Notes under the pieces: model-generated
What the model was told of the DNA's origin: nothing
The model's input: the letters and a program-made list of their open reading frames with translations, nothing else
Database searches by the model: none
Origin: Escherichia phage JLBYU28
Length of the DNA stretch: 64,000 nucleotides
Sequence record: OK272472.1
Direction: 5' to 3' (one strand)
Part shown: positions 1 to 64,000 of the stretch, in pieces
Position numbering within the stretch: the stretch's first letter is position 1
Layout of the letters: each line of letters opens with the position of its first letter
Translations under genes and position numbers: made by a program

Positions 1-1722
1 ATTGAGTAAAATTTACGAAATTTATATTTTTTATAAAATTTTATCGGTTGTCCCAACCTCTTGGTCACCATCATATGTGAACAAAATATCTATCCTTCTT
101 AACAACCTTCTTAATCTTACTCTCTATATATAGTTATATAGTACTATATAGTATCTTAGTATCTATCTAGTGGTCTTAATAGCCCTCTGTATAACCCTTC
201 TAACAAGCCCTCTAACAAGCCTTCTTAATAACCTATACAATCACCTTAACCATCTCTCTATACCCTCTTAGAAGCTCCTATACACCTCTTAATCTCTAGG
301 TTATCTGCGTTACTTAACAGTAACCCATTAGGTTAGCTATGTTACCCTCTATAGGTGTTCACTAGGTATTACTAAGCCTCTATATAGACTGTTTTAACAA
401 ACTTAACAGGGATATCTTTACAGACCTTATCTCACAAGGTCTAACACGGTATTAACAAGGTATCTTATAAGCCTGTTTCTACCTGTATTTTTAAAAGACT
501 GTATAGGTAATTATTCAGAATTTTAAAATTTTTATAAAATAGGACTATCAAGTCATTTTTTAGGGTCTTTGAAGGAACTCAAAAATATCTGTAGAGTTGA
601 TTCGGTAGAATCTACCTCATGATGTATATCTGCTTGGTAGCCCTTAACAGCTCCTTAACACTCCCTTTGCAGAATTTTAAAATATCCTTAACAATCTCTT
701 AACAGTTACTACATCTTCTTAACATCTCTTCAGAGGTCTTAACAGTTTCTTAACAGAACTAACAAGGCTGTAATAGTTTCTTAACAGTTGATACATAGTC
801 TTTACAGAGGCTTAACAGATGACTAACAAAAGCTAACAGGGATTGGTAACAATACCAATTAGTTAATTTTAAAGAGTTATTTTGTTAAGATAATTAACAA
901 GCTTCTAACAAGTGTTTAACCTTTTTAACAAGCTATTAACATGGTCACTATCTCTGGTCTTATCGTTCCCTTCCTTTCTTAGTGATTCCTTAAACATACC
1001 TCTTAAAAACTCTCTATAGCTCTTTATAGGCTCTTTTAAGCCTCTTCCTAGTATTTACCCCTCAACTGTATGGATAGCTCTTTATAGGGCTTTACAGGGG
1101 CTTTTAAGGCTATGCCAAAGACTCTTACAAGGCTTTTACATGGTTGTAACAGAGGTTTAACAAGGGGCTAACAAGTTGCTAACAAGTGCCTTAAAAGCAT
1201 AACTATGTAGGGTTTGTTAAGAAAATGTTAAGAAAATGTTAAGGGGGCTAGCATTTACGTAACTTTTAAGCTACTTCAAAGTAACTTTAAAACCCCTATA
1301 ACATACTTTTAAGACACTAACAAGCCCTTTTTAGTAGTTCACAAGAATACTAACGAGATAATAAAGCTTACACCCTTATAAGATTCTTTTAAGGCTCTGG
1401 GAAGCTCTATAAAGGGCTTTTTAGAGTGGGTTAATATGATTGCTTAAGTTAGGTTGATAAGGCTGTTATAGAGCTTTATAGAGCGTTTTAGTGGTTGCCC
1501 TTCCCTTTCGGGTTATGGGCTTATATTTAAGTTGATTTGATAAGAGGTTATAGAGTAGACTATAGAGTTATTGCTTTTAAGGTATGAGATAGTCTCTATC
1601 GAATCAGTGGGATAGATTCTGGGAAGGAAAGGGATTGTATAGAGACTCTTTATAGACGTAAAAAAGCCCCTATGAGAAGGAGCTTTTAAGGTATCTGGGG
1701 CTATTTAGCCCCGTTGCGTCGA
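1..1722. repeat. ORF-free AT-rich region packed with short direct repeats (TAACA[A/G]G, CTTTATAG, CTTTTAAG words)
   Basis: No ORF >=60 aa on either strand in the track; >25 copies of the TAACA core counted by eye between ~100 and ~1330; tandem 11-mer GTTAAGAAAAT x2.3 at 1216-1247; palindrome ATTGGTA-ACAA-TACCAAT at 842-859. Confidence 0.7.
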
Positions 1723-1971
1723 TTAGTTGTAACCTTGTTTATTGTAGTACAGGGAGACAATCAAGTCACCCCAGTAATGGTAATGGTGTTCATCGTTTAA
1801 TGCCTCTTTTACAGCATCTTTCCAGAAGTCATCAGTAGGATTATAATCTGGAATGACTTGCTTGATAACTGTCTTCACTAATGAAAAACACTCGTCAGTC
1901 CCACCAATATCGAATTTAACGTCCAGAGTATAACAGCCATAAGCATTGATAGTTGCGCGGATAGTTGCCAT
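1723..1971 (-). CDS. hypothetical small early protein (82 aa)
   Basis: ORF with ATG start preceded by family-A cassette and AGGAG-like SD; no recognisable domain. Confidence 0.55.
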   Translation of the reverse strand: MATIRATINAYGCYTLDVKFDIGGTDECFSLVKTVIKQVIPDYNPTDDFWKDAVKEALNDEHHYHYWGDLIVSLYYNKQGYN

Positions 1972-2037
1972 TTTAGAATCTCCTAGTTTAAGGACTTTAC
2001 TTAGTGGGGAGGTTATCCCTCCCCGTTGATTAGTAAT
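1972..2037 (-). promoter_or_regulatory. family-A promoter/leader cassette copy 1 (-10-like TAAATT, GGGGAGG/CCTCCCC hairpin 2006-2024, SD)
   Basis: Near-identical ~65-nt intergenic element repeated 6 times; read on minus strand. Confidence 0.5.
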
Positions 2038-2301
2038 TTACTGCATGTTGTTGTAAGTTGCAAGCCTTTTTTTGTTGTATTTTGTCAGAATCTCGCAAGA
2101 TAAAACATCGTACTTTTTAACTGCGTTGCCTTTGTCGAGGTCAAAGAATCCGAATGTTTTACCGTCTTTGAATCCTACAACTTCGTAGGACTCTTTGATG
2201 ATTTCACCATTGAACAAATCGCTTTCGATACGGTGGAATAATGCTACGTCTTCTTTGTCGGTTGCAATTTGTAAAAGTGTGGTTAATTCTACGTTTTCCA
2301 T
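2038..2301 (-). CDS. hypothetical small early protein (87 aa)
   Basis: ORF behind family-A cassette; no recognisable domain. Confidence 0.55.
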   Translation of the reverse strand: MENVELTTLLQIATDKEDVALFHRIESDLFNGEIIKESYEVVGFKDGKTFGFFDLDKGNAVKKYDVLSCEILTKYNKKRLATYNNMQ

Positions 2302-2369
2302 CTTGATAACTCCTAGTTTAAGGACTTTACTTAGTGGGGAAGTTCATTCCCTCCCCGTTGATTGACAAT
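2302..2369 (-). promoter_or_regulatory. family-A cassette copy 2 (TTGACG-17-TAAATT on minus strand, hairpin, SD)
   Basis: Repeat of the 1972-2037 element. Confidence 0.5.
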
Positions 2370-2900
2370 TTACAGACTTTTAAGTGTCTCGTCAATATCT
2401 TTTTCAATATCTTTTAAAGTTTTTTCTAAGTTCTTGATATTGAAGGTTAAACCTTCTCCTAGAGTCTTAGAGTAAACAGTTGGGCGTAAGTCATGCAGTT
2501 TAATTTGTTCTACATCGAAGAGGCTAACTAACTCACCATTCACAGCATAAGCCATTGATACAGTATTTTCAGGGGCTTTATAAAACTTGTTGAGTGACTT
2601 GATAGAACGCTCGTAAGCCATTTTATAACCATTTAAAAGGTCTTTAACATGGTTACGGATATTTTTACACTCATCTAAGTAAATCTCTAAGAATAACGGT
2701 AATAACTCCGCTACAGCTTGCATAAAGTGAGAGACTACAACGGTTGCAACATTACGACGATGGATATAATAAGCCCCCTTTTCTGATTTAGTGATGGTTG
2801 CAAAGTGTACACCATTACAACGAAATTCGTAAGTGTCTTTGACAGGTTTAGACATAACACTATTTGAACGAATGTAGTTGATAGCTTTAAACTTGTTCAT
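2370..2900 (-). CDS. hypothetical early protein (176 aa)
   Basis: ORF behind family-A cassette. Confidence 0.55.
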   Translation of the reverse strand: MNKFKAINYIRSNSVMSKPVKDTYEFRCNGVHFATITKSEKGAYYIHRRNVATVVVSHFMQAVAELLPLFLEIYLDECKNIRNHVKDLLNGYKMAYERSIKSLNKFYKAPENTVSMAYAVNGELVSLFDVEQIKLHDLRPTVYSKTLGEGLTFNIKNLEKTLKDIEKDIDETLKSL

Positions 2901-2975
2901 TTTGACTCTCCTAGTTTAAGGACTTTACTTAGTGGGGAAGTTCATTCCCTCCCCGTTGATTAGTAATTTACTTGT
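2901..2975 (-). promoter_or_regulatory. family-A cassette copy 3 (TTGCAA-17-TAAATT, hairpin, SD)
   Basis: Repeat of the family-A element. Confidence 0.5.
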
Positions 2976-3122
2976 TTTGATAGCTGATTGCAAGCAATTT
3001 TTTAAGCTTATCTATAAAGAATCTTTTAAGTTAATCCCTTTTAGATAAACCCCCTCGAACAAAGTTACCAATGTCAAGAGGGATTGTCAACACTTTTTTA
3101 AAAGTTTTTTGTAAGTTATTGA

Positions 3123-3464
3123 TTAACTGATGAATATTTTTTCAGGCTTTACATAGCTGATACGCTGACTTTTTAGCAGGTCATCCCAGATTAGTGCGGC
3201 AATATGAGCATAACCGGATTCACGTAGAAGCTTCATTGCTTTACTTCTCGTTTCGAAGCGGCTTGCATAGTACTCACTGTTCAGAGTCGTTTTCTTCCCT
3301 TCATTGTCTACATGAATAATCTGCATTATTTGAAAGGGGCTTACATCCTCGCCTTTATTCCATTGCTCAAAGTATTTTAGGCACTGCATAGGTGACATCT
3401 TGTCGCTTACTTGAGTTGACCAAGATGAATCCGGTTTATTGGTAATTACAGTTACATAAGCCAT
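3123..3464 (-). CDS. hypothetical early protein (113 aa)
   Basis: ORF behind family-A cassette. Confidence 0.55.
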   Translation of the reverse strand: MAYVTVITNKPDSSWSTQVSDKMSPMQCLKYFEQWNKGEDVSPFQIMQIIHVDNEGKKTTLNSEYYASRFETRSKAMKLLRESGYAHIAALIWDDLLKSQRISYVKPEKIFIS

Positions 3465-3558
3465 TTTTTGAATCTCCTAGTTTAAGGGTTTATGTAGTGG
3501 GAGGTTGTTACCCCCCCCCCCCGTTGATTGACAATTTACAAACTTTTATCAGGCTTGT
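3465..3558 (-). promoter_or_regulatory. family-A cassette copy 4, containing a C12 homopolymer (3511-3522) in place of the usual CCTCCCC arm
   Basis: Repeat alignment by eye; TAGACA-17-TAAATT on minus strand. Confidence 0.5.
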
Positions 3559-3792
3559 CTAGTCTTTTTCTATGATAATTTCATATTGACCGTCAACGCT
3601 GTCAAAATAGATTCCGTCTTCATCTTCTGTCTTAAAGTAGCATTGAATGTCGTCACTGGCGGGGTAGTCTTGTCTTGCTATCTGGCACACCTGAATAGCA
3701 TTTTCTTTACTTCCTGTAAACTCTTCAAGCCCTTTAAAGTCGCATGAATGACCGTTACAGATAGAAAGGATGAGATAAATGGTTGTCAACAT
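3559..3792 (-). CDS. hypothetical small protein (77 aa) with hydrophobic N-terminus, possibly secreted
   Basis: ORF behind family-A cassette; N-terminal MLTTIYLILSIC. Confidence 0.5.
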   Translation of the reverse strand: MLTTIYLILSICNGHSCDFKGLEEFTGSKENAIQVCQIARQDYPASDDIQCYFKTEDEDGIYFDSVDGQYEIIIEKD

Positions 3793-3855
3793 GATTTAAG
3801 CCCTCTAAATGGCCCTGTACGGGCCTTAAGTTGGAAGTTGGTGTCTTTGTACTGA

Positions 3856-4419
3856 TTAACCTAAAAAGTCTTTTAAATTGCGTTCTGTGAGGTTTGCCGT
3901 GATTTTATCCAGTAGGTCGCAATACACAGAGCAATCCCCGCTATTCTGCACAATTTTCGCCATACTTAACAAATCTTCGTCAATATCTCCTAAATTACGG
4001 TTAGCTGTATCAGGTACAAAGAAAGGCGCATATATTGCACTAAATTTCGTCGAGTGAAGGCCAACAATCCAATCCTTATCAAAGTATCCGGTAAAACTGG
4101 CGATATCGCTCATGTTGTCACAAGAATAATCGTCCTCTAGCTCTTCCTCTGGGATATCCATTTCAATGACAATCACGTCCTGCGTTTCCATTTGGAAAGC
4201 TGCCGTAATAAGTCCAGACTCTAAAGCGTTTTGAATGCAGCGTTCACGGATATAAGAATCTTCCTCATCTTCCAGACATTCCGTTTTGATAACCTTGTTC
4301 ATTGGGTAAACGTAGAAACAATCGTCCATGTAGGAGCAGTTCCAGATTCCTTCCGGCTTGTCGCCACCATTCAGCAGGTTTACAAAGTTTTTGAGGGTAG
4401 TTCCGTGATAGCATTTCAT
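3856..4419 (-). CDS. hypothetical early protein (about 187 aa)
   Basis: Track ORF 3856..4434 starts at a TTG inside the family-B cassette; the ATG at 4417-4419 with GGAGAA SD is the likely start. Confidence 0.55.
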   Translation of the reverse strand: MKCYHGTTLKNFVNLLNGGDKPEGIWNCSYMDDCFYVYPMNKVIKTECLEDEEDSYIRERCIQNALESGLITAAFQMETQDVIVIEMDIPEEELEDDYSCDNMSDIASFTGYFDKDWIVGLHSTKFSAIYAPFFVPDTANRNLGDIDEDLLSMAKIVQNSGDCSVYCDLLDKITANLTERNLKDFLG

Positions 4420-4505
4420 TTTTAAGTTCTCCAATTTAGGATTTAGTGGTAAAGCTCTTTATCTGGGGCTTACTTTATCGAACTATAAGCCCCTTGTAAA
4501 GTACT
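4420..4505 (-). promoter_or_regulatory. family-B cassette copy 1 (TTTACA-17-TAAAGT on minus strand overlapped by inverted repeat GGGGCTTA/TAAGCCCC, then GGAGAA SD)
   Basis: ~85-nt element repeated 5 times nearly identically. Confidence 0.5.
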
Positions 4506-4709
4506 TTAACGATTATTTTTGACAACTTTTAAAACTGCAAGATAACCTAAGCGATAAGAATCACCGAAGAGAGTTCTACCCATGAAAGAATCCTCTTTGA
4601 TATCCTTTGCAGTGACAGTTTTTTCTACGCCGTGGAAAAGAACTATATCCCCAACTTTGATATCTTTGATGTGAGTAGTTTCAATGGTTAAACCGTTAAT
4701 AGTAGCCAT
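4506..4709 (-). CDS. hypothetical small protein (67 aa)
   Basis: ORF behind family-A cassette. Confidence 0.5.
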   Translation of the reverse strand: MATINGLTIETTHIKDIKVGDIVLFHGVEKTVTAKDIKEDSFMGRTLFGDSYRLGYLAVLKVVKNNR

Positions 4710-4808
4710 TTTAGAATCTCCTAGTTTAAGGACTTTATTTAGTAGGGAGGTTATTGCCTCCCCGTTGATGAGTAATTTAATCTATCTAAAAATCAGTGTC
4801 AACAGTTT
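4710..4808 (-). promoter_or_regulatory. family-A cassette copy 5 (TTGACA-17-TAAATT, hairpin, SD)
   Basis: Consensus -35 hexamer present on minus strand. Confidence 0.55.
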
Positions 4809-5213
4809 TTAGAGTTCTGCATAAATTGCATCACAGATATCACGAAAATCATGATTTGTCAAATTACGTTGTAACCAAGTGGCAAAGAAATCAGCGATTG
4901 CAAAATTGGCGTCATACTCGACGGATAGCCACACTTTCACGGCAAATCGAAACATTTTTAAATCAAGCTCTTTATTCATTATCTTTGATTTGCCTAACAT
5001 GTCAATCATTTCATATTGTGCGCCGTCTAGCGTGATACCTGCTGCAACGTCAGCCAGTGAGTTTTTTACGCTTTCAACGTCTAAGATAACACTTTGAATC
5101 TTCCCAATAATGTTGTCCAAAGTTTCATCCGGTGCAGATGATGTAATAACATTAATCCGGTTAACGGTCAAACGTGCTTTTAATATTGATAATTCACGGT
5201 TATTAATAGTCAT
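4809..5213 (-). CDS. hypothetical early protein (about 134 aa)
   Basis: Track ORF 4809..5228 starts at a TTG inside the cassette; ATG at 5211-5213 is the likely start. Confidence 0.55.
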   Translation of the reverse strand: MTINNRELSILKARLTVNRINVITSSAPDETLDNIIGKIQSVILDVESVKNSLADVAAGITLDGAQYEMIDMLGKSKIMNKELDLKMFRFAVKVWLSVEYDANFAIADFFATWLQRNLTNHDFRDICDAIYAEL

Positions 5214-5299
5214 TTTTAAGTTCTCCAATTTAGGATTTAGTGGTAAAGCTCTTTATCTGGGGCTTACTTTATCGAACTATAAGCCCCTTGTAAAGTACT
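5214..5299 (-). promoter_or_regulatory. family-B cassette copy 2
   Basis: Identical to 4420-4505 over ~80 nt. Confidence 0.5.
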
Positions 5300-5572
5300 T
5301 TATACTAAATGCAGTTTTTTACCTTTTACCATGATGTAACTCGATGCACTATTGCTTTGCACATCCTGATAAATTCTGCGCAAACGGCCTTTGTAGTGTA
5401 CTTTCCAACTAGTTGGAATCTTTTTACCGTATCCGGTAGCAGTTTTTTGGAGTCCTGCGACTTGCCAATCTAAGATGTGTTGCTCAGCTTGTAAATCTTC
5501 AAAGTGCATGACACCGCCTACATAGTGACGTAGTGTGACATTTAAGGTACGACCGTTGTTAGTAGTATACAT
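5300..5572 (-). CDS. hypothetical small protein (90 aa)
   Basis: ORF behind family-A cassette. Confidence 0.5.
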   Translation of the reverse strand: MYTTNNGRTLNVTLRHYVGGVMHFEDLQAEQHILDWQVAGLQKTATGYGKKIPTSWKVHYKGRLRRIYQDVQSNSASSYIMVKGKKLHLV

Positions 5573-5662
5573 TTTTAGAATCTCCTAGTTTAAGGACTTT
5601 ATTTAGTGGGAAGGTCATTCCCTCCCCGTTGATGTGTAATTTAATCTATCTAAAAACCAGTG
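5573..5662 (-). promoter_or_regulatory. family-A cassette copy 6 (TTGACA-17-TAAATT, hairpin, SD)
   Basis: Repeat alignment by eye. Confidence 0.55.
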
Positions 5663-5995
5663 TCAAACACTTTGTTTTCGTTTGCTCAATTCTTGAACAA
5701 TTACAGCGTGATAGTCTTTTAAGTCGCTGATATTTAAAGCATTTATCAGAGAATTATAATCATCAACTAACTGAAAATCGTCTTTGAAAATGTCGCTAAT
5801 CTGATAAGTTCTTGCCCGAAATCTGAAGCTCATCTCTAGCCGCTTTAATTGCTCATCACTTAAACGCTCTAGAAAGCTCATTACAAGGTTATTGCTGACC
5901 TGTTGTGTGATTACCTTACTTGCTAGATTATAGGCGCTGTACGCCTTATATAGCGCCATAATAGCGATAATTGCAGTGATGCCTATCATTAGCAT
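5663..5995 (-). CDS. hypothetical protein (110 aa) with N-terminal transmembrane segment
   Basis: Hydrophobic N-terminus MLMIGITAIIAIMALY. Confidence 0.5.
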   Translation of the reverse strand: MLMIGITAIIAIMALYKAYSAYNLASKVITQQVSNNLVMSFLERLSDEQLKRLEMSFRFRARTYQISDIFKDDFQLVDDYNSLINALNISDLKDYHAVIVQELSKRKQSV

Positions 5996-6285
5996 GGTGC
6001 TTCCTCTTTACGTGACACTTTGCCATTTACAGTTATCTCATAAGATTCTAATAAGTCACTTTTAGACTTTACTGGACTTTTAAAAGTATCATCATAAACA
6101 TTAATTTGCAATACAGGTTTTTTATACTCCCTGCAACTATTCCATAAGCAAATCACTACACGACGGCCATTTATTTTCCCGTGTAACCATTCCATAACCT
6201 CATGAGTATTTCTTGATGTTTCAATAAAATCAATTTTGTTGAGTAATTTGCTAAGGTTTTCCCTAACTTTATTTGATAATTTCAT
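5989..6285 (-). CDS. hypothetical small protein (98 aa)
   Basis: ORF behind family-B cassette. Confidence 0.5.
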   Translation of the reverse strand: MKLSNKVRENLSKLLNKIDFIETSRNTHEVMEWLHGKINGRRVVICLWNSCREYKKPVLQINVYDDTFKSPVKSKSDLLESYEITVNGKVSRKEEAPC

Positions 6286-6373
6286 TTTTGAATCTCCAGT
6301 TTAGGATTGAGTGGTAAAACTCTTTATCTGGGGCTTAAGGTATCAGCTTTTAAGCCCCTTGTAAAGTACTTTA
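6286..6373 (-). promoter_or_regulatory. family-B cassette copy 3 (diverged loop)
   Basis: Repeat alignment by eye. Confidence 0.45.
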
Positions 6374-6664
6374 TTACTTAATTTTCAGCTTTGCATAACT
6401 TCTCATTGTACGAATGGGGGATGTTAATGCTACGCGTCTAATGTATGCCTTTTTCGTGTATACATTTGTCTTCCCGATAGTGTTTACACATGTAAAAAGG
6501 TTTATCGGTGAATTTTTTAACTTCAACTGTTTATCAACCTTCACGCCCCACCTTACAGCAGATTGTTTTCCATTGTCAACCACTTTCCCGCATAACTTTT
6601 TAGCCATAACGCGAGCGTCATCACGAGTCTTTGCAGTAATTACAACGTTTTTAATAATAGCCAT
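6374..6664 (-). CDS. hypothetical basic small protein (96 aa)
   Basis: ORF behind family-B cassette. Confidence 0.5.
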   Translation of the reverse strand: MAIIKNVVITAKTRDDARVMAKKLCGKVVDNGKQSAVRWGVKVDKQLKLKNSPINLFTCVNTIGKTNVYTKKAYIRRVALTSPIRTMRSYAKLKIK

Positions 6665-6752
6665 CTTTGAATCTCCAATTTAGGATTGAGTGGTAAAGCT
6701 CTTTATCTGGGGCTTACTTTATCGAACTATAAGCCCCTTGTAAAGTACTTTA
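6665..6752 (-). promoter_or_regulatory. family-B cassette copy 4
   Basis: Repeat alignment by eye. Confidence 0.5.
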
Positions 6753-7133
6753 TCAGTTAATTTTGAAGATAGTTACATAACCATCGCTACCAATGATTTG
6801 CGACACTCCCGCTTTTTCTACTGAATAGCCCATATTTTCAAGATGATAAACAGCATCATCATAACCATATGCGCCACCCTGATAACGTCTTTTGTCGCAG
6901 CTTATCAGTTTTTTCCCACGTCCTGCAAGTGCATTCAGTACAGCTTTTTCACTTGATAGCGTACCATCTAACATGGTTGCCGTGTAATGGTTGATTCTGT
7001 TCCCGTTAATATCATACTTAAAATTGAATGCGTGAACAACGATAATGTTACCTTTAAAATTTTCATCAAGTGACTTCTCCAGTGCGTTGCGAAAGTTGTC
7101 TTTGTTGATGAATTTAGGTGCACGATATGCCAT
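6753..7133 (-). CDS. hypothetical protein (126 aa)
   Basis: ORF behind family-B cassette. Confidence 0.5.
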   Translation of the reverse strand: MAYRAPKFINKDNFRNALEKSLDENFKGNIIVVHAFNFKYDINGNRINHYTATMLDGTLSSEKAVLNALAGRGKKLISCDKRRYQGGAYGYDDAVYHLENMGYSVEKAGVSQIIGSDGYVTIFKIN

Positions 7134-7222
7134 TTTTGAATCTCCTAGTTTAAGGTTAGCTAATAAAACTCTTTATCTGGGGCTTACTTTATCGAACTAT
7201 AAGCCCCTTGTAAAGTACTTTA
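7134..7222 (-). promoter_or_regulatory. family-B cassette copy 5
   Basis: Repeat alignment by eye. Confidence 0.5.
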
Positions 7223-7429
7223 TTAGATATCGTAGTAATAAACTGCTGTCTGTCTTATGTGCTTTCTTGTATTTCTTGTAAGGTAGCAATTAGAATTAAT
7301 AGCCGTCTCTACATAGTTGCAGTAGTCAGCTTCTGATATTCTGGACCATGCGCCACATACTTGCATGTAAAAACGTTTTACCTTTGTGTTAACGTTAGTT
7401 GTAACCATCAATTCACGACTATAAAGCAT
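7223..7429 (-). CDS. hypothetical small protein (68 aa), first gene of the early array
   Basis: ORF; upstream on minus strand is TTGACT-17-TAATAT (about 7475-7503). Confidence 0.5.
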   Translation of the reverse strand: MLYSRELMVTTNVNTKVKRFYMQVCGAWSRISEADYCNYVETAINSNCYLTRNTRKHIRQTAVYYYDI

Positions 7430-7659
7430 TTTCGATTCTCCAGTTTAGGCAGTGGGCTTGCTTGCCCGTCTGATGCAAATATTAGATAACCATACTCAAA
7501 GAGTCAATAGGAATTTTAAAAATATTTTTGGCAAAAATGTAATGAAACGGGTGCGCGCGACTACCACAAAACAGAACTACAATCAAGAATTATTTTTCAA
7601 TCCGCTACAAATTTTTCTGTTGACTTTTATTTCCAGATGTGGTAGCCTTGTGAGAAATG

Positions 7660-7870
7660 GCGACATCCCCACCTGCACCCACCTACCTGCACAATTCTAA
7701 AATGATTTTTCTTGCCCGACCTGAGCGGGGTCTGCACGTTTTGAAAATGAAAAAGCTCTTTGGAGATTACCTGCACAGTTTGAAAATGAATTTTCTCTTT
7801 GGAGTTCAAAATTTTCTCTACAGATTTCTGTCCAGAACTCTACCTGCACAATCCTGAAATGAAAAAGCCC
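7660..7870. repeat. array of 4-5 degenerate direct repeats, consensus about CCTGCACA-N6-GAAAATGAA
   Basis: Repeat units begin near 7686, 7732, 7770, 7842; the track ORFs across this stretch owe their recurring LHxxKM peptides to the DNA repeat. Confidence 0.55.
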
Positions 7871-7935
7871 TCCTTACCTGAAAAATTTACCAGATAAGAA
7901 AGGCTTAGTCTATTGTGAATATTCTACAGAGTTTC

Positions 7936-8721
7936 TTAGTTCTTTGCGTCTAAGAAGGTAACTTCCGGTGAAGAGAAGACCGTCTCGATATCCTCATCAG
8001 TTCTTGCATAGATATATGTATCTGCATCACTGCCAAATGTTACGGCTATCCTGTGATTGCTCTTCGACAGGTGGGTAACTAGAGCGTTACTCAGAGACAT
8101 CTTCTCAACCGGAGGGTTACTTTGATGTATCTTACCTTTTCTTCGTCTGAAGAGGGTAACTGTATCATCTGTGAACACAACTACACCTGCAAAGTATTCT
8201 GGTTCACAGTAGTTCTTCCAACCTGAGCGTAACTTGTGGTACATCTCTCCTTCATAGACATACAGATACACATCTACACTCTTCATCACCTGATTGATGA
8301 TAACTGTGACGGCTTGAGGGTCCAACCCACCAATACCTGCACCAATCATAGGTAACCCAACTTTCTTCAACTGATTGACTTCACAGTATCTGTTAAGCTG
8401 TTTCAAAGATGATTCTAAAGCACTGTATCGGGCATCTTTACCAGTCTTAAGCTGAGTGTAAAGATTAGCTATACGGCCTTGTTCTAAACGTGCTACAGAG
8501 AAATTGCCTAGTAAATTCTCACAGGGTTTGTGGCCTATACCACCTGCATACAGATAAACTTCTGTATCGGTCTCATATGCTTTTGGGTAAAGTTTAGAAA
8601 TCTTGTCAGCGATACCTGCACCCATTAAATTCATACAGTTGCAACCGTGACCAATAATATCAAACTTACCTTTATCAAATGCGGAGAAGATACCCCCATT
8701 GATGATTTTTACAATACCCAT
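7936..8721 (-). CDS. macro-domain protein (TARG1/Poa1-like ADP-ribose-processing domain) with C-terminal domain of unknown function
   Basis: N-terminal motifs IIGHGCNCMNLMGAGIA and PMIGAGIGGLDP match the macro-domain glycine-rich ADP-ribose binding loops. Confidence 0.6.
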   Translation of the reverse strand: MGIVKIINGGIFSAFDKGKFDIIGHGCNCMNLMGAGIADKISKLYPKAYETDTEVYLYAGGIGHKPCENLLGNFSVARLEQGRIANLYTQLKTGKDARYSALESSLKQLNRYCEVNQLKKVGLPMIGAGIGGLDPQAVTVIINQVMKSVDVYLYVYEGEMYHKLRSGWKNYCEPEYFAGVVVFTDDTVTLFRRRKGKIHQSNPPVEKMSLSNALVTHLSKSNHRIAVTFGSDADTYIYARTDEDIETVFSSPEVTFLDAKN

Positions 8722-8958
8722 TTAGCATCTCTCCCAAGATTCTTTATCTTCTGAAGGTTTTACACGCTGTCCTTCATGGTCTACCCAGATACATCCACAA
8801 CCTTCACAGATTACTGGTATTGCATAACCAGCTTTAAAGTCTTCTTCAGTGATGAGACCTTTTAAGTCACCTGTATCACGTCCGAACATTTCGATAGCAC
8901 AATCTTTGCAGAAATCAGCCATGAATAATTGCCTCTTGAATGATGATGCCTTCGCCAC
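8722..8958 (-). CDS. cysteine-rich small protein, possible zinc ribbon
   Basis: CKDC ... CEGCGC pattern. Confidence 0.45.
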   Translation of the reverse strand: MAKASSFKRQLFMADFCKDCAIEMFGRDTGDLKGLITEEDFKAGYAIPVICEGCGCIWVDHEGQRVKPSEDKESWERC

Positions 8959-9148
8959 AGCGACTTTTGAAATCTTCTAATGGTTCAGAGATGAAGCCAC
9001 GTAAACGGTCACTGAATTTACGTTTTAAACCCTTCTTATAAGTTAGCACATCTTCCCCTGCAAACGGTACGACTTCATCTCTCCCTATGAATACTGCTGA
9101 ACGTACAATCTTACGGGTCTTTTTATCTCTGGCTAGTATTACTTTCAT
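8915..9148 (-). CDS. hypothetical small protein (77 aa; start uncertain)
   Basis: ORF in track; overlaps neighbour by ~40 nt. Confidence 0.35.
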   Translation of the reverse strand: MKVILARDKKTRKIVRSAVFIGRDEVVPFAGEDVLTYKKGLKRKFSDRLRGFISEPLEDFKSRCGEGIIIQEAIIHG

Positions 9149-9449
9149 AGTTTACCTTCTCAGTTAGCTCATATAAATCAACATGCTCAATACTATCAAT
9201 GTTGATATCAATCTTTTTGAAGCGTTCTATCACTTCATTGTCAGTCATCCATATCAGACACCAATGATTCTGAATGGATTCTTCAAGAAGGTCAACACAA
9301 TCTTTAAAAGTTTTTGTATCACTTCTTGTTCCAACTACTGCGATTGTTCCATATAGCCACTTACCATTGCCATAAGACACTTGTGCTACGCCAACTTCTT
9401 TATCTTTCTCGTAGTAAACGGCTACAAATTCTCTTCCGTTAATCTGCAT
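9123..9449 (-). CDS. hypothetical protein (108 aa)
   Basis: ORF in track. Confidence 0.45.
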   Translation of the reverse strand: MQINGREFVAVYYEKDKEVGVAQVSYGNGKWLYGTIAVVGTRSDTKTFKDCVDLLEESIQNHWCLIWMTDNEVIERFKKIDINIDSIEHVDLYELTEKVNYESNTSQR

Positions 9450-9451
9450 AG

Positions 9452-9721
9452 TTACTTCCTCGTTTTGAGAACTGCTAAGATTTCTTTAGAGTCTGGTAAG
9501 AACCATGTGTAGTGATTCTCTTTGATTTCTGGATGAGTGTCAACCTTTATTTTGCAGTCTTTACCGACATGCTTAAGCTGTGCTGTGACACCCTGCATAA
9601 AGATATGACACATCACATTATCCATAATGGTTGGTATGAAGTCAATTCGCATATAAGTTTCTTTTGGTCGCGGTAACAGTAAGTGCCCTTCTACGTAAAA
9701 AGTATCTTCATTCTCTGTCAT
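9452..9721 (-). CDS. hypothetical protein (89 aa)
   Basis: ORF in track. Confidence 0.45.
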   Translation of the reverse strand: MTENEDTFYVEGHLLLPRPKETYMRIDFIPTIMDNVMCHIFMQGVTAQLKHVGKDCKIKVDTHPEIKENHYTWFLPDSKEILAVLKTRK

Positions 9722-9987
9722 TGCTGCTTATTTCCTAATAAAATCATGTCAATAAGGTTATTAGCTTTAATTGTACACTGGTAAAAGCCGTCACGGTAGA
9801 ACTCAAGTGCTGCTGCTACATCACTGCCTGTGTTGCCTTTGATGATATACCGTGATTCTTCTTGAGTGTACTTATCACTCTCACTTACTTGGGAGTTTTT
9901 GAATGTACTGTTCACTTTGTTCGTTGAACACCCTGACATAATTATCAGTAACACAAACATTATAAAACTCTGGCTTAGTTTTTTCAT
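9718..9987 (-). CDS. lipoprotein, putative o-spanin (Rz1-like)
   Basis: Signal peptide with lipobox-like IIMSGC; start lies inside the 3' end of the upstream membrane-protein gene. Confidence 0.4.
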   Translation of the reverse strand: MKKLSQSFIMFVLLIIMSGCSTNKVNSTFKNSQVSESDKYTQEESRYIIKGNTGSDVAAALEFYRDGFYQCTIKANNLIDMILLGNKQQ

Positions 9988-10228
9988 ATGTTAGTACCTC
10001 TTTTGTGTGCTTATTCTTAGCAAGCACATCTTTCAAATCATTTTTGTAATTGGTGCTCAGTGTGACTAAACCTTCCTGATAAGCATCTTTAGCAACACTT
10101 ATTAGTTTCTCATTATTTAGCTCAGCTTCAGCAACTTGATAGTCTCTGTAAGAGTATCCTCCCCAGACACCTGCTCCAACTAAGAAAACAATTATGAAAG
10201 TAGCTTGACAAAACTCTTTAAATGTCAT
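9881..10228 (-). CDS. type II membrane protein, putative i-spanin (Rz-like)
   Basis: N-terminal TM helix FIIVFLVGAGVWGG then predicted helical periplasmic part; overlaps lipoprotein gene by 107 nt. Confidence 0.4.
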   Translation of the reverse strand: MTFKEFCQATFIIVFLVGAGVWGGYSYRDYQVAEAELNNEKLISVAKDAYQEGLVTLSTNYKNDLKDVLAKNKHTKEVLTYEKTKPEFYNVCVTDNYVRVFNEQSEQYIQKLPSK

Positions 10229-10240
10229 TTAACAATCTCC

Positions 10241-10270
10241 TGAAATGAAAAAGGCTCCCGAAGGAGCCTG
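10241..10270 (-). terminator. rho-independent terminator (GGCTCC-TTCG-GGAGCC + U-run on minus strand)
   Basis: Perfect 6-bp GC stem with tetraloop followed by TTTTT. Confidence 0.7.
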
Positions 10271-10274
10271 TGTA

Positions 10275-11087
10275 TTATTCTTGACTGTAATAGTTGACAA
10301 GTGAAATCGCTTGATTCATCAACAACTTATCAGCCTGTGCTCCGCGACCAGCTTGTAATGCCAGTTGGTATACCTCTGTAACATATTTGTTAGACATACC
10401 TTCACAGTAGTCATTATAGTCTTCCCAAAAGGAAAATGCAGCATCACCATATAGGCGTAGTGTAATTAACATTGCTGCACGAATCCCAGAAGAATATTTT
10501 CGTTTTGCGTTTACTACACCTTTAAGCTGTACTTCAAGAGAATCAATTTGTTCCAGCTCATTTTTAAAGTCATTAAGATATTTAACTGTTTCAGTGTTAG
10601 AGACCTGTTGTACACCGTAGTATGCAGCAACATATTTAATAGCAGTTGCCCAAGATGCTTTCATCAGTTCTGACTCTGGGTTGAAAGAAATCATCTTCAT
10701 ATTCCCGTAATAAACTTCTGAAGGTTTTTCTCTTGCTAACTCAGAGTCAAAATGAGTGTACAAATCTGTGACATCCAATATAGAATTCACATGGTATATA
10801 ACTGCAATCAAGTTCTCTGGTCGTGTCAGATTACCAACTTTCCATGCCTCTCGACGTGAGTGCCCATCAATGATGAACAGTGAACTGCCAAACTTAGCTA
10901 CATGGACTACTGTTTGGTCTGGTGATACGTCACCATTAAGGTGTTTGCTTTTCAGACGCTTAAGTGTATTTCGTTGACGAGGGTTTTCTTTGTAACGTTT
11001 TTCATTAAGAAAATCCTCGACACTGATAATCTTAGTGTGAATTTTAACAACCTTGCCATTCAGTGCTACATTGATGCTGTTTGCCAT
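10275..11087 (-). CDS. ParB-like nuclease-domain protein
   Basis: Motif FIIDGHSRREAW resembles the ParB/Srx-fold GxxR box. Confidence 0.45.
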   Translation of the reverse strand: MANSINVALNGKVVKIHTKIISVEDFLNEKRYKENPRQRNTLKRLKSKHLNGDVSPDQTVVHVAKFGSSLFIIDGHSRREAWKVGNLTRPENLIAVIYHVNSILDVTDLYTHFDSELAREKPSEVYYGNMKMISFNPESELMKASWATAIKYVAAYYGVQQVSNTETVKYLNDFKNELEQIDSLEVQLKGVVNAKRKYSSGIRAAMLITLRLYGDAAFSFWEDYNDYCEGMSNKYVTEVYQLALQAGRGAQADKLLMNQAISLVNYYSQE

Positions 11088-11098
11088 AACTTGATACC

Positions 11099-11983
11099 TT
11101 AGTTGTGAATAATTACTTCGTTAATATCTTTGCTTCTCTGTGCATGTATTGTGTATGAATGACTAACCTCTGTCAAGTTAAAATTTTCAGGAATTAGGTT
11201 TGCCCATCCATCCCACTGAGAGTTTGACATCAAAACTTTAGAGCCTAACTCCCCCCAAGAAATCATATCTTCACATAATTTTACAGACATCTCAATGTCA
11301 AACTTTGCACCATATTTCTGGTTGGTATTGATATACGGGGGGTCACAGTAAATAACTGTGCCTTCTCCATGTTTTATGTCAACCCTGTTATAAGGTTCAC
11401 TGCTAAGTATTACCCTTTCATCGGTGATAAAACTGTAGAACTCAGACAGTGACTCCTTAGTTTTTGTGAAGAAAATCTCTTCTTCCAGCAAATACCCGCA
11501 AGGTGTTGCATAGTGACCTTTCATCTCTTTAGTAGTCTGCCATACACCACCAAAACTTAGTTTTTGAAGGAAAAACTGTCTGGCATAGTACCTGTAGTCA
11601 TATGCTCCTTCTTCACCAAGCAAAAGAAGTTCCTCTCTTACACTGTAATACATCTTATAGCGTAGACGGTTATGACGCTGGCCTTTCACGGCATACTCTT
11701 CCTGCATAGGTAAGGCTAAGTACCTCTTTGACAAGTACTCAAATTCTTCCATGAAGTTTTCATAGTCATCTCTGAAAGTTGTGTAAAGACCTATAATATG
11801 TTTATTTATCTCATTAATAAACACTTTTGCCTCTGGGTATCTGTTATAAGCCCAGATAGCTACTGAACCACCACCTGAAAACAGGTCATAGAAGTTTGTA
11901 CAGTTGTCTGGAAAGACACCTAAACGCTCATACTCTTTTAATATTCTTGTTTTACCACCAAGATATTTGAACATCGGCTTCAT
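11099..11983 (-). CDS. dam: DNA N6-adenine methyltransferase (Dam-like)
   Basis: Motif I FKYLGGK...DLFSGGGS and catalytic DPPY (IYCDPPYINT). Confidence 0.8.
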   Translation of the reverse strand: MKPMFKYLGGKTRILKEYERLGVFPDNCTNFYDLFSGGGSVAIWAYNRYPEAKVFINEINKHIIGLYTTFRDDYENFMEEFEYLSKRYLALPMQEEYAVKGQRHNRLRYKMYYSVREELLLLGEEGAYDYRYYARQFFLQKLSFGGVWQTTKEMKGHYATPCGYLLEEEIFFTKTKESLSEFYSFITDERVILSSEPYNRVDIKHGEGTVIYCDPPYINTNQKYGAKFDIEMSVKLCEDMISWGELGSKVLMSNSQWDGWANLIPENFNLTEVSHSYTIHAQRSKDINEVIIHN

Positions 11984-12000
11984 TAATACTCCTTGAAATT

Positions 12001-12027
12001 TAAAAAGGCTCCCGAAGGAGCCTGTAT
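12001..12027 (-). terminator. rho-independent terminator (GGCTCC-TTCG-GGAGCC + U-run)
   Basis: Same hairpin as at 10253-10268; followed by TTTTTAATTT on minus strand. Confidence 0.7.
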
Positions 12028-12034
12028 CTTAACC

Positions 12035-12499
12035 TTAACCGAGGACTTTAGCAAGGACATTTGCAGCCATCGAAGAAGCTTTTGCAGCAGCAGCTACACC
12101 AACTTTGACAGTGCTATCCTTGATAGCAGATACCGTTGCAGCATCAGTAAAGAGATAAGTAGTTGTTTTAGAACCACTTGTAAAGGAAAGCATGAGAGCA
12201 GTTTCCAGATTGAAAGAGCGATACGGAGCACCTTCTTTAACGATACCTTCAGCACCTAATTCTGAGGCCATCCCCATATCATAGATAGTCATCAGGTTTT
12301 CTTTGTGTGCAGTCGTTGAACCAGAACCTTTGACGTGTTTCTTAACATTCAAAAGAGCACGATACTCTCGGATGTTGCCGTCTGCTTTTACATTGACAGC
12401 ACGGAAGATTTTACCCTCAAAGTTGCTCTTGATAATGTTACGAACTACTTCAGATTTGTTTGCCGTAACGTCCAGTGCTACCGTAATTATATTGTTCAT
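12035..12499 (-). CDS. hypothetical protein (154 aa)
   Basis: ORF in track; terminator directly downstream. Confidence 0.5.
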   Translation of the reverse strand: MNNIITVALDVTANKSEVVRNIIKSNFEGKIFRAVNVKADGNIREYRALLNVKKHVKGSGSTTAHKENLMTIYDMGMASELGAEGIVKEGAPYRSFNLETALMLSFTSGSKTTTYLFTDAATVSAIKDSTVKVGVAAAAKASSMAANVLAKVLG

Positions 12500-12509
12500 A
12501 AGTTTTCTC

Positions 12510-13205
12510 TCAATGTTTAACTAACATGGTTTTGATGTGTGGAAGGATTCTGTTTACCTTCTGAACATTCTTCTCTGTATCTTCTATAAAACATACTATA
12601 TTAAAGTAAGGAAGAATGCAAGACTGAATCATCCTAACCTTTAAACTTTCTGCACTTAGAGAATTTGTTCCAAAGCCACGCATAAAAAGCAAGTAATCAT
12701 GTTCTATATTGTGTCTTAAAAACATCTCAGTGGGTATTCTCTGAGTTTCACCTCTTGCTGTCAAGAGTCCGATAGCAGCATGATTAGCAATTGCATCAAT
12801 GATATTGAAAATATATGTTGGTTTTGCTCTTACAGAGTCAAGAAGATTAGTGTACTGTGAAAATGACCCGTCAGTCAACTCTGTTGAGTAATCTTCGTGA
12901 TTAAAATTTGTAAGAACTCCATCAATATCTGCTAAGATGAGGTTACCTTTTTCTACAAGGTCTTTGTTAACTATGACTAGGCTATCACGTCTTACACCTA
13001 TAGATTGTCCGGTCTCTTTGTCCATAACGTTCACAATTGGCTCTGGTGTATGGAACTCTTCAAGTGAACATACAACTTCTCTTGCAGTATCTTCAAAGTC
13101 TCTACACTGCTCTGGAGTCCATATGCCAGAATCAAGACCTAATTCATGGGGATGCAAGTCATAAGCATGGCACAGTACGTCATCAAACTTTCTTAATTTT
13201 TTCAT
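12510..13205 (-). CDS. HAD-superfamily phosphatase-like protein (possible nucleotidase or polynucleotide phosphatase)
   Basis: HAD motif I LADIDGVLTNF and motif II-like GLLTARGE. Confidence 0.45.
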   Translation of the reverse strand: MKKLRKFDDVLCHAYDLHPHELGLDSGIWTPEQCRDFEDTAREVVCSLEEFHTPEPIVNVMDKETGQSIGVRRDSLVIVNKDLVEKGNLILADIDGVLTNFNHEDYSTELTDGSFSQYTNLLDSVRAKPTYIFNIIDAIANHAAIGLLTARGETQRIPTEMFLRHNIEHDYLLFMRGFGTNSLSAESLKVRMIQSCILPYFNIVCFIEDTEKNVQKVNRILPHIKTMLVKH

Positions 13206-13731
13206 GGTTTACCTTAGAAATGTTTGTTGCAAATTCACATTGAGCAATAACTTTCATGTTGTTATAGACATCTTGAGAATACTTCTTAGCTTTAGGGATT
13301 TTGTACGAATACCCAGCATTATATGATGCTAAAACTTTTTGTAAAGTCTTCTTTGACTTTGGCTGACCATGCACCTTTGTCCAAAACTCAAGCTCTTTGT
13401 GAGTTTCCTTCGCAGCATAGTCAAAGTCTTTTAAGAGTTTCTTTTTAGCCACATTAGGACTGATTTTGTTACGCTTTACAACAGTCTTCAAGTGATTCTG
13501 GAAGATACCATAGTCATGGGTCTTTTTATTCTCCATATTCAGACCTAACTCTGACTCTTGTAAGGCTATAGCAGCTAGAGTGATACCCCAACCTTTACCC
13601 ATATTATTCTCACCATACTGGTAAGCTTTTAACATGTTTACTTTTTGGCTAATTGATAGCTCTGGGCAGTCAACCGCATAAGATAAGTGTGCTGTAAACA
13701 TTAAGCACAAACCTAGAATCAATTTCTTCAT
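13183..13731 (-). CDS. secreted lytic transglycosylase (SLT domain), candidate endolysin or cell-wall hydrolase
   Basis: Signal peptide MKKLILGLCLMFTAHLSYA; SLT-like motifs ALQESELG and YGIFQ. Confidence 0.5.
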   Translation of the reverse strand: MKKLILGLCLMFTAHLSYAVDCPELSISQKVNMLKAYQYGENNMGKGWGITLAAIALQESELGLNMENKKTHDYGIFQNHLKTVVKRNKISPNVAKKKLLKDFDYAAKETHKELEFWTKVHGQPKSKKTLQKVLASYNAGYSYKIPKAKKYSQDVYNNMKVIAQCEFATNISKVNHEKIKKV

Positions 13732-13794
13732 TGGTTCTCCTGTTTAGTTTATCGTGACAACAATTATACAGCACTCTGCACAAAATACAAATAA

Positions 13795-13818
13795 AAAAGG
13801 CCGCCGAAGCAGCCTTTT
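13795..13818 (-). terminator. rho-independent terminator downstream of rIIB-like gene
   Basis: Minus-strand GGCTGC-TTCG-GCGGCC stem (one G-U) followed by TTTTTT. Confidence 0.6.
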
Positions 13819-13831
13819 AAGAAATTACTTA

Positions 13832-14941
13832 TTAGATTTCACGCTTACGTTGGGAGATAAGTTCTCCAGCAGTACCGACGATGACATGTAAAGCTTCAGT
13901 CTTGCCATCCCATGCTTTCAGCACTTTACGTTGATTATCAACGATTGCTGCAACTTCATAACGAGACGAACGCATCTTCATATCGTTGTAATCAGTTGGA
14001 ACAGATACAACATCTCGTGGATGGACACGAACCTTCAGGATTGTATCACCTGAGAAGCAACGAACATAATCCCAAGCACCAACATGAAGACCTTGAGAGC
14101 AAGTCACGTTACGGTTGTTATCAACCATCCAACGTGGCATTTCTACAATGTTACCCAAATCATTAGGTACTTTGTAGGTGTGGGAGTCAACCAGCTTGCC
14201 TTCACGAGTAGAGACTTTCTTCCAACCAATGATGTAGCCTTCTTCATCAATTTCAACATCAAGGTGAGATACGAAGCCCCAAAGTTGTTCTACAGAGTCT
14301 TTAGATGGGTTTTCCATCAGTTTTTCGAAGAACATCACAAGGTGTTCAAAACCCTTATCTCCAGTCTTCATCATGTGAAGAATACGGTCAACCAGAGTAG
14401 AACGCATCTCAACAGCACCGTAGAATAACTTGTCACCTTTGATGGTGATAGCACCCTGAGTGAAGTTTTCGATAGATTTACGAATGTTCATCAGTTCGAA
14501 AGCTTTCTTGTACTCACCGGATACAACAGCCATCACGATTTCTTTGTAGTTCGGATGGGTAGATTCAACGATTTCAGAATCTGCACCAAAAGTCATGATA
14601 ACAGAGTCGCCAGTAATCATGTACTCAATCTGGTCACCATTCTGCATAGCTTCATGCAGTTTATTTACTGGAGCCTTTTGTACAGGCTCTTTAACGACCT
14701 TTTCAACTGGTTTGCCAGCTTTCTTTTTAACTGATTTAGCAACTTGCTTCAAAGTCTTCGTAGCTGGTTTAGAAGCTACCTTTTTCTTGCCTTTTAAGGT
14801 TGCTTCATGACGCTCTACAGCACGACCAACTGAACGGGTTGAAGTATTGAACTTCTGTGCAATCGCTGTTTTAGTCAGCTTACCTTCTTTAACCAGTTCG
14901 TAAATTTCTGCGTCAATCTGTGCTTTAGTTTTAGTAGTCAT
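13832..14941 (-). CDS. rIIB: rIIB-like protein
   Basis: Immediately downstream of the rIIA-like gene; N-terminal HTH-like region and Lys-rich linker; assignment by synteny and size. Confidence 0.5.
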   Translation of the reverse strand: MTTKTKAQIDAEIYELVKEGKLTKTAIAQKFNTSTRSVGRAVERHEATLKGKKKVASKPATKTLKQVAKSVKKKAGKPVEKVVKEPVQKAPVNKLHEAMQNGDQIEYMITGDSVIMTFGADSEIVESTHPNYKEIVMAVVSGEYKKAFELMNIRKSIENFTQGAITIKGDKLFYGAVEMRSTLVDRILHMMKTGDKGFEHLVMFFEKLMENPSKDSVEQLWGFVSHLDVEIDEEGYIIGWKKVSTREGKLVDSHTYKVPNDLGNIVEMPRWMVDNNRNVTCSQGLHVGAWDYVRCFSGDTILKVRVHPRDVVSVPTDYNDMKMRSSRYEVAAIVDNQRKVLKAWDGKTEALHVIVGTAGELISQRKREI

Positions 14942-15020
14942 CTTATTACTCTCTCTTGTTAGTTAATAAATCATTTTGTAAGGCTATTCTAAGGGGCTTC
15001 AAAGCCCCTTGTCAAACACT

Positions 15021-17387
15021 TTAATCGTAAATTGTAGTCCCTTCTGGAACACACTTCACATCAAAGCCTAAGAACTTACTCACTTCGATGGGTGACACTT
15101 TATTCCAATCTAAATGAGAAAGCAAGAAGTTTTCTTGTTTTCTTTTTGAAAGGTAGTTTGTCACCTTGATGACCATACGGTCACCAGCTTTCTTAATTTT
15201 CTTGTACAGCTTTGTATCATTATCAAGACATCTTTTTAAATCTTGCAACACACTAATAGTGTAAGTGTATGCAAAAGGTGCAGCAACGTATTGGATTTTA
15301 CCAAACATTGCCTCTACAGCATCTTCATTACCTTCTAAGAAGATAGTTTTGTTTGTATCCCGCGAATAACAATAGCCACGAGAAATCTTCCTGTTATTGA
15401 ACGTAAAGTTTCTGGCAATAATCCAACTGCTTGTAAGGTCGAGGACACCATTCATATAGATACGTGTCATATACCTGTTATGATTAATCCAATGAACATC
15501 AGTTAAGCTGTCGTTCAAGAGTTTCTCATCTACTTCAATCCAGTCTTCTGGTATCTTTTTCCAATTTGCTTTTCGGAAAACATAGACTGTCTTACCTGTA
15601 ACATTAGCAACTGACTTAGCTACATCTTCTGGAGATGAGCAAAAACATTCACCATCAACTGTGTCACCGACTGCCTTAATATAAAGCTGAGGCTCTTCAA
15701 TCGTATCTAAGTCTTCTGACACATCTATGTATGAAGCTACACCTTCTGCTGGAACAGCTTTCCAAAGTTTTACAACACCTCTTACAGCTTCTTTACGCTG
15801 ATAATGGTGTTCCTTATCAGACATTTTCACAATCTTTAACAAGCTTTTATCAAGTTTGTGCAGATTGATTAAGTCATCTAGCTCTTCCTCATTAGAGAAT
15901 ACAAAGACGATACCATTGTATCTGTGAAACAGACTTGACTCGCTGGCATAGTCTCGACATGCACCACGCAGAATCTGATTGCGTCCTACAGTCTTCTCAG
16001 TTCCGTTTTTATTGCGACGGTCATTAATCACGAACAAAAACTGTTCAATTTGGCTTTTACGCATTGCACCAAAGATATTGAACATACTTGCCTCTTGAGT
16101 GTAGGAAAGTGCTGTTGCACGAATCTTACTCTCTAAAGAGTTGAACTTAACATAAGCAACTGGATTGTATAGGTAATCTACTTTAGGGATATTATTCCCG
16201 TTCCTATCAACCTTAATATTACCTTTGCCGTCACGTTCATAGATGACTGAGCCGTCTTCTGCGTAGATAATCCCACGACGAATGTTTAGTAATTCTTCTT
16301 CCAGAGAATCAAGCTTAACGCCTCCCCACTCTAGCTTTGGACACACAGCATTAAACATTTCTCGTGAGTTCAAACGTAACTCAGCATAAGCCTGTGCAGC
16401 ATCCATGAGTGTAGGTTGGCTATTAACTTTCTTGATAACATCTTTTGTAATTGCTTCAGTTATCTTTTTAGTAGCCTCGATGATAACATTTTTTGTCGTG
16501 TCATTCATCTGCAATGCTTCACGAGAAGCTGCAATAGCAACTGAACCAATAGGCATGTAGATGTTTACAAGGTCTACGCTCCTACGGAAAAATTCTGGCA
16601 AGACTTTGAAGAAATCATCACCAAGTAATGCTTCCATGTTAACTGGATAGGCAATATTACCCATCACCACATTAAATTCTGTCCTGTTACTACTAGAGCG
16701 CCAGCTTTGCTTATGAATCATGGCATCATAAACACCTTCTTCACGGGCAATGACGTTCATATCTGCTAATACATCGTCATACTCGATATTGCTTTCTGGT
16801 TTTACAGCAAAGTATGAATATACGTGACCCGCTTCTTCAAAGAACTTTGAGATACGGTGGTCAGCAACTGCTACACGTACAGCTAAACCATTAGGCTCTT
16901 TTGTTGGGTTAGTGGTAAGCTTAGTTACTTGAGGGATACCATTCTCAAGATAAACAGAGTACTTATTAACAACACCGTCAACATAGCTAGACACTGTGAA
17001 TGACTGAGCAATTGCAAATGGAGATTTTGAGCCGATACCCATTGCACCAATGTAGTCATTAGAGTCATTCTTCGTAGAAGCCCCGTAGTTCAGATACAAA
17101 CTCATAACTTTATCATGAGTCAGTCCAGTTCCAAAATCACGAACTTCGAAGTAAGGCTCAAAACGAGTAGGTAAATGCACATGGAATGGGATGTTCTCTT
17201 TTCCAGCTTCTTTCTGAGCATCTACTGCGTTACATGACAGTTCACGAATCACTGCTCGCTCTTTAAACGTGTATACACCAGAACTCAAAAGGCTGAACAT
17301 TTCAGGTGTCATTGTAATCTGTGCTTGAGATGTCTCTAAAGAAGTTGAACTCTTAATCACTTCTGCGTGGTCATTTACCATGCGCAT
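15021..17387 (-). CDS. rIIA: rIIA-like protein with GHKL/histidine-kinase-like ATPase domain
   Basis: N box IRELSCNAVDA, G1 box RDFGTGL, G2 box GAMGIGSKSPF; ~790 aa. Confidence 0.7.
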   Translation of the reverse strand: MRMVNDHAEVIKSSTSLETSQAQITMTPEMFSLLSSGVYTFKERAVIRELSCNAVDAQKEAGKENIPFHVHLPTRFEPYFEVRDFGTGLTHDKVMSLYLNYGASTKNDSNDYIGAMGIGSKSPFAIAQSFTVSSYVDGVVNKYSVYLENGIPQVTKLTTNPTKEPNGLAVRVAVADHRISKFFEEAGHVYSYFAVKPESNIEYDDVLADMNVIAREEGVYDAMIHKQSWRSSSNRTEFNVVMGNIAYPVNMEALLGDDFFKVLPEFFRRSVDLVNIYMPIGSVAIAASREALQMNDTTKNVIIEATKKITEAITKDVIKKVNSQPTLMDAAQAYAELRLNSREMFNAVCPKLEWGGVKLDSLEEELLNIRRGIIYAEDGSVIYERDGKGNIKVDRNGNNIPKVDYLYNPVAYVKFNSLESKIRATALSYTQEASMFNIFGAMRKSQIEQFLFVINDRRNKNGTEKTVGRNQILRGACRDYASESSLFHRYNGIVFVFSNEEELDDLINLHKLDKSLLKIVKMSDKEHHYQRKEAVRGVVKLWKAVPAEGVASYIDVSEDLDTIEEPQLYIKAVGDTVDGECFCSSPEDVAKSVANVTGKTVYVFRKANWKKIPEDWIEVDEKLLNDSLTDVHWINHNRYMTRIYMNGVLDLTSSWIIARNFTFNNRKISRGYCYSRDTNKTIFLEGNEDAVEAMFGKIQYVAAPFAYTYTISVLQDLKRCLDNDTKLYKKIKKAGDRMVIKVTNYLSKRKQENFLLSHLDWNKVSPIEVSKFLGFDVKCVPEGTTIYD

Positions 17388-17415
17388 AATACTTTCCTCT
17401 TAGTTTACTGTTAAA

Positions 17416-17592
17416 TTACTTATTAAACATTTTACCAGAACCACCACAAATAGGGCAACAACCTGCTCTTGTATACCCTTCTCCGTTACAGTAGTCACAC
17501 TTTTTGTGTTCTGCAAAGTACTTACAAAGAAGGCAAACAAATATTGCTACACTACCAAGTGACAGTAAAATTTCTATCCAATATGCTTGCAT
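17416..17592 (-). CDS. small membrane protein with zinc-ribbon-like CxxC...CxxC (58 aa; below track threshold)
   Basis: Hand translation MQAYWIEILLSLGSVAIFVCLLCKYFAEHKKCDYCNGEGYTRAGCCPICGGSGKMFNK. Confidence 0.4.
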   Translation of the reverse strand: MQAYWIEILLSLGSVAIFVCLLCKYFAEHKKCDYCNGEGYTRAGCCPICGGSGKMFNK

Positions 17593-17909
17593 GACTCACC
17601 TCTCATATTTTTGTAAAGGATAAAACTTCTGTCATGGACGATACTTGTAGATACTGCAAAGTTACTTTCAAGCATCTGTTTGTTTGGATTGTAGAAGCCT
17701 TCTTTAAACTCGTCAAGTGCAAATTGGTGATTGTCTGGAAGACCTTTTACACAAACCTTTATTGTGATTGCTGCTGCAATCTTGCCAGTCAGTTCTTCTT
17801 TAGCTGCTACTAAAATTTTGTTAAGGAACTTTTTACCATCTTCAGGTTTCTTAATGTTCTCCCAACGTTCTTCTAAGACAATGTTGATGTTCATCTCTTT
17901 GATTTTCAT
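17574..17909 (-). CDS. hypothetical protein (111 aa)
   Basis: ORF in track. Confidence 0.5.
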   Translation of the reverse strand: MKIKEMNINIVLEERWENIKKPEDGKKFLNKILVAAKEELTGKIAAAITIKVCVKGLPDNHQFALDEFKEGFYNPNKQMLESNFAVSTSIVHDRSFILYKNMRGESCKHIG

Positions 17910-17919
17910 AGTCTTCTCC

Positions 17920-17950
17920 AGAAATTAAAAAGGCTCCCGTAGGAGCCTCT
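17920..17950 (-). terminator. rho-independent terminator (GGCTCC-TACG-GGAGCC + U-run) downstream of Nampt-like gene
   Basis: Hairpin 17932-17947 followed by TTTTTAATTT on minus strand. Confidence 0.7.
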
Positions 17951-17962
17951 TATCATATACTT

Positions 17963-19744
17963 TTAAAGCTGCTTGTCAATATTATTTCGAATATCACCAA
18001 GAGTTGTGTAACCGTACTGCTCAGAGTCACTAAAGACTAAACGTAAAGCACAAGCTGGATGTTCAAGTGCATCTGCAAAGCTCTGGAATCCATAGCCATC
18101 TACAGCTTTCAACTTATCACCATCCCACATAGGTGCTACACCACCAAAAGCAGACTTCTTAACACCACTATCTGTTTTAGGGTCTTTTGCAAGCATAATC
18201 TCTTTACCACCAATGCTTGCAAGAGTTGCTTTAACAGCAAATGCAAAGGTGTCACGAGTCATGTACTGGTAAGTGTAAGAGCCTACGCCAAACACTACGT
18301 TAGAGCTTGCAAAACCCATTTCATACAGACGCTTCAGGATTTCGTTTGCACGTTCCAGCGTGATAGAGTCGCCATAGATAAGTCCGATATGCTCATCCAG
18401 TACCTTAAACCCTTTAGAGTTGATAGTTCCTCCAAAGATGTTATACAAAGTCTTAATAGCCCCATCAATCTCTGCTACAGGACGTGTTACAACGTTTGCA
18501 GAACCAACCATATAAGCATTTTTCAACATCACTGTATCAGCAACTTCAAAGTCTTCTCTGTCAACAACCATTTCGTAGCCTTCTGACAGTAGCCATCCAG
18601 CAATACCATAATTGATGTTTTCAAGCTTCATGTTCAGAACAGAGTTTAGCATTGTATCACTAGCTTCCAGCTTGCTAAGATGTTCATAATAAGCCTTCTT
18701 AGCACATTCTAAGTGGATTGCTTTATAACCTGTGACAATATGTACAGGGTCTCCAGAGTCAGGACGAATTACCAGTTTACCGTCACGTCCCATAATCTCT
18801 TTACGAAGTGCTGGTAAGATTTCTGACACAGTTCTCCAGAAGTTATAAGTGTCTGAGACAACACTTGCAATACCAGTTGGGTAAGTTTCTGTTAAGAAGC
18901 GACGGAAGGTTTGTAATTCACCTTTAAAGCGTCTTTCTTCTTCAATCAACTCATTACCACCTTCCAAAGCAATGTTTGCACACATTACAGAGTGTTCAGT
19001 GGCTGGTACAGAACCACCAATATCAGAGACTGGGTAAGACTGTCCGTAGATGCGTTTAGCTGTATATACAGCAGGGAAGCTATCAGTCCCTTTAAAGCTG
19101 GTTAAGTGGCCTACAGCGTTAAATGCGTCATCAGTAAAGCCGGACATACCACGCATAGCAAAGTCATGGCACTGATAAGGTAAATGTAAGTCATTGTCGC
19201 AAGTAAGGTCAGCCCACTTCTTACAGATACGTTTGTAGTGCAATGCAATAGTTGCGATGGTACAAGCCTTCCAAATCTCAGCAGAGAAAGCATCTTCCAG
19301 ATACCCTGCTACCCAATGGAAACCTGAAACAGTGTTCTGGAAGACAAGCATTGGTACACGCATAGGAACAACTGTGCCTTCTTCTACAGCGTATACTTCG
19401 ACTGGCAGATAACCTAAGTCATGAAGTGCTTCCCAATGCTCTCGACCAATAGCATCTTTGCCCAGAACACCGTTCATGACTTCTAAGATTTCGTCAATTG
19501 CTTCTTTTTTGTCACGTTCAAAGAAAGTGGCGTTCCAATGGTCTATCAAGTAATCTTTAACGAAACGTTGAATACCAAAAGCCACTACACCGTCAATTGC
19601 CAAAGGGCTGTTAAACCATTTATCACTACGTGGTGTCAGGTTCAACATAAGATATTGCGTAGCATCTGGATACTGATATATATGTGATGCCTTGTAAGCA
19701 TCTGCATTAAGACCTGCTGGTACTGCATAAAGTGATTTAGTCAT
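17963..19744 (-). CDS. nadV: nicotinamide phosphoribosyltransferase family protein (NadV/Nampt-like; possibly Namat of an NAD+ reconstitution pathway)
   Basis: Recalled Nampt-family blocks: DAYKASHIYQYP, EVYAVEEGTVVP, CHDFAMRG...FKGTDS, VVSDTYNF, RPDSGDP. Confidence 0.85.
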   Translation of the reverse strand: MTKSLYAVPAGLNADAYKASHIYQYPDATQYLMLNLTPRSDKWFNSPLAIDGVVAFGIQRFVKDYLIDHWNATFFERDKKEAIDEILEVMNGVLGKDAIGREHWEALHDLGYLPVEVYAVEEGTVVPMRVPMLVFQNTVSGFHWVAGYLEDAFSAEIWKACTIATIALHYKRICKKWADLTCDNDLHLPYQCHDFAMRGMSGFTDDAFNAVGHLTSFKGTDSFPAVYTAKRIYGQSYPVSDIGGSVPATEHSVMCANIALEGGNELIEEERRFKGELQTFRRFLTETYPTGIASVVSDTYNFWRTVSEILPALRKEIMGRDGKLVIRPDSGDPVHIVTGYKAIHLECAKKAYYEHLSKLEASDTMLNSVLNMKLENINYGIAGWLLSEGYEMVVDREDFEVADTVMLKNAYMVGSANVVTRPVAEIDGAIKTLYNIFGGTINSKGFKVLDEHIGLIYGDSITLERANEILKRLYEMGFASSNVVFGVGSYTYQYMTRDTFAFAVKATLASIGGKEIMLAKDPKTDSGVKKSAFGGVAPMWDGDKLKAVDGYGFQSFADALEHPACALRLVFSDSEQYGYTTLGDIRNNIDKQL

Positions 19745-19789
19745 CTTTTAATCTCTCTCAAAATGGGGCTTTTAAGCCCCTATAAACTT

Positions 19790-20686
19790 TCAATTAAGGT
19801 TTGCTACAGTAACTTGACTATGATGTGTTAAGCTACGGTCTTTAGCTTCTCCTAAAGAGTTTGTAGTGTAGATATGGTCAATACCATTGTCAAGTAAGTT
19901 TTCAACACCTTTAGAGAAAATACCATGAGTTACATATAGTTCCACACGTTTTGCACCTGCTTCACGAAGATGTTTCGCTGCTTCTATGAAGGTTCGACCA
20001 CCATCACAGATATCATCCAGAATCATGACAGTTTTATCTGTCAAATCAACATCATCAAGGATTCGCATACCAGTGATTTCACCAGTTTTGAGGTTGCGTA
20101 CTTTAGACATTGTGATGTATGGTTTATCTACCTCTTTAGCAGTCTCTGCAATCTTCTTAGAAGCACCTGCATCTGGAGCTACTAAGTAATCAATCAGTGG
20201 GTCATTTGCATAGTGGACTGCAATTTCCTTTTGAGGAATACTCTGGAAGCAGTTAAAAAGGTTATCTGGAACGTAACTGTGAGGGTCAACTGCACAGACT
20301 GCGCCAAATCCCAATGCATTAACCTGTTTAGCAAAAACCTTCAAAGCTGCTGCATCACCTTTAAACATGTGACGGTCATATCGTGCATTCGGTAAGTAGT
20401 AAAAGATGACAGTCTTTAAGGCATAATCATGAGGAATCAAATCATCAATTACCTCTTTAGCAAGTGCCACAGCAAACAGTGTGTCTTTGTCATAACCCTT
20501 TACAATCATAACCACATTGTTAATAGATGATGCTGCATAAGCAGTAAAATCAACAAACTCTGGCGAAAAGTGTCCACCAATCTCACCAGAAGGAAATTGG
20601 ATGATGTTAAACTCTTCTTCATGAGTTCCTTTAGTTGGTGAATGAATTGTAACACGGATAGATGTTTTCATAGTCTTCTCTCTCAA
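19790..20686 (-). CDS. prs: ribose-phosphate pyrophosphokinase family protein (Prs-like; possibly ADPR-pyrophosphate synthetase Adps)
   Basis: Prs blocks VAPDAGASKK, ILDDICDGGRT (PRPP-binding loop), VTHGIFS, IYTTNSL. Confidence 0.8.
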   Translation of the reverse strand: MREKTMKTSIRVTIHSPTKGTHEEEFNIIQFPSGEIGGHFSPEFVDFTAYAASSINNVVMIVKGYDKDTLFAVALAKEVIDDLIPHDYALKTVIFYYLPNARYDRHMFKGDAAALKVFAKQVNALGFGAVCAVDPHSYVPDNLFNCFQSIPQKEIAVHYANDPLIDYLVAPDAGASKKIAETAKEVDKPYITMSKVRNLKTGEITGMRILDDVDLTDKTVMILDDICDGGRTFIEAAKHLREAGAKRVELYVTHGIFSKGVENLLDNGIDHIYTTNSLGEAKDRSLTHHSQVTVANLN

Positions 20687-20797
20687 TCAAAAGTTACGTT
20701 TGTTACTGACATTGCAGCAGAACGTTTCAGGTTTGACAGATACATTTTATCTCCAAAATAAAAAGGGAACCTTTACAGCTCCCCCTATAGTATCTGT

Positions 20798-21118
20798 TTA
20801 CTGAGCTACTTTCAAGATGCTTGTGAATGAAATCTCACTCTCATCCATAGACTCTTTTGCTTCCCCAGTAACTTTTACAAAGTTATCTAGGCAGATAATC
20901 TTCTTATCTTTCTTGCTGTAAGTTAGCTTAACCTTTTCAATATCTTTCTTAGAGCTTTTCTCTTCATTAAAGAGCTTTACAGCTTCTTTGAATGGGAGGT
21001 ATGAGCCATCATCATCACTAATAAAGCCTGTGCCACAATAGTAGAGGTTGTATTCTTTAGCCATAAACTGGCACAGTACGAAAATCTGTAATTTGCGAGT
21101 GTTATAAACTTTGCTCAT
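20798..21118 (-). CDS. hypothetical protein (106 aa)
   Basis: ORF in track. Confidence 0.45.
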   Translation of the reverse strand: MSKVYNTRKLQIFVLCQFMAKEYNLYYCGTGFISDDDGSYLPFKEAVKLFNEEKSSKKDIEKVKLTYSKKDKKIICLDNFVKVTGEAKESMDESEISFTSILKVAQ

Positions 21119-21120
21119 GA

Positions 21121-21390
21121 TTATTTACCCTTCTTATTGCGTTTACGGTTACGGTTACGGTTACGAGCTTTCTTAGCTGCTCGTTTAATAGCTGCTGCAC
21201 CAGTTGGCCGATGTGCTTGTTTTTTACCACCTTTACCACGGCCTACATAGATACTTTTCATAATCTCATTAGCCAGCTTCTCATCCATCTTGAAGTTCTG
21301 CATAAGGTGAGTCACATCAACACCAGTGAGCATACCTAATGAAGCTAGTGCTGCTTTTACTTTTGATTTAAAACTATTCCAGAGTCCCAT
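21121..21390 (-). CDS. hypothetical protein with extremely basic C-terminal tail (RNRNRNRKRNKKGK)
   Basis: ORF in track; composition suggests nucleic-acid binding. Confidence 0.45.
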   Translation of the reverse strand: MGLWNSFKSKVKAALASLGMLTGVDVTHLMQNFKMDEKLANEIMKSIYVGRGKGGKKQAHRPTGAAAIKRAAKKARNRNRNRKRNKKGK

Positions 21391-21514
21391 TTCATATCTC
21401 TCTCAATCTTTTCACAAAATGTTTTAAGTTCTTTTCAGTGACACAAACGGTTAAGTTTGTTCTGTAGAACATTGTAAAGTGCCCCTTTACCGATAACCCA
21501 CTTTACGACGAGAC

Positions 21515-22000
21515 TTACTCGGCTCTCCATTGACAATCGCCTTGCCACCCATACTCTTTTCTCCAGAGGTTTTGGTTATCAGAACCACGATATGGTTTAA
21601 CTGTTGGTTTAGATGAATCATACTTACCATCAATCACCACGTCAACATATTTCATCACATCTAGGTGAATTTTTTCGTGTAACTGAAAACCTGTCCAGAG
21701 CCAGATAGATTTCTCTGGGTAAACAGTTTTAATACGTTTACATATGTCTGTAACCTCTTGAATATTTCTATCATCCAGAGGTTCTCCACCAAGTATTGAC
21801 AAACCACTGACAGCATTATCACCCATTAGCTGGATGATTCCGTAGAGGTTTGCATAAGTAAATACCTTACCAGCATTAAACTTCCAAGACTCCCTGTTAA
21901 AGCAGCCTTCACAGTGATGCTTACAACCAGCTACGAAGAGGCTTACACGAACCCCTTCACCATTAGCTGTGTCAAATGGTCGAATCTCCATGTAATTCAT
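21515..22000 (-). CDS. nrdG: anaerobic ribonucleotide reductase activating protein (radical SAM)
   Basis: CxxxCxxC motif (CKHHCEGC) near N-terminus; adjacent to nrdD. Confidence 0.8.
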   Translation of the reverse strand: MNYMEIRPFDTANGEGVRVSLFVAGCKHHCEGCFNRESWKFNAGKVFTYANLYGIIQLMGDNAVSGLSILGGEPLDDRNIQEVTDICKRIKTVYPEKSIWLWTGFQLHEKIHLDVMKYVDVVIDGKYDSSKPTVKPYRGSDNQNLWRKEYGWQGDCQWRAE

Positions 22001-22009
22001 CTAGTTACC

Positions 22010-22309
22010 TCACCAATACATATAAGTGTTCTTAGCGGCTTTCTTTGGAGACTTGCTATCAATGTCAAAGTCTTCATCTAAGAAGGATGTCTTAGAAAGC
22101 TGCCTGATTTGTGTTCTTGTAAGACGTTTAGTAGCCTTCTTAATCTCCCTACAAGGTTGACTTGTAAAGTCATAAGAGCCACCTTTTCTGGACATCATAT
22201 CAGAGTGGTAGTAGACCTCTGAAGCATTTTCTCTGTTACGTACCTCATTCCTCCACTCATAGAGTCCGTGAACGTTCTTTAAACCTTTTCTTCGAATTGT
22301 TTTACTCAT
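22010..22309 (-). CDS. hypothetical protein (99 aa)
   Basis: ORF in track. Confidence 0.45.
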   Translation of the reverse strand: MSKTIRRKGLKNVHGLYEWRNEVRNRENASEVYYHSDMMSRKGGSYDFTSQPCREIKKATKRLTRTQIRQLSKTSFLDEDFDIDSKSPKKAAKNTYMYW

Positions 22310-22701
22310 TCAAACACCACCTGACAAGGAACCTGTTTAATAATAAATTCTTCACAGTGCTCTTTAATGAAGTTTTGTAATGGTACACAATCTTGTGCGC
22401 AAGTCATTAGCATAATGTACTCTGGATTCATGATGTTTTCAAGGGTGTAGAAGACAACATCGTCAGATAGTTCATGACCGTCTTCTTCAGACCAAGTTCC
22501 AGTGACTACAGCTAATTTGTCAAGCAATTCATTAGGCAATGCTACACCATCTTCTACAGAATCACTTAGAACGTTATCACTGACATACAGTGTGAAGGTC
22601 ATATGAAATATTGAGTATCTTACGTGATTCTTTTCGCAAGAGCCACACTCTGAGGCGTAATCTTTAATCCACTCTAACTGTTTTTGGTTCAACTTAATCA
22701 T
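22306..22701 (-). CDS. hypothetical Cys-containing protein (131 aa)
   Basis: ORF in track. Confidence 0.45.
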   Translation of the reverse strand: MIKLNQKQLEWIKDYASECGSCEKNHVRYSIFHMTFTLYVSDNVLSDSVEDGVALPNELLDKLAVVTGTWSEEDGHELSDDVVFYTLENIMNPEYIMLMTCAQDCVPLQNFIKEHCEEFIIKQVPCQVVFE

Positions 22702-22898
22702 AACCTCACCTTAGTTGGTAATGCACTGAATGCTATAGCTAACCCTAAAAATGGTTTGAAGCATGACCATAAATCCATCTGACCGTGGTATGAGAAACCC
22801 CATTGTGGGTCAGAAAAGCCCCATACCATAACACTAACTCCAAAGAAGAAGACTAGTGTTCGGAGCATTGGTATCAATGCTTTTGGTATTTTAAACAT
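22698..22898 (-). CDS. small membrane protein (66 aa)
   Basis: Two hydrophobic segments. Confidence 0.4.
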   Translation of the reverse strand: MFKIPKALIPMLRTLVFFFGVSVMVWGFSDPQWGFSYHGQMDLWSCFKPFLGLAIAFSALPTKVRL

Positions 22899-23052
22899 TT
22901 TAACTTATCTCTCAATTCACAATAAGAGAGTTCTAAAAAGAACCCTAGTAAGACAGAGCCTATGAGCAACCCAATAATACTCTCTGCCATATATAACATC
23001 CAATAAAAAAGGTGATATAAGCCTATCAAGACCCACATCACCTTGTCAAGTT

Positions 23053-24021
23053 TTACATAGAGACTCTATCACGAATCTCAGCGATTTTTGCATCGTTCAT
23101 TCGGGATTCACCTTTAATCTTAGTCCATCCAAGATACCCACACACCCTGTTAATCACAGAGATATCATATGAATGGCAAACCTCACACTCTTCCACATCA
23201 GCCTTTGGTCTGTTACCACAATGTTCACAGATTGCTAAGTCAAAGTTAAGTCCTTGATAGAAACCTTTCAACATACCTCTCGTAATACAACTCTTAAGTG
23301 CTGATAAGTTTTCTGGGTTAGCTACTCTTACATACTGGATTCTACCACCTCTACAGATATGGAAGAATGGCTCTTCTAAGTCCTGCTTCTCAAATGGTGA
23401 GATGTCTGCTGCAACATTCATATGGAAACTGTTTGTAAAGTATTCCTTGTCAGAGACACCTTTAATAACGCCAAACATATCTCTGAACTGTTTTAACTGA
23501 GTTCCACAAAGTGATTCTGCTGGAGTGCCATATACCGCATACAAGAAGCCATCTTCGTTCTTAAACTCTTCAGTTTTCATGTTGATGTATTCTAGAACAT
23601 CGTATGCAAAACTACAGCTTCCAACTTCATGAAGTCGTTTACCTTCAGCAAGAACAGATAGCTCATCAAGCGCAGTAACCCCAAAAGAAGCTGTGAAGGA
23701 CTTCACGATATCCCAACCAACCCTGTCAGTAGGTTTCTTATTCCCTTTGTACAGACCACCTTGTGTAAATGCAAGAGGGTTAGAACTTGCTGGCATATTA
23801 GCAATCATTTCGTAACGTTTCTTGTGGAAGCTGCGAATCATTTCTAAGTACTTATCAAGCTCTTTCCAGAAATCTAAGCCATTCTCTTTAGAATACTGGT
23901 AAATCATTGGTAAGTTCAAAGATACAGCACCAATGTTAGCACGACCTACATAAAACTCTTCACCATTCTCGTTATGATATGGTGATAAGAACGCTCTACA
24001 CTTGTTGTTCAGGTAAGTTCG
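23053..24021 (-). CDS. nrdD: anaerobic ribonucleoside-triphosphate reductase NrdD, 3' exon
   Basis: Glycyl-radical motif RVCGYLG and zinc ribbon CEHCG...CEVC; reading frame open upstream of the track start as far as an in-frame TAG at 24022-24024. Confidence 0.8.
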   Translation of the reverse strand, partial: RTYLNNKCRAFLSPYHNENGEEFYVGRANIGAVSLNLPMIYQYSKENGLDFWKELDKYLEMIRSFHKKRYEMIANMPASSNPLAFTQGGLYKGNKKPTDRVGWDIVKSFTASFGVTALDELSVLAEGKRLHEVGSCSFAYDVLEYINMKTEEFKNEDGFLYAVYGTPAESLCGTQLKQFRDMFGVIKGVSDKEYFTNSFHMNVAADISPFEKQDLEEPFFHICRGGRIQYVRVANPENLSALKSCITRGMLKGFYQGLNFDLAICEHCGNRPKADVEECEVCHSYDISVINRVCGYLGWTKIKGESRMNDAKIAEIRDRVSM

Positions 24022-24313
24022 CTAAGCTTACCCCGCTTTATTCAAGCTGCTTACTGTCGCCAGTAAGTCCAGACTATATCTTCTACTTATTTCTAAGTAG
24101 CGTACCATTTCGAGTCGCTTGACCCTACACCGCTACATTCATCACGGTTAGTCGTTCGGCATTTAGATGTATTCAAACTCATATTCGAAGTTATTTGGCA
24201 TGTAAGACTCCTATGTTGTATAGTTTCTTACATCATACACCATTTAGCACAGGATTGTCTACATCTGTAGAGTTTCCCTGTTTAGGCACGTTTTAGATGA
24301 GCTATAGAGCTTG
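24022..24313 (-). other. putative group I intron interrupting nrdD (5' boundary not resolved)
   Basis: Non-coding gap inside a single gene; minus-strand GACUA (in aacgactaacc) and UAGUC (in atatagtctgg) candidates for P7, followed by stem-loops and a terminal G. Confidence 0.55.
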
Positions 24314-25513
24314 TTAACCCATCGGTGAAATTACCTTACCAGAACGCTCAAAAGCCTCTGCTACAGCACCATGACCAGATACACTTAAGAAGTCTGGATA
24401 CATTGCTTTAGAGCAACACTCAATGGCTTTACTGTACAGGTGACCTTGACAAATATTCTCATCATGTCTCTTCTGGTCATAGATATAAACCAGTTTAGGA
24501 AATACAACCGGTTTTTTGCTCTTACCTTGTCCGTTCATACGAACATCTAGGAGAGTACTTGCAATCATATATTGCAGTCGGTTATCTTCATTAGACATAT
24601 CTGAGTCAAGTAACCCGAATGTCAAAGTTGTAAATGCAAAATCCCCACGGCTACAAGGTACGGTATTTAGTTTCATCTCAAGTGACTGAAAACCTTGAGT
24701 CAGTTCAATTTGTAACTGCTCCATTACATAGTTATGGTAATGTTCTTTAGGAATACCGTAAGATGCTGCTTTCTCAGCATGATAGCGTAGAGACTTCTTA
24801 GCATACGGTACAAGCACCTTATCAATCTCTGCTAAAGTAAATCCACCAAATTGCTGTGCAGTTGCTGAAAGAACTACATCACCAATAACCTGTAAGGCTG
24901 ACAGCACAGACTTCGGTTCACAGTATTCAATGCCAGACATTTCAAAGCCACCTTTCAGTACTTTACCGATGTCAAACAGGCAACAGTTGATACCACCAAA
25001 AATTAGGTCTCTTAAGTCATGGATGTAGATAAACCCTTTTTCAATGGCTTCGAGTTCCTCTGGTGTTAAATGGTATTGTTTAAAGATTTCTTTAGTCAGA
25101 TAGCCACGAATAATTGAACCTTTTGTAGAAATTAAACTGCTGTCAAAGTTAGCATTTTCACGGTCACCTAAGAAGAGTGTATCCTTAGTCTTCTGGTAAA
25201 GTTCATCCCAATTTTGAGCAACCTCTTTACGGTAATTTCTATACGTTGAGTAAGACTCATAAATCTCGTGATTGACTTCTGCCAAAGCACCCTCAACAAT
25301 ACTGTGAATATCATTTACTGAAACGAGTAAATTATTCTGCTTAGTAGATTTTACCAGAATCCTCATAAATGCTGACTCAAGAGCTTGAGTAACATCTGGT
25401 GGAAGCTCTTTATAACCAACTCTGTTAGCTGACTTTGTGACTGCTGCTAAAACTTTTTTGATATCAGGTTCTTCGAGTGAGCCATTCTTTTTAATAATCT
25501 GTACTTTGTTCAT
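24314..25513 (-). CDS. nrdD: anaerobic ribonucleoside-triphosphate reductase NrdD, 5' exon (ORF as seen; true splice donor lies upstream of the in-frame stop)
   Basis: N-terminal ATP-cone-like region; same protein as the downstream exon. Confidence 0.75.
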   Translation of the reverse strand: MNKVQIIKKNGSLEEPDIKKVLAAVTKSANRVGYKELPPDVTQALESAFMRILVKSTKQNNLLVSVNDIHSIVEGALAEVNHEIYESYSTYRNYRKEVAQNWDELYQKTKDTLFLGDRENANFDSSLISTKGSIIRGYLTKEIFKQYHLTPEELEAIEKGFIYIHDLRDLIFGGINCCLFDIGKVLKGGFEMSGIEYCEPKSVLSALQVIGDVVLSATAQQFGGFTLAEIDKVLVPYAKKSLRYHAEKAASYGIPKEHYHNYVMEQLQIELTQGFQSLEMKLNTVPCSRGDFAFTTLTFGLLDSDMSNEDNRLQYMIASTLLDVRMNGQGKSKKPVVFPKLVYIYDQKRHDENICQGHLYSKAIECCSKAMYPDFLSVSGHGAVAEAFERSGKVISPMG

Positions 25514-25534
25514 TATTGCCCCTTTACATGCTAA

Positions 25535-25556
25535 AAAGGTCTCCGAAGAGACCCTT
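25535..25556 (-). terminator. terminator/attenuator hairpin upstream of nrdD
   Basis: Minus-strand GGGTCTC-TTCG-GAGACCT followed by TTTTT; lies ~20 nt before the nrdD ATG. Confidence 0.5.
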
Positions 25557-25561
25557 TCATT

Positions 25562-25768
25562 TTAAATCTTTTTAGAAAACTTCGCAAAGAGTTCTCTTAG
25601 CTTTTCAGTGATACCAAGATGTATCTCTAGGATTTCAAATATAACCCATAGTAACATGACTCCAAACAACAAACCTTGTTCAAAGTCAGTAAATAGGTTA
25701 ACAACAAGCATACCAATTACAATAGCTGGTGCATCAATAACCAAACCTTCCCAAAGGCGTTTAAGCAT
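25562..25768 (-). CDS. small membrane protein (68 aa)
   Basis: Hydrophobic segments. Confidence 0.45.
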   Translation of the reverse strand: MLKRLWEGLVIDAPAIVIGMLVVNLFTDFEQGLLFGVMLLWVIFEILEIHLGITEKLRELFAKFSKKI

Positions 25769-26003
25769 TATTCACCTCTGCCATAAAATTCTGTAGCGTA
25801 CCAACAGGTTTTAGGTTTTGTCCATCAGTTTTCATGATGAATGGCATCTGACGAACTGGCATCTGTGCAATGTCCATTAGTTCCGATAGCTCATAGTCCT
25901 GCCCTAACATTCTCACAACATGGTCAATACCACGAGCTTTTGCAAAATTCTTTGCAGTCTCACACTGAGGACATCCAGTTTTGGAGTAAATTACATAAGT
26001 CAT
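25761..26003 (-). CDS. glutaredoxin-like protein (NrdH/Grx type)
   Basis: CPQC active site in first 15 residues; ~80 aa; next to nrd genes. Confidence 0.75.
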   Translation of the reverse strand: MTYVIYSKTGCPQCETAKNFAKARGIDHVVRMLGQDYELSELMDIAQMPVRQMPFIMKTDGQNLKPVGTLQNFMAEVNNA

Positions 26004-27076
26004 TAAGGAACCTCTAAAAATCCACTATTCAAATCATCTACAACAGTATTCAACAGGTACGCACCGTTCTGCTGCTCCTGATTAGCATTCTGCTCTTTAT
26101 CAATTTCCATCTTCTTAATCATGTACTTCAAAGGTGGTTCTTTAGGAGCTACAAAATCTCTGGGAATGCCAAACATATCATACAGTGGGGCAGCATTATA
26201 GTAAACCCACTCATGAAGAAGCTTTGTATTTAGGCCAACTACAGCACGTCCTTCGGAGAAGATATAATACGACCATTTCTCTTCACTTTCAACTACTTCA
26301 TCTAAGATTACTTTAATCTCTGGAAGAATTTGTTGAAAAGCTTTCTGCCACTCATCATCTCTTAAAGTTTCTTTTAAAACTTCAATATCAATTTTAGTGT
26401 GAAGGATTTCGTCAAGCATAATTTTCTGCACAGCTTGAGCAATACCCTGAAATTTATCTTGAGCATCAAGTGCAAAAGTACATGCAAAGGATGCCATAAA
26501 AGATATACCTTCCAGTGCAGTCACTGCAAATAGACCTTTTAGAATCACTTTATGGAAGTGTAAAGGGTCTTTGTCAAGAAGTGAATCACGGACATAACTC
26601 AGTCGGTAGTTTATACCTTCATCCAGTAATTCTTCAAGAACACGATTCACAGTTTTTAATCGGTCTTGCACAGCAACATTCTGGTTAATCTCATCTAAGA
26701 TTGTTTCAGGGTTTTTAATACATTGCCTTACAATCTCTGAGTAAGTAAGAGCATGTAGGTTTTCAATCTCAGACTGCTTCATAATTGCAGTTGCATAGAT
26801 GTCATCAGAGATAAAAGGTGCAAAGGCAAATGCCAAGCTCTTAGCAACTTGAGTATCCGCTTCCCATTGCCACTTAAGAATCTCAAGCATTACACCTGAC
26901 ATTGATGCTGGGACACTCTCAAAATCAAGACGTGATTGTTCAAAAGGGAACTCATCTTCTGACCAGTCTTGTGCTTTTTGTTGTTTATAAAGTTCAAAGA
27001 TTTTTGGGTAGTGTTTATTAAGTGAGTCAAAAGTTTTCCTCTCACCACCTAAAAAGATTGGGTGCTGGTTAATCAT
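26003..27076 (-). CDS. nrdB: ribonucleotide reductase small subunit
   Basis: Diiron-ligand ExxH blocks (EIENLH, LDEILH); track ORF extends to 27136 but the Met at 27076 (MINQHPIF) is the likely start. Confidence 0.7.
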   Translation of the reverse strand: MINQHPIFLGGERKTFDSLNKHYPKIFELYKQQKAQDWSEDEFPFEQSRLDFESVPASMSGVMLEILKWQWEADTQVAKSLAFAFAPFISDDIYATAIMKQSEIENLHALTYSEIVRQCIKNPETILDEINQNVAVQDRLKTVNRVLEELLDEGINYRLSYVRDSLLDKDPLHFHKVILKGLFAVTALEGISFMASFACTFALDAQDKFQGIAQAVQKIMLDEILHTKIDIEVLKETLRDDEWQKAFQQILPEIKVILDEVVESEEKWSYYIFSEGRAVVGLNTKLLHEWVYYNAAPLYDMFGIPRDFVAPKEPPLKYMIKKMEIDKEQNANQEQQNGAYLLNTVVDDLNSGFLEVP

Positions 27077-27330
27077 AGCGTGATTTCTCCTTTCTTTATC
27101 ATTTCTAAGGCTTGTTTTCTGTCTAAAACTTCCCAATTTTCTTTGTTGAACATCTCATAAGGTCTTGCGTAGATTTTACCATCTGCTGTAGAGATGTAAG
27201 AGATACCAGCAACCCATGAGTCATCATTTTGTTTTATCATCATATCTGTGCTACCCACATAGTACATCGTTTTCCGAGGCTTGTGGAGCAAGTATATAGG
27301 CCGCTCATGTTTTTCTATTAAGTCTTTCAT
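27073..27330 (-). CDS. hypothetical protein between nrdA and nrdB (about 85 aa from internal Met)
   Basis: Track ORF 27073..27414 overlaps nrdA end; internal start MKDLIEKH more plausible. Confidence 0.4.
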   Translation of the reverse strand: MKDLIEKHERPIYLLHKPRKTMYYVGSTDMMIKQNDDSWVAGISYISTADGKIYARPYEMFNKENWEVLDRKQALEMIKKGEITL

Positions 27331-27385
27331 GGTCTCTCCAAAGTTATTTTTAGAGGGTCTTTTACGACCCTCATAGTTGTTAAAA

Positions 27386-29620
27386 CTAAACACCACAACC
27401 CTCGCAATAAGCATCTTGCAGTGCAGATTTACCTACACCAATGCGACTGTTAAGGTAGTACATGGTTTTCATACCTACCGAGTTGGCATAAATCATGTAC
27501 TTCAAAGCTTGAGCCAATGATACCTTCTTAGACTTTGCATAGTCAACATAGAAGTCTGAAGAGATAGCTTGACCAGTGAACTTTTGAACAATTGCATAAC
27601 AATCAATCATATCAAAGGTGTCAATATCCCAAGCAATTTCATAGACATACTTCAGTTCTTCATAATCTGGAACAATAAACAGTACGTTACCAGTTGCAGA
27701 CTTTTTAGTTAAAATAAAGTCACGAATTGGGTACAAGCCATTTGTCGTATTAGTTGCTAGTGAAGAACTCTCATTAGGCATGTAAGCTTCTAATACAGAG
27801 TTTCGGATTCCACCATTTTCTTTGATACGTTGTGCTAAGTCATCCCAATCATATCGTAGTTTTGCATCATGCTTTTCATCAATCTTCTTGTTAGCTGTCT
27901 TTGGAGGAACCCAGCCTTCAGGATACTTAGTGAACTTCATGTACTCTGGAACGCCACGCTCTTTAGCAAGTCTCAGAGAGGCTTCATGCAGATAGTAAGA
28001 GTGCATCTCTGCCAGTTCATGAAGTTTCGTTTTACCTGCTCGTGAAGAGTAGTTCACATAGTTCTTCGCAAGGTAATGAGCCACATTTGTAAGGCCAATC
28101 CCAACAGAACGACGCTTCTGAACATGGTTACGCATCGACGGATACGGATAATCCATAAGGTCAATAACGGAGTCAACCATTGCAAGAGCATAATAAGCAA
28201 CGTCAGCGTATTCATCTTCTGAAATTCTCCCTGCAACCAAACTAGCTAGGAAGCAAAGAGCCACCTCACCATCCTCTTTCACAGCATCGTCTCTGTAAAG
28301 GTCTGTCTCTTTCTCAAAACCATACACTGGCAACACAATTTCCATACAAAGATTTGACATCTTCAATGGTTCTTTAAATGGTGTGTGTGTGTTTGCATTG
28401 TTAGTGAAGAATGGATACACACGACCTGTAGCATAACGCTGTTGAATAAACAGCTTAGCAATTTCACGAGCCTTGACTCGTCTGTGCTTAACTCCTGAAT
28501 GTACTGCGTGACCAACTGCCATAGCAAACTCATCAGCAGATGCTGTGTAGAACATGTCATAGAGCTTTGGTGCATCTTTGTAAGAGAATAGCAACCAGTC
28601 TGTATCATACTGAACACACTGCCAGAAATAATCGTTTGTGCCGAATGAGTAGTCCATCTCATTAATACGTTTAGAAGGAACCGTTGTAGGGTGCTTCAAA
28701 CGCAGTAAATCTTCAATCTGCGGGTCTAGAGCAGTGTAGAAGTTATTAGCTGAACCGCCACGACTCTTCTGTTTGTTTGCCTCTACAGATGAACGTACAA
28801 GCTTGTAATAAGGTAGTTTACCCATGTGCTCAATCGTATTTTGACGGATACCATCACCAATAGTACGTGTCTCCATCAGCATACCGATACCGGCTTGCTT
28901 TGTAGTCATATCATAAGCAACCTTTGCAGCAATACCAAGTGATTCAGCAGTGTCATTTGCCTTAATCAAACAGCATGACGCATAGCCTGATTTAGTTGCT
29001 CTTAAACCGTTTAAATAAGGTGTAGGAGCATTAATCTTCAGGTCAGATAGGTAAGTGTACAACTTGATAACATCTTGCAGTCTACGGTGCTTTGGTTGCT
29101 TCTCAAAGGCTTTCATAGCCATACCCATAAACATAAATTGTGGCGACTCAAAAAGTCTTCCCGTTTTAATATCACGGATACCGTACTTATCTCTGAACTG
29201 TTTCAAGACTGCATAACCGTAAGAGATATCTTTTGAGTGCACGATGTAACCTTGCAGGTATTCAAGCTCTTCCTGAGAATAGTCCATCTTCTCCCAAAGT
29301 CCTGCTCTCTCCATATTTTTAACGAAGGTGACCAGCGTAGGAACCTTAGTAAAGCCTCCAAAGGCTTCTTTGTAGATAATTCCCAGAAGTAGCCGTCCAG
29401 CCATATCTGAGTACTCTTGCGTTTGTTTATCAACACAAACATCAATCATGGCTTGGTGCATCTCTTTTGTAGTGCAACCTTCATAGACACGCTTCATAGC
29501 TTCCATAGTGACTTCTGACCAGATAATACCACGTTTATCTGCCCATGATGCCCACTTATTCAGTCTTTCTGGGTCAAAGCTTACTACTGTACCATTTGAT
29601 TTTTTAATTGTCTTAATCAT
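27386..29620 (-). CDS. nrdA: ribonucleotide reductase large subunit (class I)
   Basis: N-terminal ATP-cone, ~740 aa, C-terminal Cys pair (CEGCGV). Confidence 0.85.
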   Translation of the reverse strand: MIKTIKKSNGTVVSFDPERLNKWASWADKRGIIWSEVTMEAMKRVYEGCTTKEMHQAMIDVCVDKQTQEYSDMAGRLLLGIIYKEAFGGFTKVPTLVTFVKNMERAGLWEKMDYSQEELEYLQGYIVHSKDISYGYAVLKQFRDKYGIRDIKTGRLFESPQFMFMGMAMKAFEKQPKHRRLQDVIKLYTYLSDLKINAPTPYLNGLRATKSGYASCCLIKANDTAESLGIAAKVAYDMTTKQAGIGMLMETRTIGDGIRQNTIEHMGKLPYYKLVRSSVEANKQKSRGGSANNFYTALDPQIEDLLRLKHPTTVPSKRINEMDYSFGTNDYFWQCVQYDTDWLLFSYKDAPKLYDMFYTASADEFAMAVGHAVHSGVKHRRVKAREIAKLFIQQRYATGRVYPFFTNNANTHTPFKEPLKMSNLCMEIVLPVYGFEKETDLYRDDAVKEDGEVALCFLASLVAGRISEDEYADVAYYALAMVDSVIDLMDYPYPSMRNHVQKRRSVGIGLTNVAHYLAKNYVNYSSRAGKTKLHELAEMHSYYLHEASLRLAKERGVPEYMKFTKYPEGWVPPKTANKKIDEKHDAKLRYDWDDLAQRIKENGGIRNSVLEAYMPNESSSLATNTTNGLYPIRDFILTKKSATGNVLFIVPDYEELKYVYEIAWDIDTFDMIDCYAIVQKFTGQAISSDFYVDYAKSKKVSLAQALKYMIYANSVGMKTMYYLNSRIGVGKSALQDAYCEGCGV

Positions 29621-29639
29621 TTTTGAATCCTACAGATGA

Positions 29640-29662
29640 AAAGAGCCTCCGAAGAGGCTCCC
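29640..29662 (-). terminator. rho-independent terminator (GAGCCTC-TTCG-GAGGCTC + U-run)
   Basis: Perfect 7-bp stem, tetraloop, TTTTC on minus strand. Confidence 0.65.
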
Positions 29663-29666
29663 TAGT

Positions 29667-30002
29667 TTAAATCTTGAAAATTTGCTCATTCTGCCACATA
29701 TCGTAAAACTTATCACTTACTTTTGTGACTGAAGAAGTGTGCATACAATTCAGGAACCACGATGGTGTGTTGCCATTCATAATTGCTTCAAGCTCTTGTG
29801 TAGTGTTCTCATCCATGTCTGCAACAACGTAGTTACCTCGCATCTTGCAAACAATTCTTCCAAACAAGATTGCACTTCTGCCTCTTCGGTCGTCACAGTA
29901 CATAACTGTGTCTCCGTGCTTAACCTCTTGCCCAATACTGTCAACGCCTAATTTAGCACCTGAGATAATGTCATCATAAGATAACTTTTTTGCTTTAGAC
30001 AC
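29667..30002 (-). CDS. hypothetical protein (111 aa)
   Basis: ORF in track. Confidence 0.45.
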   Translation of the reverse strand: MSKAKKLSYDDIISGAKLGVDSIGQEVKHGDTVMYCDDRRGRSAILFGRIVCKMRGNYVVADMDENTTQELEAIMNGNTPSWFLNCMHTSSVTKVSDKFYDMWQNEQIFKI

Positions 30003-30327
30003 GGTATTTCTCCAAGTTTCTTTTTAGATATAACCAACCGTAGTCAGTCCTTTCTACACCCATAAAGAGTGGAGCCATCACAACTTTACCGAAAGTATTC
30101 CTGTGTTGGCAGATTTCAAAGGAATACTCTTTCTCAATATCAATCCCGTATTTGTACAGGACTGCTTTTAAAACTTGTTCATTATCCAGAAGTGTATCTG
30201 GAGTCTCACCATACTTCTCAAGTAACGGGTCATACATAAACACCGTCATAGAAATATTATAGTTTGAGAAGTGGCTCTTCTGAGCCACACCCTCTTTATT
30301 AATGTTCTGTGAATCCATTATAACCAA
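29995..30327 (-). CDS. hypothetical protein (110 aa)
   Basis: ORF in track. Confidence 0.45.
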   Translation of the reverse strand: MVIMDSQNINKEGVAQKSHFSNYNISMTVFMYDPLLEKYGETPDTLLDNEQVLKAVLYKYGIDIEKEYSFEICQHRNTFGKVVMAPLFMGVERTDYGWLYLKRNLEKYRV

Positions 30328-31054
30328 CCCCTTTTAACCAGCACTTCAGGTTATTAGCATCATAATTCAGTTTCGGGTATGAGGTTACATGGAACTGCTC
30401 ACCATCATAGTAGACAATATCTGCAATCCATAGTCCATTCTCTTTACAGAAGTCTTTATCTGCTTTAGAGGTAATTGGATTAACTTCTACAAAACCATCT
30501 ACACCCAAATCCTTTAAGCTACCTACAATACCTTTGCAGATAACGCATGTCTCAGATACTACCACAAAAAGTTCTTGGCTTTCAAGTTCTACAATGTATT
30601 CACCAAGCTGTACTTTAGGGAGATTTGATTGCTTCATAATCTTCCCATCGGCTGCACGAACAATCGCATACCACTCTTTACCATCAACTACTGACATTCT
30701 GATAACACACTCTTGACCAGTACGCTTCTCAATATCTGCAAGACGTTTTAAAGCTTCTTCATAGTCATCTGTGTACTTCAGGTCATTATTATGGCAAACA
30801 GCTTTCATAGCGCCGTTATGGTCATGTTGTGACAGATAAATCAAGCCGTCAAGAACATATTGCAAATCTGCCTGAGCATCCAGTGTCTCAATGGGGTCTT
30901 TCTCTTCAATTGCTTTTACAAGCTCTTTTGCTTCTTCAAGCATACACAGAGATTGAGATTTTAAAGATTCCCAATACTCATCACTGTAAGGTTGCTTTTG
31001 AGTGTTTCCACAACGCAGGTTCCAGTTTTTTACTGATTCTCTTGAGTTAAACAT
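30299..31054 (-). CDS. hypothetical protein (251 aa); N-terminus weakly MazG/NTP-pyrophosphohydrolase-like
   Basis: ORF in track; weak all-alpha EExxD pattern only. Confidence 0.3.
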   Translation of the reverse strand: MFNSRESVKNWNLRCGNTQKQPYSDEYWESLKSQSLCMLEEAKELVKAIEEKDPIETLDAQADLQYVLDGLIYLSQHDHNGAMKAVCHNNDLKYTDDYEEALKRLADIEKRTGQECVIRMSVVDGKEWYAIVRAADGKIMKQSNLPKVQLGEYIVELESQELFVVVSETCVICKGIVGSLKDLGVDGFVEVNPITSKADKDFCKENGLWIADIVYYDGEQFHVTSYPKLNYDANNLKCWLKGVGYNGFTEH

Positions 31055-31293
31055 TCGGACTCCTTAAAATATCTGTTAACTTTTAGCTCTCGTGTTTCAA
31101 TATATTCTAGATGCTCACGTAGCTCTTGACGTTTAAGCATTAGGTGCTGCATTTGAGATTCAACAGCTTCAACTTCTTTGATTATTGACTCTCTAGCATT
31201 TGCAAGGATGCGCTCAAGTTCTTCAATCTTGCTGTCAACTTTTGCTACATGACTCACAGCTTTGCTTTTGTTAAACATTTTATTCTCTCTCAA
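31030..31293 (-). CDS. hypothetical coiled-coil protein (87 aa)
   Basis: ORF in track. Confidence 0.4.
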   Translation of the reverse strand: MRENKMFNKSKAVSHVAKVDSKIEELERILANARESIIKEVEAVESQMQHLMLKRQELREHLEYIETRELKVNRYFKESECLTQENQ

Positions 31294-31299
31294 TAGTTA

Positions 31300-31797
31300 T
31301 CAAGCACAATTTGCTTTCATTACCTTATGGATTCTTTTTTCAGCATCTTCATAAGTTTCTTTAGTAATAAACTTAATTGCTGCAATATTGGCATTGTAGA
31401 AGAGTCTGAGCTTCGAGTCAATCCTTTTTGTCATTACATCGAACTTATGTTGAAGGTTTGCTTCACCATAAACTAGGCCACCTTTTGTGTAGTAGGTCTG
31501 AATAATGTAAAAGTCAAAAAATTCTTTTCCAAAGCTCTCAATATCTTTTTTAATATACTCAGAAGAAGTCTCGTAAGTCATCCAATCACTTTCCTTAGTG
31601 ACTACCTTCTTCCGAGTCTTCCCAGCAACTTTTCTTTTGGTAACACTGTTAAACTGTTTCCTTCCTATATAGTATTGTCCAGTCTTCTTACAGTGCACTA
31701 AATAGACAAAACCAAAATGTTTAGTGGGGTCAACTTCCCCACATAAAGATACCCAATGACCATAGGTGGGACAATTACCAAATCCTTTAATCTTCAT
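31300..31797 (-). CDS. GIY-YIG-like nuclease, possible homing endonuclease
   Basis: FGFVYLVHCKKTGQYYIGRK resembles GIY-(9-11)-YIG. Confidence 0.35.
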   Translation of the reverse strand: MKIKGFGNCPTYGHWVSLCGEVDPTKHFGFVYLVHCKKTGQYYIGRKQFNSVTKRKVAGKTRKKVVTKESDWMTYETSSEYIKKDIESFGKEFFDFYIIQTYYTKGGLVYGEANLQHKFDVMTKRIDSKLRLFYNANIAAIKFITKETYEDAEKRIHKVMKANCA

Positions 31798-32827
31798 TCA
31801 TACACGGCTCCCAATTATATTTCTTAAAAGAGAAATTATCTTTTGGATTCCTCTCTTGATATGCTACCCAGAAATGCTGCTCCATTAACTCTAACGGTGT
31901 CTTTGTAACAGTCTGTCCATCCCATGACACATAGGTATAAGACTCTTTTTTAGCATAGAGTTCATAGATAGCATCAAGACACTCTTTATATGTCTCTTTA
32001 CCATCTAAAGCATTCATCACAGCTACTTTGCCAGCACCTTTAAGACCAAAGTAGTTGTCTGCATTATCTCCAGCAACAGCCTGATAACACAAGAATTTAA
32101 AACCTACACCAACTGTTTTTGCAGCTTTTGGTTTTGATTTGATAGGGCAATCCCAGATATTACCAACGTTATTATCAGCAATAAAAATTAGTGGTGACTT
32201 TTCATAAGTCATATCAATACAATAAGTCCCTTCAGCTTGTCGAAGGTCTTTATCAATACTCATAAGAGCAGCTTTCTTACCCATCTTTTCAGCTTTAGCA
32301 ATTACGATTGAATCGGCTTCGAAGCCGCCCCTTAAGAGCTTGAACTCTGGTCTGGATAAAAGGTATTCACGACAAGCAACTAAGTGTGTTGGTGTGACAG
32401 CATCTTTACGGTTCCCTTGATATTGGTGCTCAAGACCTTTAATGTCTTTATGTTTATGCACACCTTTCTCTGTTAAATAACCTACCCAAGTTCTCTCTTT
32501 ACCAACAACCTTAAGCCATTCCTGAAGCACCTGTTGAGTCGCCATGATAGCTTCTTTCTCACTCTTAGCTTCTTTCCAAGTCTGTCTTTCCCATTCATCT
32601 TCATCAAATGTCAGGCCAAGCTCTTCCACAAGGATTCTCTGGTCTGCTAACCATCTTGCAGCATCTTTCGCATTATCAAATGGCTCAGACTCTTCTGCTG
32701 TGAGTTTATTGACATATTTATATTTTGCTTTCTCAACTACACAAGCACCTTTATAGGCAATACTGTCAGAGTCAATAAAGACATGTGTAACTGAATCGGG
32801 AAGCTTTGTTAATGTGTACTTCTCCAT
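31787..32827 (-). CDS. 5'-3' exonuclease / flap endonuclease (RNase H-like)
   Basis: Acidic clusters FIDSDSIAYKG and MSIDKDLRQ typical of the FEN/T5 exonuclease family. Confidence 0.7.
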   Translation of the reverse strand: MEKYTLTKLPDSVTHVFIDSDSIAYKGACVVEKAKYKYVNKLTAEESEPFDNAKDAARWLADQRILVEELGLTFDEDEWERQTWKEAKSEKEAIMATQQVLQEWLKVVGKERTWVGYLTEKGVHKHKDIKGLEHQYQGNRKDAVTPTHLVACREYLLSRPEFKLLRGGFEADSIVIAKAEKMGKKAALMSIDKDLRQAEGTYCIDMTYEKSPLIFIADNNVGNIWDCPIKSKPKAAKTVGVGFKFLCYQAVAGDNADNYFGLKGAGKVAVMNALDGKETYKECLDAIYELYAKKESYTYVSWDGQTVTKTPLELMEQHFWVAYQERNPKDNFSFKKYNWEPCMNED

Positions 32828-32889
32828 TATGGCTCTCCATATGAAAAAGCCCCATACTAAGTACAGGGCTTTAAAGTAACTTTTAGAGA

Positions 32890-33747
32890 TTAGTCTTCTG
32901 TATCGAAGTCTTCATCTTCTTCGTCATCTGGGTCTGGCAAGTCTTCATCGTCACCATCATCAGAATCATTCGAAGGTTTGTGGTCTTTTGCGTCTTCTTC
33001 AGTGATTTCACCGTTGTCTTCAACACCATCAAGACCAAGCATAGCCAGTTCATCTTCATCCAGTTCAGGTTCGCCGTTAGCACCGTTACCACCAGTGTAA
33101 GGTACAAGGGTATCAATGATAAACTGTTCCTGAATAGGTTTTGTCAGAACATTGTTCTCAAAAGTGTAGAAGTGAGTAGAAAGAATCACACTACCAAAAG
33201 AACCGTTACCAACTGCAATATCTGGATGAATTACATCATAGTTCTTGTCATCTTCATGTTTATCGGATGCTTGAGCTTTAATTTTCTTCATCGGCTGTTT
33301 AACAGCTACACGCTTACCATTTACTTCTTCAATAAGCATAACAGGGAATGACTGTTTAGCTGTCCATACAGCACCGTCTTTATAAGCTGCTGCACGACTT
33401 ACTTTCAAGATGTAGTAAGTGTCTGCTTCAAAAGGTGGTTTGCAACCAAACTTCTCTTCGAAGTCATCTGCATCAACTGCTTCAGTAGTAACTTTATCCC
33501 AACCTTCTGGATTTTTCTTAGACTTAGTAAACTCTTTAAACAGCTTGTTACCATCTTCTGCCAGAATTGAAACGCTGTAGTTACAATCTTTTCCTGGGAA
33601 TTTCTTATCAATGGATTTACCTTTTCCCGGACGTGGTGAAGTGTTCAGGTAATAAAACCAGACATCTTTCAGCAGGTAACGCAGAGTTTGACGTTCAGTA
33701 CCATTGTACTTCTCTACCGGAGCTTTCATTTTAACAACTTTAGACAT
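32890..33747 (-). CDS. single-stranded DNA-binding protein with acidic C-terminal tail
   Basis: C-terminus DDGDDEDLPDPDDEEDEDFDTED with aromatic near the end, as in T7 gp2.5-type SSBs. Confidence 0.55.
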   Translation of the reverse strand: MSKVVKMKAPVEKYNGTERQTLRYLLKDVWFYYLNTSPRPGKGKSIDKKFPGKDCNYSVSILAEDGNKLFKEFTKSKKNPEGWDKVTTEAVDADDFEEKFGCKPPFEADTYYILKVSRAAAYKDGAVWTAKQSFPVMLIEEVNGKRVAVKQPMKKIKAQASDKHEDDKNYDVIHPDIAVGNGSFGSVILSTHFYTFENNVLTKPIQEQFIIDTLVPYTGGNGANGEPELDEDELAMLGLDGVEDNGEITEEDAKDHKPSNDSDDGDDEDLPDPDDEEDEDFDTED

Positions 33748-33819
33748 TATTTAAACCTCTATCTCAATTTATGAAGAGTACCAATTCTAATTTGTTGATA
33801 CTCTATTGTCAAATACTAA

Positions 33820-33969
33820 TTACTGGAAGTTGTGCTTATCTTTAGAAGATGCTTTACGTGCAGTTTTTCCAGTTCTTACACGTTTTTCTTCATAGTATTT
33901 TGCTGGTTTTCCAGCAGTGGCTTTTAAGGAATCCCCAAAAACTTTTTCAAATGCTTTAGAGTGTTTCAT
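33820..33969 (-). CDS. small basic protein (49 aa; below track threshold)
   Basis: Hand translation MKHSKAFEKVFGDSLKATAGKPAKYYEEKRVRTGKTARKASSKDKHNFQ. Confidence 0.35.
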   Translation of the reverse strand: MKHSKAFEKVFGDSLKATAGKPAKYYEEKRVRTGKTARKASSKDKHNFQ

Positions 33970-34259
33970 GATATTCTCCGATATACTTGATATTCAAACA
34001 CATTTTCTTTAATTATAAACAGCCAACCAATATTATGTCGAGGTATAGTAATAGTGACTGTTATCATGCTGTGATGGAACTTTTCTTCTACCTCAACGCC
34101 TCCATCACATTTCATGTAGAGCATTCTATAGAACCTATCAACCTTTGTCAAACACTCTTCCTGAAATTCATTTAAACTTTTTTCTTCAAAGAAGGGTATG
34201 AACCCCTCTCTTTTATAGCTATCACTCAGTTTCAAACGGGCAGTCATCTGCATCCTCAC
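33966..34259 (-). CDS. hypothetical protein (97 aa)
   Basis: ORF in track. Confidence 0.35.
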   Translation of the reverse strand: MRMQMTARLKLSDSYKREGFIPFFEEKSLNEFQEECLTKVDRFYRMLYMKCDGGVEVEEKFHHSMITVTITIPRHNIGWLFIIKENVFEYQVYRRIS

Positions 34260-36213
34260 TTAATACAGGTGGAATCGTTGAGCTTTGACGCTGTTCTTCA
34301 GTATAGACTTCACCAGTCTCACGGTCAAACACTTCATCTTCATAATGAGGTAAAGAGTCGTCATAATGGTCTTCAGCTTCACCAATACCAAACTGTTGAC
34401 GGATATTTTCTGCTGCACCATCAATGTCAACACCACATCCAGAAGCTTTGATAAGACGTCCTGTGTCTGGATTGTACCAAGTATGGCCAGCAATACCTGT
34501 TGACTTACCATGACGACGACACTTAGTTAACTTGATTTTTGTCAAGTTTTTCTTAACAGGGTCTGGGTCAACCTTGTTACGCATTAACAGGATGTTGTTC
34601 ATAGAAATCTGGAAATACGCACCAGAGCCTTTAATATCCTCTTCAGAGATATCCCCACCTTCAGAGTTAGCCTTCTGACCACCTGCACTCTTACGAACGT
34701 GACAGACGTTCACTTGTGCATACTGGTAGCGTTTGCAACGACGCAATAGCTCAGACAAAACTTCCTCTTCATCCGTATCTGAACGTGACAGAGCCAACGT
34801 AATAGGGTCAAGAATAATAATCTTACAGTCTAAGCTATTAACAAGATAGTCAACAAACTCCAGTAAGTTATCTTGGTCAATTGCCCCTTGATGGTCTACG
34901 ATGTGGATACGACGACCTTTAGATAGTTCTGCGTGCGCTCCCTTCAATTCATCCCAATCACGTTCGTCATAAGGAATCTCAGAAATCTGCTTGCTCAGGT
35001 GGATTGCACAGAGCATCTCCATCAACTCTTCATAGGTATCTTCTACAGGAATTACACCAATATTGTAATCGGTTTCTTTCCAAGCTGTGTAAATCATTTC
35101 ACGAGTATATGCTGATTTACCCACTGAAGATGGTGCTGCCAGAGTTGTAATCTCACCTAGTCCATAACCACCATAAGTCAGTCTGTTCAAATCTCCGAAT
35201 GATTCTGGGAAAGGAATCAATGGAATCTGACCACGATTCTTCATTGCCTCAAAACCATCTGCGAAGTTCTTGATACCAGCAGGACAGTAACGAGGTGCAT
35301 TGTAGATACGCTGCTTAAATCCTTCCAGAACTGTATCTTTCTCTTTATAGAACTTTGTCCACCATTCGTTAAGGTCTTTTACACCTTCTGGATACTGGAA
35401 TAAACGAACCTTCTCAATAGGCAGGATACCAGCAGCCTCTTTAGTGGCTTTAGCACCTGCTTCATCGTTATCAAAGCACAAGTAAATCTCATCAAATGAT
35501 GTAATGTACTGATAGTTATCCTTGATAGACTTGATGTTTGCACCTGATGGAACAGATACGTGACAGTAATTCTTACGACGAGATTTGTCCTTAATCGCAA
35601 GAGAAGTCATATAGATTGCTGTCGCACATTCCATCTCACCTTCCCAGATGAATAGACGGTTACCACCTTCTGGAGCAATCCATGAACCGAACATTGCCAG
35701 TTCACCTTTAATGTCTCCAACACCACCAGAAAAGTCCTTTAACTTACCACGTAGGTGCTCTTTTGGATGGTCTTCTGGGTAACGGTGACGAACACGGTAG
35801 CCAACATGCTCTAGCTTGCCATCTTCATTGCGTTTGTAAGTTGGGTAGAAATGTGCGTCAATTTCACCGTCACTATCAATGTCAACCTTGATACCTAAAC
35901 GTTCAAGGACTTTTGCAGGAATCTTCCTATCTTTCAAGTCCATTGCTTCTAGGTTTTCTTTTACATCGTCTAAATCCATTCCACGGAAAGTACGGTTTTT
36001 ATTGTCTGAACCAGTAGAATAAGTGCTCACGATTTGTCCTTTATCAAAATCCCACTCTGGGAAACCTTTGTTACAACTAAAGCAAGTCATCGAATAAGAA
36101 TCATCGTCATGATGATAGATTGAACCAGCATCTGATGAACCACAACGTGGGCATGCACAATGACCAATAAACTGACCAGCCTCTTTCAATTTACGACCTT
36201 TAGACATTAGCAC
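34222..36213 (-). CDS. DNA primase-helicase (zinc-ribbon primase N-terminus, DnaB-like helicase C-terminus)
   Basis: CPRCGSS...CFSCNKG zinc ribbon; Walker A-like AAPSSVGKSAYT. Confidence 0.7.
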   Translation of the reverse strand: MLMSKGRKLKEAGQFIGHCACPRCGSSDAGSIYHHDDDSYSMTCFSCNKGFPEWDFDKGQIVSTYSTGSDNKNRTFRGMDLDDVKENLEAMDLKDRKIPAKVLERLGIKVDIDSDGEIDAHFYPTYKRNEDGKLEHVGYRVRHRYPEDHPKEHLRGKLKDFSGGVGDIKGELAMFGSWIAPEGGNRLFIWEGEMECATAIYMTSLAIKDKSRRKNYCHVSVPSGANIKSIKDNYQYITSFDEIYLCFDNDEAGAKATKEAAGILPIEKVRLFQYPEGVKDLNEWWTKFYKEKDTVLEGFKQRIYNAPRYCPAGIKNFADGFEAMKNRGQIPLIPFPESFGDLNRLTYGGYGLGEITTLAAPSSVGKSAYTREMIYTAWKETDYNIGVIPVEDTYEELMEMLCAIHLSKQISEIPYDERDWDELKGAHAELSKGRRIHIVDHQGAIDQDNLLEFVDYLVNSLDCKIIILDPITLALSRSDTDEEEVLSELLRRCKRYQYAQVNVCHVRKSAGGQKANSEGGDISEEDIKGSGAYFQISMNNILLMRNKVDPDPVKKNLTKIKLTKCRRHGKSTGIAGHTWYNPDTGRLIKASGCGVDIDGAAENIRQQFGIGEAEDHYDDSLPHYEDEVFDRETGEVYTEEQRQSSTIPPVLSEDADDCPFETE

Positions 36214-36400
36214 CTCTTCGTTGTAGTTCCGCCTTCAATCCATTTTCAATCTTGTCCAGTTCATGAATTTCATCTGCAATCTCTTTCCTTCGTGATTCAA
36301 CTCTCTTAAGACGTTCAATCATTACCTCATTGGAAAGAGATGAGAGTTCCACTAAACGGTGGTCAATAACTTTAAAATTGTCTTTTACTCTCATCTTCAT
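36200..36400 (-). CDS. hypothetical small protein (66 aa)
   Basis: ORF in track. Confidence 0.4.
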   Translation of the reverse strand: MKMRVKDNFKVIDHRLVELSSLSNEVMIERLKRVESRRKEIADEIHELDKIENGLKAELQRRGANV

Positions 36401-36408
36401 TCTCTCTT

Positions 36409-37152
36409 TTAAACTTTAATGATGGCTCTTAGCTTGTTCTCAAGGTCTGCAAGAGTACCATTATTATGAATAATGTCACGCTCATATTTTGTAGAAATCC
36501 CATTTTCTGAAACATGTGATGAAACTTTGTCCACATTGTCTCTTTTTACTTCAATAGTTTGGTGTGCAAATCTACTCAGCCACTCAGCCTCAGAGTCAAA
36601 TCTTAAATCACTGATTAAAACAACACCTTCTTGATTTCTAAGTGAGCAAACGTCAAAGAAATTTACCATTCGTTTTTCAAGGTCTTTAGCCCAGAACTTG
36701 TCACCCATAACTTTACGGATAACTTCAGTGCCCCAAATCTGTTGAATTTGTCTTGATGAGAATTTATACTTTTTGCTAAATCCCAGACGTGTTAATAGGG
36801 TCGGTTTAGCAACCTTCTTAAGCTCCATGATTAATCGTCCGGTTAGTTCTGACATAAGCTTAAAATCCATATGGTAACGTTCACCTTTGAAGGTAAACTC
36901 CATAGCTTCAGTCACTTTGAACATCAGTTCAGGATATGATAAGTCAAAAACCTGCGGAGCCTCTTTAGTTTCACCATACAGGTCATTCCAAGTCAGGTCA
37001 AATATCCTTGATGCAGATAGCTTAAGGTTGTCTGCATAGGCCATTACTGCAACATTGTAGCCGTACTCATCCTCTAAGATATTCTTCACAATAGAACACG
37101 AGGTGTCTTTTCCAGAACGTGCCTTTCCAGTAAATGCAATAATATTACTCAT
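36409..37152 (-). CDS. deoxynucleoside monophosphate kinase-like P-loop protein
   Basis: P-loop FTGKARSGKDT near N-terminus. Confidence 0.5.
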   Translation of the reverse strand: MSNIIAFTGKARSGKDTSCSIVKNILEDEYGYNVAVMAYADNLKLSASRIFDLTWNDLYGETKEAPQVFDLSYPELMFKVTEAMEFTFKGERYHMDFKLMSELTGRLIMELKKVAKPTLLTRLGFSKKYKFSSRQIQQIWGTEVIRKVMGDKFWAKDLEKRMVNFFDVCSLRNQEGVVLISDLRFDSEAEWLSRFAHQTIEVKRDNVDKVSSHVSENGISTKYERDIIHNNGTLADLENKLRAIIKV

Positions 37153-37203
37153 TTTAACTCCCTTAATTACTAAAAAGCCCCCAACTAAGGAGGCTTGTAA
37201 AAT

Positions 37204-38013
37204 TTATAAAGACTTAGTGCAGTTGCTCAGCAGACTCTTTTCAGCCATAGCTGAGAGTTGCTTCACAAAATCATCACCGAAGTTAATGCGTAGTTTCTCT
37301 TCAATGATGGAAGCACCAATGTTCACCAAAACATCATTGATTGCTTGCATACTAACACCACCAGTCATCTCCTCAATGAACTCAATACTCACACCCATCA
37401 TCTGTGACAGTTGGACTAGCGCAACGATATTCATCATCGTAGAGATAGTTGGAATCATCAGTGCAACTTTCACCTGAAGTGGTTCGATGTCAGCTACAGA
37501 GTCATTCTCAACAGCTTCTTCCAAAGACTCTTTGGTTTGCTGGATAATCTCTTTGATTCGTGGGTTTAATTCTTCTACGCCCCAATCAAGTTTTTCATAT
37601 CGTGAAAGTTTCTCTTCCATTCGCTTCTCAAGAACAGCCATAACAGCACTCGTTGATGAGATAAGCGTATCAACAATGAAATCAGTGTCCTTAGTCAGCA
37701 ACAGTTCCTTATCTTCGTCTGACATTCTGATATAGTCATTCTTTTGCATTTCATAAAAAATGAACTCAGCAAGTGCATCAACACCAACCGCAATAGATGC
37801 CAGAGCAAGTGTAGTGTCTGTCAACAACATTTTAACCTGTTCTGCAAAAGCACCGTTATCGGACTTATCTTCAGGCAAGTTGTAGCTTGCAGGCATAAAC
37901 TGTTCTGTGTAGTTATTTCCACGAAGAATCATAGCCATGCTTTCTACGGCATTGATTAAGAATGCTACATCAACACCTTTCTCTTCAAGCATCTGTTCCA
38001 CATTGATATTCAT
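37204..38013 (-). CDS. hypothetical protein (269 aa)
   Basis: ORF in track. Confidence 0.5.
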   Translation of the reverse strand: MNINVEQMLEEKGVDVAFLINAVESMAMILRGNNYTEQFMPASYNLPEDKSDNGAFAEQVKMLLTDTTLALASIAVGVDALAEFIFYEMQKNDYIRMSDEDKELLLTKDTDFIVDTLISSTSAVMAVLEKRMEEKLSRYEKLDWGVEELNPRIKEIIQQTKESLEEAVENDSVADIEPLQVKVALMIPTISTMMNIVALVQLSQMMGVSIEFIEEMTGGVSMQAINDVLVNIGASIIEEKLRINFGDDFVKQLSAMAEKSLLSNCTKSL

Positions 38014-38014
38014 A

Positions 38015-38437
38015 TTATTTCTCTCTCAGTTGGTTAAGTTTCTTTCTAGAACATTTTAAGTTTTCGGATGAAGAAAAGTCAAGTGTCTTTTCAGAACGTG
38101 GATAATAGTGCCTATCCCAAGAAGTTTCAACATCGTTAATCAGTGACGCTAGATTACACAGGTCTGTACCACTTTGCAACCTCTTTTTAAGAGAATCTAG
38201 TAAAGCAACTGTGTCTTTAGCTTTACGCCTCGCTGTAGCAACATCTTTCATATGCTCAAATACAGAGCATTTTAAGTCATCTTCATAGTTTTCAGACAAC
38301 TCTATTTCATGTTGTATATCAACCATTCTCCTGTGATGGTGAGCATACTCCCGTTGAGCAGCAATGTCAAGTTCTTCCAACTTCTGCAAAGCCCTAACAA
38401 AGTCAGCTATGTCTGGGTGAACAAACATTTTCTGCAT
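38015..38437 (-). CDS. hypothetical protein (140 aa)
   Basis: ORF in track. Confidence 0.5.
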   Translation of the reverse strand: MQKMFVHPDIADFVRALQKLEELDIAAQREYAHHHRRMVDIQHEIELSENYEDDLKCSVFEHMKDVATARRKAKDTVALLDSLKKRLQSGTDLCNLASLINDVETSWDRHYYPRSEKTLDFSSSENLKCSRKKLNQLREK

Positions 38438-38694
38438 GTAAGCCTCTTTTAAGTAACTATTAAGTTTTAATCTTTTATCTTAACGTATACTATACGTTAT
38501 ACTTTAAAGCTTTTTAAAAGCTATTAAATAATCTTTTAAGAGTTTTAAAGTATCTGTATAGTTAAACTGTTAAGTAACCTTTTAAGTAAAAACCCACTTC
38601 GCAAAGATTAACACCTTGTCAAGTACATTGTCAACTTGCTTTTTATAATTTTTTGCAGTAATGTATGTGGTTAATGATTTTAGAGGGAGTAAAA
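38438..38694. promoter_or_regulatory. divergent intergenic control region with 17-bp palindrome AACGTATA-C-TATACGTT (38482-38498)
   Basis: Strand-switch point between minus and plus blocks; AT-rich with TTAAG words. Confidence 0.45.
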
Positions 38695-40837
38695 ATGGAA
38701 AACGTAGATTTTAAAAACTTACATTTAGTTGGTGATACAGAAACTGATGGTTTACTCCTTGAGTTCACTAAAGTTCACGTAATGGCCTTTGCAGACTATA
38801 AATCTGACGATGAAGAGCCACCTGTATGGGTCTTTACAGATGAGCCTATCCTCGGTCACAAGTACACCAAGTACATTAAGGGTGGCTTACGTGAAGGTAT
38901 TGAGTTTGCGTTAAAGGCAAAACGTCTTTGCATCCACAACGGTCTCGGTTATGACTGGTGGGTTTTCAATCACATTGCACCTGATTTATGGAACTTTGAT
39001 AATCCAAAGTGTAAACCGTGGAGTAATTTCTTTCAGGATTCTCTTATCCAGTCTCGTGTTCAGTGGATGGATAGACCAACTCCAAAGGGTTATAAAGGTG
39101 CTCATGGTTTGGCTGCATGGGGTGCTCGTGTTGGTGTTCGTAAACCAGAGATTGAACATTGGGGTGTATGGAATGCAGAAATCTTCACTCGTGTTGTAGA
39201 AGATATACGTATTAACGCCAAAACTAAACGTGCACTTGATAACGAGTATCTCAAGCTTAAGAAGTGTGGCATAGACACTTATGAAACCTACATGCGAGCT
39301 AAAGAGACATCTTTCTGGATGAGCCAGCAAGCTATTAATGGCTGGAAAGCTGATAAAGAGCTTATGGAGTTCCATGTAAAGGAACTTGACAAGTTGACTA
39401 ATGAGCTTGCTTCAGAGGTTGAACCACATCTACCTCCAACTATTAAGACCAAAGGTAAAGTCACTGGAGAAGAGTTTGCAAAAGCTTGGAATGAGTATGT
39501 TGAAACATTTGGTCATGCAGATGGACTGAAGAGGATTACCAAGTATCCTAAGACAAAGTATCGTCAACAGGTGCGTAACGGTGAGATGCAGACATACGAA
39601 ATCAAGCCATTTGGTAAGCCAACTACAAAGATTTTTAACATTGAAAAGAGAAATTGCTATACACCAACCAACTCTGTAACTGGTGAAGAGTACAAGGAAG
39701 GTTTTGTAGCAATGAAGGATGCTCGTGCAATTTGCAATGAGTTGAATGCAAAGATTGGTAAGAAATGCAAAGACTGGAAGCCAGTAAAAACAGTCAAAAC
39801 TGTGAAGTACTATAACAGCCACGTTGTTAACCACTTTGAACTTGAGTCAAGTCGCTACACAGGATTGATTGATGCACCATATACACCAATTGAGTTTGAA
39901 GTTTCTCGTATGACTCAGGTAGCAGTTGTAAAAGACTACTTGAAATCAGTTGGTTGGATTCCAGATGACTGGAACTACAAGAAAGACTCAGACGGTCGCC
40001 CTGTCAAAGTTTGTCGTTTCAAAGACAATAAAAAGATGATTACAAAACATCCTAAGTGGCAGGAGATGGTTGAGCGGTGTGGTTTGAGCTATGTTGAGCA
40101 CGAAGGTGTACAGTATATCGAGCATAACTGGTCTGTGAAGAAGTACACAGATTTGCTTGAATCTTGCTTAATCCGTACTTCACCAAAACTTACTGAGTCA
40201 TCTTATGATACGATTGAAGGTGAACTTGGACAGAAGATTGCAAAGTACTATACTTTGATGCACCGACGCAGAACTATTGAGAACTCAAAGGATGATGAAA
40301 AAGGTTGGTTGAACCAGATTCGTCCTGATGGTCGCCTTAGTGCTGGTGCAATGGTGTTTGGTACTTCAACTGGACGTATGACACAATATGGTATTGTAAA
40401 CGTACCGTCTGGTGCTGCTGTCTATGGAGCACCTATGAGGGAGGTTTGGATTTGCGAGGAAGGGACTAATATCGTTTCAGTTGACCAGAACTCTGCACAG
40501 CTTGTTTTACTGTGTAACTTTATGGGTGATAAAGAGTTCACTAAAGCGGTAACTGAAGGTAAAGAGTCAGTAGAATTTACCAAGCGAGAAGATGGGAGGT
40601 ATTATTGCAAACATCTTGATAAGTACCTTAATCCAGAAACTGATAAGTATCTTCGTTATGATGCTGAGAATGACCTCTATGAAGTCTACACAGGGACTGA
40701 TGCGCATACACTGAATAGTATTTACTTTGGTCTTAACAAAGAAGAGGATATTGTTCATTGCAGGGAGACACAGGATGAGGAACTTCTCCACGAGATTACA
40801 AAAGGTCGTAAGAAAGCCAAAAATGGCATTTATGCGT
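38695..40837 (+). CDS. DNA polymerase (family A), exon 1
   Basis: 3'-5' exonuclease Exo I motif LVGDTETDG; motif B begins RKKAKNGIYA before the frame is interrupted; ATG at 38695 with GAGGGAG SD. Confidence 0.8.
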
Positions 40838-41105
40838 CAGTGGCGCATGTAAAACGTTGTGAATTGCTGGAAGCCTAAGTCTGTAAAGATATGGTAATCA
40901 GCAGCGAAGCCTCTTAAGAGGAACGTTCAGAGACTATCGAAAAGCATACTTAATGTATGAACTGAGTAGAGTAGGGTGGTAAGCTAATGACCATTCCCAA
41001 GTGCAACGGTAGTATTACTACTACGTGATATAGTCCGACACTCCGTAGAAATGCGGAGAAGTTCATAAGAGAACTGGTACACCTTGCGAGTGTATTGACC
41101 AGATG
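40838..41105 (+). other. group I intron (268 nt) in DNA polymerase motif B
   Basis: 7-bp P1 between exon end UAUGCGU (40831-40837) and intron GCGCAUG (40843-40849) with U-G at the splice site; GACUA/UAGUC P7 candidates; terminal G at 41105; splicing restores AKNGIYALLFGAGDEK. Confidence 0.7.
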
Positions 41106-41662
41106 TATTGTTCGGTGCAGGTGATGAGAAGTTTGCCAAAACCATTAAGGCAGCTTCTACAGAAGAAGGTGCATTGACTAAGCAGACCTACTATATGCGT
41201 CTGCCAAAGATTAAGAAGTTACTTGATAGCTTAGAAGCCGATTTTAAGGCGTCTAAAAAGGCTCTGGAAGAGGTTTTTGGGAAGAATTCTTCAATTGCTA
41301 AAGGTGGTTATATCAGGGTTGCTGGAGCATGGATATGGTGCAAATCTCCACATAAACTACTGAACTACCTCCTGATGAGTTCGGAAGCACAGATTCAGAA
41401 TGAGGCCATCAACCTAGCAGCAAGAAAAGCCTGTGAAGATGGCCTGACAAAACTGAATGCTCGAAAACCAGCTATCGGAGCAAGGTTACTTCTGGCATAT
41501 CACGATGAAAATAGTTGGGAATGTCCAGAGGGTATGACACATGATATGAAAGCAATTGCTGACTGGATGTATGGACAAGCTTCAAAAAACTTAGGTTTGA
41601 GGAAAGAAACACTTGTAACTGGTACAGCAAAGGTTGGTAAGTCGTGGTATGAGGTACATTGA
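41106..41662 (+). CDS. DNA polymerase (family A), exon 2
   Basis: Continues motif B (LFGAGDEK) and carries motif C (LLAYHDE). Confidence 0.8.
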
Positions 41663-41665
41663 TTA

Positions 41666-42199
41666 ATGGATTTTATTTCACAAAAACGTTTAAAGGAGCT
41701 ACTACACTATGACCCCGAAACAGGGGTCTTTACTTGGCTTCGTAGAGAAGGTAAATCAAGAGCTGTTAGTGTTTTTAACAGTAACTATGCAGGAAAGGTA
41801 GCAGGTAATGTTCAGACAGATTCAACTGGTCATAAACAGATTAGTATCTATTTTGACAAGAAAGCACATAAAGCACACAGACTCGCATGGCTTTATGTAT
41901 ATGGCAAGATGCCAAAAGGTATCATTGACCATATCAACGGAGACTCTCTTGACAACAGGATTGTAAACTTAAGGGAAGCAGATGATTTTCAAAGTGCTTG
42001 GAATAAAGGTAAACCAGTCACCAATAAATCTGGGTACAAAGGTGTAAGTCTTAAGAAGAAGTCTGGTAAGTGGGTCGCACAGATAAGTTATAAAGGTAAG
42101 AAGATGTTTTTAGGTCACCATGACACGCCTGAAGAAGCCCATAAAGATTACTGTGAAGCTGCTATGAAACTCCACGGAGAGTTTGCAAAACTAAGTTGA
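41666..42199 (+). CDS. HNH homing endonuclease with AP2 DNA-binding domain
   Basis: HNH block IDHINGDSLDNRIVNLREA; AP2-like GYKGVSLKKKSGKWVAQISYKGKKMFLGHHDTPEEAHKDY. Confidence 0.8.
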   Translation: MDFISQKRLKELLHYDPETGVFTWLRREGKSRAVSVFNSNYAGKVAGNVQTDSTGHKQISIYFDKKAHKAHRLAWLYVYGKMPKGIIDHINGDSLDNRIVNLREADDFQSAWNKGKPVTNKSGYKGVSLKKKSGKWVAQISYKGKKMFLGHHDTPEEAHKDYCEAAMKLHGEFAKLS

Positions 42200-42250
42200 C
42201 AAGGTGCTCAGGGAAGAGTACCTTATACTACATCTTGTATAGGAGGGCTT

Positions 42251-42460
42251 ATGAGCCACCGTGGAAGAACCCATGCAGCGATGATGAAAGGTGCTTCAAA
42301 GGAAACTATCAAGAATCGTAAGCAGAAGTTGTTTGAGAGAATGAACAGGTTAATTGACAATTCATCTCTTTCAGGTTCTGAGAAGGTTTTCTTGAAAGGT
42401 AATCTGAAAAGTATTGCACAAGAACTTATTGACATTGAATATTGGAGACATCAAAAATGA
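42251..42460 (+). CDS. hypothetical small protein (69 aa)
   Basis: ORF in track. Confidence 0.45.
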   Translation: MSHRGRTHAAMMKGASKETIKNRKQKLFERMNRLIDNSSLSGSEKVFLKGNLKSIAQELIDIEYWRHQK

Positions 42461-42675
42461 CACTTGCAGACGTTATTCAGCAACTTCACGACAATTGCTA
42501 TACTCCAGAGTTGATTCAGGAGATGTCCATTGTAGTGATGCCTAGTAAGTTCTTAAAAGGTTTTAATCGTGAGGCTTTAAGGTCTGCGCATATCCTTATT
42601 GTTGAAGGGAAGATTGCAAAAGACCGTACCGGAGTCCTTAAGGGTGAACGTATTGATATTGACTTAGCTTTTTAA
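42442..42675 (+). CDS. hypothetical small protein (77 aa)
   Basis: ORF in track. Confidence 0.45.
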   Translation: METSKMTLADVIQQLHDNCYTPELIQEMSIVVMPSKFLKGFNREALRSAHILIVEGKIAKDRTGVLKGERIDIDLAF

Positions 42676-42684
42676 GGGAAAACT

Positions 42685-42891
42685 ATGGAAGTCTTAGTAA
42701 ACTATATCTATTGTTATGATGTTGTTCACTCCACTACAACCGTAGCTCAACGTAACCCAATCGTCCCACGAGAAGGTGAGTTTGTTCGCATTGATGGTTG
42801 TACTTACACTGTGGAAAGCATCATTCATAAGTTTGATGTTGCTGGTGATGTTCAAGTTATCGACGTAGAGATTGGTGGTAAGAGAAAATGA
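42685..42891 (+). CDS. hypothetical small protein (68 aa)
   Basis: ORF in track. Confidence 0.45.
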   Translation: MEVLVNYIYCYDVVHSTTTVAQRNPIVPREGEFVRIDGCTYTVESIIHKFDVAGDVQVIDVEIGGKRK

Positions 42892-43991
42892 CAATTCTGT
42901 ACAAACAAAATAAAGATGGTTCCTTCAACGTCTGGTCATGTGTCGCTATAGGTAACAAAGTTATCACAACCTATGGTAAAGAAAATGGCAAGATGATGTT
43001 TGAAGAGTATACAGCAGAACCTAAAAACATTGGTAAAAAGAATGAGCGTAACGCTGAACAGCAAGCTCTCTTTGAAGTTGCTGCAAAGTATAAAAAGCAG
43101 GTTGACCGCAAAGGTTATGCTTACACAAAAGAGTCTGCACAGAATACTGAGAAAGTAGGTGTACAGCTTGCTCATGATGCTGCAAAGGTTAGCCATGCAA
43201 AGTATCTGAAGTTCCCTGCTGATGCTCAACCGAAGCTTGATGGTGTACGTTGTAGAATTTCAAGACACTTAAGCATTGGTAGCGTATTCACAGCATACTC
43301 TCGTGAGAATACTGTTTATAAAATCCCTACTGAACTCATACCTGACATTATGGCAATGTTAAGGCTCCACAAAGATGTTGATGAGTTTGATGGAGAGATT
43401 TATGCTCATGGGTGGGACTTAGAAGATATCGTCTCTATGATTAAAAATGAAGACAATCCTGACAGACACTCACTTAAGTTCTACTGGTATGATATCTGTG
43501 ACAGCACTAAGACGTGGCCTGAGCGTAGAGATATCATTGAGACCTCACCATTGAATGACTTTAGAGATGGCTGTAAAGTTGTCCCTGTTAAGTCTCGTCG
43601 TGTAAATTCTTGGGAAGAGTTTGATGAAGCCCATGATAAGTGGGTTGAAGCTAAGTTTGAAGGTGCAATGTACCGTTCAATCTCTGAAGACTCCTTCTAT
43701 GAGTGTTGTCACCGTTCATACTTCTTGATTAAGCACAAGAAGATGCACACTGAAGAGTTTAAAGTGACTGGTGTAAAGACCGATAAACGTGGTCATGGCA
43801 AGTTCGTTGTAGAGACTCTTCCTAACGTCTTTGTAGATGTCTCATGGAAGACTACTCATGAGAAGAAACAGTATCTTGCTGAACATCCTGAAGAGTTTAT
43901 CGGGAAACCTTTAACTGTTCAGTTCCAGAAGATGACTCGTAAGGGTTCTTTACAGTTTCCTGTCGGGCTAGTTATTAGGGATTATGAGTAA
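42888..43991 (+). CDS. ATP-dependent DNA ligase
   Basis: Adenylation motif I KLDGVR (PKLDGVRCRI); ~370 aa. Confidence 0.7.
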   Translation: MTILYKQNKDGSFNVWSCVAIGNKVITTYGKENGKMMFEEYTAEPKNIGKKNERNAEQQALFEVAAKYKKQVDRKGYAYTKESAQNTEKVGVQLAHDAAKVSHAKYLKFPADAQPKLDGVRCRISRHLSIGSVFTAYSRENTVYKIPTELIPDIMAMLRLHKDVDEFDGEIYAHGWDLEDIVSMIKNEDNPDRHSLKFYWYDICDSTKTWPERRDIIETSPLNDFRDGCKVVPVKSRRVNSWEEFDEAHDKWVEAKFEGAMYRSISEDSFYECCHRSYFLIKHKKMHTEEFKVTGVKTDKRGHGKFVVETLPNVFVDVSWKTTHEKKQYLAEHPEEFIGKPLTVQFQKMTRKGSLQFPVGLVIRDYE

Positions 43992-43994
43992 ACT

Positions 43995-44141
43995 ATGTTA
44001 AGCACAATCATTCTGTTTGCATTAGTTGTCTTTGTATTGTCATACGTTGCAAGTAAGCTTTTGGACACATCTTTTGCAATGGGTGTCTTGTTTACAATCT
44101 TTTGTTTCGTGACACATATAGCTATCAGAACTTTTTTATAA
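43995..44141 (+). CDS. small hydrophobic membrane protein (48 aa; below track threshold)
   Basis: Hand translation MLSTIILFALVVFVLSYVASKLLDTSFAMGVLFTIFCFVTHIAIRTFL. Confidence 0.35.
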   Translation: MLSTIILFALVVFVLSYVASKLLDTSFAMGVLFTIFCFVTHIAIRTFL

Positions 44142-44146
44142 AAAGT

Positions 44147-44175
44147 TGTTGACATAGAAAATTTGGTGAGTATAC
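44147..44175 (+). promoter_or_regulatory. sigma70-like promoter TTGACA-N16-TATACT
   Basis: Exact -35 consensus and 5/6 -10 match; followed by ~200 nt ORF-free structured sequence. Confidence 0.5.
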
Positions 44176-44429
44176 TGAGCAGCATAAACCAACTGGTACT
44201 CACCAGCATCACTTAAGAGTCTTCTAAGAGGGTTTTTAAGTGATGTCTAGTCAGGTACAGTACGGCTAGGTTGGGTCTGGTAAGGTCAGGTATGGTTTGG
44301 TATGGAAGGATGGCAGTAGCCTTATAAAAAATCTGCCAAATAAGCTATAAAGTCTGTTGACAAGTCAGGTGTTATAGCTTATTTTTATACCCAATGTAAT
44401 ACAAAATTTAATATAACTTTGAGGTCATT

Positions 44430-44813
44430 ATGAAAAAGATTTTATTAGCTGCTGCAATGGTTATGGCAATGAATTTACCAGTCAATGCAACAGAACTTCC
44501 AAATGTGGACTTATCAGGTGTTCCAGAAGACACTTGCCAGATTGTAAAAGGTGTTGCTCTGGCTAATGGTGAGTTACTTAAACCAATCTCTGAAGAGTCT
44601 TTGACAGAGATGACCGATAAGGTGACTGACTATCAGTATCGTGTTCTTGCAGAGTATTTCCTACAATCTGCAAATATTAAAGAGAAACACCATGATGATA
44701 TTGATGTACAGGCTATGCTCAACCATCGTATCCAGTTTAAAGAAGATTTGATGCAAAAAGCTATGTACGGTGTTGAATATTTCTTAGAAAACAGAAGCTG
44801 CACAGGTATTTGA
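44430..44813 (+). CDS. secreted protein with signal peptide (127 aa)
   Basis: N-terminus MKKILLAAAMVMAMNLPVNA. Confidence 0.55.
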   Translation: MKKILLAAAMVMAMNLPVNATELPNVDLSGVPEDTCQIVKGVALANGELLKPISEESLTEMTDKVTDYQYRVLAEYFLQSANIKEKHHDDIDVQAMLNHRIQFKEDLMQKAMYGVEYFLENRSCTGI

Positions 44814-44814
44814 T

Positions 44815-45027
44815 ATGGCTCTTAAAAAGTTACATCCCAGAAGCGGTTATGGTAAGATAATTGACGATACAGACGGCTTTACAGTCTTTACAGTTATCTG
44901 TCAAGATGATTCACAGATTGAAAAGGCTCTTGATGATTATCTTAATGATGAACGCGAAAAGGTTAGGACTACAAACATAGATTCATTGATTGACACTTCA
45001 CGCAAACTGAAGAAGAAAGATGAATGA
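44815..45027 (+). CDS. hypothetical small protein (70 aa)
   Basis: ORF in track. Confidence 0.45.
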   Translation: MALKKLHPRSGYGKIIDDTDGFTVFTVICQDDSQIEKALDDYLNDEREKVRTTNIDSLIDTSRKLKKKDE

Positions 45028-45319
45028 GGTTTTTGACCCTTATGCTCCACAAGATGATTGGGAGGCTGACAGAGAGGCTGGAATGGAGAGTTATATTTGT
45101 CCAATGGATGTAGACGAAATGAGAGACTTCGTTGCACATCGTTTTAAGAGAGAGATTAAATCCAGAGGTCTTTCTCAAGAGCAAGTTGCTAAAATTTGTG
45201 GTATATCTCAGGCTCGTGTATCCAACATAATCCACCTCACTGGTAATGTTTCCCTTGAGTATATGTTGGGAGTGTGTGAAAAATTTGGTGTTAATTTCAA
45301 TTTAAGGTTGGCAGATTAA
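45020..45319 (+). CDS. XRE-family helix-turn-helix DNA-binding protein
   Basis: HTH block LSQEQVAKICGISQARVSNI. Confidence 0.6.
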   Translation: MNEVFDPYAPQDDWEADREAGMESYICPMDVDEMRDFVAHRFKREIKSRGLSQEQVAKICGISQARVSNIIHLTGNVSLEYMLGVCEKFGVNFNLRLAD

Positions 45320-45320
45320 T

Positions 45321-45680
45321 ATGAAACGTGAAAACATTATCCACTTTGAAAACTTCGCATTAGGTTTTTATGGCGTACCTACTCACCTTGAGAAGTATTA
45401 TGGTGTTAAGATTCTTTCCAATCTCATTATGGCTTACAAAGATGGTAAGATTAAGCATACTGAGAAGAAACGTGTCATGGGTTATATGGCTGTAGGTTCA
45501 GCAATCTCAAACATTAAGCTAGAAACAACTAGCAGTCAGGTTGTGAAAGACCACTTCATCAAAGAGCTTTACCACAATCTAGATGGTGTAGATGTTCAGG
45601 CTGTTTGGCTGGATGTTGATGGTCACAATTACACAAGTTTCGTTTTCAAAAACGATGACATTAAGTGTCTGTTCCCATAA
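45321..45680 (+). CDS. hypothetical protein (119 aa)
   Basis: ORF in track. Confidence 0.45.
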   Translation: MKRENIIHFENFALGFYGVPTHLEKYYGVKILSNLIMAYKDGKIKHTEKKRVMGYMAVGSAISNIKLETTSSQVVKDHFIKELYHNLDGVDVQAVWLDVDGHNYTSFVFKNDDIKCLFP

Positions 45681-45693
45681 TAGGTGATGAACT

Positions 45694-46209
45694 ATGATTG
45701 ATATCTTCTTACAAGATGCTCATGCAGATTTCCTTAAAGTGATGCTTAAAAAGTTTATGGCTTCACAGTATGAGAATGAAGCATCTTTTAAAATAGTTAC
45801 ATGTGGCGACGAAGCTGGTTTTGTTGAGATTGAACATGAAGGTACTGGAAAGACTGTTTGTAAGCTACCTGATAGTATGTTCTCTAGCACGTTCTTAACA
45901 AAGACTAGTATAAATGTTAAGCTTGTACCTCAGATTGAAACATACTCTGGTACAGATTACCCTAAAGGGTTTAAGTCACTGATGAAGTACTTCTTAGATG
46001 ACTTTGTGGGTAATCTTCTGAGGGAGGTAAAAGAAAGTCGTACAGTGTTGACTGTAGAGAACATGGGAGGAACTATCAGGGTCACTTCTGACTGTTTTGT
46101 TATGAGCCTCTTCGACTTCGTTCCTAAGAACTTTGATGGTATTCTGGATGAAGAAGATGACTGTGTAGATTTTATATTGGTTCTTGAGCCAGTTTTTGAG
46201 GTTAAATAA
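45694..46209 (+). CDS. hypothetical protein (171 aa)
   Basis: ORF in track. Confidence 0.45.
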   Translation: MIDIFLQDAHADFLKVMLKKFMASQYENEASFKIVTCGDEAGFVEIEHEGTGKTVCKLPDSMFSSTFLTKTSINVKLVPQIETYSGTDYPKGFKSLMKYFLDDFVGNLLREVKESRTVLTVENMGGTIRVTSDCFVMSLFDFVPKNFDGILDEEDDCVDFILVLEPVFEVK

Positions 46210-46470
46210 ATGAAAATTGAACACTGCTATGAGTCTGATGGAACACCTATCCGATGTCCACATTGTGGGTGTACAGACTTACAAGGCGAGGTAAGTGAAA
46301 TAGTCAACGGTCATATTGCTGAAGAGAGTACAAGGTGTACAGGATGTAATGAAGTCATTGCTTTCTGGGCTTATGGTGCATACCAACCTACACCACACTT
46401 AATCTACCATAGCAATAAAGCTGTGAAGAGTGTTATCAACTGGTTCATTAAGAAAGGATTTACAAAATGA
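46210..46470 (+). CDS. zinc-ribbon protein (86 aa)
   Basis: CPHCGC ... CTGCNEV. Confidence 0.5.
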   Translation: MKIEHCYESDGTPIRCPHCGCTDLQGEVSEIVNGHIAEESTRCTGCNEVIAFWAYGAYQPTPHLIYHSNKAVKSVINWFIKKGFTK

Positions 46471-47012
46471 TTAAATTAATCTTTGCAAGTGGTGAAAATG
46501 GGGAGTTTGGTACTCCAACTGGTATGCCGTGGCCTCGACACAAACAGGACATGCAAGAGTTTAAGAGACTCACTAAAAACAACTTAGTAGTGATGGGTAA
46601 CGAGACTTTTAAGACTCTGGGTAGTAAACCTTTACCAGAACGTGCAAACCTTATCTTAACAAACTCTATACCATATTTAGGCATAGACTTTGACAAAGAT
46701 GAGATAATGTATGCTAAGGCCACTAAAGAGTCATTTGGAGCATTTTTGAAGTATCTTGATAGCTCTATTGATGAAGATGTCTTTGTAATTGGTGGTGCAG
46801 GTGTCCTTGTCAATGCTTTACCATATGCTGATGTAGTGTTCCATACAGTTTTCCATAAAGTTACTGAAGAAGCCACTGTGTATTTACCTTTTGAAAACTT
46901 CTTCGATAAACTGTATGATAGTCGTGTATTTGCAAAGGTACAGTCAAGGCCATCGGATGATGGTAAAGCAACCTTTGAAATTTATGTTCCACAAGTAAAA
47001 GGACACTTTTGA
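46467..47012 (+). CDS. frd: dihydrofolate reductase
   Basis: N-terminal IFA...GMPW and VVMGNETFKTLG...PLPERANLILT blocks match DHFR; directly upstream of thymidylate synthase. Confidence 0.85.
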   Translation: MIKLIFASGENGEFGTPTGMPWPRHKQDMQEFKRLTKNNLVVMGNETFKTLGSKPLPERANLILTNSIPYLGIDFDKDEIMYAKATKESFGAFLKYLDSSIDEDVFVIGGAGVLVNALPYADVVFHTVFHKVTEEATVYLPFENFFDKLYDSRVFAKVQSRPSDDGKATFEIYVPQVKGHF

Positions 47013-47013
47013 T

Positions 47014-47913
47014 ATGTCACAAGCAGATTTGAGTTACAAAAATATCCTTAAACATGTTTTATCCGTTGGTGAACTGCGTACTACACGAACTGGAGATGTT
47101 ATCTCTGCATTTGCTCCACCACAGTTTCGTTTTGATATGCGTACTGGTTTCCCACTCTTAACATCTAAACAGGTGTTTACACGGCAAGTTATTGGGGAAG
47201 CTTTATGGTTCCTGAATGGCGAGAATAAACTTGGCGAACTCCGTTACCGTACTTGGGGTGAAAATGATGGGGAACGCTGGACTATCTGGTCAGATGATTT
47301 TAAACGTTGGTTAAGTTCTAACTATTCTTCTGAACAAGATTGGTTAGAAGATGCAGGTGGGAGAATCTATGGGGTTCAGTGGAGAAACTTTGAAGGTCAT
47401 AATGGTTGTGTTGTAGACCAGTTAGAGACCTTAGTAACAAAGATGAAGGGTGATATCACAGACCGTTACATGCTTGTTAATGCTTGGAATGCAGCAGATA
47501 TTGCAGCAAACTCAATGGCTTTAGCACCTTGTCATGTTCTGTTTCAGATTTATATCACTAACGAAGGTGAAGTTGACTTGCAATGGTATCAGCGCTCTGT
47601 AGACACATTTTTAGGACTCCCGTTTAACATTGCATCTTACGGTTTTATTCTGGAAGTGCTTTGCAAGATGACTGGATACACTCCACGGTACTTGATAGGT
47701 GTCTTTGGAGATACTCAAATTTATCAGAACCATATGAAGCAGGTTTATGAGCTGATGAATAATGAAGAGTTCCATGCACCTACTTTTGAGATTGGTGTAC
47801 AGCTTAACACTCTAAGTGACCTTAAACATCTTACTGCAAGTGATTTTATTGGTGGCATTTACAACTACCAACATGCAGGAAAGATTGAAGCACCTTTGTC
47901 AGTAGGTAAGTAA
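47014..47913 (+). CDS. td: thymidylate synthase
   Basis: Conserved blocks TRTGD, ALAPCH (catalytic Cys), QWYQRSVD, GLPFNIASYG. Confidence 0.9.
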   Translation: MSQADLSYKNILKHVLSVGELRTTRTGDVISAFAPPQFRFDMRTGFPLLTSKQVFTRQVIGEALWFLNGENKLGELRYRTWGENDGERWTIWSDDFKRWLSSNYSSEQDWLEDAGGRIYGVQWRNFEGHNGCVVDQLETLVTKMKGDITDRYMLVNAWNAADIAANSMALAPCHVLFQIYITNEGEVDLQWYQRSVDTFLGLPFNIASYGFILEVLCKMTGYTPRYLIGVFGDTQIYQNHMKQVYELMNNEEFHAPTFEIGVQLNTLSDLKHLTASDFIGGIYNYQHAGKIEAPLSVGK

Positions 47914-47919
47914 AAACAA

Positions 47920-47950
47920 AAAAGGCTCCCGTAAAAAGGAGCCTTAAAAT
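47920..47950. terminator. bidirectional rho-independent terminator between convergent blocks
   Basis: GGCTCC-CGTAAAAA-GGAGCC hairpin (47924-47943) flanked by T-runs on both strands. Confidence 0.7.
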
Positions 47951-47951
47951 T

Positions 47952-48323
47952 TTATTTTTCAGTATTCTTTGTGTTCTTTTCAGTAATAGCTTGGAGGGCT
48001 GATACTGATTGAGCCAGATTATTAACACTATCAGAGAATTTATCAAGAGTCTTAGTAAGTTTTGCGTTTTCCCCTTTAACGTTCTCTAACTGAACTTTCT
48101 GGTTCTCCATCCCTAACTGAAGCAGTCTCATATCAGACTGCAAATCACGAATAGCTGAGTAATTAGATTTACTATAATTATCTAGCTGCTGTAATTTTGT
48201 TGTGACAGACACTTCTTGCTTACCACTTGAAACTTGCATAGTGGTATACATCCCAATAACACTAAAAATACCAACAACAATTGCACCAATATTATTTTTA
48301 AAAGCTTCCTCTAGCCACTTCAT
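47952..48323 (-). CDS. membrane-anchored coiled-coil protein (123 aa)
   Basis: N-terminal TM segment IGAIVVGIFSVIGMY then heptad-like region. Confidence 0.45.
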   Translation of the reverse strand: MKWLEEAFKNNIGAIVVGIFSVIGMYTTMQVSSGKQEVSVTTKLQQLDNYSKSNYSAIRDLQSDMRLLQLGMENQKVQLENVKGENAKLTKTLDKFSDSVNNLAQSVSALQAITEKNTKNTEK

Positions 48324-48518
48324 TTATTTCTCCCCCTTAAAAGCTTTCTCTAAGTTATCTACGAACTCATCATCAATAGGTGTGTCTGTTTTACTCGCAA
48401 GGTATCTTGCAAGCTTAAAGAACACTTTCTCAATCATGTATTCACTCAGCAGGGATAAAATGAGTTTCCAGAAGAAACTACCTAGATTTTTTAGAAGAAT
48501 TGCTAGGATTGTAGGCAT
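48324..48518 (-). CDS. small membrane protein (64 aa)
   Basis: Hydrophobic N-terminal half. Confidence 0.4.
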   Translation of the reverse strand: MPTILAILLKNLGSFFWKLILSLLSEYMIEKVFFKLARYLASKTDTPIDDEFVDNLEKAFKGEK

Positions 48519-48597
48519 TTAATCACCTCATCAGCCAAGATGGTGAGAATACCCATAAAGAATATTAACACCATCTTAACAATCAGTCAACAAGGGA

Positions 48598-51123
48598 TTA
48601 AGCAGTTCTCACCCAAGCCATTAACTTATAGAACTGGTTAGTTACGCTAAATGCTGAACCAGAACCTGTACCTCCAGTGTTACCACTCACTGTATGGCTG
48701 TGAGCACCAATACCAACAGTGTGAGCATGGTTTCCGTTAGAGGCAGCAGTACCAGACACAGTGTGTGAGTGATTCCCAGCAGCTCCTGACGTGCCATTAA
48801 ACGATGGGTTGTCAAAGCCTGTTTTACCGGTTTCACTGTTCGTTCTGGCATTACCCCTGTAAATGGTATGTGTATGGTTACCTGTTGTGTTCGTTGAACC
48901 ACTCACTGAGTGGGTGTGAGCACCAGTAGTGTTAGTGGTTTTAGTTCCATAGTCAAAGCTAGAGGTTGTTGCAGAGAAACTATGAGTGTGTGAAGGTAAG
49001 TTTCCAACTGCTAACGTAACAGAATCCGACCCACCAGTGGTAGCAACATCTGAACCATTTGCTGCTGCAATTCTGATAGTTCTACCAACACCATTGTTCA
49101 GGTACGTCCAAGTTAATCCAGGAAGTGCGGTATTAGGGTTAACATTACTGTTAAACCACGTTACGATACCTACTGGATAGATTTTATTCAGGTCTGTAGA
49201 GTCACTTACTGCCTGTGCAATCTTCTGGTCAGTTTCTGCTTTAGTGTATGCACCGATATCTGAAGGGGTTGGTTTTTGCATATTTGTGTAGTATTTTGCA
49301 ATTGTACCCTTTACAATACCTTGCGGAGCGTCATCAAATGTTTGTGGTACTCCAAACAACTGCACACCTGCATTACTAGTATATTGGACTCTTGATGTTG
49401 TACCATTCTGGAACGCACCGACCTTACAGTAAATATCATAAGTGTCTCCAGAAGTATTCACAGAGCCGATATCCGTAATAATGGGATTCTTCGAGTTTTT
49501 CCAAGCAACAATATTTAAACCCTTTGGGCTCCCATTCCCCGTTCTGAGAACAATTTCCGTTTTACAAGCTTGGTCAAGTACACCATAGTTAAAGCCTGAC
49601 CCACCAAACACTTCAATCACCGCAGTAGATGCGGATTGCGGCATTACAACAGTAGCAATTTTAGCCCACTTTTCATCGTCTCCATTATTGAAGTTAGTAC
49701 TTCCGATTCTCAGGTATCTACTATCACTAGCACTTTGAGTAAAGTATCTAGCATCTAAGTTAGAGAAATCTGAAGGTTGAATCTGCCCTGCTAGGGTTAA
49801 TGTCTTATTGATACTTGCAGTTGAGTTACCTAAAATTAACTGAGTGCCAGAGAAGCTGTTGTTTAAGGCTACATCAGTAGAATTTGGGCCACCAACACCT
49901 ACCCACCATCTTGATGCATTGGCAGCGTCCTTACCACGAATATACAATGGCCTACTCTGAGTAGAGTTTTTAATAACTAAACCTTCGCCATCACTAACAA
50001 CTGTTTGCGCACCATTAAAAGTATTTTGTGTATTAGTTCTTGCAATCGTACTTAATGTTGCTGCCGGAATATATCTAGAGTCAATGTTAGAGAAATCTGA
50101 GGGTTGAACCTGCCCAGTGATTTGCACGGTTTTATTGATACCAATAGTTGTACCTAGTGAAACCCGCGAACCTGTAAGGTAGTTATAAATGTTTAGACGT
50201 GTATCTTCAGAATCTGTACCAACATACCATTTATTTGTTCCATCAGACTTCTTACCGAGAATGTAAAGTGGTGTACTTGCATCAGTATTCTGCAAAGTAA
50301 GAGCATTAGCGTTCTTCTTAACAACAAGGTTAGTGAAAGTATTAGCACCTGTAAAAGTGTTATCCCCAGCTAACTGTGCAAATCTCTGATTAGCAACTGT
50401 CTGAGTAAAGTATCTATCATCTAAGTTAGAGAAATCAGAAGGTTGGACTTGACCAGTGATTACTAAAGATTTATTAACAGAAATATTACTTGCAACAGTC
50501 AAGGCTGAGTCGTATTTGTTGTTATACAGGTTTACTGTATCACCGCCATTGCGACCAATACCGACCCACCATCTAGCCGAACCATCTAGGTCTACACCTT
50601 CAATATATTGTGCATTATTTGCATTTTGGTTTCTAAGGCGAAGTAAGTTAGCATCACCTTGAATTTGCTGAGTCCCAGAGAATGTGTTTGTGACAGCAAG
50701 TCTTGCATATCTTGCGTCATTCTCTTCATTAGTTCTCATACCAAGCTCATTAGGACTTGGCTTATTCAGAGTATGATAGACAGTTGCAGACCTTGAAGCA
50801 TCTGCAATAGTTAGTTTAAGACCATTTGCATTAATTTTAAAAGTCTTTAAAACATCCCCCATAGTAATCTCAGAAGAGCCTGTAGGGTCAAAGACTGCCT
50901 TACCACCATAAAGTAACTTAACAATCCCTAAGTCACCAGTCATAGTACTACCAGCAATCTGAACAAATCTTTCAAGCTTAAAAGATGCTAAGAAATCTTG
51001 ATAGGTCATTCGACGGTCTTCATCACCCAGCATTTCAGGTCTCTTTTTAACCCTGACATGAAGAAGGTCATCTGAACGGATTGTATCGATTGAGTTTAAT
51101 TCACTCAACTTGTAATCTGCCAT
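48598..51123 (-). CDS. long tail fibre protein with three internal ~100-aa repeats and C-terminal His-box (HTH/HSH) region
   Basis: QPSDFSN(L/I)D(S/A)RY(F/I) seen three times; C-terminus GAHTHSVSGSTNTTGNHTH ... HSHTVSG. Confidence 0.7.
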   Translation of the reverse strand: MADYKLSELNSIDTIRSDDLLHVRVKKRPEMLGDEDRRMTYQDFLASFKLERFVQIAGSTMTGDLGIVKLLYGGKAVFDPTGSSEITMGDVLKTFKINANGLKLTIADASRSATVYHTLNKPSPNELGMRTNEENDARYARLAVTNTFSGTQQIQGDANLLRLRNQNANNAQYIEGVDLDGSARWWVGIGRNGGDTVNLYNNKYDSALTVASNISVNKSLVITGQVQPSDFSNLDDRYFTQTVANQRFAQLAGDNTFTGANTFTNLVVKKNANALTLQNTDASTPLYILGKKSDGTNKWYVGTDSEDTRLNIYNYLTGSRVSLGTTIGINKTVQITGQVQPSDFSNIDSRYIPAATLSTIARTNTQNTFNGAQTVVSDGEGLVIKNSTQSRPLYIRGKDAANASRWWVGVGGPNSTDVALNNSFSGTQLILGNSTASINKTLTLAGQIQPSDFSNLDARYFTQSASDSRYLRIGSTNFNNGDDEKWAKIATVVMPQSASTAVIEVFGGSGFNYGVLDQACKTEIVLRTGNGSPKGLNIVAWKNSKNPIITDIGSVNTSGDTYDIYCKVGAFQNGTTSRVQYTSNAGVQLFGVPQTFDDAPQGIVKGTIAKYYTNMQKPTPSDIGAYTKAETDQKIAQAVSDSTDLNKIYPVGIVTWFNSNVNPNTALPGLTWTYLNNGVGRTIRIAAANGSDVATTGGSDSVTLAVGNLPSHTHSFSATTSSFDYGTKTTNTTGAHTHSVSGSTNTTGNHTHTIYRGNARTNSETGKTGFDNPSFNGTSGAAGNHSHTVSGTAASNGNHAHTVGIGAHSHTVSGNTGGTGSGSAFSVTNQFYKLMAWVRTA

Positions 51124-51173
51124 TATTTTTGTCCTCTAGAAAGAGGGCTATACAGCCCCCTGTAAAAGAATTT

Positions 51174-52343
51174 TTAAGCGGTTCTTTGCCATACATAAAC
51201 TACAAAAGATGGTTGCTCAACACTAAATGCTTGACCAGCACCAGTAGCACCAGTAGTACCTGAATGGGTGTGTTCTCCAGCTCCAGTAACACTAACCGTT
51301 ACATTGTGTGAATGCGCTCCGATAGCAACAGTGTGTGAGTGTGAACCAATAGCCACCGTGTGATTATGGTTACCATTGGATGCAGCAGTACCACTAATGG
51401 AGTGAGAGTGGTTACCAGCACTATCTGTCTGAACGGTATTCCTGTGCCCATCCCTATCCCAGTCACCTGACGCACCAGTAGCTTGGTAACCAGTGACATA
51501 GCCATGTGTGTGAGCACCTGTTGTATTTGTTGAACCACTCACTGAGTGGGTGTGAGCACCAGTAGTGTTTGTGGTCTTAGTACCGTAATCAAATGATGAG
51601 GTTGATTTAGTACCATAATCAAACGTACTAACTGAGACATTTGCACCATGATTATGATTTCCACCTGCTAGGTAGATAGAATGACTGTGCGATGGTAAGT
51701 TGTTGCTAGATAAGCTAATACTACTTGAGCCAAAGTTACTACCAACTGGCCTAGAAGCACTATCATAACCTACAAGTGCTCTTCCTCTTGAAACTAACTC
51801 CCAAGTACCTCCACAAATTAAATATGTAGAGGGGTTTGCAGGATTCATAGAGAGATGGATAGTACCTACTGGATAAGAAGCCTGAACAGCCTTGTACAAG
51901 TTATTTACTGCTCTTGCTGTAGCATACTTATCTGCATCTTCATTATAAAGGTTAGACGTTGTCCAGTTCTGGACATTACTTAAACCAACCTGTGCCTTAG
52001 TTGTATTGTGTGGGTTGCTCTTGTCATTAATATGCTGCTGAATAAGGCTATTAACCTCTTCTGAAGACATAATCTGTAGATTTGCTCTTGCCTCAGCTAC
52101 ATTAACAATATCTGATAAGTTATTTGCAGCAACTAACTGAAGAGCATTGATAACGTTATCTAAACCAATTTGTGTTTTAGTAACACCGTGGGGGTTATTT
52201 CTTAGGCTTGAGTGTGGAGCAAGTAATTGCTCAAGAGTACATCTCTTATCCTCAATACCCTGCTTAAGATGGAAGATATCACTAAGGTCAATTGGTAAGG
52301 CTGCTTGAGGCAAGGCACTAATTTGAATTTCACCTACTGCCAT
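51174..52343 (-). CDS. second tail fibre / receptor-binding protein with His-box region
   Basis: Shares the FDYGTKTTNTTGAHTHSVSGSTNTTG block and similar C-terminus with the 841-aa fibre. Confidence 0.65.
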   Translation of the reverse strand: MAVGEIQISALPQAALPIDLSDIFHLKQGIEDKRCTLEQLLAPHSSLRNNPHGVTKTQIGLDNVINALQLVAANNLSDIVNVAEARANLQIMSSEEVNSLIQQHINDKSNPHNTTKAQVGLSNVQNWTTSNLYNEDADKYATARAVNNLYKAVQASYPVGTIHLSMNPANPSTYLICGGTWELVSRGRALVGYDSASRPVGSNFGSSSISLSSNNLPSHSHSIYLAGGNHNHGANVSVSTFDYGTKSTSSFDYGTKTTNTTGAHTHSVSGSTNTTGAHTHGYVTGYQATGASGDWDRDGHRNTVQTDSAGNHSHSISGTAASNGNHNHTVAIGSHSHTVAIGAHSHNVTVSVTGAGEHTHSGTTGATGAGQAFSVEQPSFVVYVWQRTA

Positions 52344-52345
52344 TA

Positions 52346-60364
<8,019 letters not shown>

Positions 60365-60365
<1 letters not shown>

Positions 60366-60604
60366 TACATTTTTCCTGCTCTTCTAAGTTCGTTGTAAGC
60401 AATTTCCTCTTTATACGACCTCTGAATTTCAAGAAATTGTCTCAATGATAATAAATCAGAGAATGTCATAGCAAAGAGTTGGTCAAGTGTTTCTTTACAC
60501 CCTTCCATACCATAAATAGCAAGCACAAATTTCATCTCGTCTGCTTCTTCATAGGTTGCCTCTACAGCAGCATCAGTTAGTGGTGTCTGTAGAGTGTTAC
60601 CCAT
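60365..60604 (-). CDS. tail assembly chaperone, frameshift extension ORF (T-like)
   Basis: In -1 frame relative to upstream ORF; -1 frame open back through slippery site 60643-60649. Confidence 0.5.
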
Positions 60605-60606
60605 GT

Positions 60607-61005
60607 TTACTGAGAAGTTAGGCTTTTGAAAATGCTTGCTTCGAAAAAACTTCCGAAGTTTGCCTCCAGCGCAAATGCTAAGTAATCAATAAATTCACCA
60701 TAGTTTGCTTGGAAGTATGTATCGATATTAAGTGGGAAGTCGTCAACAGTTGCCCCTTGAAATAACAGGGTAGCCATTTCTTCAAGGTTAATTTCTTCAA
60801 TTCTGTCAAAACAAGCTTCAACAAGCTCTTTAAATGGAACCATTGGAGCTTCTTTCTTGCCCTTGTCAGTCAGACTTGATAGCATCTGTGCAAAGGTTGG
60901 AACAACAATTTTACCCAACTTCATAGACATCTTAATACCATCTCTTGCCCCAAGCAGAACGATATTTACTTTCTTACCATTAATTACTCTAAATTCTGTT
61001 TTCAT
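60607..61005 (-). CDS. tail assembly chaperone (G-like)
   Basis: Between tube and tape measure genes; contains slippery heptamer T_TTT_TTC. Confidence 0.55.
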   Translation of the reverse strand: MKTEFRVINGKKVNIVLLGARDGIKMSMKLGKIVVPTFAQMLSSLTDKGKKEAPMVPFKELVEACFDRIEEINLEEMATLLFQGATVDDFPLNIDTYFQANYGEFIDYLAFALEANFGSFFEASIFKSLTSQ

Positions 61006-61037
61006 TGTGATTCCTTAATACTTTTAAAAGAAACAAA

Positions 61038-61068
61038 AAAGGGGAAGACCTTTTAAAGTCTCCCCCTT
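61038..61068 (-). terminator. rho-independent terminator after tail tube gene
   Basis: Minus-strand GGGGGAGAC-TTTAAAAG-GTCTTCCCC followed by TTTTTT. Confidence 0.6.
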
Positions 61069-61078
61069 ATAGGATTTA

Positions 61079-61525
61079 TTAAACACTTGACGCTGGAATT
61101 GTAGAAGTGTAATCTAGCTTCTCACAACCAAAAATCCAAGTTTTAGAGTTCTGGTCACGACCAAGTTCAATCTGTGGTAACTCCTGCAACCAAGCGTTAA
61201 TACCAGTTGCCAGAACAGAGCCTGATGGGTCGTAGATTACGAAGTTAGAAGAGATATCTTCTTCAAGTTCCATATTGTCTTGTTTAGCTTGAATTGCAGA
61301 AAGCATCTGGTTAGAGAGAGAAGTCTGCATTAACTCAATCTCAATAGTACCTGTCTTGTCTGCATTTCTTGTCAGAGCAACCTGACCACCCGCACCAACA
61401 ACTGGTGTCACAAGTGGTGATGTTCTCTGTAGACGCAAGAATGAGTCTGGGGCAAAGCCTTCAATGGCAATACCATTCCAGCTACATACAACGTCTTTAG
61501 GGGAATATTGCTGATACATAGCCAT
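61079..61525 (-). CDS. tail tube protein
   Basis: 148 aa directly downstream of sheath gene. Confidence 0.55.
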   Translation of the reverse strand: MAMYQQYSPKDVVCSWNGIAIEGFAPDSFLRLQRTSPLVTPVVGAGGQVALTRNADKTGTIEIELMQTSLSNQMLSAIQAKQDNMELEEDISSNFVIYDPSGSVLATGINAWLQELPQIELGRDQNSKTWIFGCEKLDYTSTIPASSV

Positions 61526-61540
61526 TCCAATTTACCTCTA

Positions 61541-62893
61541 TTATTCGTAAGCCACTGTACCTTTCAAGTCAACATCCAAGATAGCCCCTGCTAAGATACC
61601 TGCAAAGGTAACATCTTTCAGGATACGTGCTTTCTTGTCTGCCAAAGCAACTTGAGAGGCTTTAGGAACATTAACTGTGTAAGATGACAGGAAGTTTCTG
61701 TTGACTGCTCTTTGCAGAGAGGTTTCAATGACTTGACGAATACGGGTAATACCAGTATCATCATAAGTAATCTTACCACCCTTCTGATTAATTAGCAAGT
61801 CTCTCAGAGAAGTTTTCAGGTCTGATTCTAACCAGTCAACACCACGGACGATATCAATCCATTCCCCACCAGAAGTAATCCCTCTACGAACCACTGGAAC
61901 ACCACCATCAAGGTCAATAAAGTTACAGTGACGTGCATCTAAAGCAGACTTCTGAATACTTGTCAGAGGTCTCTGATTAGATGGTTGTAGAGAAGCTGCT
62001 ACACCAGTTAGCTGAGCATTACCCCAAGCAATTGAGCCTGCATCATATGGAGCACCATAAGCAATGTATGCCATCTCTGGATAATCTTCTGCTGCTGCGT
62101 GATGCCACAAGCAAACTGTACGAGTGTACATATTCTTAGCAAGCTGTGCTGGAACATCATTTGCACTGGCTAATTCTGTACCTTGTAGGGCTGTTACATC
62201 AGAGTTAGCAGTGAAGAAGATTTTCTTACGAGCTTGAATCTCAGAAGCCATTGCTAAGACAAACTGTTGAGTTCTGTCTTCTGCTGCAATGAAATACCAG
62301 TCAGTTGAATAAGCTTCAATAGCTGCCAGAGCAGTTGATGCTGTATCAGCAGTTGTACTTGCAATATATACAGTCTGTGCTGTAGTTGTTACTTTCACAA
62401 AGTCATTATTACCAGCTTTGGTAATAATCATTGTGGCAGAAGCACCACTACCAGTTACGTTCACAGAAACCTTATCTTTGATTGTTGGGTCAGCTTCAAT
62501 CTGTGTTTTAAACTGTTGCAACACTACTTCAGCAGTGTCTGAGCTTTGTGCTGTATACTGGAATGGTTGAGAGATTCCACCACCAACAGCTACAGTAATT
62601 GAGTAGTCTGTGCTTTCAGTAACGGCATCAGGGATTGATACAGTGTACTGCATAGCACGTCTACCAATATAAAGCTGAGTTACTTTAGGAGTCTGACTCC
62701 AAAGTTGTTTAGCAGCCTTATATGCAGCAGACCTCTCATCGAAATCTTCAGCAACTTCAGTTAAGGAGGTGTAGCCACGTACTCTTTCTTCAAAGTTATC
62801 TGTTGAAGCTAAGAATAGTGGTAAACCAAAACCTTCTCTTGTAGTTCCTGCGGTGTTCAATGTAATATCTACATTAACAATTGGATTCCACAT
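61541..62893 (-). CDS. contractile tail sheath protein
   Basis: 450 aa immediately upstream of tube gene. Confidence 0.6.
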   Translation of the reverse strand: MWNPIVNVDITLNTAGTTREGFGLPLFLASTDNFEERVRGYTSLTEVAEDFDERSAAYKAAKQLWSQTPKVTQLYIGRRAMQYTVSIPDAVTESTDYSITVAVGGGISQPFQYTAQSSDTAEVVLQQFKTQIEADPTIKDKVSVNVTGSGASATMIITKAGNNDFVKVTTTAQTVYIASTTADTASTALAAIEAYSTDWYFIAAEDRTQQFVLAMASEIQARKKIFFTANSDVTALQGTELASANDVPAQLAKNMYTRTVCLWHHAAAEDYPEMAYIAYGAPYDAGSIAWGNAQLTGVAASLQPSNQRPLTSIQKSALDARHCNFIDLDGGVPVVRRGITSGGEWIDIVRGVDWLESDLKTSLRDLLINQKGGKITYDDTGITRIRQVIETSLQRAVNRNFLSSYTVNVPKASQVALADKKARILKDVTFAGILAGAILDVDLKGTVAYE

Positions 62894-63493
62894 TTATTTT
62901 ACCCCTTTGGAGTCTACATCTAGATGGATAGTATATTCTGGTGTCTCTTGTCCTTCTTCGTAAACCAACTCACCATCAACAATGACACGCTCAATAATAC
63001 TTCCACGTTCATCTTTCAGGACTGAGTTTTTTACAAGAGTTACAACAAGAGGTGCAGAATTTTCGAAATCTGTATTGAGATAAGTATAGTCATTCGGGAT
63101 AGCTCCAGTGTCTAGTACTGTGGCTCCTGTCTCTTCAAGGATTAAATCTCTGACTGAACTCATCTCTAATCGTTGTTTAAGCTCAAGCATAATACTATGA
63201 GCACCTTTACCATTTACCGTAATTAATACAGGAATCTGAAAAGCAATTCTGTAACAAACTACATCATCCTCAACAAACTTATCAAGAACCCAACCATAAG
63301 GTGTTGCAGCATCTTGACAATATACGGTAATAAATGGCTGGTCAGGTTTTAAACCTTTGTCATTTGAGTTATCAGAAGGGTAAGCTCTAATTACGTTTGG
63401 CCTATTATTTTTATCACGAGCTAGTCTGTGACCAATAACATCCACTAAGGTTCTAACTAGACCTTTTTCAAGTTCTGCTGTTTCTAACTGCAT
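62894..63493 (-). CDS. tail completion / neck-proximal protein (199 aa)
   Basis: Position upstream of sheath. Confidence 0.35.
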   Translation of the reverse strand: MQLETAELEKGLVRTLVDVIGHRLARDKNNRPNVIRAYPSDNSNDKGLKPDQPFITVYCQDAATPYGWVLDKFVEDDVVCYRIAFQIPVLITVNGKGAHSIMLELKQRLEMSSVRDLILEETGATVLDTGAIPNDYTYLNTDFENSAPLVVTLVKNSVLKDERGSIIERVIVDGELVYEEGQETPEYTIHLDVDSKGVK

Positions 63494-63869
63494 TCATTTT
63501 ATCCCTTCTAATAATGATATATTCATAATGGGACGTATGGACTAATTGCTGTGACCAATCCATAGTCATAAATACTTCATACTCATGACCATCAATCATA
63601 ACAATATCAGACTCATTCCACTCTACATCATCTGAAGTTCTAAGTTTATATGTGGTATACAGGATTCTTGTATCGGTAAGCCTGATACCTTCCGGTAAAG
63701 CAATCTGTGTACCATTCTTTACAGAACCTTTGATATATGGCTGGATATTACCTTTACAGTTAACCTCCACAATATCTTGTGAAGCTACCCAATCACCATC
63801 ATCGTTATAATAACCGTCTTCAGAGACTTTACGCTTTACTACAAAGCTGTGTCTGTTTAAGAGTCTCAT
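63468..63869 (-). CDS. tail completion / head-tail joining protein (133 aa)
   Basis: Position. Confidence 0.35.
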   Translation of the reverse strand: MRLLNRHSFVVKRKVSEDGYYNDDGDWVASQDIVEVNCKGNIQPYIKGSVKNGTQIALPEGIRLTDTRILYTTYKLRTSDDVEWNESDIVMIDGHEYEVFMTMDWSQQLVHTSHYEYIIIRRDKMNAVRNSRT

Positions 63870-64000
63870 TTCTTAATACCCTTCTTAGTAGAAATTTTAT
63901 AAGCAAGGTTATCCCTTAAGTCGCCTGTCTCAACAAGAGGTGCGTTAAAGCCTTTTTTCTTGACTGTGGAAGGTGCGTTAGGAGGGAGGATAGCAGAATT
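63866..64000 (-). CDS. 3' end of a minus-strand gene truncated by the window edge
   Basis: Open frame from 64000 down to TGA overlapping the next ATG (ATGA overlap at 63866-63869). Confidence 0.45.
   Translation of the reverse strand, partial: NSAILPPNAPSTVKKKGFNAPLVETGDLRDNLAYKISTKKGIKK

Follow-up and report, generated by a model that had tools for sequence, protein, structure and literature searches.

The window analysed here, a 64-kb stretch of DNA, belongs by homology to a Felixounavirus genome, and its first 1722 bp form the conserved gap where the late and early gene blocks converge (Table 1), a gap whose length holds at 1.6-1.75 kb in Felix O1, Moogle, and SUSP2. Positions 1-1722 match 256 phage records (80-95% identity), almost all of which carry the name or classification of a Felix O1-type phage, meaning Felixounavirus or one of its sister genera. 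Inward-facing terminators stand on both flanks. On the late side, a terminator hairpin and T-run in the AYO145A record end right before the sequence that matches the window start; on the early side, the two hairpins that close the operon (minimum free energy -27.2 kcal/mol, z = -5.07) occupy the place of a terminator annotated in AYO145A, and both stems are conserved, with varied loops. The palindrome GGGGCT-ATTT-AGCCCC (1693-1708), which the earlier note on this DNA had singled out, is present and conserved and is the first of these two minus-strand hairpins. The three genes on each flank fall into PHROGs families that are all of unknown function, and a Pfam scan of the same genes found no domain, so they offer no candidate binder for the repeated words described below. 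The nearest of them on the early side is a homologue of gp23, a protein included in the virion proteome of Felix O1. A tblastn search with the TerL, portal, and small upstream ORFs of phiEa21-4 found no match in the window, which places the packaging genes outside these 64 kb; TerL of UAB_Phi87 has been placed in a Felix O1-like DTR cluster in the literature, and the authors of the Felix O1 work could recognise no small terminase in Felix O1-like phages.

Table 1. Features in and beside the convergent gap (positions in the window; ^ marks a cut)
Feature	Position	Strand	Remarks
Left unique non-coding arm	1..635		From the late-operon terminator (just left of position 1) to the terminal repeat
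Three tandem TATATAGT words, invariant block	127..152	+	Each base present in 95% or more of 22 genomes
Most conserved part of the left arm	370..477	+	TTAACAA, TTAACAG, TTTACAG, and TTAACAAG words
AT-rich stretch, at least 85% A+T	498..558		Conserved core 523-542
Left cut-site block TGTATATCTGCTT^GGTAGCCCTTAACA	623..649		Predicted cut between 635 and 636
Predicted direct terminal repeat, 613 bp	636..1248		Aligned to the annotated DTR of Pr103Blw
Left arm of terminal inverted repeat	641..667	+	A pair of TTAACA words, 11 bp apart and directed into the DTR
Densest YTAACAR run	687..934	+	Spacing mostly 9-13 or 20-22 bp
22-bp insertion with palindrome ATTGGTA-ACAA-TACCAAT (842-859)	840..861		Dispensable
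Two triplets of CTCTATAG, CTTTATAG, CTTTTAAG, and CTTTACAG words	1010..1110	+	10-11 bp spacing
Three (G)GGGCTAACAAG units	1157..1188	+	Exactly 11 bp apart (1157, 1168, 1179); period-11 array 1158-1188
Tandem 11-mer, GTTAAGAAAAT twice, then GTTAAGGGGGC	1216..1248	-	TTAACA words pointing into the DTR; right arm of the terminal inverted repeat
Right cut-site block TGTTAAGGGGGC^TAG	1237..1251		Predicted cut between 1248 and 1249; invariant run
Right unique non-coding arm	1249..1722		From the DTR to the last early gene; CTTTTAAG and CTYTWTAG words
Two tandem hairpins closing the early operon	1662..1708	-	First is GGGGCUAAAUAGCCCC; second stem followed by U6, an intrinsic terminator
Last early-block gene (context only)	1723..1971	-	82 aa; homologue of Felix O1 gp23; PHROG 4559, function unknown

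The longest ORF in the gap is 43 aa, in keeping with the earlier note, which had found none of at least 60 aa there and had argued against drifted coding sequence. Its argument holds: the conservation profile speaks for it, and no ORF of at least 30 aa in positions 1-1722 is common to more than 10 of the 22 aligned relatives, among which no conserved short ORFs were found. Nor is the region absent from collinear relatives; it is present in all of them, with 256 records matching it and 253 matching the late gene on its flank.

Judged by homology to relatives with determined ends, the segment 636-1248 is the direct terminal repeat (DTR) of the Felix O1-type chromosome. It occurs as a single copy in the window and is 85-90% identical to the repeats of UAB_Phi87 and Pr103Blw, which are the same element with identical edges. 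The UAB_Phi87 repeat was placed at 608 bp by Bal31 digestion and run-off sequencing, and that of Pr103Blw at 581 bp by PhageTerm; the Pr103Blw record annotates its repeat at both ends, with flanking gaps of 457 and 631 bp that sum to the same region. The comparison with the genome ends of relatives that the earlier note had proposed was run, and the ends map to 636 and 1248. Record ends coincide with the DTR in seven relatives, four of which had both ends compared directly; exact terminal repeats of 581-694 bp with edges identical to 636 and 1248 occur in Pr103Blw, Ro111lw, ZX4221, and NBSal004, and in these four as well as in SPARTY, a Kolesnikvirus, both ends of the record hold an exact repeat homologous to the segment. 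The DTR is already known in Felixounavirus, and the reports on UAB_Phi87 and Pr103Blw give its length and position only.

The two edges of the repeat are where conservation and inverted symmetry are strongest. In an alignment of 22 genomes spanning three genera both cut-site blocks are invariant or nearly so, and in the four relatives with identical edges the left block forms the inner edge, and the right block the outer end, of the exact terminal repeats; fixed, sequence-defined boundaries are thus common to these related phages. Phased TTAACA words begin 6-8 bp inside each cut, and the 27 nt at 641-667 are 78% complementary to 1219-1245. The tandem 11-mer that had been noticed earlier is a perfect array over 1215-1243 in Tandem Repeats Finder and, read as two GTTAAGAAAAT units and one GTTAAGGGGGC, ends exactly at the right edge of the DTR, its copy number ranging from roughly 2 to 4 units among relatives. 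The palindrome at 842-859, also reported earlier, is present as well. We considered it as a functional centre of the DTR and rejected it in that role because the indel that contains it occurs in just 4 of the 22 genomes, namely the window, L009, UAB_Phi87, and SUSP2.

Reiterated short words, which the earlier note had described for the region, occur in the DTR and in both arms, with arrays that extend past the cuts by about 500 bp on the left and about 430 bp on the right. TAACA[AG] occurs 26 times on the plus strand and 3 times on the minus strand of positions 1-1722, ten times as densely (16.8 per kb) as in the remaining 62 kb (1.67 per kb), and further words exceed expectation by wide margins: CTTAACAG (8 copies against 0.10 expected), CTAACAAG (7 against 0.05), CTTTTAAG (7 against 0.31), and CTTTATAG (4 against 0.08). 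The regularity that had been remarked upon is likewise pronounced. Self-matches of 5-mers at a distance of 11 bp number 58, compared with 3.1 in dinucleotide shuffles (z = 24) and with a maximum of 7 in 36 control chunks of the window, and are accompanied by harmonics at 20-22, 31-33, and 42-44 bp; 16 nearest-neighbour word spacings fall at 10-12 bp, where random placement gives 2.6 +/- 1.5; and Tandem Repeats Finder reports eleven arrays of period 10-12. The word lattice is far from chance. Within it, the left arm carries TTAACA and CTAACA words on the plus strand, a TATATAGT block of period 8-9 in Tandem Repeats Finder, and invariant runs at 370-410, 434-451, and 453-477, with 50-bp conservation of 0.94-0.98 over 370-477; a palindrome over 508-541 overlaps the AT-rich stretch; the densest YTAACAR run includes period-11 arrays at 687-756, 792-839, and 894-920; and 1010-1046 is another array listed by Tandem Repeats Finder. 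No second cluster of such words was found elsewhere in the 64-kb window, and this confinement to 1-1722 fits a localized array of any kind. A search of IMG/VR with TTAACA-N5-TTAACA-N5-TTAACA gave, among the matches listed, mostly unrelated tandem repeats and Ounavirinae contigs, and is uninformative on wider distribution.

What appears to be new relative to the known DTR is this lattice at one-turn spacing, for which we found no published description: the papers on Felix O1, VpaE1, UAB_Phi87, and Pr103Blw describe neither the lattice nor the inverted edges nor the conserved cut-site blocks, and the arrays are likewise absent from the PhageMaP (Bas63) paper.

The lattice persists across relatives. 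The word count stays between 22 and 28 on the plus strand and 2 and 7 on the minus strand in 19 Felixounavirus genomes and SUSP2, and words are better conserved than spacers (0.915 against 0.843), a modest gain that 0.8% of circular shifts reach. The left arm is 71-94% identical to 21 relatives, and the non-coding region as a whole equals the neighbouring gene in conservation in most relatives and surpasses it in the more distant ones, as in Moogle (71-80% against 49% for the gene). Kolesnikvirus, a fourth genus, extends the comparison to sequence that scarcely aligns: phiEa21-4 can be aligned to the window over 126 bp only, a stretch that contains the left cut-site block, and yet it has a TTAACA lattice of 17.3 per kb against 0.94 per kb, with self-match peaks at 11 and 12 bp. 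Both Kolesnikvirus cut sites were predicted from the edge motifs and then confirmed, as the predicted phiEa21-4 edges match Kolesnikvirus record ends and the exact 439-bp repeat of SPARTY, which has the same TGTATATCTGCTT^ left edge; the right-edge equivalent in this genus is ...AAGTGGC^TAACC. The Kolesnikvirus counterpart of the right arm carries YTTAGAAG words instead (8 on the plus strand, 0 on the minus strand). Indels of 11 and 22 bp recur among the aligned relatives; as their counts represent non-independent events, we make no statistical claim on this spectrum.

We propose that positions 1-1722 are the genome-end region, or concatemer junction, and that the words are phased protein-binding sites for its recognition and packaging, a reading to which we assign a probability of about 75%. 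The virion chromosome would be linear, with the 613-bp segment at both ends as predicted from the relatives, and two unique non-coding arms, sealed from the converging late and early operons by the inward-facing terminators, would flank the repeat. By homology, terminase must make its cuts at two positions that are fixed and conserved, TGTATATCTGCTT^GGTAGCCC and GTTAAGGGGGC^TAGC, and DNA synthesis would duplicate the repeat between the cuts, so that each chromosome receives a copy at both ends, by analogy with the general T7-type model. Some 45 words (YTAACAR, CTYTWTAG, and CTTTTAAG), about one helical turn apart and mostly on one strand, are most likely phased sites for a putative multimeric protein that marks the junction and bends or wraps it for recognition and cutting; the opposite orientation of the 11-bp-phased TTAACA words at the DTR edges would suit cuts or nicks made in opposite strands at a distance of one repeat. 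Pac and cos recognition sites are not known to span as far as these arrays reach past the cuts, so another or an added role is possible for them. More speculatively, and with a probability we hold to be low, the whole 1.7-kb junction could be a dedicated nucleoprotein scaffold whose roughly 45 phased words are coated or wrapped by a putative recognition protein, the edge arrays positioning two opposite-strand nicks and thereby setting the length of the repeat. Such a protein might stay on the DNA ends within the capsid or protect them on entry, and virion-associated gp23 is a putative candidate for it.

The nearest architectural parallel is phage T7, whose short-repeat arrays were reportedly named SRL and SRR by Dunn and Studier in 1983. 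In our measurement, the T7 junction has 13 copies of CCTAAAG, all on one strand (13 plus, 0 minus), within its 160-bp DTR and flanking it on both sides; their period is 13 bp, with harmonics at 26 and 39. Both junctions are non-coding, have cut sites at the repeat edges, and contain a short word in many copies with a strong one-strand bias, in arrays that lie within the DTR and on either side of it. They differ in the words (YTAACAR and CTTWWAAG here, CCTAAAG in T7), in the period (about 10.7-11 bp against 13 bp), and in size, the region here holding about 45 words over 1.7 kb and a DTR of 613 bp. The junction here also has inverted phased words at the DTR edges and lies between converging operons of the host polymerase, whereas that of T7, whose genome is one-directional, connects the late end with the early start. 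Sequence homology is absent, and the phage described here is a myovirus of the Ounavirinae, not of the Autographiviridae, with an unrelated gene set; the resemblance is architectural and not by descent.

The hexamer clusters on either side of the P1 pac cut, pacL and pacR of SPP1, and the R sites of lambda cosB are short-word sites for small terminases. As in these systems, clusters of repeated short words flank a defined, fixed cleavage site here, and by analogy the phasing suggests bending or wrapping by a multimer. In contrast to them, the Felix O1-type junction has two cuts 613 bp apart instead of one, its arrays are several-fold longer, and the group has no recognisable small terminase.

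Two other explanations of the words retain some standing, and we consider both improbable. According to the first, which is compatible with a role as junction, so that both could hold, the words are iterons of a replication origin at or overlapping the DTR, where a phage initiator opens the adjacent AT-rich stretch. Origin, packaging, and a terminal-repeat-proximal region had all been offered as alternatives in the earlier note; the latter two have stood, as the region holds the whole repeat and both cut sites, while the origin has fared less well. In its favour are phased, iteron-like repeats on one strand and, beside the word clusters, a conserved AT-rich stretch. Phased direct repeats next to AT-rich DNA likewise occur in the lambda origin and plasmid oriV or oriR, although neither of these properties is specific to origins. 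GC skew also flips from negative to positive across the region, but the flip follows C-rich and G-rich word spacers over only about 1.5 kb and is therefore not a replication signature. A consensus scan of positions 1-1722 found no Chi, DnaA box, IHF site, or GATC, and iteron origins differ in this respect and in having an adjacent initiator gene, of which PHROGs and Pfam gave no sign among the flanking genes. The peak of conservation and the inverted symmetry are centred on the terminase cut sites, and the T7 junction has the same kind of array while the primary T7 origin is located elsewhere.

The second explanation, to which we give no better odds, holds that the cut sites and the repeat alone are functional and that the words are a by-product of slippage or unequal crossing-over of 11-bp units in non-coding DNA. 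The variable copy number of the terminal 11-mer, the recurrent 11- and 22-bp indels, and the range of DTR lengths (581 to 694 bp) are in its favour, as is the finding of PhageMaP that T7 tolerates insertions at most positions near its genome ends, which implies that such arrays may be redundant or weakly selected. Against it, Kolesnikvirus, where the surrounding sequence is unalignable, keeps the TTAACA word together with the strand bias and phasing of that word; the word count is stable across the 19 Felixounavirus genomes and SUSP2; in more distant relatives the adjacent gene is no better conserved than the full 1.7 kb; and the unique arms, outside the repeat, also hold words.

A reading of TTAACA as a -35-like element, recruiting or soaking up host RNA polymerase at the first-entering end as promoters or as a host-factor sink, strikes us as very improbable. 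The word matches the -35 consensus TTGACA at 5 of 6 positions, and a sigma-70 scan found 13 promoter-like sites, one of them TTAACA-17-TAAAAT at 655-683, where 7.3 +/- 2.4 were expected. At about 2.4 sd, however, this excess is weak. Since each word is typically followed by another only 11 bp further on, most have no suitably spaced -10 element. In the best candidate the -35 is not conserved, most relatives having CTTACA or GTAACA instead, and any plus-strand transcription would proceed antisense through the early genes or run out where the chromosome ends. Given the weak sigma-70 excess, we rejected promoters as the main explanation. That small proteins or a structured non-coding RNA were missed is hardly credible: short hypothetical proteins are annotated here in several deposited records, but no ORF is widely shared, an Rfam scan of positions 1-2000 returned no match at E <= 1, ARAGORN found no tRNA in the whole window, and the terminators on both flanks face inward.

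A terminal repeat explains the presence of 1.7 kb without genes in a tightly packed phage genome, and the word lattice of the proposed junction offers a bait for finding the missing DNA-recognition partner of terminase. Together with T7, it provides a second independent example in which to ask what one-strand phased words do at concatemer junctions; we know of no established role for those of T7. Felix O1-type phages are widely used in typing and biocontrol of Salmonella and E. coli. Engineering efforts that insert payloads near the convergent gap would best leave the junction sequence undisturbed. Most Felix O1-type records are opened arbitrarily, without the repeat, and the sequences at the two predicted cuts could serve as base-1 landmarks for more than 250 of these genomes.

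The gene-free stretch at 1-1722 most probably (roughly 95%) represents the direct terminal repeat (DTR) and genome-end junction of this phage, a reading based on homology to relatives whose ends are defined. Its matches comprise 256 phage records at 80-95% identity. Almost all of these carry a Felix O1-type name or classification, with Escherichia, Salmonella, Shigella and Citrobacter as hosts. Annotation of relatives places the region where two gene blocks converge (the ORF24/ORF23 gap in Felix O1), and the length of this gap is kept, at 1622 bp in Felix O1, 1743 bp in Moogle (Mooglevirus) and 1667 bp in SUSP2 (Suspvirus). A late-side terminator and the hairpins closing the early operon bracket the region with inward-facing terminators; the palindrome GGGGCT-ATTT-AGCCCC recorded in the earlier note is the first of these early-operon hairpins. 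The last early gene (1723-1971, - strand), which adjoins the terminal-repeat region, encodes an 82-aa homologue of Felix O1 gp23 (ORF23; PHROG 4559, no Pfam domain), a protein seen in the Felix O1 virion proteome despite its early-block location.

Features bracketing and dividing the junction region (window coordinates; a slash marks the cut)
Feature	Position	Strand	Sequence or detail	Basis
Late/lysis block	terminates just left of 1	+		annotated relatives
Late-side terminator	ends directly before window start		hairpin and T-run
Left cut	635/636		TGTATATCTGCTT/GGTAGCCCTTAACA	homology to exact terminal repeats
Right cut	1248/1249		GTTAAGGGGGC/TAGCATTTACG	homology to exact terminal repeats
Tandem hairpins closing early operon	1662-1708	-	two; second with U6 tail; fold z = -5.07
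Early small-gene block	ends at 1723	-		annotated relatives

The Felix O1 paper set the start of the genome arbitrarily at rIIA and went no further than deducing "short terminal repeats"; later reports gave 608-bp direct terminal repeats for UAB_Phi87, by Bal31 digestion and run-off sequencing, and 581-bp repeats for Pr103Blw, by PhageTerm. The Pr103Blw record opens at the physical ends, with the repeat annotated at 1-581 and 87841-88421; 457 bp separate the end of its last early gene from the right copy, and its first late-side gene lies 631 bp past the left copy, so that 457 + 581 + 631 bp make up exactly this gap. Aligned to the window, the Pr103Blw repeat falls on 636-1248 (613 bp), and with this segment as query seven records begin at it and match it at two places. 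Direct comparison of both record ends revealed exact terminal repeats in Pr103Blw (581 bp), Ro111lw (613 bp), ZX4221 (591 bp) and NBSal004 (694 bp), all four with identical edges (outer, GCCCCCTTAACATTTTCTTAACA...; inner, ...GTTAAGGGCTACC/AAGCAGATATACATC), so the comparison with related genome ends proposed earlier places those ends at 636-1248. The window holds a single DTR copy, as expected of a collapsed or permuted assembly, and we thus infer the JLBYU28 ends from homology rather than from observation.

The short words of the region are as dense as the earlier note had claimed: TAACA[AG] has 26 copies on the + strand and 3 on the - strand (16.8 per kb, versus 1.67 per kb in the other 62 kb), and the 8-mers CTTAACAG, CTAACAAG, CTTTTAAG and CTTTATAG are present in 8, 7, 7 and 4 copies against 0.05-0.31 expected from the remainder of the window. 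Their reported regularity proved very strong on spacing analysis, with 58 5-mer self-matches at 11 bp versus 3.1 in dinucleotide shuffles (z = 24; at most 7 in any of 36 control chunks of equal size from the window) and 16 nearest-neighbour spacings of 10-12 bp versus 2.6 +/- 1.5 under random placement. Harmonics at 20-22, 31-33 and 42-44 bp indicate a word period of ~10.7 bp, one helical turn. Tandem Repeats Finder returned eleven arrays with period 10-12, among them the tandem 11-mer already noted from the sequence, a perfect array at 1215-1243. This phased lattice is densest inside the DTR, and no comparable word cluster was found elsewhere in the 64-kb window. Word orientation is constant, while the spacers are C/T-rich left of ~950 and G-rich right of ~1000, a switch that makes the local GC skew flip near the DTR midpoint, from -0.35 on one side to +0.20 on the other.

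At the right edge (1216-1248), three 11-bp units, GTTAAGAAAAT, GTTAAGAAAAT and GTTAAGGGGGC, terminate exactly at the right cut; the - strand has no other TTAACA words in tandem. The left edge is marked by a pair of oppositely oriented TTAACA words that start at 644 and 655, 11 bp apart, and the words of both edges make up an inverted repeat of 27 nt with 78% complementarity. TGCT(T/A) precedes and G..CCC-TTAACA follows both cuts, and the terminal 11-mer varies among relatives from roughly 2 to 4 units.

Across an alignment of 22 genomes, identity to the window is 71-95% for the non-coding region and 49% to 96% for the neighbouring gene; in the more distant relatives the non-coding sequence is better conserved than the gene (Moogle, 71-80% versus 49%; SUSP2, 73-82% versus 65%). 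Among the runs with at least 95% agreement are the two cut-site blocks (623-649 and 1237-1251), a triple TATATAGT at 127-152, and 370-410, 434-477, 523-542 and 1372-1393. Conservation is higher at word positions than in spacers (0.915 versus 0.843, a difference reached by only 0.8% of circular shifts), and word counts and strand bias are stable, at 22-28 on the + and 2-7 on the - strand in 19 Felixounavirus genomes and SUSP2. The small palindrome at 842-859, previously counted as part of the landscape, is present but dispensable, since it lies in a 22-bp insertion carried by 4 of the 22 genomes. This indel (840-861, and the matching place in one aligned relative, L009) equals two helical turns, with a 48-bp version in one relative; together with the variable terminal 11-mer, it illustrates a tendency of lattice length changes toward whole 11-bp units. 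A conserved AT-rich stretch at 498-558 would suit an iteron-type origin, but neither DnaA nor IHF boxes were found in the region, and an initiator gene is likewise missing; of the origin, packaging or terminal-repeat-proximal roles first suggested, homology supports the terminal-repeat and packaging one.

In Erwinia phage phiEa21-4 (Kolesnikvirus) the corresponding convergence point is a gap of 1.44 kb, only 126 bp of which, a stretch spanning the left cut site, can be aligned to the window (70% identity). The gap is nonetheless built alike: it contains TTAACA 17 times on the + and 8 times on the - strand (17.3 per kb versus 0.94 per kb elsewhere), with self-match peaks at 11 bp (48) and 12 bp (47) and reverse-oriented ATGTTAA-type words close to one edge; its early-side arm is filled by words of another family, YTTAGAAG (8 on +, 0 on -), where Felixounavirus has CTTTTAAGG and CTTTATAGG. 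From the conserved motifs we predicted the DTR edges TATATCTGCTT/ and GTGGC/TAACC, at about 448-886 of the gap, and a search made after the prediction found that Kolesnikvirus records from several submission sets open at 445-448 or 884-886 and that SPARTY possesses an exact 439-bp terminal repeat with edges precisely as predicted. Conservation between genera therefore extends to the cut sites and the TTAACA lattice but not to the length of the repeat or the surrounding sequence. Such persistence argues against the words being a neutral product of slippage. TTAACA is common to both genera and the arm-specific families differ, the late-side arm having three copies of CTGAGAAG in phiEa21-4 (junction 16472-17912) and three of TATATAGT in Felixounavirus; the annotated phiEa21-4 gp32 ORF (17660-17881) sits within this non-coding junction and may be spurious.

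A rival reading takes the TTAACA words as -35-like decoys or promoters, but promoter-like sites are only weakly in excess and relatives do not conserve the best of them. Genes or RNAs missed in the region are made unlikely by a longest ORF of 43 aa, in line with the original claim of none of at least 60 aa, by the lack of any ORF of at least 30 aa common to more than 10 of the 22 genomes in a check for conserved short ORFs, and by the lack of Rfam or tRNA matches.

Short-DTR phages have one repeat per concatemer junction and duplicate it in packaging. By homology to determined ends, this region is the junction at which terminase would make two sequence-specific cuts 613 bp apart. The inverted, phased edge words suggest that the two DTR edges would be recognised in mirror orientation; nicks on opposite strands at the edges could then be followed by strand-displacement synthesis through the repeat, and the one-faced lattice over the repeat and both arms may be an array that a multimeric recognition protein binds, bends or wraps. 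We regard the odds that the words form a binding array with a role in packaging as about even. No small terminase was recognisable to the Felix O1 authors, and the flanking genes point to no word-binding protein.

Analysed with the same tools, the T7 junction contains 13 CCTAAAG words, all on one strand, within and on both sides of its 160-bp DTR, and these recur with a 13-bp period whose harmonics fall at 26 and 39. The Felix O1-type region resembles it as the same kind of structure, although its word differs, its period is close to one helical turn, it is larger and its edges are inverted, and the two share no sequence homology; by analogy, it would be a further case of a T7-type junction array. 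The T7 arrays have, to our knowledge, no established function; most positions at the T7 ends proved dispensable in a recent insertion screen, the exceptions being two close to the left repeat's inner edge. Published work already gives the presence and approximate size of the Felixounavirus DTR, and at least one relative's record annotates its position, so what the region is was known before; in the searchable literature on this group we found no description of the phased lattice, invariant cut-site blocks, inverted edges or extension into Kolesnikvirus. Although unsurprising to a specialist, the lattice and cut sites offer an aid to annotation and a handle on the missing recognition factor.

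Elsewhere in the window, GATC is absent (0 versus 182 +/- 12 in dinucleotide shuffles and ~220 by Markov expectation), which points to very strong counter-selection on Dam/MboI-type sites; CTGCAG is likewise absent (0 versus ~22 expected), as are Chi sites. Felix O1-type genomes carry ~20 tRNA genes and ARAGORN finds none in the 64-kb window, so the tRNA cluster must lie outside it, as must the terminase and portal genes. Among the small early genes, an intergenic cassette recurs at 1980-2010, 2310-2340, 2908-2938, 4718-4748 and 5582-5612, five copies with at most 2 mismatches over 31 nt where none is expected. Read on the coding (-) strand, it comprises a G/C hairpin (GGGGAGGG...CCCTCCCC), then TAAGTAAAGTCCTTAAACTAGGAG and the next start codon, and is probably a terminator or processing hairpin with a shared ribosome-binding leader.

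Follow-up and report, generated by a model that had tools for sequence, protein, structure and literature searches.

A Felixounavirus accessory-gene cluster in which most small genes follow reiterated promoter- and stem-loop-like cassettes

The gene cluster and its cassettes

We analyzed a window of 64,000 nucleotides from Escherichia phage JLBYU28 (OK272472.1), which by sequence comparison is a Felixounavirus (a Felix O1-like myovirus of the subfamily Ounavirinae), its closest genomes being Felixounavirus members at ~90% identity. Between positions 1723 and 7429, it features 14 small ORFs on the minus strand. Cassettes of ~95–105 nt recur on the same strand across 1970–7230 in two families, A with six and B with five copies, as a preliminary description of this DNA had counted; a third variant, X (7430–7507), brings the total to 12. 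That description had also placed 14 genes, each behind an A or B cassette, within 1972–7460. The number of genes stands, but A and B cassettes precede just 11 of these ORFs, and the count reaches 12 when X is included, whose TTGACT (7507) lies beyond that end coordinate. A scan of the whole 64-kb window recovered no family A or B signature motifs outside of the 5.5-kb cluster. We consider it probable that the minus strand of 1655–7507 is a hyperplastic accessory-gene region of Felixounavirus, with nearly every small ORFan having its own ~100-nt regulatory cassette (Table 1).

All 14 cluster proteins are ORFans from PHROGs of unknown function and none of the 14 has a Pfam match, DNA-binding or other; hence, the host-takeover or anti-defence role proposed for them is unproven. 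Of the two ORFs that lack a cassette, the one at 5663–5995 shares 7 nt with the ORF before it, an overlap suggestive of translational coupling; the other (3559–3792) follows just a stem-loop, the equivalent site of which is an annotated terminator in wV8. The terminator at 7865–7906 is the upstream boundary of cluster transcription. The opposite end (1655–1716) is an annotated terminator in AYO145A and corresponds in Felix O1 to the listed t23, which follows ORF23; the cassette remnant within it has a 5' flank of the A type and a 3' flank of the B type.

Table 1. Features of the cluster in the order of transcription (positions refer to the window)
Feature	Coordinates	Strand	Elements or family	Remarks
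Intrinsic terminator	7865..7906	-		after Macro-domain gene; same sequence listed as Felix O1 terminator t13
Cassette X	7430..7507	-	TTGACT 7507-7502, 17 nt, TAATAT 7484-7479; hairpin GGGC-aagcaa-GCCC; B-like leader CCTAAACTGGAG; GGAG 7441-7438; ATG 7429	first of cluster
ORF, 68 aa	7223..7429	-	phrog_5293	behind cassette X; missing in AYO145A, wV8, Mushroom, radambza, VpaE1
Cassette B5	7131..7230	-	TTTACA 7214-7209; TAAAGT 7191-7186; stem GGGGCTTA/TAAGCCCC	A-type leader TTAAACTAGGAG
ORF, 126 aa	6753..7133	-	phrog_4495	missing in Felix O1
Cassette B4	6662..6760	-	TTTACA 6744-6739; TAAAGT 6721-6716	
ORF, 96 aa	6374..6664	-	phrog_5089	missing in Felix O1 and radambza
Cassette B3	6283..6381	-	TTTACA 6365-6360; TACCTT 6342-6337	9-bp stem
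ORF, 98 aa	5989..6285	-	phrog_4401	
ORF, 110 aa	5663..5995	-	phrog_4375	without own cassette
Cassette A6	5573..5674	-	TTGACA 5666-5661; TAAATT 5643-5638; hairpin GGGGAGG/CCTTCCC	TTGACA includes upstream TGA stop
ORF, 90 aa	5300..5572	-	phrog_3436	
Cassette B2	5214..5307	-	TTTACA 5294-5289; TAAAGT 5271-5266	
ORF, 134 aa	4809..5213	-	phrog_4327	length from true ATG
Cassette A5	4708..4810	-	TTGACA 4802-4797; TAAATT 4779-4774; hairpin GGGGAGG/CCTCCCT	
ORF, 67 aa	4506..4709	-	phrog_3623	missing in Felix O1
Cassette B1	4420..4515	-	TTTACA 4500-4495; TAAAGT 4477-4472	
ORF, 187 aa	3856..4419	-	phrog_3303	length from true ATG; N-terminus MKCYHGT; Bas63 gp107 homologue
Stem-loop	3811..3825	-	GGCCC-gtaca-GGGCC	no promoter
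ORF, 77 aa	3559..3792	-	phrog_4640	neither A nor B cassette
Cassette A4	3465..3570	-	TAGACA 3561-3556; TAAATT 3538-3533	degenerate; TAGACA includes upstream TAG stop; G12 run 3522-3511 replaces GGGGAGGG
ORF, 113 aa	3123..3464	-	phrog_4318	
Cassette A3	2900..3002	-	TTGCAA 2993-2988; TAAATT 2970-2965	
ORF, 176 aa	2370..2900	-	phrog_4725	
Cassette A2	2300..2404	-	TTGACG 2395-2390; TAAATT 2372-2367	TAAATT includes upstream TAA stop
ORF, 87 aa	2038..2301	-	phrog_7022	missing in Felix O1, PK6, dune, Mushroom, radambza, REP5, VpaE1
Cassette A1	1970..2072	-	TTGCAA 2063-2058; TAAATT 2040-2035	TAAATT includes upstream TAA stop; perfect 7-bp hairpin
ORF, 82 aa	1723..1971	-	phrog_4559	last gene of cluster
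Cluster end	1655..1716	-	remnant CAAC-GGGGCTAAATAGCCCC-AGATA (1716-1692)	hairpin and T-run follow

Anatomy of the cassettes

From 5' to 3', a cassette comprises the upstream stop codon (inside or abutting it), a −35-like hexamer, 17 nt, a TAnnnT −10 element, a GC-rich hairpin, a GGAG leader and the ATG. The hexamer spacing is exactly 17 nt in all 12 cassettes, GGAG lies 7–9 nt 5' of the ATG, and the stop codons are embedded in TAAATT, tTGAca, TAGaca or TAAAGTACTTTA. In family A, for which the preliminary anatomy held, TTGACA, TTGCAA, TTGACG or TAGACA is combined with TAAATT, the hairpin GGGGAGG.../...CCTCCCC, AGGAG and ATG. In family B, TTTACA, the spacing and the inverted repeat were borne out; in contrast, TAAAGT is replaced by TACCTT in B3 and GGAGAA is limited to B1 and B2, with the remaining copies having GGAGAT. 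The B inverted repeat GGGGCTTA/TAAGCCCC (8–9 bp; 8-bp arms with a 13-bp spacer) covers the spacer and the −10, and each of the five copies has its −35 overlapped by TAAAGTACTTTA, a perfect palindrome of 12 bp. Two B copies, B1 and B2, had been described as identical over ~80 nt; they match at 100% across 93 nt. A leader of the form CCT(T)AAACT(A)GGAGATTCNAAAATG is common to the cassettes. Their hairpins are without a U-tract and are therefore not canonical intrinsic terminators.

The preliminary description had the B repeat running into the first codons, giving unrelated proteins a shared MENLKM N-terminus. We found instead that MENLK results from translating the leader TTGGAGAACTTAAAA from a TTG that overlaps the Shine–Dalgarno sequence: the sharing is an artefact that arose because the ORF caller began at this TTG within the leader. 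The real start is the ATG 8–9 nt after GGAG, from which the relatives are annotated. The TTG at 5228 was likewise rejected as a spurious start for ORF 4809–5213.

Being multi-copy, palindrome-bearing and confined to intergenic DNA, the cassettes might be viewed as selfish, small non-autonomous mobile repeats (REP-/MITE-like) with no role in expression. We hold this to be very improbable: they occur in a single orientation and a single 5.5-kb cluster, overlap the upstream stop codon, end precisely at the Shine–Dalgarno sequence and gene ATG, keep their positions across four genera, and display no target-site duplications or terminal inverted repeats by eye in the cassette alignments.

Conservation of the promoter-like elements

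Across phage records, family B is found at 1357 places in 287 records and family A at 1298 places in 246; barring a few oddly labelled records, all of these are Ounavirinae. IMG/VR contigs with multiple cassette copies are mostly 80–90 kb, with two being shorter. Four genera contributed 41 distinct B copies, all of which have CTTTACA. The opening T and the A of the −10 are likewise invariant, with its final T present in at least 90%; the middle bases vary (AAG, TCT, AGA, TGA, GTA, CCA, CAG, TAG). The upstream halves of family A differ by position, yet a −35-like hexamer stays 17 nt from TAAATT. It is this conservation of the hexamers and their spacing across genera that supports the reading of the cassettes as promoters; a search of the accessible literature on Ounavirinae phages returned neither mapped transcript 5' ends nor reporter or RNA-seq results. 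A generic pattern (six −35 variants, 17 nt, TAnnnT), defined after the cassettes had been seen, has a density of 2.7 per kb on the cluster's minus strand vs 0.15 per kb and strand in the rest of the window. Additionally, the 222-nt spacer 5' of A3 contains another promoter-like site (start 3090), and a promoter is annotated at the equivalent place in AYO145A.

An alternative is that the cassettes act chiefly as signals for the processing or stability of a single long early RNA that begins at the X promoter (7507) or 5' of it, with hairpins that are cut or bound (e.g., by RNase III at a ~20-bp composite B stem) or 3'-protective, and hexamers that are weak or incidental. Consistent with this, the match to the sigma-70 consensus is just moderate (8–10 of 12 positions, and only 4/6 for the −10), one gene has a stem-loop without a promoter (3811–3825), two intrinsic terminators bound the cluster in an operon-like manner, and the outer B stem shows some covariation. 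However, a promoter would be expected to show just this combination of an invariant CTTTACA, a constant 17-nt distance to a −10 that keeps its T, A and T, and freedom at the other −10 bases; a stem would not, as the conserved T and A of the −10 sit in the loop; and family A retains its −35-like hexamers within otherwise unrelated upstream sequence. We regard this alternative as unlikely, and processing and promoter roles are in any case mutually compatible.

The hairpins

Within the B stem, 96.9% of cells are paired, and all four Erwinia-phage copies show a compensatory GC to UA change; pair 13–34 occurs as CG, UG and UA, and the outer stem as 14 GC and 5 UA types vs 4 unpaired. The A hairpin core has a folding energy of about −13 to −16 kcal/mol. 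The mRNA strand folds better than the antisense in 44 of 58 distinct A copies, and G.U pairs number 36 on the mRNA strand vs 11 on the antisense; however, the copies share descent and gene conversion, and such covariation and strand-asymmetry statistics overstate the independent events. The A stems accept slips in register, and their loops vary in length. Further, hairpin sequences are exchangeable at constant position and flanks, with GGGC/GCCC in X and SUSP2 (in the latter at two A-type positions) and GGGGTAAGCAAGCCCC in Moogle.

The inverted repeats might also be DNA operators of a phage-encoded dimeric regulator that jointly switches the cassette promoters off or on at the early-to-middle transition. 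The B repeat lies exactly over the spacer and −10, has a folding energy without strand asymmetry and is accompanied by the palindrome over the −35; moreover, gene expression in Felix O1 is under temporal control. Nevertheless, the slips, variable loops and mRNA-strand G.U pairs of the A stems point to RNA rather than a DNA-binding dimer, the A, B and X stems differ in sequence with compensatory changes between genera, and no cluster ORF has a Pfam match to a DNA-binding domain, making an operator role improbable.

Recombination and gene gain and loss

The gene-order map of related phages showed about nine gene-unit polymorphisms, with all breakpoints of the relatives against the window falling in cassettes. 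Over 14 Felixounavirus loci, cassettes hold 723 of the 796 indel endpoints (91%) while constituting 20.6% of the cluster; part of this enrichment is to be expected, since selection acts against disrupted genes and the intergenic DNA here is approximately the cassette DNA. Overlapping homology of at least 20 nt was seen at 158 of 188 junctions (84%; median 56 nt). The preliminary proposal of a modular, gene-swapping system is thereby upheld: it is well supported by these genome comparisons that related phages acquire and lose gene-plus-cassette units through recombination at cassettes. At the B3 site, most relatives have two B cassettes around an additional 170-aa gene, and one end of the Mushroom deletion is the remnant region at the cluster end.

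Leader types have been exchanged between A and B copies, and lineage-specific stem variants are common to all copies of one genome. B1 equals B2 in the window, whereas in other phages the copies at these two places are not alike; conversion to the B2 type has apparently affected the B1 leader.

A PeSL-type model and the timing of expression

The explanation we favor, and deem probable, is that of per-gene cassettes of a sigma-70-type promoter, stem-loop and leader, comparable to the promoter-early stem-loop (PeSL) cassettes of T4-like phages (defined and studied experimentally in PMC2839356 and PMC4122927), which recombine with each other. Host RNA polymerase would initiate at every cassette, such that each gene is separately expressed early in infection. 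In A and X, the hairpin would begin about 3–5 nt 3' of the predicted start site and form a 5'-terminal stem-loop stabilizing the mRNA of its own gene; in read-through RNA, it might also serve as a 3' structure of the upstream message. The B hairpin, spanning spacer and −10, lies 5' of the predicted start and would form only in read-through RNA, where the element might fold into a ~20-bp composite stem acting as an attenuator, 3' stabilizer or processing site; B's own 5' UTR would be unstructured. As ~100-nt direct repeats around genes, the cassettes would allow homologous recombination to delete, insert or transfer gene-plus-cassette units, and recombination between them might homogenize the copies by gene conversion.

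The Felixounavirus cassettes match PeSLs, an analogue to which the preliminary description made no reference, in architecture and gene gain/loss behavior but belong to another phage subfamily and are unrelated in sequence. We found no report of PeSL-type cassettes in Felix O1-like phages in the searchable literature, earlier descriptions having merely listed the repeats or annotated them as direct repeats.

The proposed early expression agrees with published data in part. By RT-PCR in Felix O1, ORFs 16, 20, 21 and 22 of the homologous cluster are maximal at 5 min; in contrast, ORFs 17, 19 and 23, which also lie behind cassettes, peak at 25 min, counting against the early reading. Overall, the observations of the preliminary description are partly confirmed and its interpretation is partly supported.

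Among the cluster products, that of ORF 3856–4419 shows weak ADP-ribosyltransferase/Tpt1-like fold matches. These agree with the report on its homologue, Bas63 gp107, as slightly Tpt1-like; the latter is also reported to be conditionally more essential on E. coli S17-1.

Genomic setting of the cluster

The phage belongs to Felixounavirus (Ounavirinae): a megablast search with window 1700-7700 matched 253 phage records, the best matches being Felixounavirus of Escherichia, Salmonella and Shigella (CL1, C600M2, Shy and AYO145A) with ~90% identity. The cluster comprises 14 minus-strand ORFs between 1723 and 7429; its counterparts are Felix O1 ORFs 15-23 and wV8 genes 14-27, which are hypothetical in every annotation. 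A gene for a Macro-domain "phosphatase", with its own terminator, lies on one flank and a long non-coding stretch on the other (see the table). Of the 43 CTTAACA heptamers in the window, 16 lie in the latter, forming several short arrays whose 11-bp period places them on one face of the helix. The GenBank records of several relatives (mio, dune and MET-P1-301) start in the equivalent region, and this stretch may lie near a genome terminus or terminal repeat, or may be an origin or packaging site.

The spacer between the Macro gene and the first cassette promoter carries four copies of the motif TTTTCATTTTcAAAnTGTGCAGGTA, 39-84 nt apart and often preceded by CTCCAAAGAG; the motif is absent from the rest of the 64 kb. 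This spacer is kept in Felixounavirus, Suspvirus and Mooglevirus, and the Erwinia phage version of the motif is TTTTCATTTTGAATTTGTGCATAG, in three copies. The repeats do not look like sigma-70 promoters; regulator binding sites, iterons and small RNAs are among the possibilities.

Features in and around the cluster (window coordinates)
Feature	Coordinates	Strand	Remarks
Non-coding stretch, ~1.7 kb	1-1700		Flank of cluster
Cassette remnant	1692-1716	minus	End of cluster
Cassette A4	3465-3570	minus	Family A
Run of 12 G in A4	3511-3522	minus	
ORF without cassette	3559-3792	minus	GGCCC/GGGCC stem-loop only
ORF, 187 aa	3856-4419	minus	Homologue of Bas63 gp107
Cassette B1	4420-4515	minus	Family B
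Leader hairpin, family B example	4429-4440	minus	UCC...GGA
Cassette B2	5214-5307	minus	Family B
Cassette A6	5573-5674	minus	Family A
Leader hairpin, family A example	5582-5595	minus	UCCU...AGGA
ORF without cassette	5663-5995	minus	7-nt overlap with preceding ORF
Cassette X	7430-7507	minus	TTGACT-17-TAATAT, GGGC/GCCC hairpin, B-like leader
Non-coding spacer, ~500 nt	7510-7930	minus	Between Macro-gene terminator and first cassette promoter
TTTTCATTTTcAAAnTGTGCAGGTA motif, 4 copies	7688-7705, 7733-7750, 7772-7789, 7845-7862	minus	Within spacer
Terminator of Macro-domain gene	7906-7865		Terminator scan
Macro-domain "phosphatase" gene	7936-8721		Pfam Macro; other flank of cluster
Family B-like match	~15001-15015	minus	Outside cluster

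Anatomy of the cassettes

The repeat finder, motif scans and alignments all recovered the minus-strand copies, six of family A and five of family B, as in the preliminary description, together with the two identical B copies noted there, whose identity extends over 93 nt. The signature motifs of both families, sought across the 64 kb, were found nowhere outside the cluster. The claim that every one of the 14 genes lies behind a cassette holds for 12 of them, the ORFs at 3559-3792 and 5663-5995 having none. Likewise, families A and B stand as described, with a twelfth cassette, X, to be added as a third variant; its promoter lies just beyond the 1972-7460 region first considered. The B repeat had also been thought to enter the first codons and so to give two proteins a shared MENLKM N-terminus. 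This proved to stem from an ORF call at a leader TTG (TTG GAG AAC TTA AAA ATG) that overlaps the Shine-Dalgarno sequence, and the annotations of relatives start at the ATG; thus, the repeat stops at the start codon, outside the real coding sequence. The original observation is real and for the most part correct; reading it as a modular system for expressing and swapping small genes is reasonable and has support in part.

Twelve of the 14 ORFs are preceded by a -35-like hexamer, a spacer of exactly 17 nt and TAnnnT, and GGAG stands 7-9 nt from the ATG. The units are highly compact: at the other end, the stop codon of the upstream gene lies at or within the 5' part of the cassette in all 12 copies, for example inside the -10 in A1 and A2 (TAAATT), inside the -35 in A6 (tTGAca) and A4 (TAGaca), inside the opening palindrome TAAAGTACTTTA in B1 and B2, and directly before TAAAGTACTTTA in B3-B5. 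In family A, A-tracts lie upstream of the -35, and a GGGGAGG-loop-CCTCCCC hairpin begins ~10 nt past the -10, i.e., 3-5 nt past the predicted start site. The family B stem, GGGGCTTA/TAAGCCCC, has 8-9 bp and covers the spacer and the -10. All three types, A, B and X, have the leader CCT(T)AAACT(A)GGAGATTCNAAAATG in common. From this arrangement we infer that each gene would be served by its own host-polymerase promoter and ribosome site.

Some individual features deserve mention. All cassettes have a small, conserved hairpin in the leader, of only 3-4 bp and with its Shine-Dalgarno side fixed in sequence, which is predicted to pair part of the Shine-Dalgarno. In A4, a G run replaces the GGGGAGGG hairpin arm; it is unique among the 17 loci compared, destabilises the predicted hairpin and leaves the centroid structure unfolded. 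It could reflect slippage, or a sequencing or assembly artefact. The remnant at the cluster end, CAAC-GGGGCTAAATAGCCCC-AGATA, combines an A-type 5' flank with a B-type 3' flank and is devoid of promoter and leader. Outside the cluster, TTGACAAGGGGCTTT matches the 5' part of family B, TTTACAAGGGGCTTA, with two mismatches and may be an unrelated promoter or hairpin.

Conservation across the Ounavirinae

Single-cassette blastn searches recovered family B at 1357 places in 287 phage records and family A at 1298 places in 246 records. Both span Felixounavirus, Suspvirus and Mooglevirus, and B is additionally present in Erwinia Kolesnikvirus phages; bar a few oddly labelled records, the cassette sequences were confined to Ounavirinae by blastn. 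We fetched 16 related loci and catalogued their cassettes by nhmmer, finding 7-13 per locus in Felixounavirus, 10 in SUSP2, 7 in Moogle and 4 in Erwinia phage Coenus (B only, partial). In a scan of IMG/VR with a family B 15-mer, multi-copy matches came mostly from 80-90-kb contigs, with two shorter; the single matches elsewhere are probably due to chance.

CTTTACA does not vary among 41 distinct B promoter-hairpin segments, nor do the opening T and A of the -10; the last T of the -10 is at least 90% conserved and its three middle bases are free. T, A and T are the positions that matter most in a sigma-70 -10. The B stem does not explain the conserved T and A, because both lie in the hairpin loop. 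In family A, the upstream halves vary with position in the cluster, and the -35-like hexamer 17 nt from TAAATT is retained. A rival but improbable explanation takes the cassettes as operators for a phage regulator; the palindrome opening B and the stem over its spacer and -10 are the elements such a reading could draw on.

Cassettes as junctions of gene gain and loss

A gene-order map of the 17 loci (the window and 16 relatives) showed ~9 polymorphisms in which gene-plus-cassette units are present in some phages and absent from others. The comparison proposed in the preliminary description, a search for cassette-flanked gene gain and loss, thus bore out the swapping of genes: the units vary and the junctions fall in cassettes. 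The variable units are the 68-aa, 126-aa, 96-aa and 87-aa genes, a 170-aa gene that the window lacks, a 52-aa gene shared by Shy, PK6 and MET-P1-301, one of 82 aa restricted to wV8, a block of three genes that Felix O1 lacks and the final gene of the cluster, which Mushroom lacks. In Mushroom, the deletion of the last two genes stops at the cassette remnant; in an Erwinia phage the shared genes are arranged in a different order.

Blastn breakpoints against the window all lie in cassettes (7427/7152, 6280/6375, 5569/5604 and 4704/3516, and further 3462/3484, 2310/2041, 2353/1716 and 6662/6385). Comparing the 14 Felixounavirus loci in all pairs gave 796 indel endpoints. Of these, 723 (91%) fall in cassettes, which make up 20.6% of the cluster; those outside are mostly a few nucleotides from a cassette or in the X element, which was not annotated as a cassette. 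Alignments overlap by at least 20 nt at 158 of 188 junctions (84%; median 56 nt), the lone cassette of the shorter genome aligning with both flanking cassettes of the longer one. This overlapping homology argues for homologous exchange between direct repeats, beyond mere selection for intergenic junctions. In the best-supported reading, the repeats act as substrates for homologous recombination. Polymorphisms are concentrated where neighbouring cassettes are of the same family, in the B-B-B and A-A-A-A runs.

Exchange extends to parts of cassettes. Leader types have been exchanged between A and B copies, and the X promoter is fused to an A hairpin in phages without the 68-aa gene. B1 and B2 are identical here and the same positions differ in other phages; stem variants specific to a lineage occur in all copies of a genome, e.g., GGTG/CACC in Erwinia phages. 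The cassettes are homogenised within genomes. Against selfish repeats, a second and very improbable rival, stands the composition of the units, each running from an upstream stop codon through a predicted promoter to a Shine-Dalgarno sequence.

Predicted folding and candidate roles of the hairpins

The A hairpin cores have predicted folding energies of ~-13 to -16 kcal/mol, and the family's own 5' UTR would open with the hairpin stem. The transcript from the B promoter itself is predicted to be unstructured (-2.7 kcal/mol, z ~0); read-through RNA across B would form a composite stem of 6+5+9 bp from the stop codon to ~+10 (-24.2 kcal/mol, z = -4.6). In the B stem 96.9% of cells are paired, all Erwinia copies change GC to UA, one pair occurs as CG, UG and UA, and the outer stem covaries from G-C to U-A. 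Of 58 distinct A copies, 44 have a hairpin that folds better on the mRNA strand than on the complementary one (G.U pairs 36 versus 11). All these statistics overstate independence because the copies are related by descent and gene conversion. The per-copy folding replaced anchored pair-by-pair counting in family A, which was noisy because the G-run/C-run stems slip in register. The strand asymmetry and G.U excess point to an RNA-level role for the A hairpin; no such asymmetry was seen in the B hairpin.

A reading of the cassette hairpins as intrinsic (Rho-independent) terminators was rejected: the stems are followed by ACTAAGTAAAG in A and AGATAAAGAG in B, a U-tract is absent in all cassettes and the terminator scan found no site at any of them. 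Rfam covariance models gave no match in window 1-10000 at E <= 1. The 5' UTR of ompA reportedly carries a 5'-terminal stem-loop that stabilises its mRNA, as described by Emory, Bouvet and Belasco in 1992; the A and X hairpins would similarly lie only a few nucleotides from the predicted 5' end. For A and X the candidate role is that of a 5' stabiliser; B may be an attenuator of read-through, a 3' stabiliser or a processing site. The last touches on a third and rather unlikely rival, a single operon transcript in which the cassettes would serve as processing signals. The B read-through stem would speak for it; T7-type RNase III sites are irregular stems of ~20 bp between cistrons, compared with the predicted 6+5+9 bp and limited outer-stem covariation here, and the conserved boxes with constant spacing are what promoters would predict.

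Relationship to PeSLs and other small expression units

The best-supported reading takes the cassettes as promoter plus stem-loop units of the PeSL type in an Ounavirinae phage. It makes them a further case, from another subfamily of phages, of elements that had been described before. PeSLs (promoter-early stem-loop cassettes) are known from the T4-type phages RB49/phi1, T4/PST and KVP40/nt-1 (Arbiol et al. 2010, PMC2839356; Comeau et al. 2014, PMC4122927). They are ~70-100-nt intergenic units consisting of an upstream stop codon, an AT-rich stretch, sigma-70-like -35/N17/-10 boxes, a G-run/C-run stem-loop placed variably (between the boxes, over the -10 or just past it), a Shine-Dalgarno sequence and an ATG; they cluster in hyperplastic regions before ORFans, and indel junctions between close relatives fall in them.

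The Ounavirinae cassettes match this at several levels. First, all 12 run from a stop codon to a Shine-Dalgarno sequence and ATG. Second, all 12 have sigma-70-like early promoter boxes, as judged from sequence, with 17-nt spacing, and TTTACA...TAnnnT of B resembles the T4/PST PeSL consensus TTTACW-N17-TAYWAT. Third, a stable GC-rich stem-loop lies near the boxes, after the -10 in A and over the spacer and -10 in B. Fourth, the cassettes stand in a hyperplastic region before ORFans that differ between relatives, with insertion, deletion and replacement junctions within them. The host phage, a Felixounavirus, is not a T4-like myovirus; this mismatch reflects where PeSLs have been described, the papers covering T4-like phages only (PMC2839356, PMC4122927), rather than a mechanistic feature.

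There are also differences. The Ounavirinae cassettes are unrelated in sequence to PeSLs and form two to three highly homogenised families in one 5.5-kb cluster, whereas T4-type genomes have many diverse PeSLs in several regions. Promoter and terminator/attenuator activity of PeSLs, and mini-circles produced by recombination between them, were shown experimentally (PMC2839356, PMC4122927), whereas our cassettes are likened to them by the order and kind of their sequence elements. The morons of lambdoid phages, genes with their own promoter and terminator, are similarly autonomous small expression units with accessory genes; unlike the cassettes, they have no conserved repeats on either side and are believed to insert illegitimately (PMC2839356). 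Integron gene cassettes, with a site-specific tyrosine recombinase acting on folded single-stranded attC, are not a match: the cluster ORFs are without Pfam matches, and the long shared homology at junctions is expected of homologous rather than site-specific recombination.

We also entertained a more elaborate and rather unlikely scheme, in which hairpins extruded in single-stranded or supercoiled DNA are targeted by a phage structure-specific nuclease or recombination protein, giving an integron-like capture-and-expression array with promoter, hairpin and leader exchanged independently and concerted evolution across the Ounavirinae. If true, PeSL-type organisation would be general to early accessory regions of virulent myoviruses rather than specific to T4. 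The PeSL-type reading itself carries the idea of regulatory cassettes that are also recombination sites beyond T4-like phages to a second group, only distantly related to them and with rII, pseT and tk.4-type genes in common, and hints at a shared means by which virulent phages shuffle ORFans with neighbouring genes undisturbed.

Earlier records of the repeats and expression timing

The Felix O1 genome paper lists a 57-bp repeat, CTTTACATGGGGCTTAAAAG..., which is family B, and a 39-bp repeat, TTGACACTGGTTTTTAGATAGATTAAATTACACATCAAC, which is the promoter part of family A, without functional or evolutionary interpretation, and states that transcription around terminators, promoter usage and temporal control are not understood. 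The wV8 GenBank record labels the repeats DR_1 to DR_9; the wV8 paper makes no mention of them. Single copies have been annotated as a promoter by pattern (family A, AYO145A) and as a terminator (XTG1); in the GenBank record of phiEa21-4, the cluster carries no promoter annotation. Our literature search found no transcriptome or start-site map for Ounavirinae or Felix O1, and no paper applying the PeSL concept to Felix O1-like phages. In the semi-quantitative RT-PCR table for Felix O1, ORFs 13, 16, 20, 21 and 22 are assigned to 5 min, and 25 min is given for ORFs 17, 19 and 23. The idea that A and B form separate time classes was rejected, as genes peaking at 5 min lie behind both families.

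Genes of the cluster and their uses

Each of the 14 proteins belongs to a PHROG of unknown function, and the ORFs gave no Pfam match at E <= 0.05. For the 187-aa product of ORF 3856-4419, profile searching against PDB sequences turned up a chance match only, and Foldseek against PDB found nothing significant. Its homologue, Bas63 gp107, belongs to the same cluster in that phage (bas63_0098 to 0111); a 2024 preprint noted a slight similarity of gp107 to the NAD-binding domain of RNA 2'-phosphotransferase and reported that the protein was more essential on E. coli S17-1. These data fit conditionally useful accessory genes and do not demonstrate anti-defence activity.

The cassettes provide a concrete, testable transcription map for the accessory cluster of a widely used group of typing and therapy phages, and the cassette-bounded units form a shortlist of dispensable, host-adaptive genes for anti-defence or host-takeover screening. 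They also mark natural, tolerated insertion points for engineering Felixounavirus such as Bas63, with a predicted promoter and ribosome site built in. In the equivalent accessory cluster of Erwinia phage phiEa21-4, the 77-aa gene gp23 (9942-10175) is annotated 'immunity to superinfection', which hints at the kind of function that such clusters carry.

Follow-up and report, generated by a model that had tools for sequence, protein, structure and literature searches.

What function, if any, is served by a short repeated sequence that a phage keeps in a stretch of DNA without genes? The question is raised by a gap in the early region of Escherichia phage JLBYU28, of which 64,000 nucleotides (sequence record OK272472.1; hereafter the window) were analysed. 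The window belongs to a Felixounavirus (subfamily Ounavirinae) and shares 96% identity with E. coli phage JohannRWettstein (Bas63). Its region 7200-8000 is 95.8% identical to Bas63 and has matches in 287 phage records. The gap itself extends over 506 bp (7430-7935) between a macro-domain gene and a 68-aa ORF, in agreement with the 500 bp or so given by an earlier reading of the letters without database searches (the sequence-only reading). In BLAST comparisons with Bas63, the gap alone is 97.8% identical, against 95.8% when its flanks are included. The genes surrounding the array are all on the - strand, and no tRNA or tmRNA was found in the 64-kb window. Felix O1 and its relatives are widely used as typing, biocontrol and therapy phages, and the Felix O1 genome paper explicitly gives both the timing of transcription and the start of replication as not known (PMC3185647). 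The landmarks of the locus are:

7936-8721, - strand: macro-domain gene (Pfam Macro), upstream neighbour of the gap
7855-7906, - strand: intrinsic terminator of the macro-gene operon, the "t13" of Felix O1, with a 17-bp hairpin (7906-7865) and a U-tract
7626-7683, unstranded: variable spacer between TTGACTTTT and the first full repeat unit (unit A), with two length-matched alleles
7620-7648, + strand: possible promoter directed at the array, TTGACT-17-TAGCCT, its -10 preceded by TGG
7540-7619, unstranded: conserved noncoding block between two promoter-like sites
7479-7507, - strand: promoter of sigma-70 type for the small-gene block downstream, TTGACT-17-TAATAT, preceded by an A/T-rich stretch
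7223-7429, - strand: first gene past the gap (68 aa), a hypothetical protein homologous to Felix01p030 (PHROG 5293)

The array thus lies between a terminator and a conserved promoter. Its units start inside the tail of the macro-operon terminator and stop about 180 bp short of the strong sigma-70 promoter of the terminal block. The terminator is listed as t13 for Felix O1 (PMC3185647), and its hairpin carries compensatory pairs across genera (RNAalifold). The promoter (7507-7479) is kept in Felix O1, Moogle and Ea21-4 and is annotated as such in phage ASO1B. Two minor features can be mentioned here. The - strand of the terminator stem (7865-7906) includes a perfect Shine-Dalgarno sequence, UAAGGAGG, sequestered in the hairpin. 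In Salmonella phage DaR-2019b (1727-1915 of locus L003) and similar records, an extra 189-bp small gene lies between the gap and the 68-aa ORF, and the array is untouched.

The sequence and a repeat finder both identify four full, co-oriented units on the + strand, with TGCAC starting at 7688, 7733, 7772 and 7845 (spacings in the window of 45, 39 and 73 bp), and one half unit. The repeat array pointed out by the sequence-only reading is therefore real. Its components are:

7670-7679, + strand: half unit CACCTGCACC, without the AAATGA half, found in part of the lineage only and not conserved in close relatives
7684-7710, + strand: unit A, TACC-TGCACAATTCTAAAATGA-TTTTT, conserved in Felixounavirus, Suspvirus and Mooglevirus
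7729-7765, + strand: unit B, GGTC-TGCACGTTTTGAAAATGA-AAAA-G, then CTCTTTGGAG
7768-7804, + strand: unit C, TACC-TGCACAGTTTGAAAATGA-ATTTT, then CTCTTTGGAG
7813-7836, + strand: second small repeat family, two copies of TTTCTCTACAGA in the long spacer between units C and D, related to CTACAAATTTTTCT at 7605-7618
7841-7867, + strand: unit D, TACC-TGCACAATCCTGAAATGA-AAAA-G, the A-run being the complement of the U-tract of the - strand terminator

The units share a two-part motif of 25 bp with the consensus YTAYC-TGCAC(A/G)-N5-(A/G)AAATGA, followed by 4-5 A or T and then by a G+C-richer linker. According to the repeat finder they are 65-86% alike and are separated by semi-conserved linkers of 12-50 nt. 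The two copies that had been described as carrying a trailing sequence are units B and C, which are followed by CTCTTTGGAG at 7756-7765 and 7795-7804. The spacer of six nucleotides proposed in the same description needs correction, since only 4 nt separate CCTGCACA from GAAAATGA. The motif is highly specific to this locus: TGCACA-N5-RAAATGA with at most one mismatch gives four matches in the 64-kb window, all on the + strand and all in the cluster, where shuffled sequences give 0.57 +/- 0.78 and none of 100 shuffles reaches four. In the rest of the Bas63 genome a looser regular expression returns one isolated match, on the opposite strand in the gene-105 region, which is probably due to chance. 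A dispersed phage promoter motif was rejected, as no other copies occur in the window or in Bas63 apart from this loose match.

The array is retained throughout the subfamily. In all four genera a gene-free spacer of 459-528 bp follows the macro gene, and four units are found in the same order and on the same strand in Felixounavirus, Suspvirus, Mooglevirus and Kolesnikvirus. Their spacings are 45/39/73 in Felixounavirus and Suspvirus and 45/41/75 in Mooglevirus, while Kolesnikvirus (Erwinia phages) exhibits a clean 39/37/37-bp tandem. In the Erwinia phages, the array is the sole part of the gap that BLAST still aligns. Among 30 distinct sequences, per-column conservation is maximal on TGCAC and AAATGA, where it exceeds that of the adjacent coding sequence. 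The copy number is mostly four, with three in the finno/Si3 lineage, and single units are occasionally point-mutated. Conservation of repeat number in relatives had been suggested as a check on the array: three to four copies are kept in four genera, and no ORF is conserved with them, an outcome that favours the sequence-only reading over its own refuting conditions.

No array was found outside the subfamily. IMG/VR, the genomes of 185,579 species (one each) and JGI metagenomes yielded Ounavirinae-like arrays only, and the other matches of a double-motif scan of the species genomes and JGI metagenomes correspond to unrelated tandem or coding repeats. This restriction suggests a phage-specific partner. 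Our literature search found no paper describing the array. Within the early region no noncoding feature is more conserved than this array, which is real, kept over deep divergence, specific to the subfamily and apparently undescribed.

The spacer preceding unit A evolves in a different manner. It occurs as two unrelated-looking alleles of 55 bp, one rich in G-runs (GGGGAGAGGGGGAGTAAGAGGGGGAGAGGGG...) in Felix O1, SUSP2 and Moogle, the other C-rich in the window and Bas63; Ea21-4 has a G-rich counterpart. The G-run-rich allele could potentially form a quadruplex or an R-loop. Some metagenome contigs end close to the array, probably through a break in this G-rich or variable stretch. The KhF1 record (KT184313.1, loci L111 and L112) starts and ends within the gap, but its two copies are just 90% identical, which makes a mixed-strain assembly artefact likelier than a terminal repeat.

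Several annotators have placed ORFs in the gap, and each unit contains an invariant ATG. Small protein-coding genes, such as "ORF14" of Felix O1 or genes 96 and 97 of Bas63, would account for both observations. However, the ORFs of the window (7657-7857 on the + strand, 7627-7809 and 7697-7849 on the - strand) are all repeat-derived, and the annotations of relatives conflict in strand and extent: genes 96 and 97 of Bas63, gene 115 of Moogle and gene 131 of Michonne are on the + strand, gene 88 of DaR-2019b is on the - strand, and no ORF is annotated in the gap of Felix O1 RefSeq (which dropped ORF14), SUSP2 or Ea21-4. No gap ORF is preserved in frame or in extent from one genus to another, as the spacings (37, 41, 73 and 75 bp) are not divisible by three. 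Inspection of the sequence identified no ribosome-binding sites for the gap ORFs, and the variable positions would lead to radical amino-acid changes. A coding function is therefore extremely improbable, and the view of these ORFs as artefacts of the repeat is well founded. The array has been repeatedly mis-annotated as assorted small hypothetical ORFs, and these results argue for dropping genes 96 and 97 of Bas63, ORF14 of Felix O1 and the corresponding calls in other genomes.

Do the units operate in an RNA? Transcription of the array on the + strand is plausible. The promoter-like site that faces it (7620-7648) has a highly conserved -35, while its -10 is poor in most Felixounavirus lineages (TAAGAG, TAGTCG). 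Its Ea21-4 counterpart is strong (TTGACG-18-TATACT, 10/12 matches) and stands back-to-back with the - strand promoter. In Felix O1, ORF14 (8042-8254, gene-sense strand) covers the spacer and units A-C and was positive in a one-step RT-PCR that was not strand-specific, with a maximum at 25 min, versus 5 min for the flanking ORF13 (macro) and ORF16 (PMC3185647). The 25-min class also includes ORFs 1, 3, 4, 6, 10, 17, 19 and 23 (PMC3185647); since it holds so many ORFs, read-through of a long sense transcript explains the ORF14 signal.

A transcript of the array could be an unstructured RNA of about 250 nt, extending from the + strand promoter-like site to near the reverse side of the terminator hairpin, or else a read-through sense RNA. 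Its four linear motifs might bind or titrate an RNA-binding protein, or it might act as an antisense to read-through transcripts. The co-orientation of all units with the upstream promoter-like site, the availability of a 3' hairpin and the 25-min RT-PCR maximum over units A-C are consistent with such an RNA, for which the irregular spacing of the units would be irrelevant. On the other hand, the poor -10 of most Felixounavirus lineages and the lack of a U-tract after the hairpin on the + strand argue against it, the A-run and U-run variants of the units would act very differently in RNA, and the 25-min class fits simple sense read-through. Structural analyses of the array do not support a folded RNA either. 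The + strand of 7655-7915 has a fold z-score of -0.34, no better than shuffles, and the value of -1.74 for the - strand results from the terminator. With nine sequences from four genera, RNAalifold gives -3.3 kcal/mol and a covariation term of -0.05 on the + strand, and only the terminator hairpin on the - strand. No Rfam family matches at its gathering score (best E-value 0.59, outside the array). The small RNA locus offered by the sequence-only reading is thus not borne out as a structured RNA, and an RNA acting through its linear motifs is possible but rather unlikely.

Such an RNA would resemble the protein-sponge RNAs of the CsrB/RsmZ type in presenting several short motif copies on one transcript with a terminator hairpin at its end. 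It would differ from them in that the motifs of the array are not in hairpin loops, GGA is not conserved across genera, Rfam gives no match and the + strand transcript is putative. Resemblances to the type I-E CRISPR repeat and to the ChiX sRNA are each confined to non-conserved linkers. A CRISPR or repeat-mimic mini-array, which calls for near-identical repeats of 28-37 nt and unique spacers, was rejected (units only 65-86% alike, semi-conserved linkers, no CRISPR-DR match inside the array), as was ChiX (resemblance in non-conserved linkers only, no Rfam match). Rho-loading, rut-like C-rich RNA was also rejected, the C/G ratio being ordinary.

Read on the - strand, each unit consists of a GC-rich segment followed by CTTTTTCATTTTC, the same tail as in genuine terminators (7864-7855, the 10260 region, and t5 and t13 of Felix O1), and unit D is itself a real terminator tail. 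The array may then be an evolutionary residue of tandem duplications of a terminator tail with its downstream sequence, either functionless or providing weak back-up termination. Only unit D has the characteristics of an intrinsic terminator (7906-7855), however, and units A-C have no hairpin. The A-run of two units on the - strand means that their U-tract has been destroyed. Moreover, across four genera the units have changed less than the coding sequence next to them, and the TGCAC half is invariant although irrelevant to termination. We consider this origin without a substantial function quite improbable.

The reading that we prefer, tentatively and short of calling it probable, is that the array comprises cis-acting DNA sites for a sequence-specific protein and exerts an accessory control where the macro operon meets the terminal early-gene block. 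The protein is probably phage-encoded. That the units work at the level of DNA and not of RNA, that they are bound by a protein and what effect this would have are our inferences. The four co-oriented two-part sites would bind the protein and form a nucleoprotein block at the boundary. This block might modulate read-through from the macro operon and/or the firing of the promoter-like sites of the gap. The outcome would be an accessory, timing-type control, dispensable in rich laboratory culture.

Several features lean toward duplex DNA. The centres of the TGCAC and AAATGA halves lie about 12 bp from each other, close to one turn of the helix. After ATGA comes a run that is A-rich or T-rich depending on the unit and that switches between lineages; under such switching duplex DNA retains its A-tract while an RNA would not remain equivalent, which leans to DNA. 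The length-matched alleles of the spacer lean the same way. Conversely, the non-register spacing, the unphased A/T tracts and the co-orientation with a + strand promoter-like site point away from duplex DNA, and the latter, with the transcription seen in Felix O1, fits an RNA-level role equally well. The spacings of 37, 39, 41, 45, 73 and 75 bp are out of helical register and the A-tracts exhibit no 10-11 bp phasing, so that cooperative binding on the same face is not supported. The distance between array and promoter (180-380 bp) also counts against the proposed influence. None of the nine neighbouring proteins includes a recognisable DNA-binding or Rep domain.

The proposal of iterons or operators in the sequence-only reading is therefore only partly upheld. 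In a broad sense it suits the data best, since the units look like directly repeated, sequence-specific recognition sequences at a single locus, kept in four genera. But their spacing is irregular (37-75 bp) and insertions are tolerated in Bas63, so that neither a classical origin nor an essential operator is indicated. As to the control of entry into the early array, it is only the position of the units that suggests it. Among known systems, the operator arrays of phage promoters (e.g. the p4 sites of phi29) are similar in having short A/T-tract motifs repeated near early promoters. The phi29 p4 site is CTTTTT-N15-AAAATG, and such arrays presumably build a multimeric nucleoprotein complex. 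The present array differs in being composed of direct and not inverted repeats and in lying 180-380 bp from the promoter, and no regulator is known in Felix-O1-like phages. Three other DNA-level candidates were discarded. Tandem sigma-70 promoters, with hexamers 16-18 bp apart in each unit, have no support in the window, Felix O1 or Moogle, where no promoter-like site lies inside the array; in Ea21-4 only, two units reach 9-10/12. Curved DNA was dismissed because the A/T tracts, though dense, lack helical phasing. IHF sites showed no enrichment.

Insertion data for Bas63 bear on how much the phage depends on the array. In the PhageMaP screen of Bas63, a preprint, "gene 96" is an ORF call lying exactly on units A-D. 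Its scores range from +0.24 to +0.98 in every replicate of the four conditions considered (E. coli S17, MG1655 and two defence-system-screen conditions), compared with -1.3 to -2.6 for DNA polymerase and -1.4 to -4.5 for capsid genes (bioRxiv 10.1101/2024.10.10.617714). Gene 96 thus scores like its non-essential neighbours, indicating, as far as these data extend, that barcode insertions in the array are tolerated in the laboratory. On these data, the element is not needed in the laboratory and any regulatory effect would be modest or conditional. The natural three-copy variants and the tolerated insertions fit a redundant, accessory element. As it appears to tolerate insertions, the array would be usable as an engineering site. 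Its conservation is striking and it is experimentally tractable, yet it is a familiar kind of element and is dispensable in culture. Identification of the partner that binds the array would open a first way into the regulation of the terminal early-gene block at its boundary.

Iterons, such as those of lambda ori, P1 oriR, pSC101 and T4 oriE, are made of three to five direct asymmetric units of about 20 bp in one orientation, near promoters and A/T-rich DNA. The array shares with these origins its direct asymmetric units, their single orientation and their location at a single noncoding locus near promoters. It might accordingly be an accessory replication origin, in which a phage initiator would bind the four repeats and open adjacent A/T-rich DNA, possibly aided by transcription from the neighbouring promoters. 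At least three units of about 17-25 bp are found at one genomic locus, in the largest conserved noncoding spacer of the region, which adjoins promoters. The density of A/T tracts is in the top 0.6% of the window, and a G-rich, R-loop-prone stretch lies just upstream in most lineages. Nevertheless, this stretch is replaced in the lineage of the window, the spacing of 37-75 bp is irregular rather than regularly phased and contrasts with the roughly 22 bp of the named origins, and the array is about as rich in A+T as the genome, with no distinct A+T-rich unwinding block. No initiator or Rep-like gene was found nearby. Insertions in the array were tolerated without loss of fitness in the PhageMaP conditions considered, in contrast to those in DNA polymerase, although origins can be redundant and the scores read fitness, not replication. 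Finally, the gap at 38438-38664 is an equally good origin candidate. An origin at the array is thus unlikely.

The gap at 38438-38664 is a divergent intergenic region of 227 bp where gene strand and GC skew flip. A near-palindrome of 27 nt and direct repeats of 23 nt, 46 bp apart, are found in it, and nowhere in the window is the AA/TT phasing at 10-11 bp stronger. Divergent early promoters or a replication origin may be located there.

The position of the array in the genome allows a further comparison. Felixounaviruses package with short direct terminal repeats, of 581 bp in Pr103Blw (PMC8303462). This repeat maps to about 650-1248 of the window, in about 1.6 kb of gene-free DNA flanked by convergent gene blocks, where the physical genome ends therefore fall. 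A terminal repeat or packaging site at the array was rejected, since the mapped repeat lies outside the gap. The array is located 6695-6852 bp from the right end of Pr103Blw as defined by PhageTerm, or about 7.6-7.75% of 88,421 bp. The small genes of the terminal block, at whose inner edge it is found, are transcribed toward the genome end, and each has its own promoter and terminator module.

This arrangement recalls the injection-stop region (iss) of T5, which likewise has conserved untranslated repeats at the inner edge of a terminal early-gene block, about 7.6-7.9% from the end and better conserved than the neighbouring ORFs. An in-silico preprint by Davison, which contains no wet-lab data, describes clusters of DnaA boxes in the T5 injection-stop region and proposes that they are functional (bioRxiv 10.1101/866236). 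TTATGCACA is among the consensus boxes that it lists for T5-like iss regions (bioRxiv 10.1101/866236). The array could accordingly be of the host DnaA-box type, with a host factor bound where the terminal block has its inner boundary. The Erwinia phages speak for it: all four Kolesnikvirus units, three of them CTATGCACA and one TTATGCACG, differ from TTWTNCACA at no more than one position, and 5-6 DnaA-box matches are found where 1.3-1.5 are expected. In the window, Felix O1, SUSP2 and Moogle, however, none of the four units is within one mismatch of this box, positions 1-3 being ACC, GTC or ATC, and those of the window are three mismatches away. The equally conserved AAATGA half would be left unexplained. 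The array has neither paired boxes nor the large inverted repeats or palindromes that make up the complexity of the T5 region, and the terminal repeat is only 581 bp long and 6.4 kb from the array. Furthermore, no two-step DNA entry is known for Felix-O1-like phages, and insertions in the array are tolerated in the PhageMaP conditions considered. Binding of DnaA or of a similar host factor is thus very improbable.

By analogy with T5, the array might even act as an entry or boundary checkpoint, with a cluster of sites for a DnaA-like host factor at the inner limit of a host-takeover module of about 6.7 kb (about 7.6-7.8% of the genome). We regard such a checkpoint as highly improbable. If it existed, it would imply that a contractile-tailed phage of the Felix O1 type delivers or expresses its DNA in two stages.

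The terminal block includes a second set of repeated noncoding sequences. Between its small genes, at 4417-4508, 5204-5303, 6662-6764 and 7125-7224, lie intergenic modules about 100 bp long, each made of a promoter (TTTACA-17-TAAAGT) and a hairpin. Their counterparts in Felix O1 were reported as direct repeats of 57 bp and 39 bp.

Follow-up and report, generated by a model that had tools for sequence, protein, structure and literature searches.

The minus-strand gene at positions 7936 to 8721 of the window, by which we mean the whole analyzed stretch of 64,000 nucleotides from Escherichia phage JLBYU28 (OK272472.1), encodes a protein in which a macro domain is joined to an orphan C-terminal domain. 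By analogy with its characterized homologs, this protein is quite probably an ADP-ribose C1''-hydrolase used in counter-defence against ADP-ribose-based host immunity. As to the substrate, we lean tentatively, at somewhat less than an even chance, towards a job like that of T4 Tk.4/AdfM, in which DarT2-modified thymidine in phage single-stranded DNA would be the main target to be freed of ADP-ribose.

Gene Position and Transcription Unit

The complete coding sequence stands in the list of open reading frames just where the earlier note had placed it: 7936–8721 on the minus strand, 261 amino acids plus a stop codon (7936–7938), with ATG as the start. Orthologous coding sequences are annotated in Bas63, LTH02, FelixO1, and others, and dN/dS is well under 1 for both halves of the gene. 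In the raw sequence a Shine-Dalgarno element, GGGAG (8731–8735, minus strand), lies 9 nt before the ATG. The gene is probably translationally coupled to the preceding small ORF, because the TAA of the latter (8722–8724) directly abuts the ATG (TAAATG).

Downstream of the gene, a consensus scan and RNA folding identified an intrinsic-terminator-like hairpin (7855–7906, minus strand) with a stem of 17 bp followed by UUUUUCAUUU. Its fold has an energy of −26.2 kcal/mol (z = −5.2 versus shuffles), and this strong hairpin with its U-run lies 30 nt past the stop codon. The gene had been described as the head of the minus-strand block; because the hairpin and U-run come after its stop codon, it is at the tail instead, the last (3′-end) gene of its transcription unit. 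An Rfam scan of the intergenic region downstream of the gene found nothing.

The 4 kb around the gene are 91–94% identical to many FelixO1-like phages of E. coli, Salmonella, and Shigella, and on sequence grounds the window is assigned to Felixounavirus. The gene was found in 242 GenBank phage records, every one of them from Ounavirinae and FelixO1 included, and all relatives have it within syntenic phage DNA. Judged by this distribution, it is a syntenic core gene of the subfamily. Its two-domain architecture and genomic slot are kept down to 31% identity, the slot being kept in homologs of 31–41% identity; this persistence, with the purifying selection on both halves, is in keeping with a counter-defence job like that of T4 AdfM. 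No DarT toxin gene was found beside the macro gene, and its neighbors are small phage ORFs without a Pfam family among those scanned.

GenBank usually labels the ortholog 'phosphatase', and other records have 'putative phosphatase', 'O-acetyl-ADP-ribose deacetylase', 'macro domain-containing protein', or 'hypothetical'. Since many public records already carry phosphatase, macro, or deacetylase labels, the macro identity of the protein is not new.

Macro Domain: Sequence and Fold

The macro domain covers residues 1–157 (8251–8721, minus strand) and is supported by Pfam PF01661, by Foldseek, and by identity to T4 Tk.4/AdfM and the Adpp proteins. The Pfam Macro model matches residues 25–141 with 32.1 bits (curated gathering cutoff 22, E = 1.2e-7), and the PHROG 335 profile ('phosphatase') matches residues 1–260 with E = 1.3e-111. 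The full-length AlphaFold2 model, built with 29 homologs, is confident throughout (pLDDT 90.7, pTM 0.89). In Foldseek its N-terminal half aligned to TARG1 with TM 0.81–0.85, to DarG with 0.78, and to yeast Poa1p with 0.75 (probability 1.00), which bears out the macro fold that had been proposed from the letters. By sequence, the best relatives of solved structure are likewise TARG1 (profile E = 1.8e-11), the DarG macrodomains 5M3I/5M31, and the N-terminal part of Poa1p. The model, Foldseek, and alignments agree on a three-layer alpha/beta/alpha macro fold with two glycine-rich ADP-ribose loops, MGAGIA and GAGIGG. By sequence and model, residues 1–157 thus qualify as a genuine macro domain.

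Both of the loops on which the earlier note relied are present. The alignments place the motif HGCNCMNLMGAGIA of loop 1 at residues 25–38 (8608–8649, minus strand) and the motif GAGIGGLDP of loop 2, the diphosphate/distal-ribose loop, at residues 127–135 (8317–8343, minus strand). Between them lies the motif NLYTQ, residues 86–90 (8452–8466, minus strand), located by HMMER and MAFFT alignments.

An Active Site without Lysine

The active site was compared with authentic TARG1, the Mtb and Taq DarG proteins, and Poa1p; the DarG and Poa1p references were confirmed to be 100% identical to the PDB entries. His25, Asn28, and Gln90 are present in 35 of the 35 phage-clade members examined, including T4 AdfM and the Adpp of phage Gary. 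Asn28 pairs with N22 of DarG, and His25 and Asn28 pair with H23 and N26 of Poa1p. Gln90 occupies the position of the catalytic lysine (K84 in TARG1, K80 in DarG), and the column of TARG1 Asp125 holds Gly in the window protein and Gly or Ala across the phage clade. Neither the catalytic lysine nor the aspartate of a TARG1/DarG-type Lys-dependent hydrolase is therefore present, and the likeness to TARG1 and DarG would concern fold and ligand loops, not mechanism. The earlier description of the protein as TARG1/Poa1-like holds for the fold, the ligand loops, and the His and Asn of Poa1p, but not for the mechanism of TARG1.

Each of the three solved relatives resembles the phage protein in a different way. 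Human TARG1/OARD1 (PDB 4J5Q/R/S) is the best solved-structure match by both sequence and fold and shares the His and the MGAGIA loop, but it has K84 where the phage protein has Gln90, D125 where the phage protein has Gly, and Ser where the phage clade has Asn28. DarG (DarG2; PDB 5M31/5M3E, 5M3I) shares the macro fold (TM 0.78), has N22 in the place of Asn28, and, like the window protein, combines a macro domain with a second domain. This parallel in logic, together with the fact that DarG models are the best family-level matches over the macro region (NCBIfam 46 bits, PADLOC 47 bits), favors action on DarT2-modified DNA. The likeness has its bounds. The 46 bits to the NCBIfam model NF048014 compare with a cutoff of 250, and the full-length DarG definition, with its C-terminal DarT-binding domain, does not apply to the phage protein; unlike DarG, the phage protein has no DarT partner gene, and its C-terminal domain is unrelated to the toxin-binding domain of DarG. 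As a discriminator, the similarity to DarG models was rejected, since the PADLOC model gives about equal scores to the window protein, T4 AdfM, and Gary Adpp.

The lysine is a difficulty for the preferred reading of a DNA eraser. In DarG and in chimallivirus AdfM (PhiKZ gp104), which is another, DarG-type macro protein that keeps Lys, K80 and K78, respectively, are essential (PMC13309987), whereas the window protein has Gln90.

Yeast Poa1p (PDB 6LFQ), an ADP-ribose-1''-phosphate phosphatase, resembles the phage protein in its H-x-C-N-C motif, in having no catalytic Lys, and in fold (TM 0.75). It differs in having Ser at the Gln position, its S30 is not kept in the phage protein, and the sequence similarity is confined to the N-terminal ~60 residues. 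The housekeeping role of Poa1p, a eukaryotic enzyme, is in tRNA splicing. A corresponding phage role, the clean-up of Appr-1''-p as an RNA-repair by-product of the Tpt1/KptA pathway, could be suggested by the PNK-like gene nearby, but the T4-type PNK/ligase pathway makes no 2'-phosphate, and we regard this role as unlikely.

Codon 10 in This Isolate

In the raw sequence codon 10 (8692–8694, minus strand) is GGT for Gly, where relatives have GAT for Asp or, rarely, Asn. Among 21 close relatives, the window counted, residue 10 is D in 19 and N in one, and G is seen only in the window; a count across the phage clade gave D 25, N 8, C 1, and G 1. LTH02, the nearest relative in GenBank, has Asp. 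In the alignment this column corresponds to the Asp by which macro domains contact adenine (TARG1 D20), and the substitution D10G, one private change made by a single transition, may weaken ADP-ribose binding in this isolate, which would count against an eraser role for this particular copy. It may also have arisen by mutation only recently, or reflect an error in sequencing.

The Gly at an adenine-contacting position in this isolate alone and the lack of the Lys that is catalytic in the nearest solved enzymes would both fit a protein that, at least here, only binds ADP-ribose as a reader or sponge, or is an inactive remnant. We consider this very improbable: Gary Adpp is catalytically competent with the same Gln-bearing active site, the omega of the macro half is 0.07–0.17 with His25, Asn28, and Gln90 invariant, and the private change may have the trivial origins just named.

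One Phage Clade with Two Reported Functions

By sequence, the macro half, T4 Tk.4/AdfM, and Gary Adpp are members of a single phage clade (PHROG 335). The members of this clade have the motifs H-x-C-N ... N-L-Y-T-Q ... I-G-A-G-I-G-G. T4 Tk.4/AdfM, also in PHROG 335, is the closest characterized homolog of the window protein, with 33–34% identity, E = 1e-22, and 78 bits, the best pairwise score. The identity to the NARP1-associated Adpp proteins is 27–35%, and to Gary Adpp it is 27% (E = 6e-12).

The two characterized members have been assigned different functions. In T4, a knock-out of tk.4 sensitises the phage to DarTG2, for which Tk.4 was named AdfM, the anti-DarT factor Macrodomain (HIDEN-SEQ preprint, bioRxiv 10.1101/2025.11.20.689424). 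This result is an argument for our reading, and by analogy it agrees with the role in DNA de-ADP-ribosylation that had been proposed from the sequence. In Vibrio phage Gary, Adpp (KNV71_gp137) converts ADPR-1''-phosphate to ADPR in vitro, as seen by LC-MS, and is required to overcome aRES defence (bioRxiv 10.64898/2026.01.28.702374). This second function in turn parallels the other earlier suggestion, the hydrolysis of ADPR derivatives by a phage whose genome also has an NAD+ module, with Adpp as the homolog in NARP1-AP.

How far can the closer homolog guide us? T4 Tk.4 shares with the window protein the HGCNC, NLYTQ, and IGAGIG motifs, the Gln at the Lys position, and the short loop after it, and is likewise annotated 'phosphatase'. 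It differs as a stand-alone macro domain of 155 amino acids, without the C-terminal domain, and T4 has no NARP1. The anti-DarTG2 role comes from genetics in T4 only, whereas the Ounavirinae protein is known here from sequence and predicted structure. That one genetic result is the sole support for action on DNA within the phage clade, while the only member with demonstrated biochemistry, Gary Adpp, is an ADPR-1''-phosphate phosphatase. Moreover, T4 Tk.4 is as close to Gary Adpp (35% identity, 77 bits) as to the window protein. Phylogeny was tried as a guide to the substrate and set aside: in a bootstrapped NJ tree the two-domain proteins are monophyletic (76% bootstrap), but the branch order of the two-domain clade, the T4 AdfM group, and the Adpp groups lacks support. 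Given the common clade, the unsupported tree order, and the equal DarG scores, homology would therefore provide the chemistry, hydrolysis at ribose C1'', and not the substrate.

The loop after Gln90 gives a further indication. The window protein and T4 Tk.4 have it short and of equal length. In each of the 11 distinct macro proteins taken from NARP1 operons in Table S1 of the aRES preprint, 4–7 residues are inserted there. The short loop speaks for the T4-like function and against an Adpp function. As an Adpp signature the insertion is imperfect in IMG/VR stand-alone loci and provides weak evidence only: one locus (L083) has the short loop beside a Namat-like gene, and many insertion-bearing loci have no Namat, so that the short loop tracks the absence of NARP1 imperfectly. 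In another member of the clade, P0026, the macro protein is joined to a cREC_REC domain for cyclic-phosphate processing; by analogy this points to soluble ADPR-phosphate chemistry and favors the phosphatase function.

We found no literature on Felixounavirus macro proteins and no tests of Ounavirinae against DarTG, aRES, or Thoeris. Nor does the CmdTAC paper contain macro data that bear on the question. Bas60–62 carry AdfN; these phages belong to Vequintavirinae and are not Felix-like.

The NARP1 Pair in the Same Genome

The ADPR-consuming NAD+ module mentioned in the earlier note is indeed encoded in the window. Pfam matches to NAPRTase/NAMPT_N and Pribosyltran/Pribosyl_synth identify a Namat-like gene (17963–19744) and an Adps-like gene (19790–20686), which together span 17963–20686 on the minus strand. 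Against the SPbetaL1 Namat structures 9W5W/9W5X the Namat-like protein reaches 432 bits, in comparison with ~141 bits for canonical NAMPT, and by sequence the two genes are taken as a true NARP1 pair (Adps + Namat).

The macro gene lies 9.2 kb and more than 12 genes from Namat in the window, and 7.5–8.3 kb from it in the relatives examined; rIIA, rIIB, a PNK-like gene, spanins, and small ORFs lie between them. Because of this distance and its own terminator, the macro gene is outside the NARP1 operon, which is a point for the T4-like function.

The alternative is a split NARP1-AP system, in which the window protein would be the Adpp, an ADPR-1''-phosphate phosphatase feeding NARP1 in trans from a distant locus. 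It would convert the product of a RES-type NADase (aRES) to ADPR, from which phage Adps and Namat would then rebuild NAD+; the C-terminal domain could dock the enzyme to the NARP1 proteins or tune its specificity. We regard this as a real but doubtful possibility, with something like one chance in three.

Much of the evidence on Adpp can be turned to its support. The conversion of ADPR-1P by Gary Adpp and the need for it against aRES (bioRxiv 10.64898/2026.01.28.702374) establish such an activity for proteins with the same motifs, the same invariant His/Asn/Gln triad and glycine loops, and 27–35% identity, and NARP1 is present in both genomes. Poa1p, the reference ADPR-1''-P phosphatase, also works with His and Asn and without Lys. 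The window has a true NARP1 pair with no macro gene adjoining it, and a phage with NARP1 but no operon-linked macro gene has a vacancy that the window protein could fill, which weighs against the T4-like function. Among the two-domain loci with a full 10-kb flank, 20 of 22 have NARP1 on the same strand, 7.5–9.8 kb upstream of the macro gene, in comparison with a Namat-like gene within 10 kb in only ~5 of 50 stand-alone relatives.

Other observations do not fit a split system so well. Adpp genes are within two genes of Adps/Namat by the operon definition, whereas the macro gene of the window is 9 kb off behind its own terminator, and Table S1 of the aRES preprint (bioRxiv 10.64898/2026.01.28.702374) contains no Escherichia or Salmonella phage. 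Adpp proteins consist of one domain of about 150–165 amino acids, and the insertion after Gln, present in every inspected Table S1 sequence, is missing from the window protein. T4 keeps a close homolog without NARP1, and the clade therefore does not depend on NARP1. The co-occurrence within Ounavirinae may reflect shared ancestry and not functional linkage.

The Orphan C-Terminal Domain

Residues 158–261 (7939–8250, minus strand) form a second domain, predicted by AlphaFold2 to consist of one helix, six beta-strands, and one C-terminal helix. It folds confidently both within the full-length model and alone (pLDDT 80, pTM 0.70 alone). For these ~105 residues, in which the earlier note saw no recognizable motif, Pfam also gave sub-threshold noise only and no family. 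A BFVD fold search matched the domain to its own family alone, and a comparison with listed PDB chains, including the toxin-binding domain of DarG, revealed no similarity. In a search of its profile against 1.84 billion representative proteins, the same two-domain family alone was recovered, spurious repeat proteins aside. The latter are the large proteins matched in multiple stretches by exhaustive HMMER with the C-terminal profile (P0033 and P0035–P0045, E = 1e-4 to 1e-11); we treated them as spurious because one of them, P0037, proved to be a tandem-repeat protein with only the short word 'PRKFEGF' in common with the profile. As far as sequence and model searches indicate, the two-domain proteins of Ounavirinae thus carry an extra domain found nowhere else.

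The two halves differ in their rate of evolution. In distant members of the clade the identity is 16–22% for the C-terminal domain versus 39–47% for the macro half, and omega is 0.18–0.44 versus 0.07–0.17. By these estimates both halves are under purifying selection, and the C-terminal domain evolves two to three times faster. Its conserved residues are Pro, Gly, and Tyr only, with no conserved polar residues, and such conservation argues against a second active site. Net charge and pI were tried as markers of a domain that mimics or binds DNA and dismissed, as the charge ranges from −6 to +2 with no consistent trend; this, and the lack of similarity to the DarG toxin-binding domain, detract from a function on DNA. 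Judged by sequence, the domain is probably a non-catalytic targeting or partner-binding module.

Two bolder suggestions may be made for it. The domain could bind and block an effector of the host, such as DarT2 or an aRES-type NADase, and so be a non-enzymatic second anti-defence module, which we consider unlikely. If true, the phage would have a two-pronged 'antitoxin', eraser plus inhibitor, convergent with DarG but of an unrelated fold, and the rapid change of the domain would be the mark of an arms race with the blocked effector. In a variant, a single protein would serve counter-defence to both DarTG2 and aRES and also feed NARP1.

The domain could instead supply specificity for yet another substrate, such as RNA or protein ADP-ribosylated by other defences, or 1''-linked signals like the ADPR derivatives of Thoeris. 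Macro domains act on many 1''/2''-linked substrates, two different substrates are already reported within the phage clade, and the rapid change of the C-terminal domain agrees with its adapting to host factors that vary; furthermore, a survey of viral NAD+/ADPr systems argued that phage macro proteins mainly target soluble ADPr derivatives (PMC9503650). However, no homolog has been shown to act on such substrates, the genomic context gives no pointer to them, and the CmdTAC paper offers no macro link, so we hold this to be improbable, even more so than the effector-blocking suggestion.

Proposed Function and Its Meaning for Ounavirinae

In the mechanism that we propose, the macro half would grip the ADP-ribose moiety by its two glycine-rich loops and hydrolyse whatever hangs on ribose C1''. 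Catalysis would proceed without the Lys of TARG1 and DarG; most likely His25, Asn28, and Gln90 would position water and substrate, as in Poa1p-type enzymes. On the preferred reading, the ADP-ribose that DarT2-type toxins put on thymidines of single-stranded phage DNA would be removed, and replication could proceed. Not far behind comes the production of ADPR from ADPR-1''-phosphate to supply the NARP1 of the phage itself, which may go on alongside: since either reaction displaces a leaving group from C1'', a single enzyme could well perform both. The non-catalytic, rapidly evolving C-terminal domain would target the enzyme or bind a partner.

Two points appear, from the sequence comparison, to be undescribed before. 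T4 AdfM and Adpp belong to one Lys-less clade, and a core protein of Ounavirinae adds an orphan domain to it. Phage macro domains have been tied to function only recently, and here two different jobs occur within one clade with one Lys-less active site. The replacement of Lys by Gln calls for a check of the DarG-like mechanism that has been assumed for T4 AdfM. The Ounavirinae protein stands between AdfM and Adpp: its loop is as short as in AdfM, and its gene shares the genome with NARP1 though not the operon. It is a good test of broad C1'' specificity and of the steering of such an enzyme by an accessory domain. FelixO1-like phages are widely used in Salmonella and E. coli typing and biocontrol, and for this reason the host defences that their core macro gene would neutralise bear on their host range.

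Evolution of the macro gene and its surroundings

It is instructive to compare the two halves of the macro gene (7936-8721, minus strand) with those of its nearest GenBank relative, phage LTH02 (L085:236-1021). The C-terminal domains of the two phages are 100% identical, while the macro half of LTH02 carries a minority haplotype (F32, A39, T40, R44, V48, D50, F58, R63 and H92). Synonymous divergence is also unequal in the two halves of the gene (dS 0.27 versus 0.17). Together, these sequence patterns suggest recombination inside the macro gene, close to the domain boundary. The halves may also occur separately: P0008 (179 aa, 15 member sequences) is a macro half ending in a frameshifted tail, and P0032 (114 aa) consists essentially of the C-terminal domain. 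These represent a split gene, as natural or assembly variants, and may be true truncations or sequencing errors.

One substitution, D10G (GAT to GGT, codon 10, at 8692-8694 on the minus strand), is private to the window and replaces the macro-domain Asp that contacts adenine. This position is occupied by Asp in 19 of the 21 close relatives, LTH02 having Asp as well, and by Asn in one. D10G may reflect an error in sequencing, or the allele may be hypomorphic.

Immediately past the terminator of the macro gene, within a gap of about 500 bp, lie four copies of a motif of about 21 nt, CATTTTnRAAYnGTGCAGGTA as read on the minus strand (7684-7877), with 0.08 matches expected by chance. The clustering is local, as other sites in the window match only at three mismatches. 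Two small plus-strand ORFs are annotated in this gap in the Felixounavirus relative Bas63, and Rfam gave no match for the region of the cluster. The four copies may form an array of regulatory sites or promoters.

The macro gene lies 9.2 kb from the NARP1 gene pair in the window versus 7.5 kb in most relatives, owing to an insertion at 10275-11983. This contains a 270-aa ORF without a Pfam family (10275-11087) and a D12-class Dam-like N6-adenine methyltransferase gene (11099-11983), neither of which is present at the equivalent site in Bas63. The distant relatives L003 and L004 have a MethyltransfD12 gene in a slot similar to that of 11099-11983.

Relatives within the Gln-bearing macro clade

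T4 AdfM (tk.4, L002:4923-5390), with a reported anti-DarTG2 role, is 35% identical to Vibrio phage Gary Adpp, an ADPR-1''-P phosphatase (bioRxiv 10.64898/2026.01.28.702374; sequence from its Table S1). Judged by their sequences, the AdfM and Adpp papers appear to give two names to one family. Both proteins have Gln at the position of the catalytic Lys of DarG and TARG1, and the assumed DarG-like mechanism of AdfM therefore needs checking.

In P0026, a metagenomic macro protein (339 aa) of the same clade, the place of the orphan domain is taken by a "cyclic-phosphate processing receiver" domain, cREC_REC (PF20274; score 30.8 bits, cutoff 27). This fusion suggests that the Gln-bearing macro clade recruits differing C-terminal modules, and also suggests a link between this clade and ADPR-phosphate chemistry.
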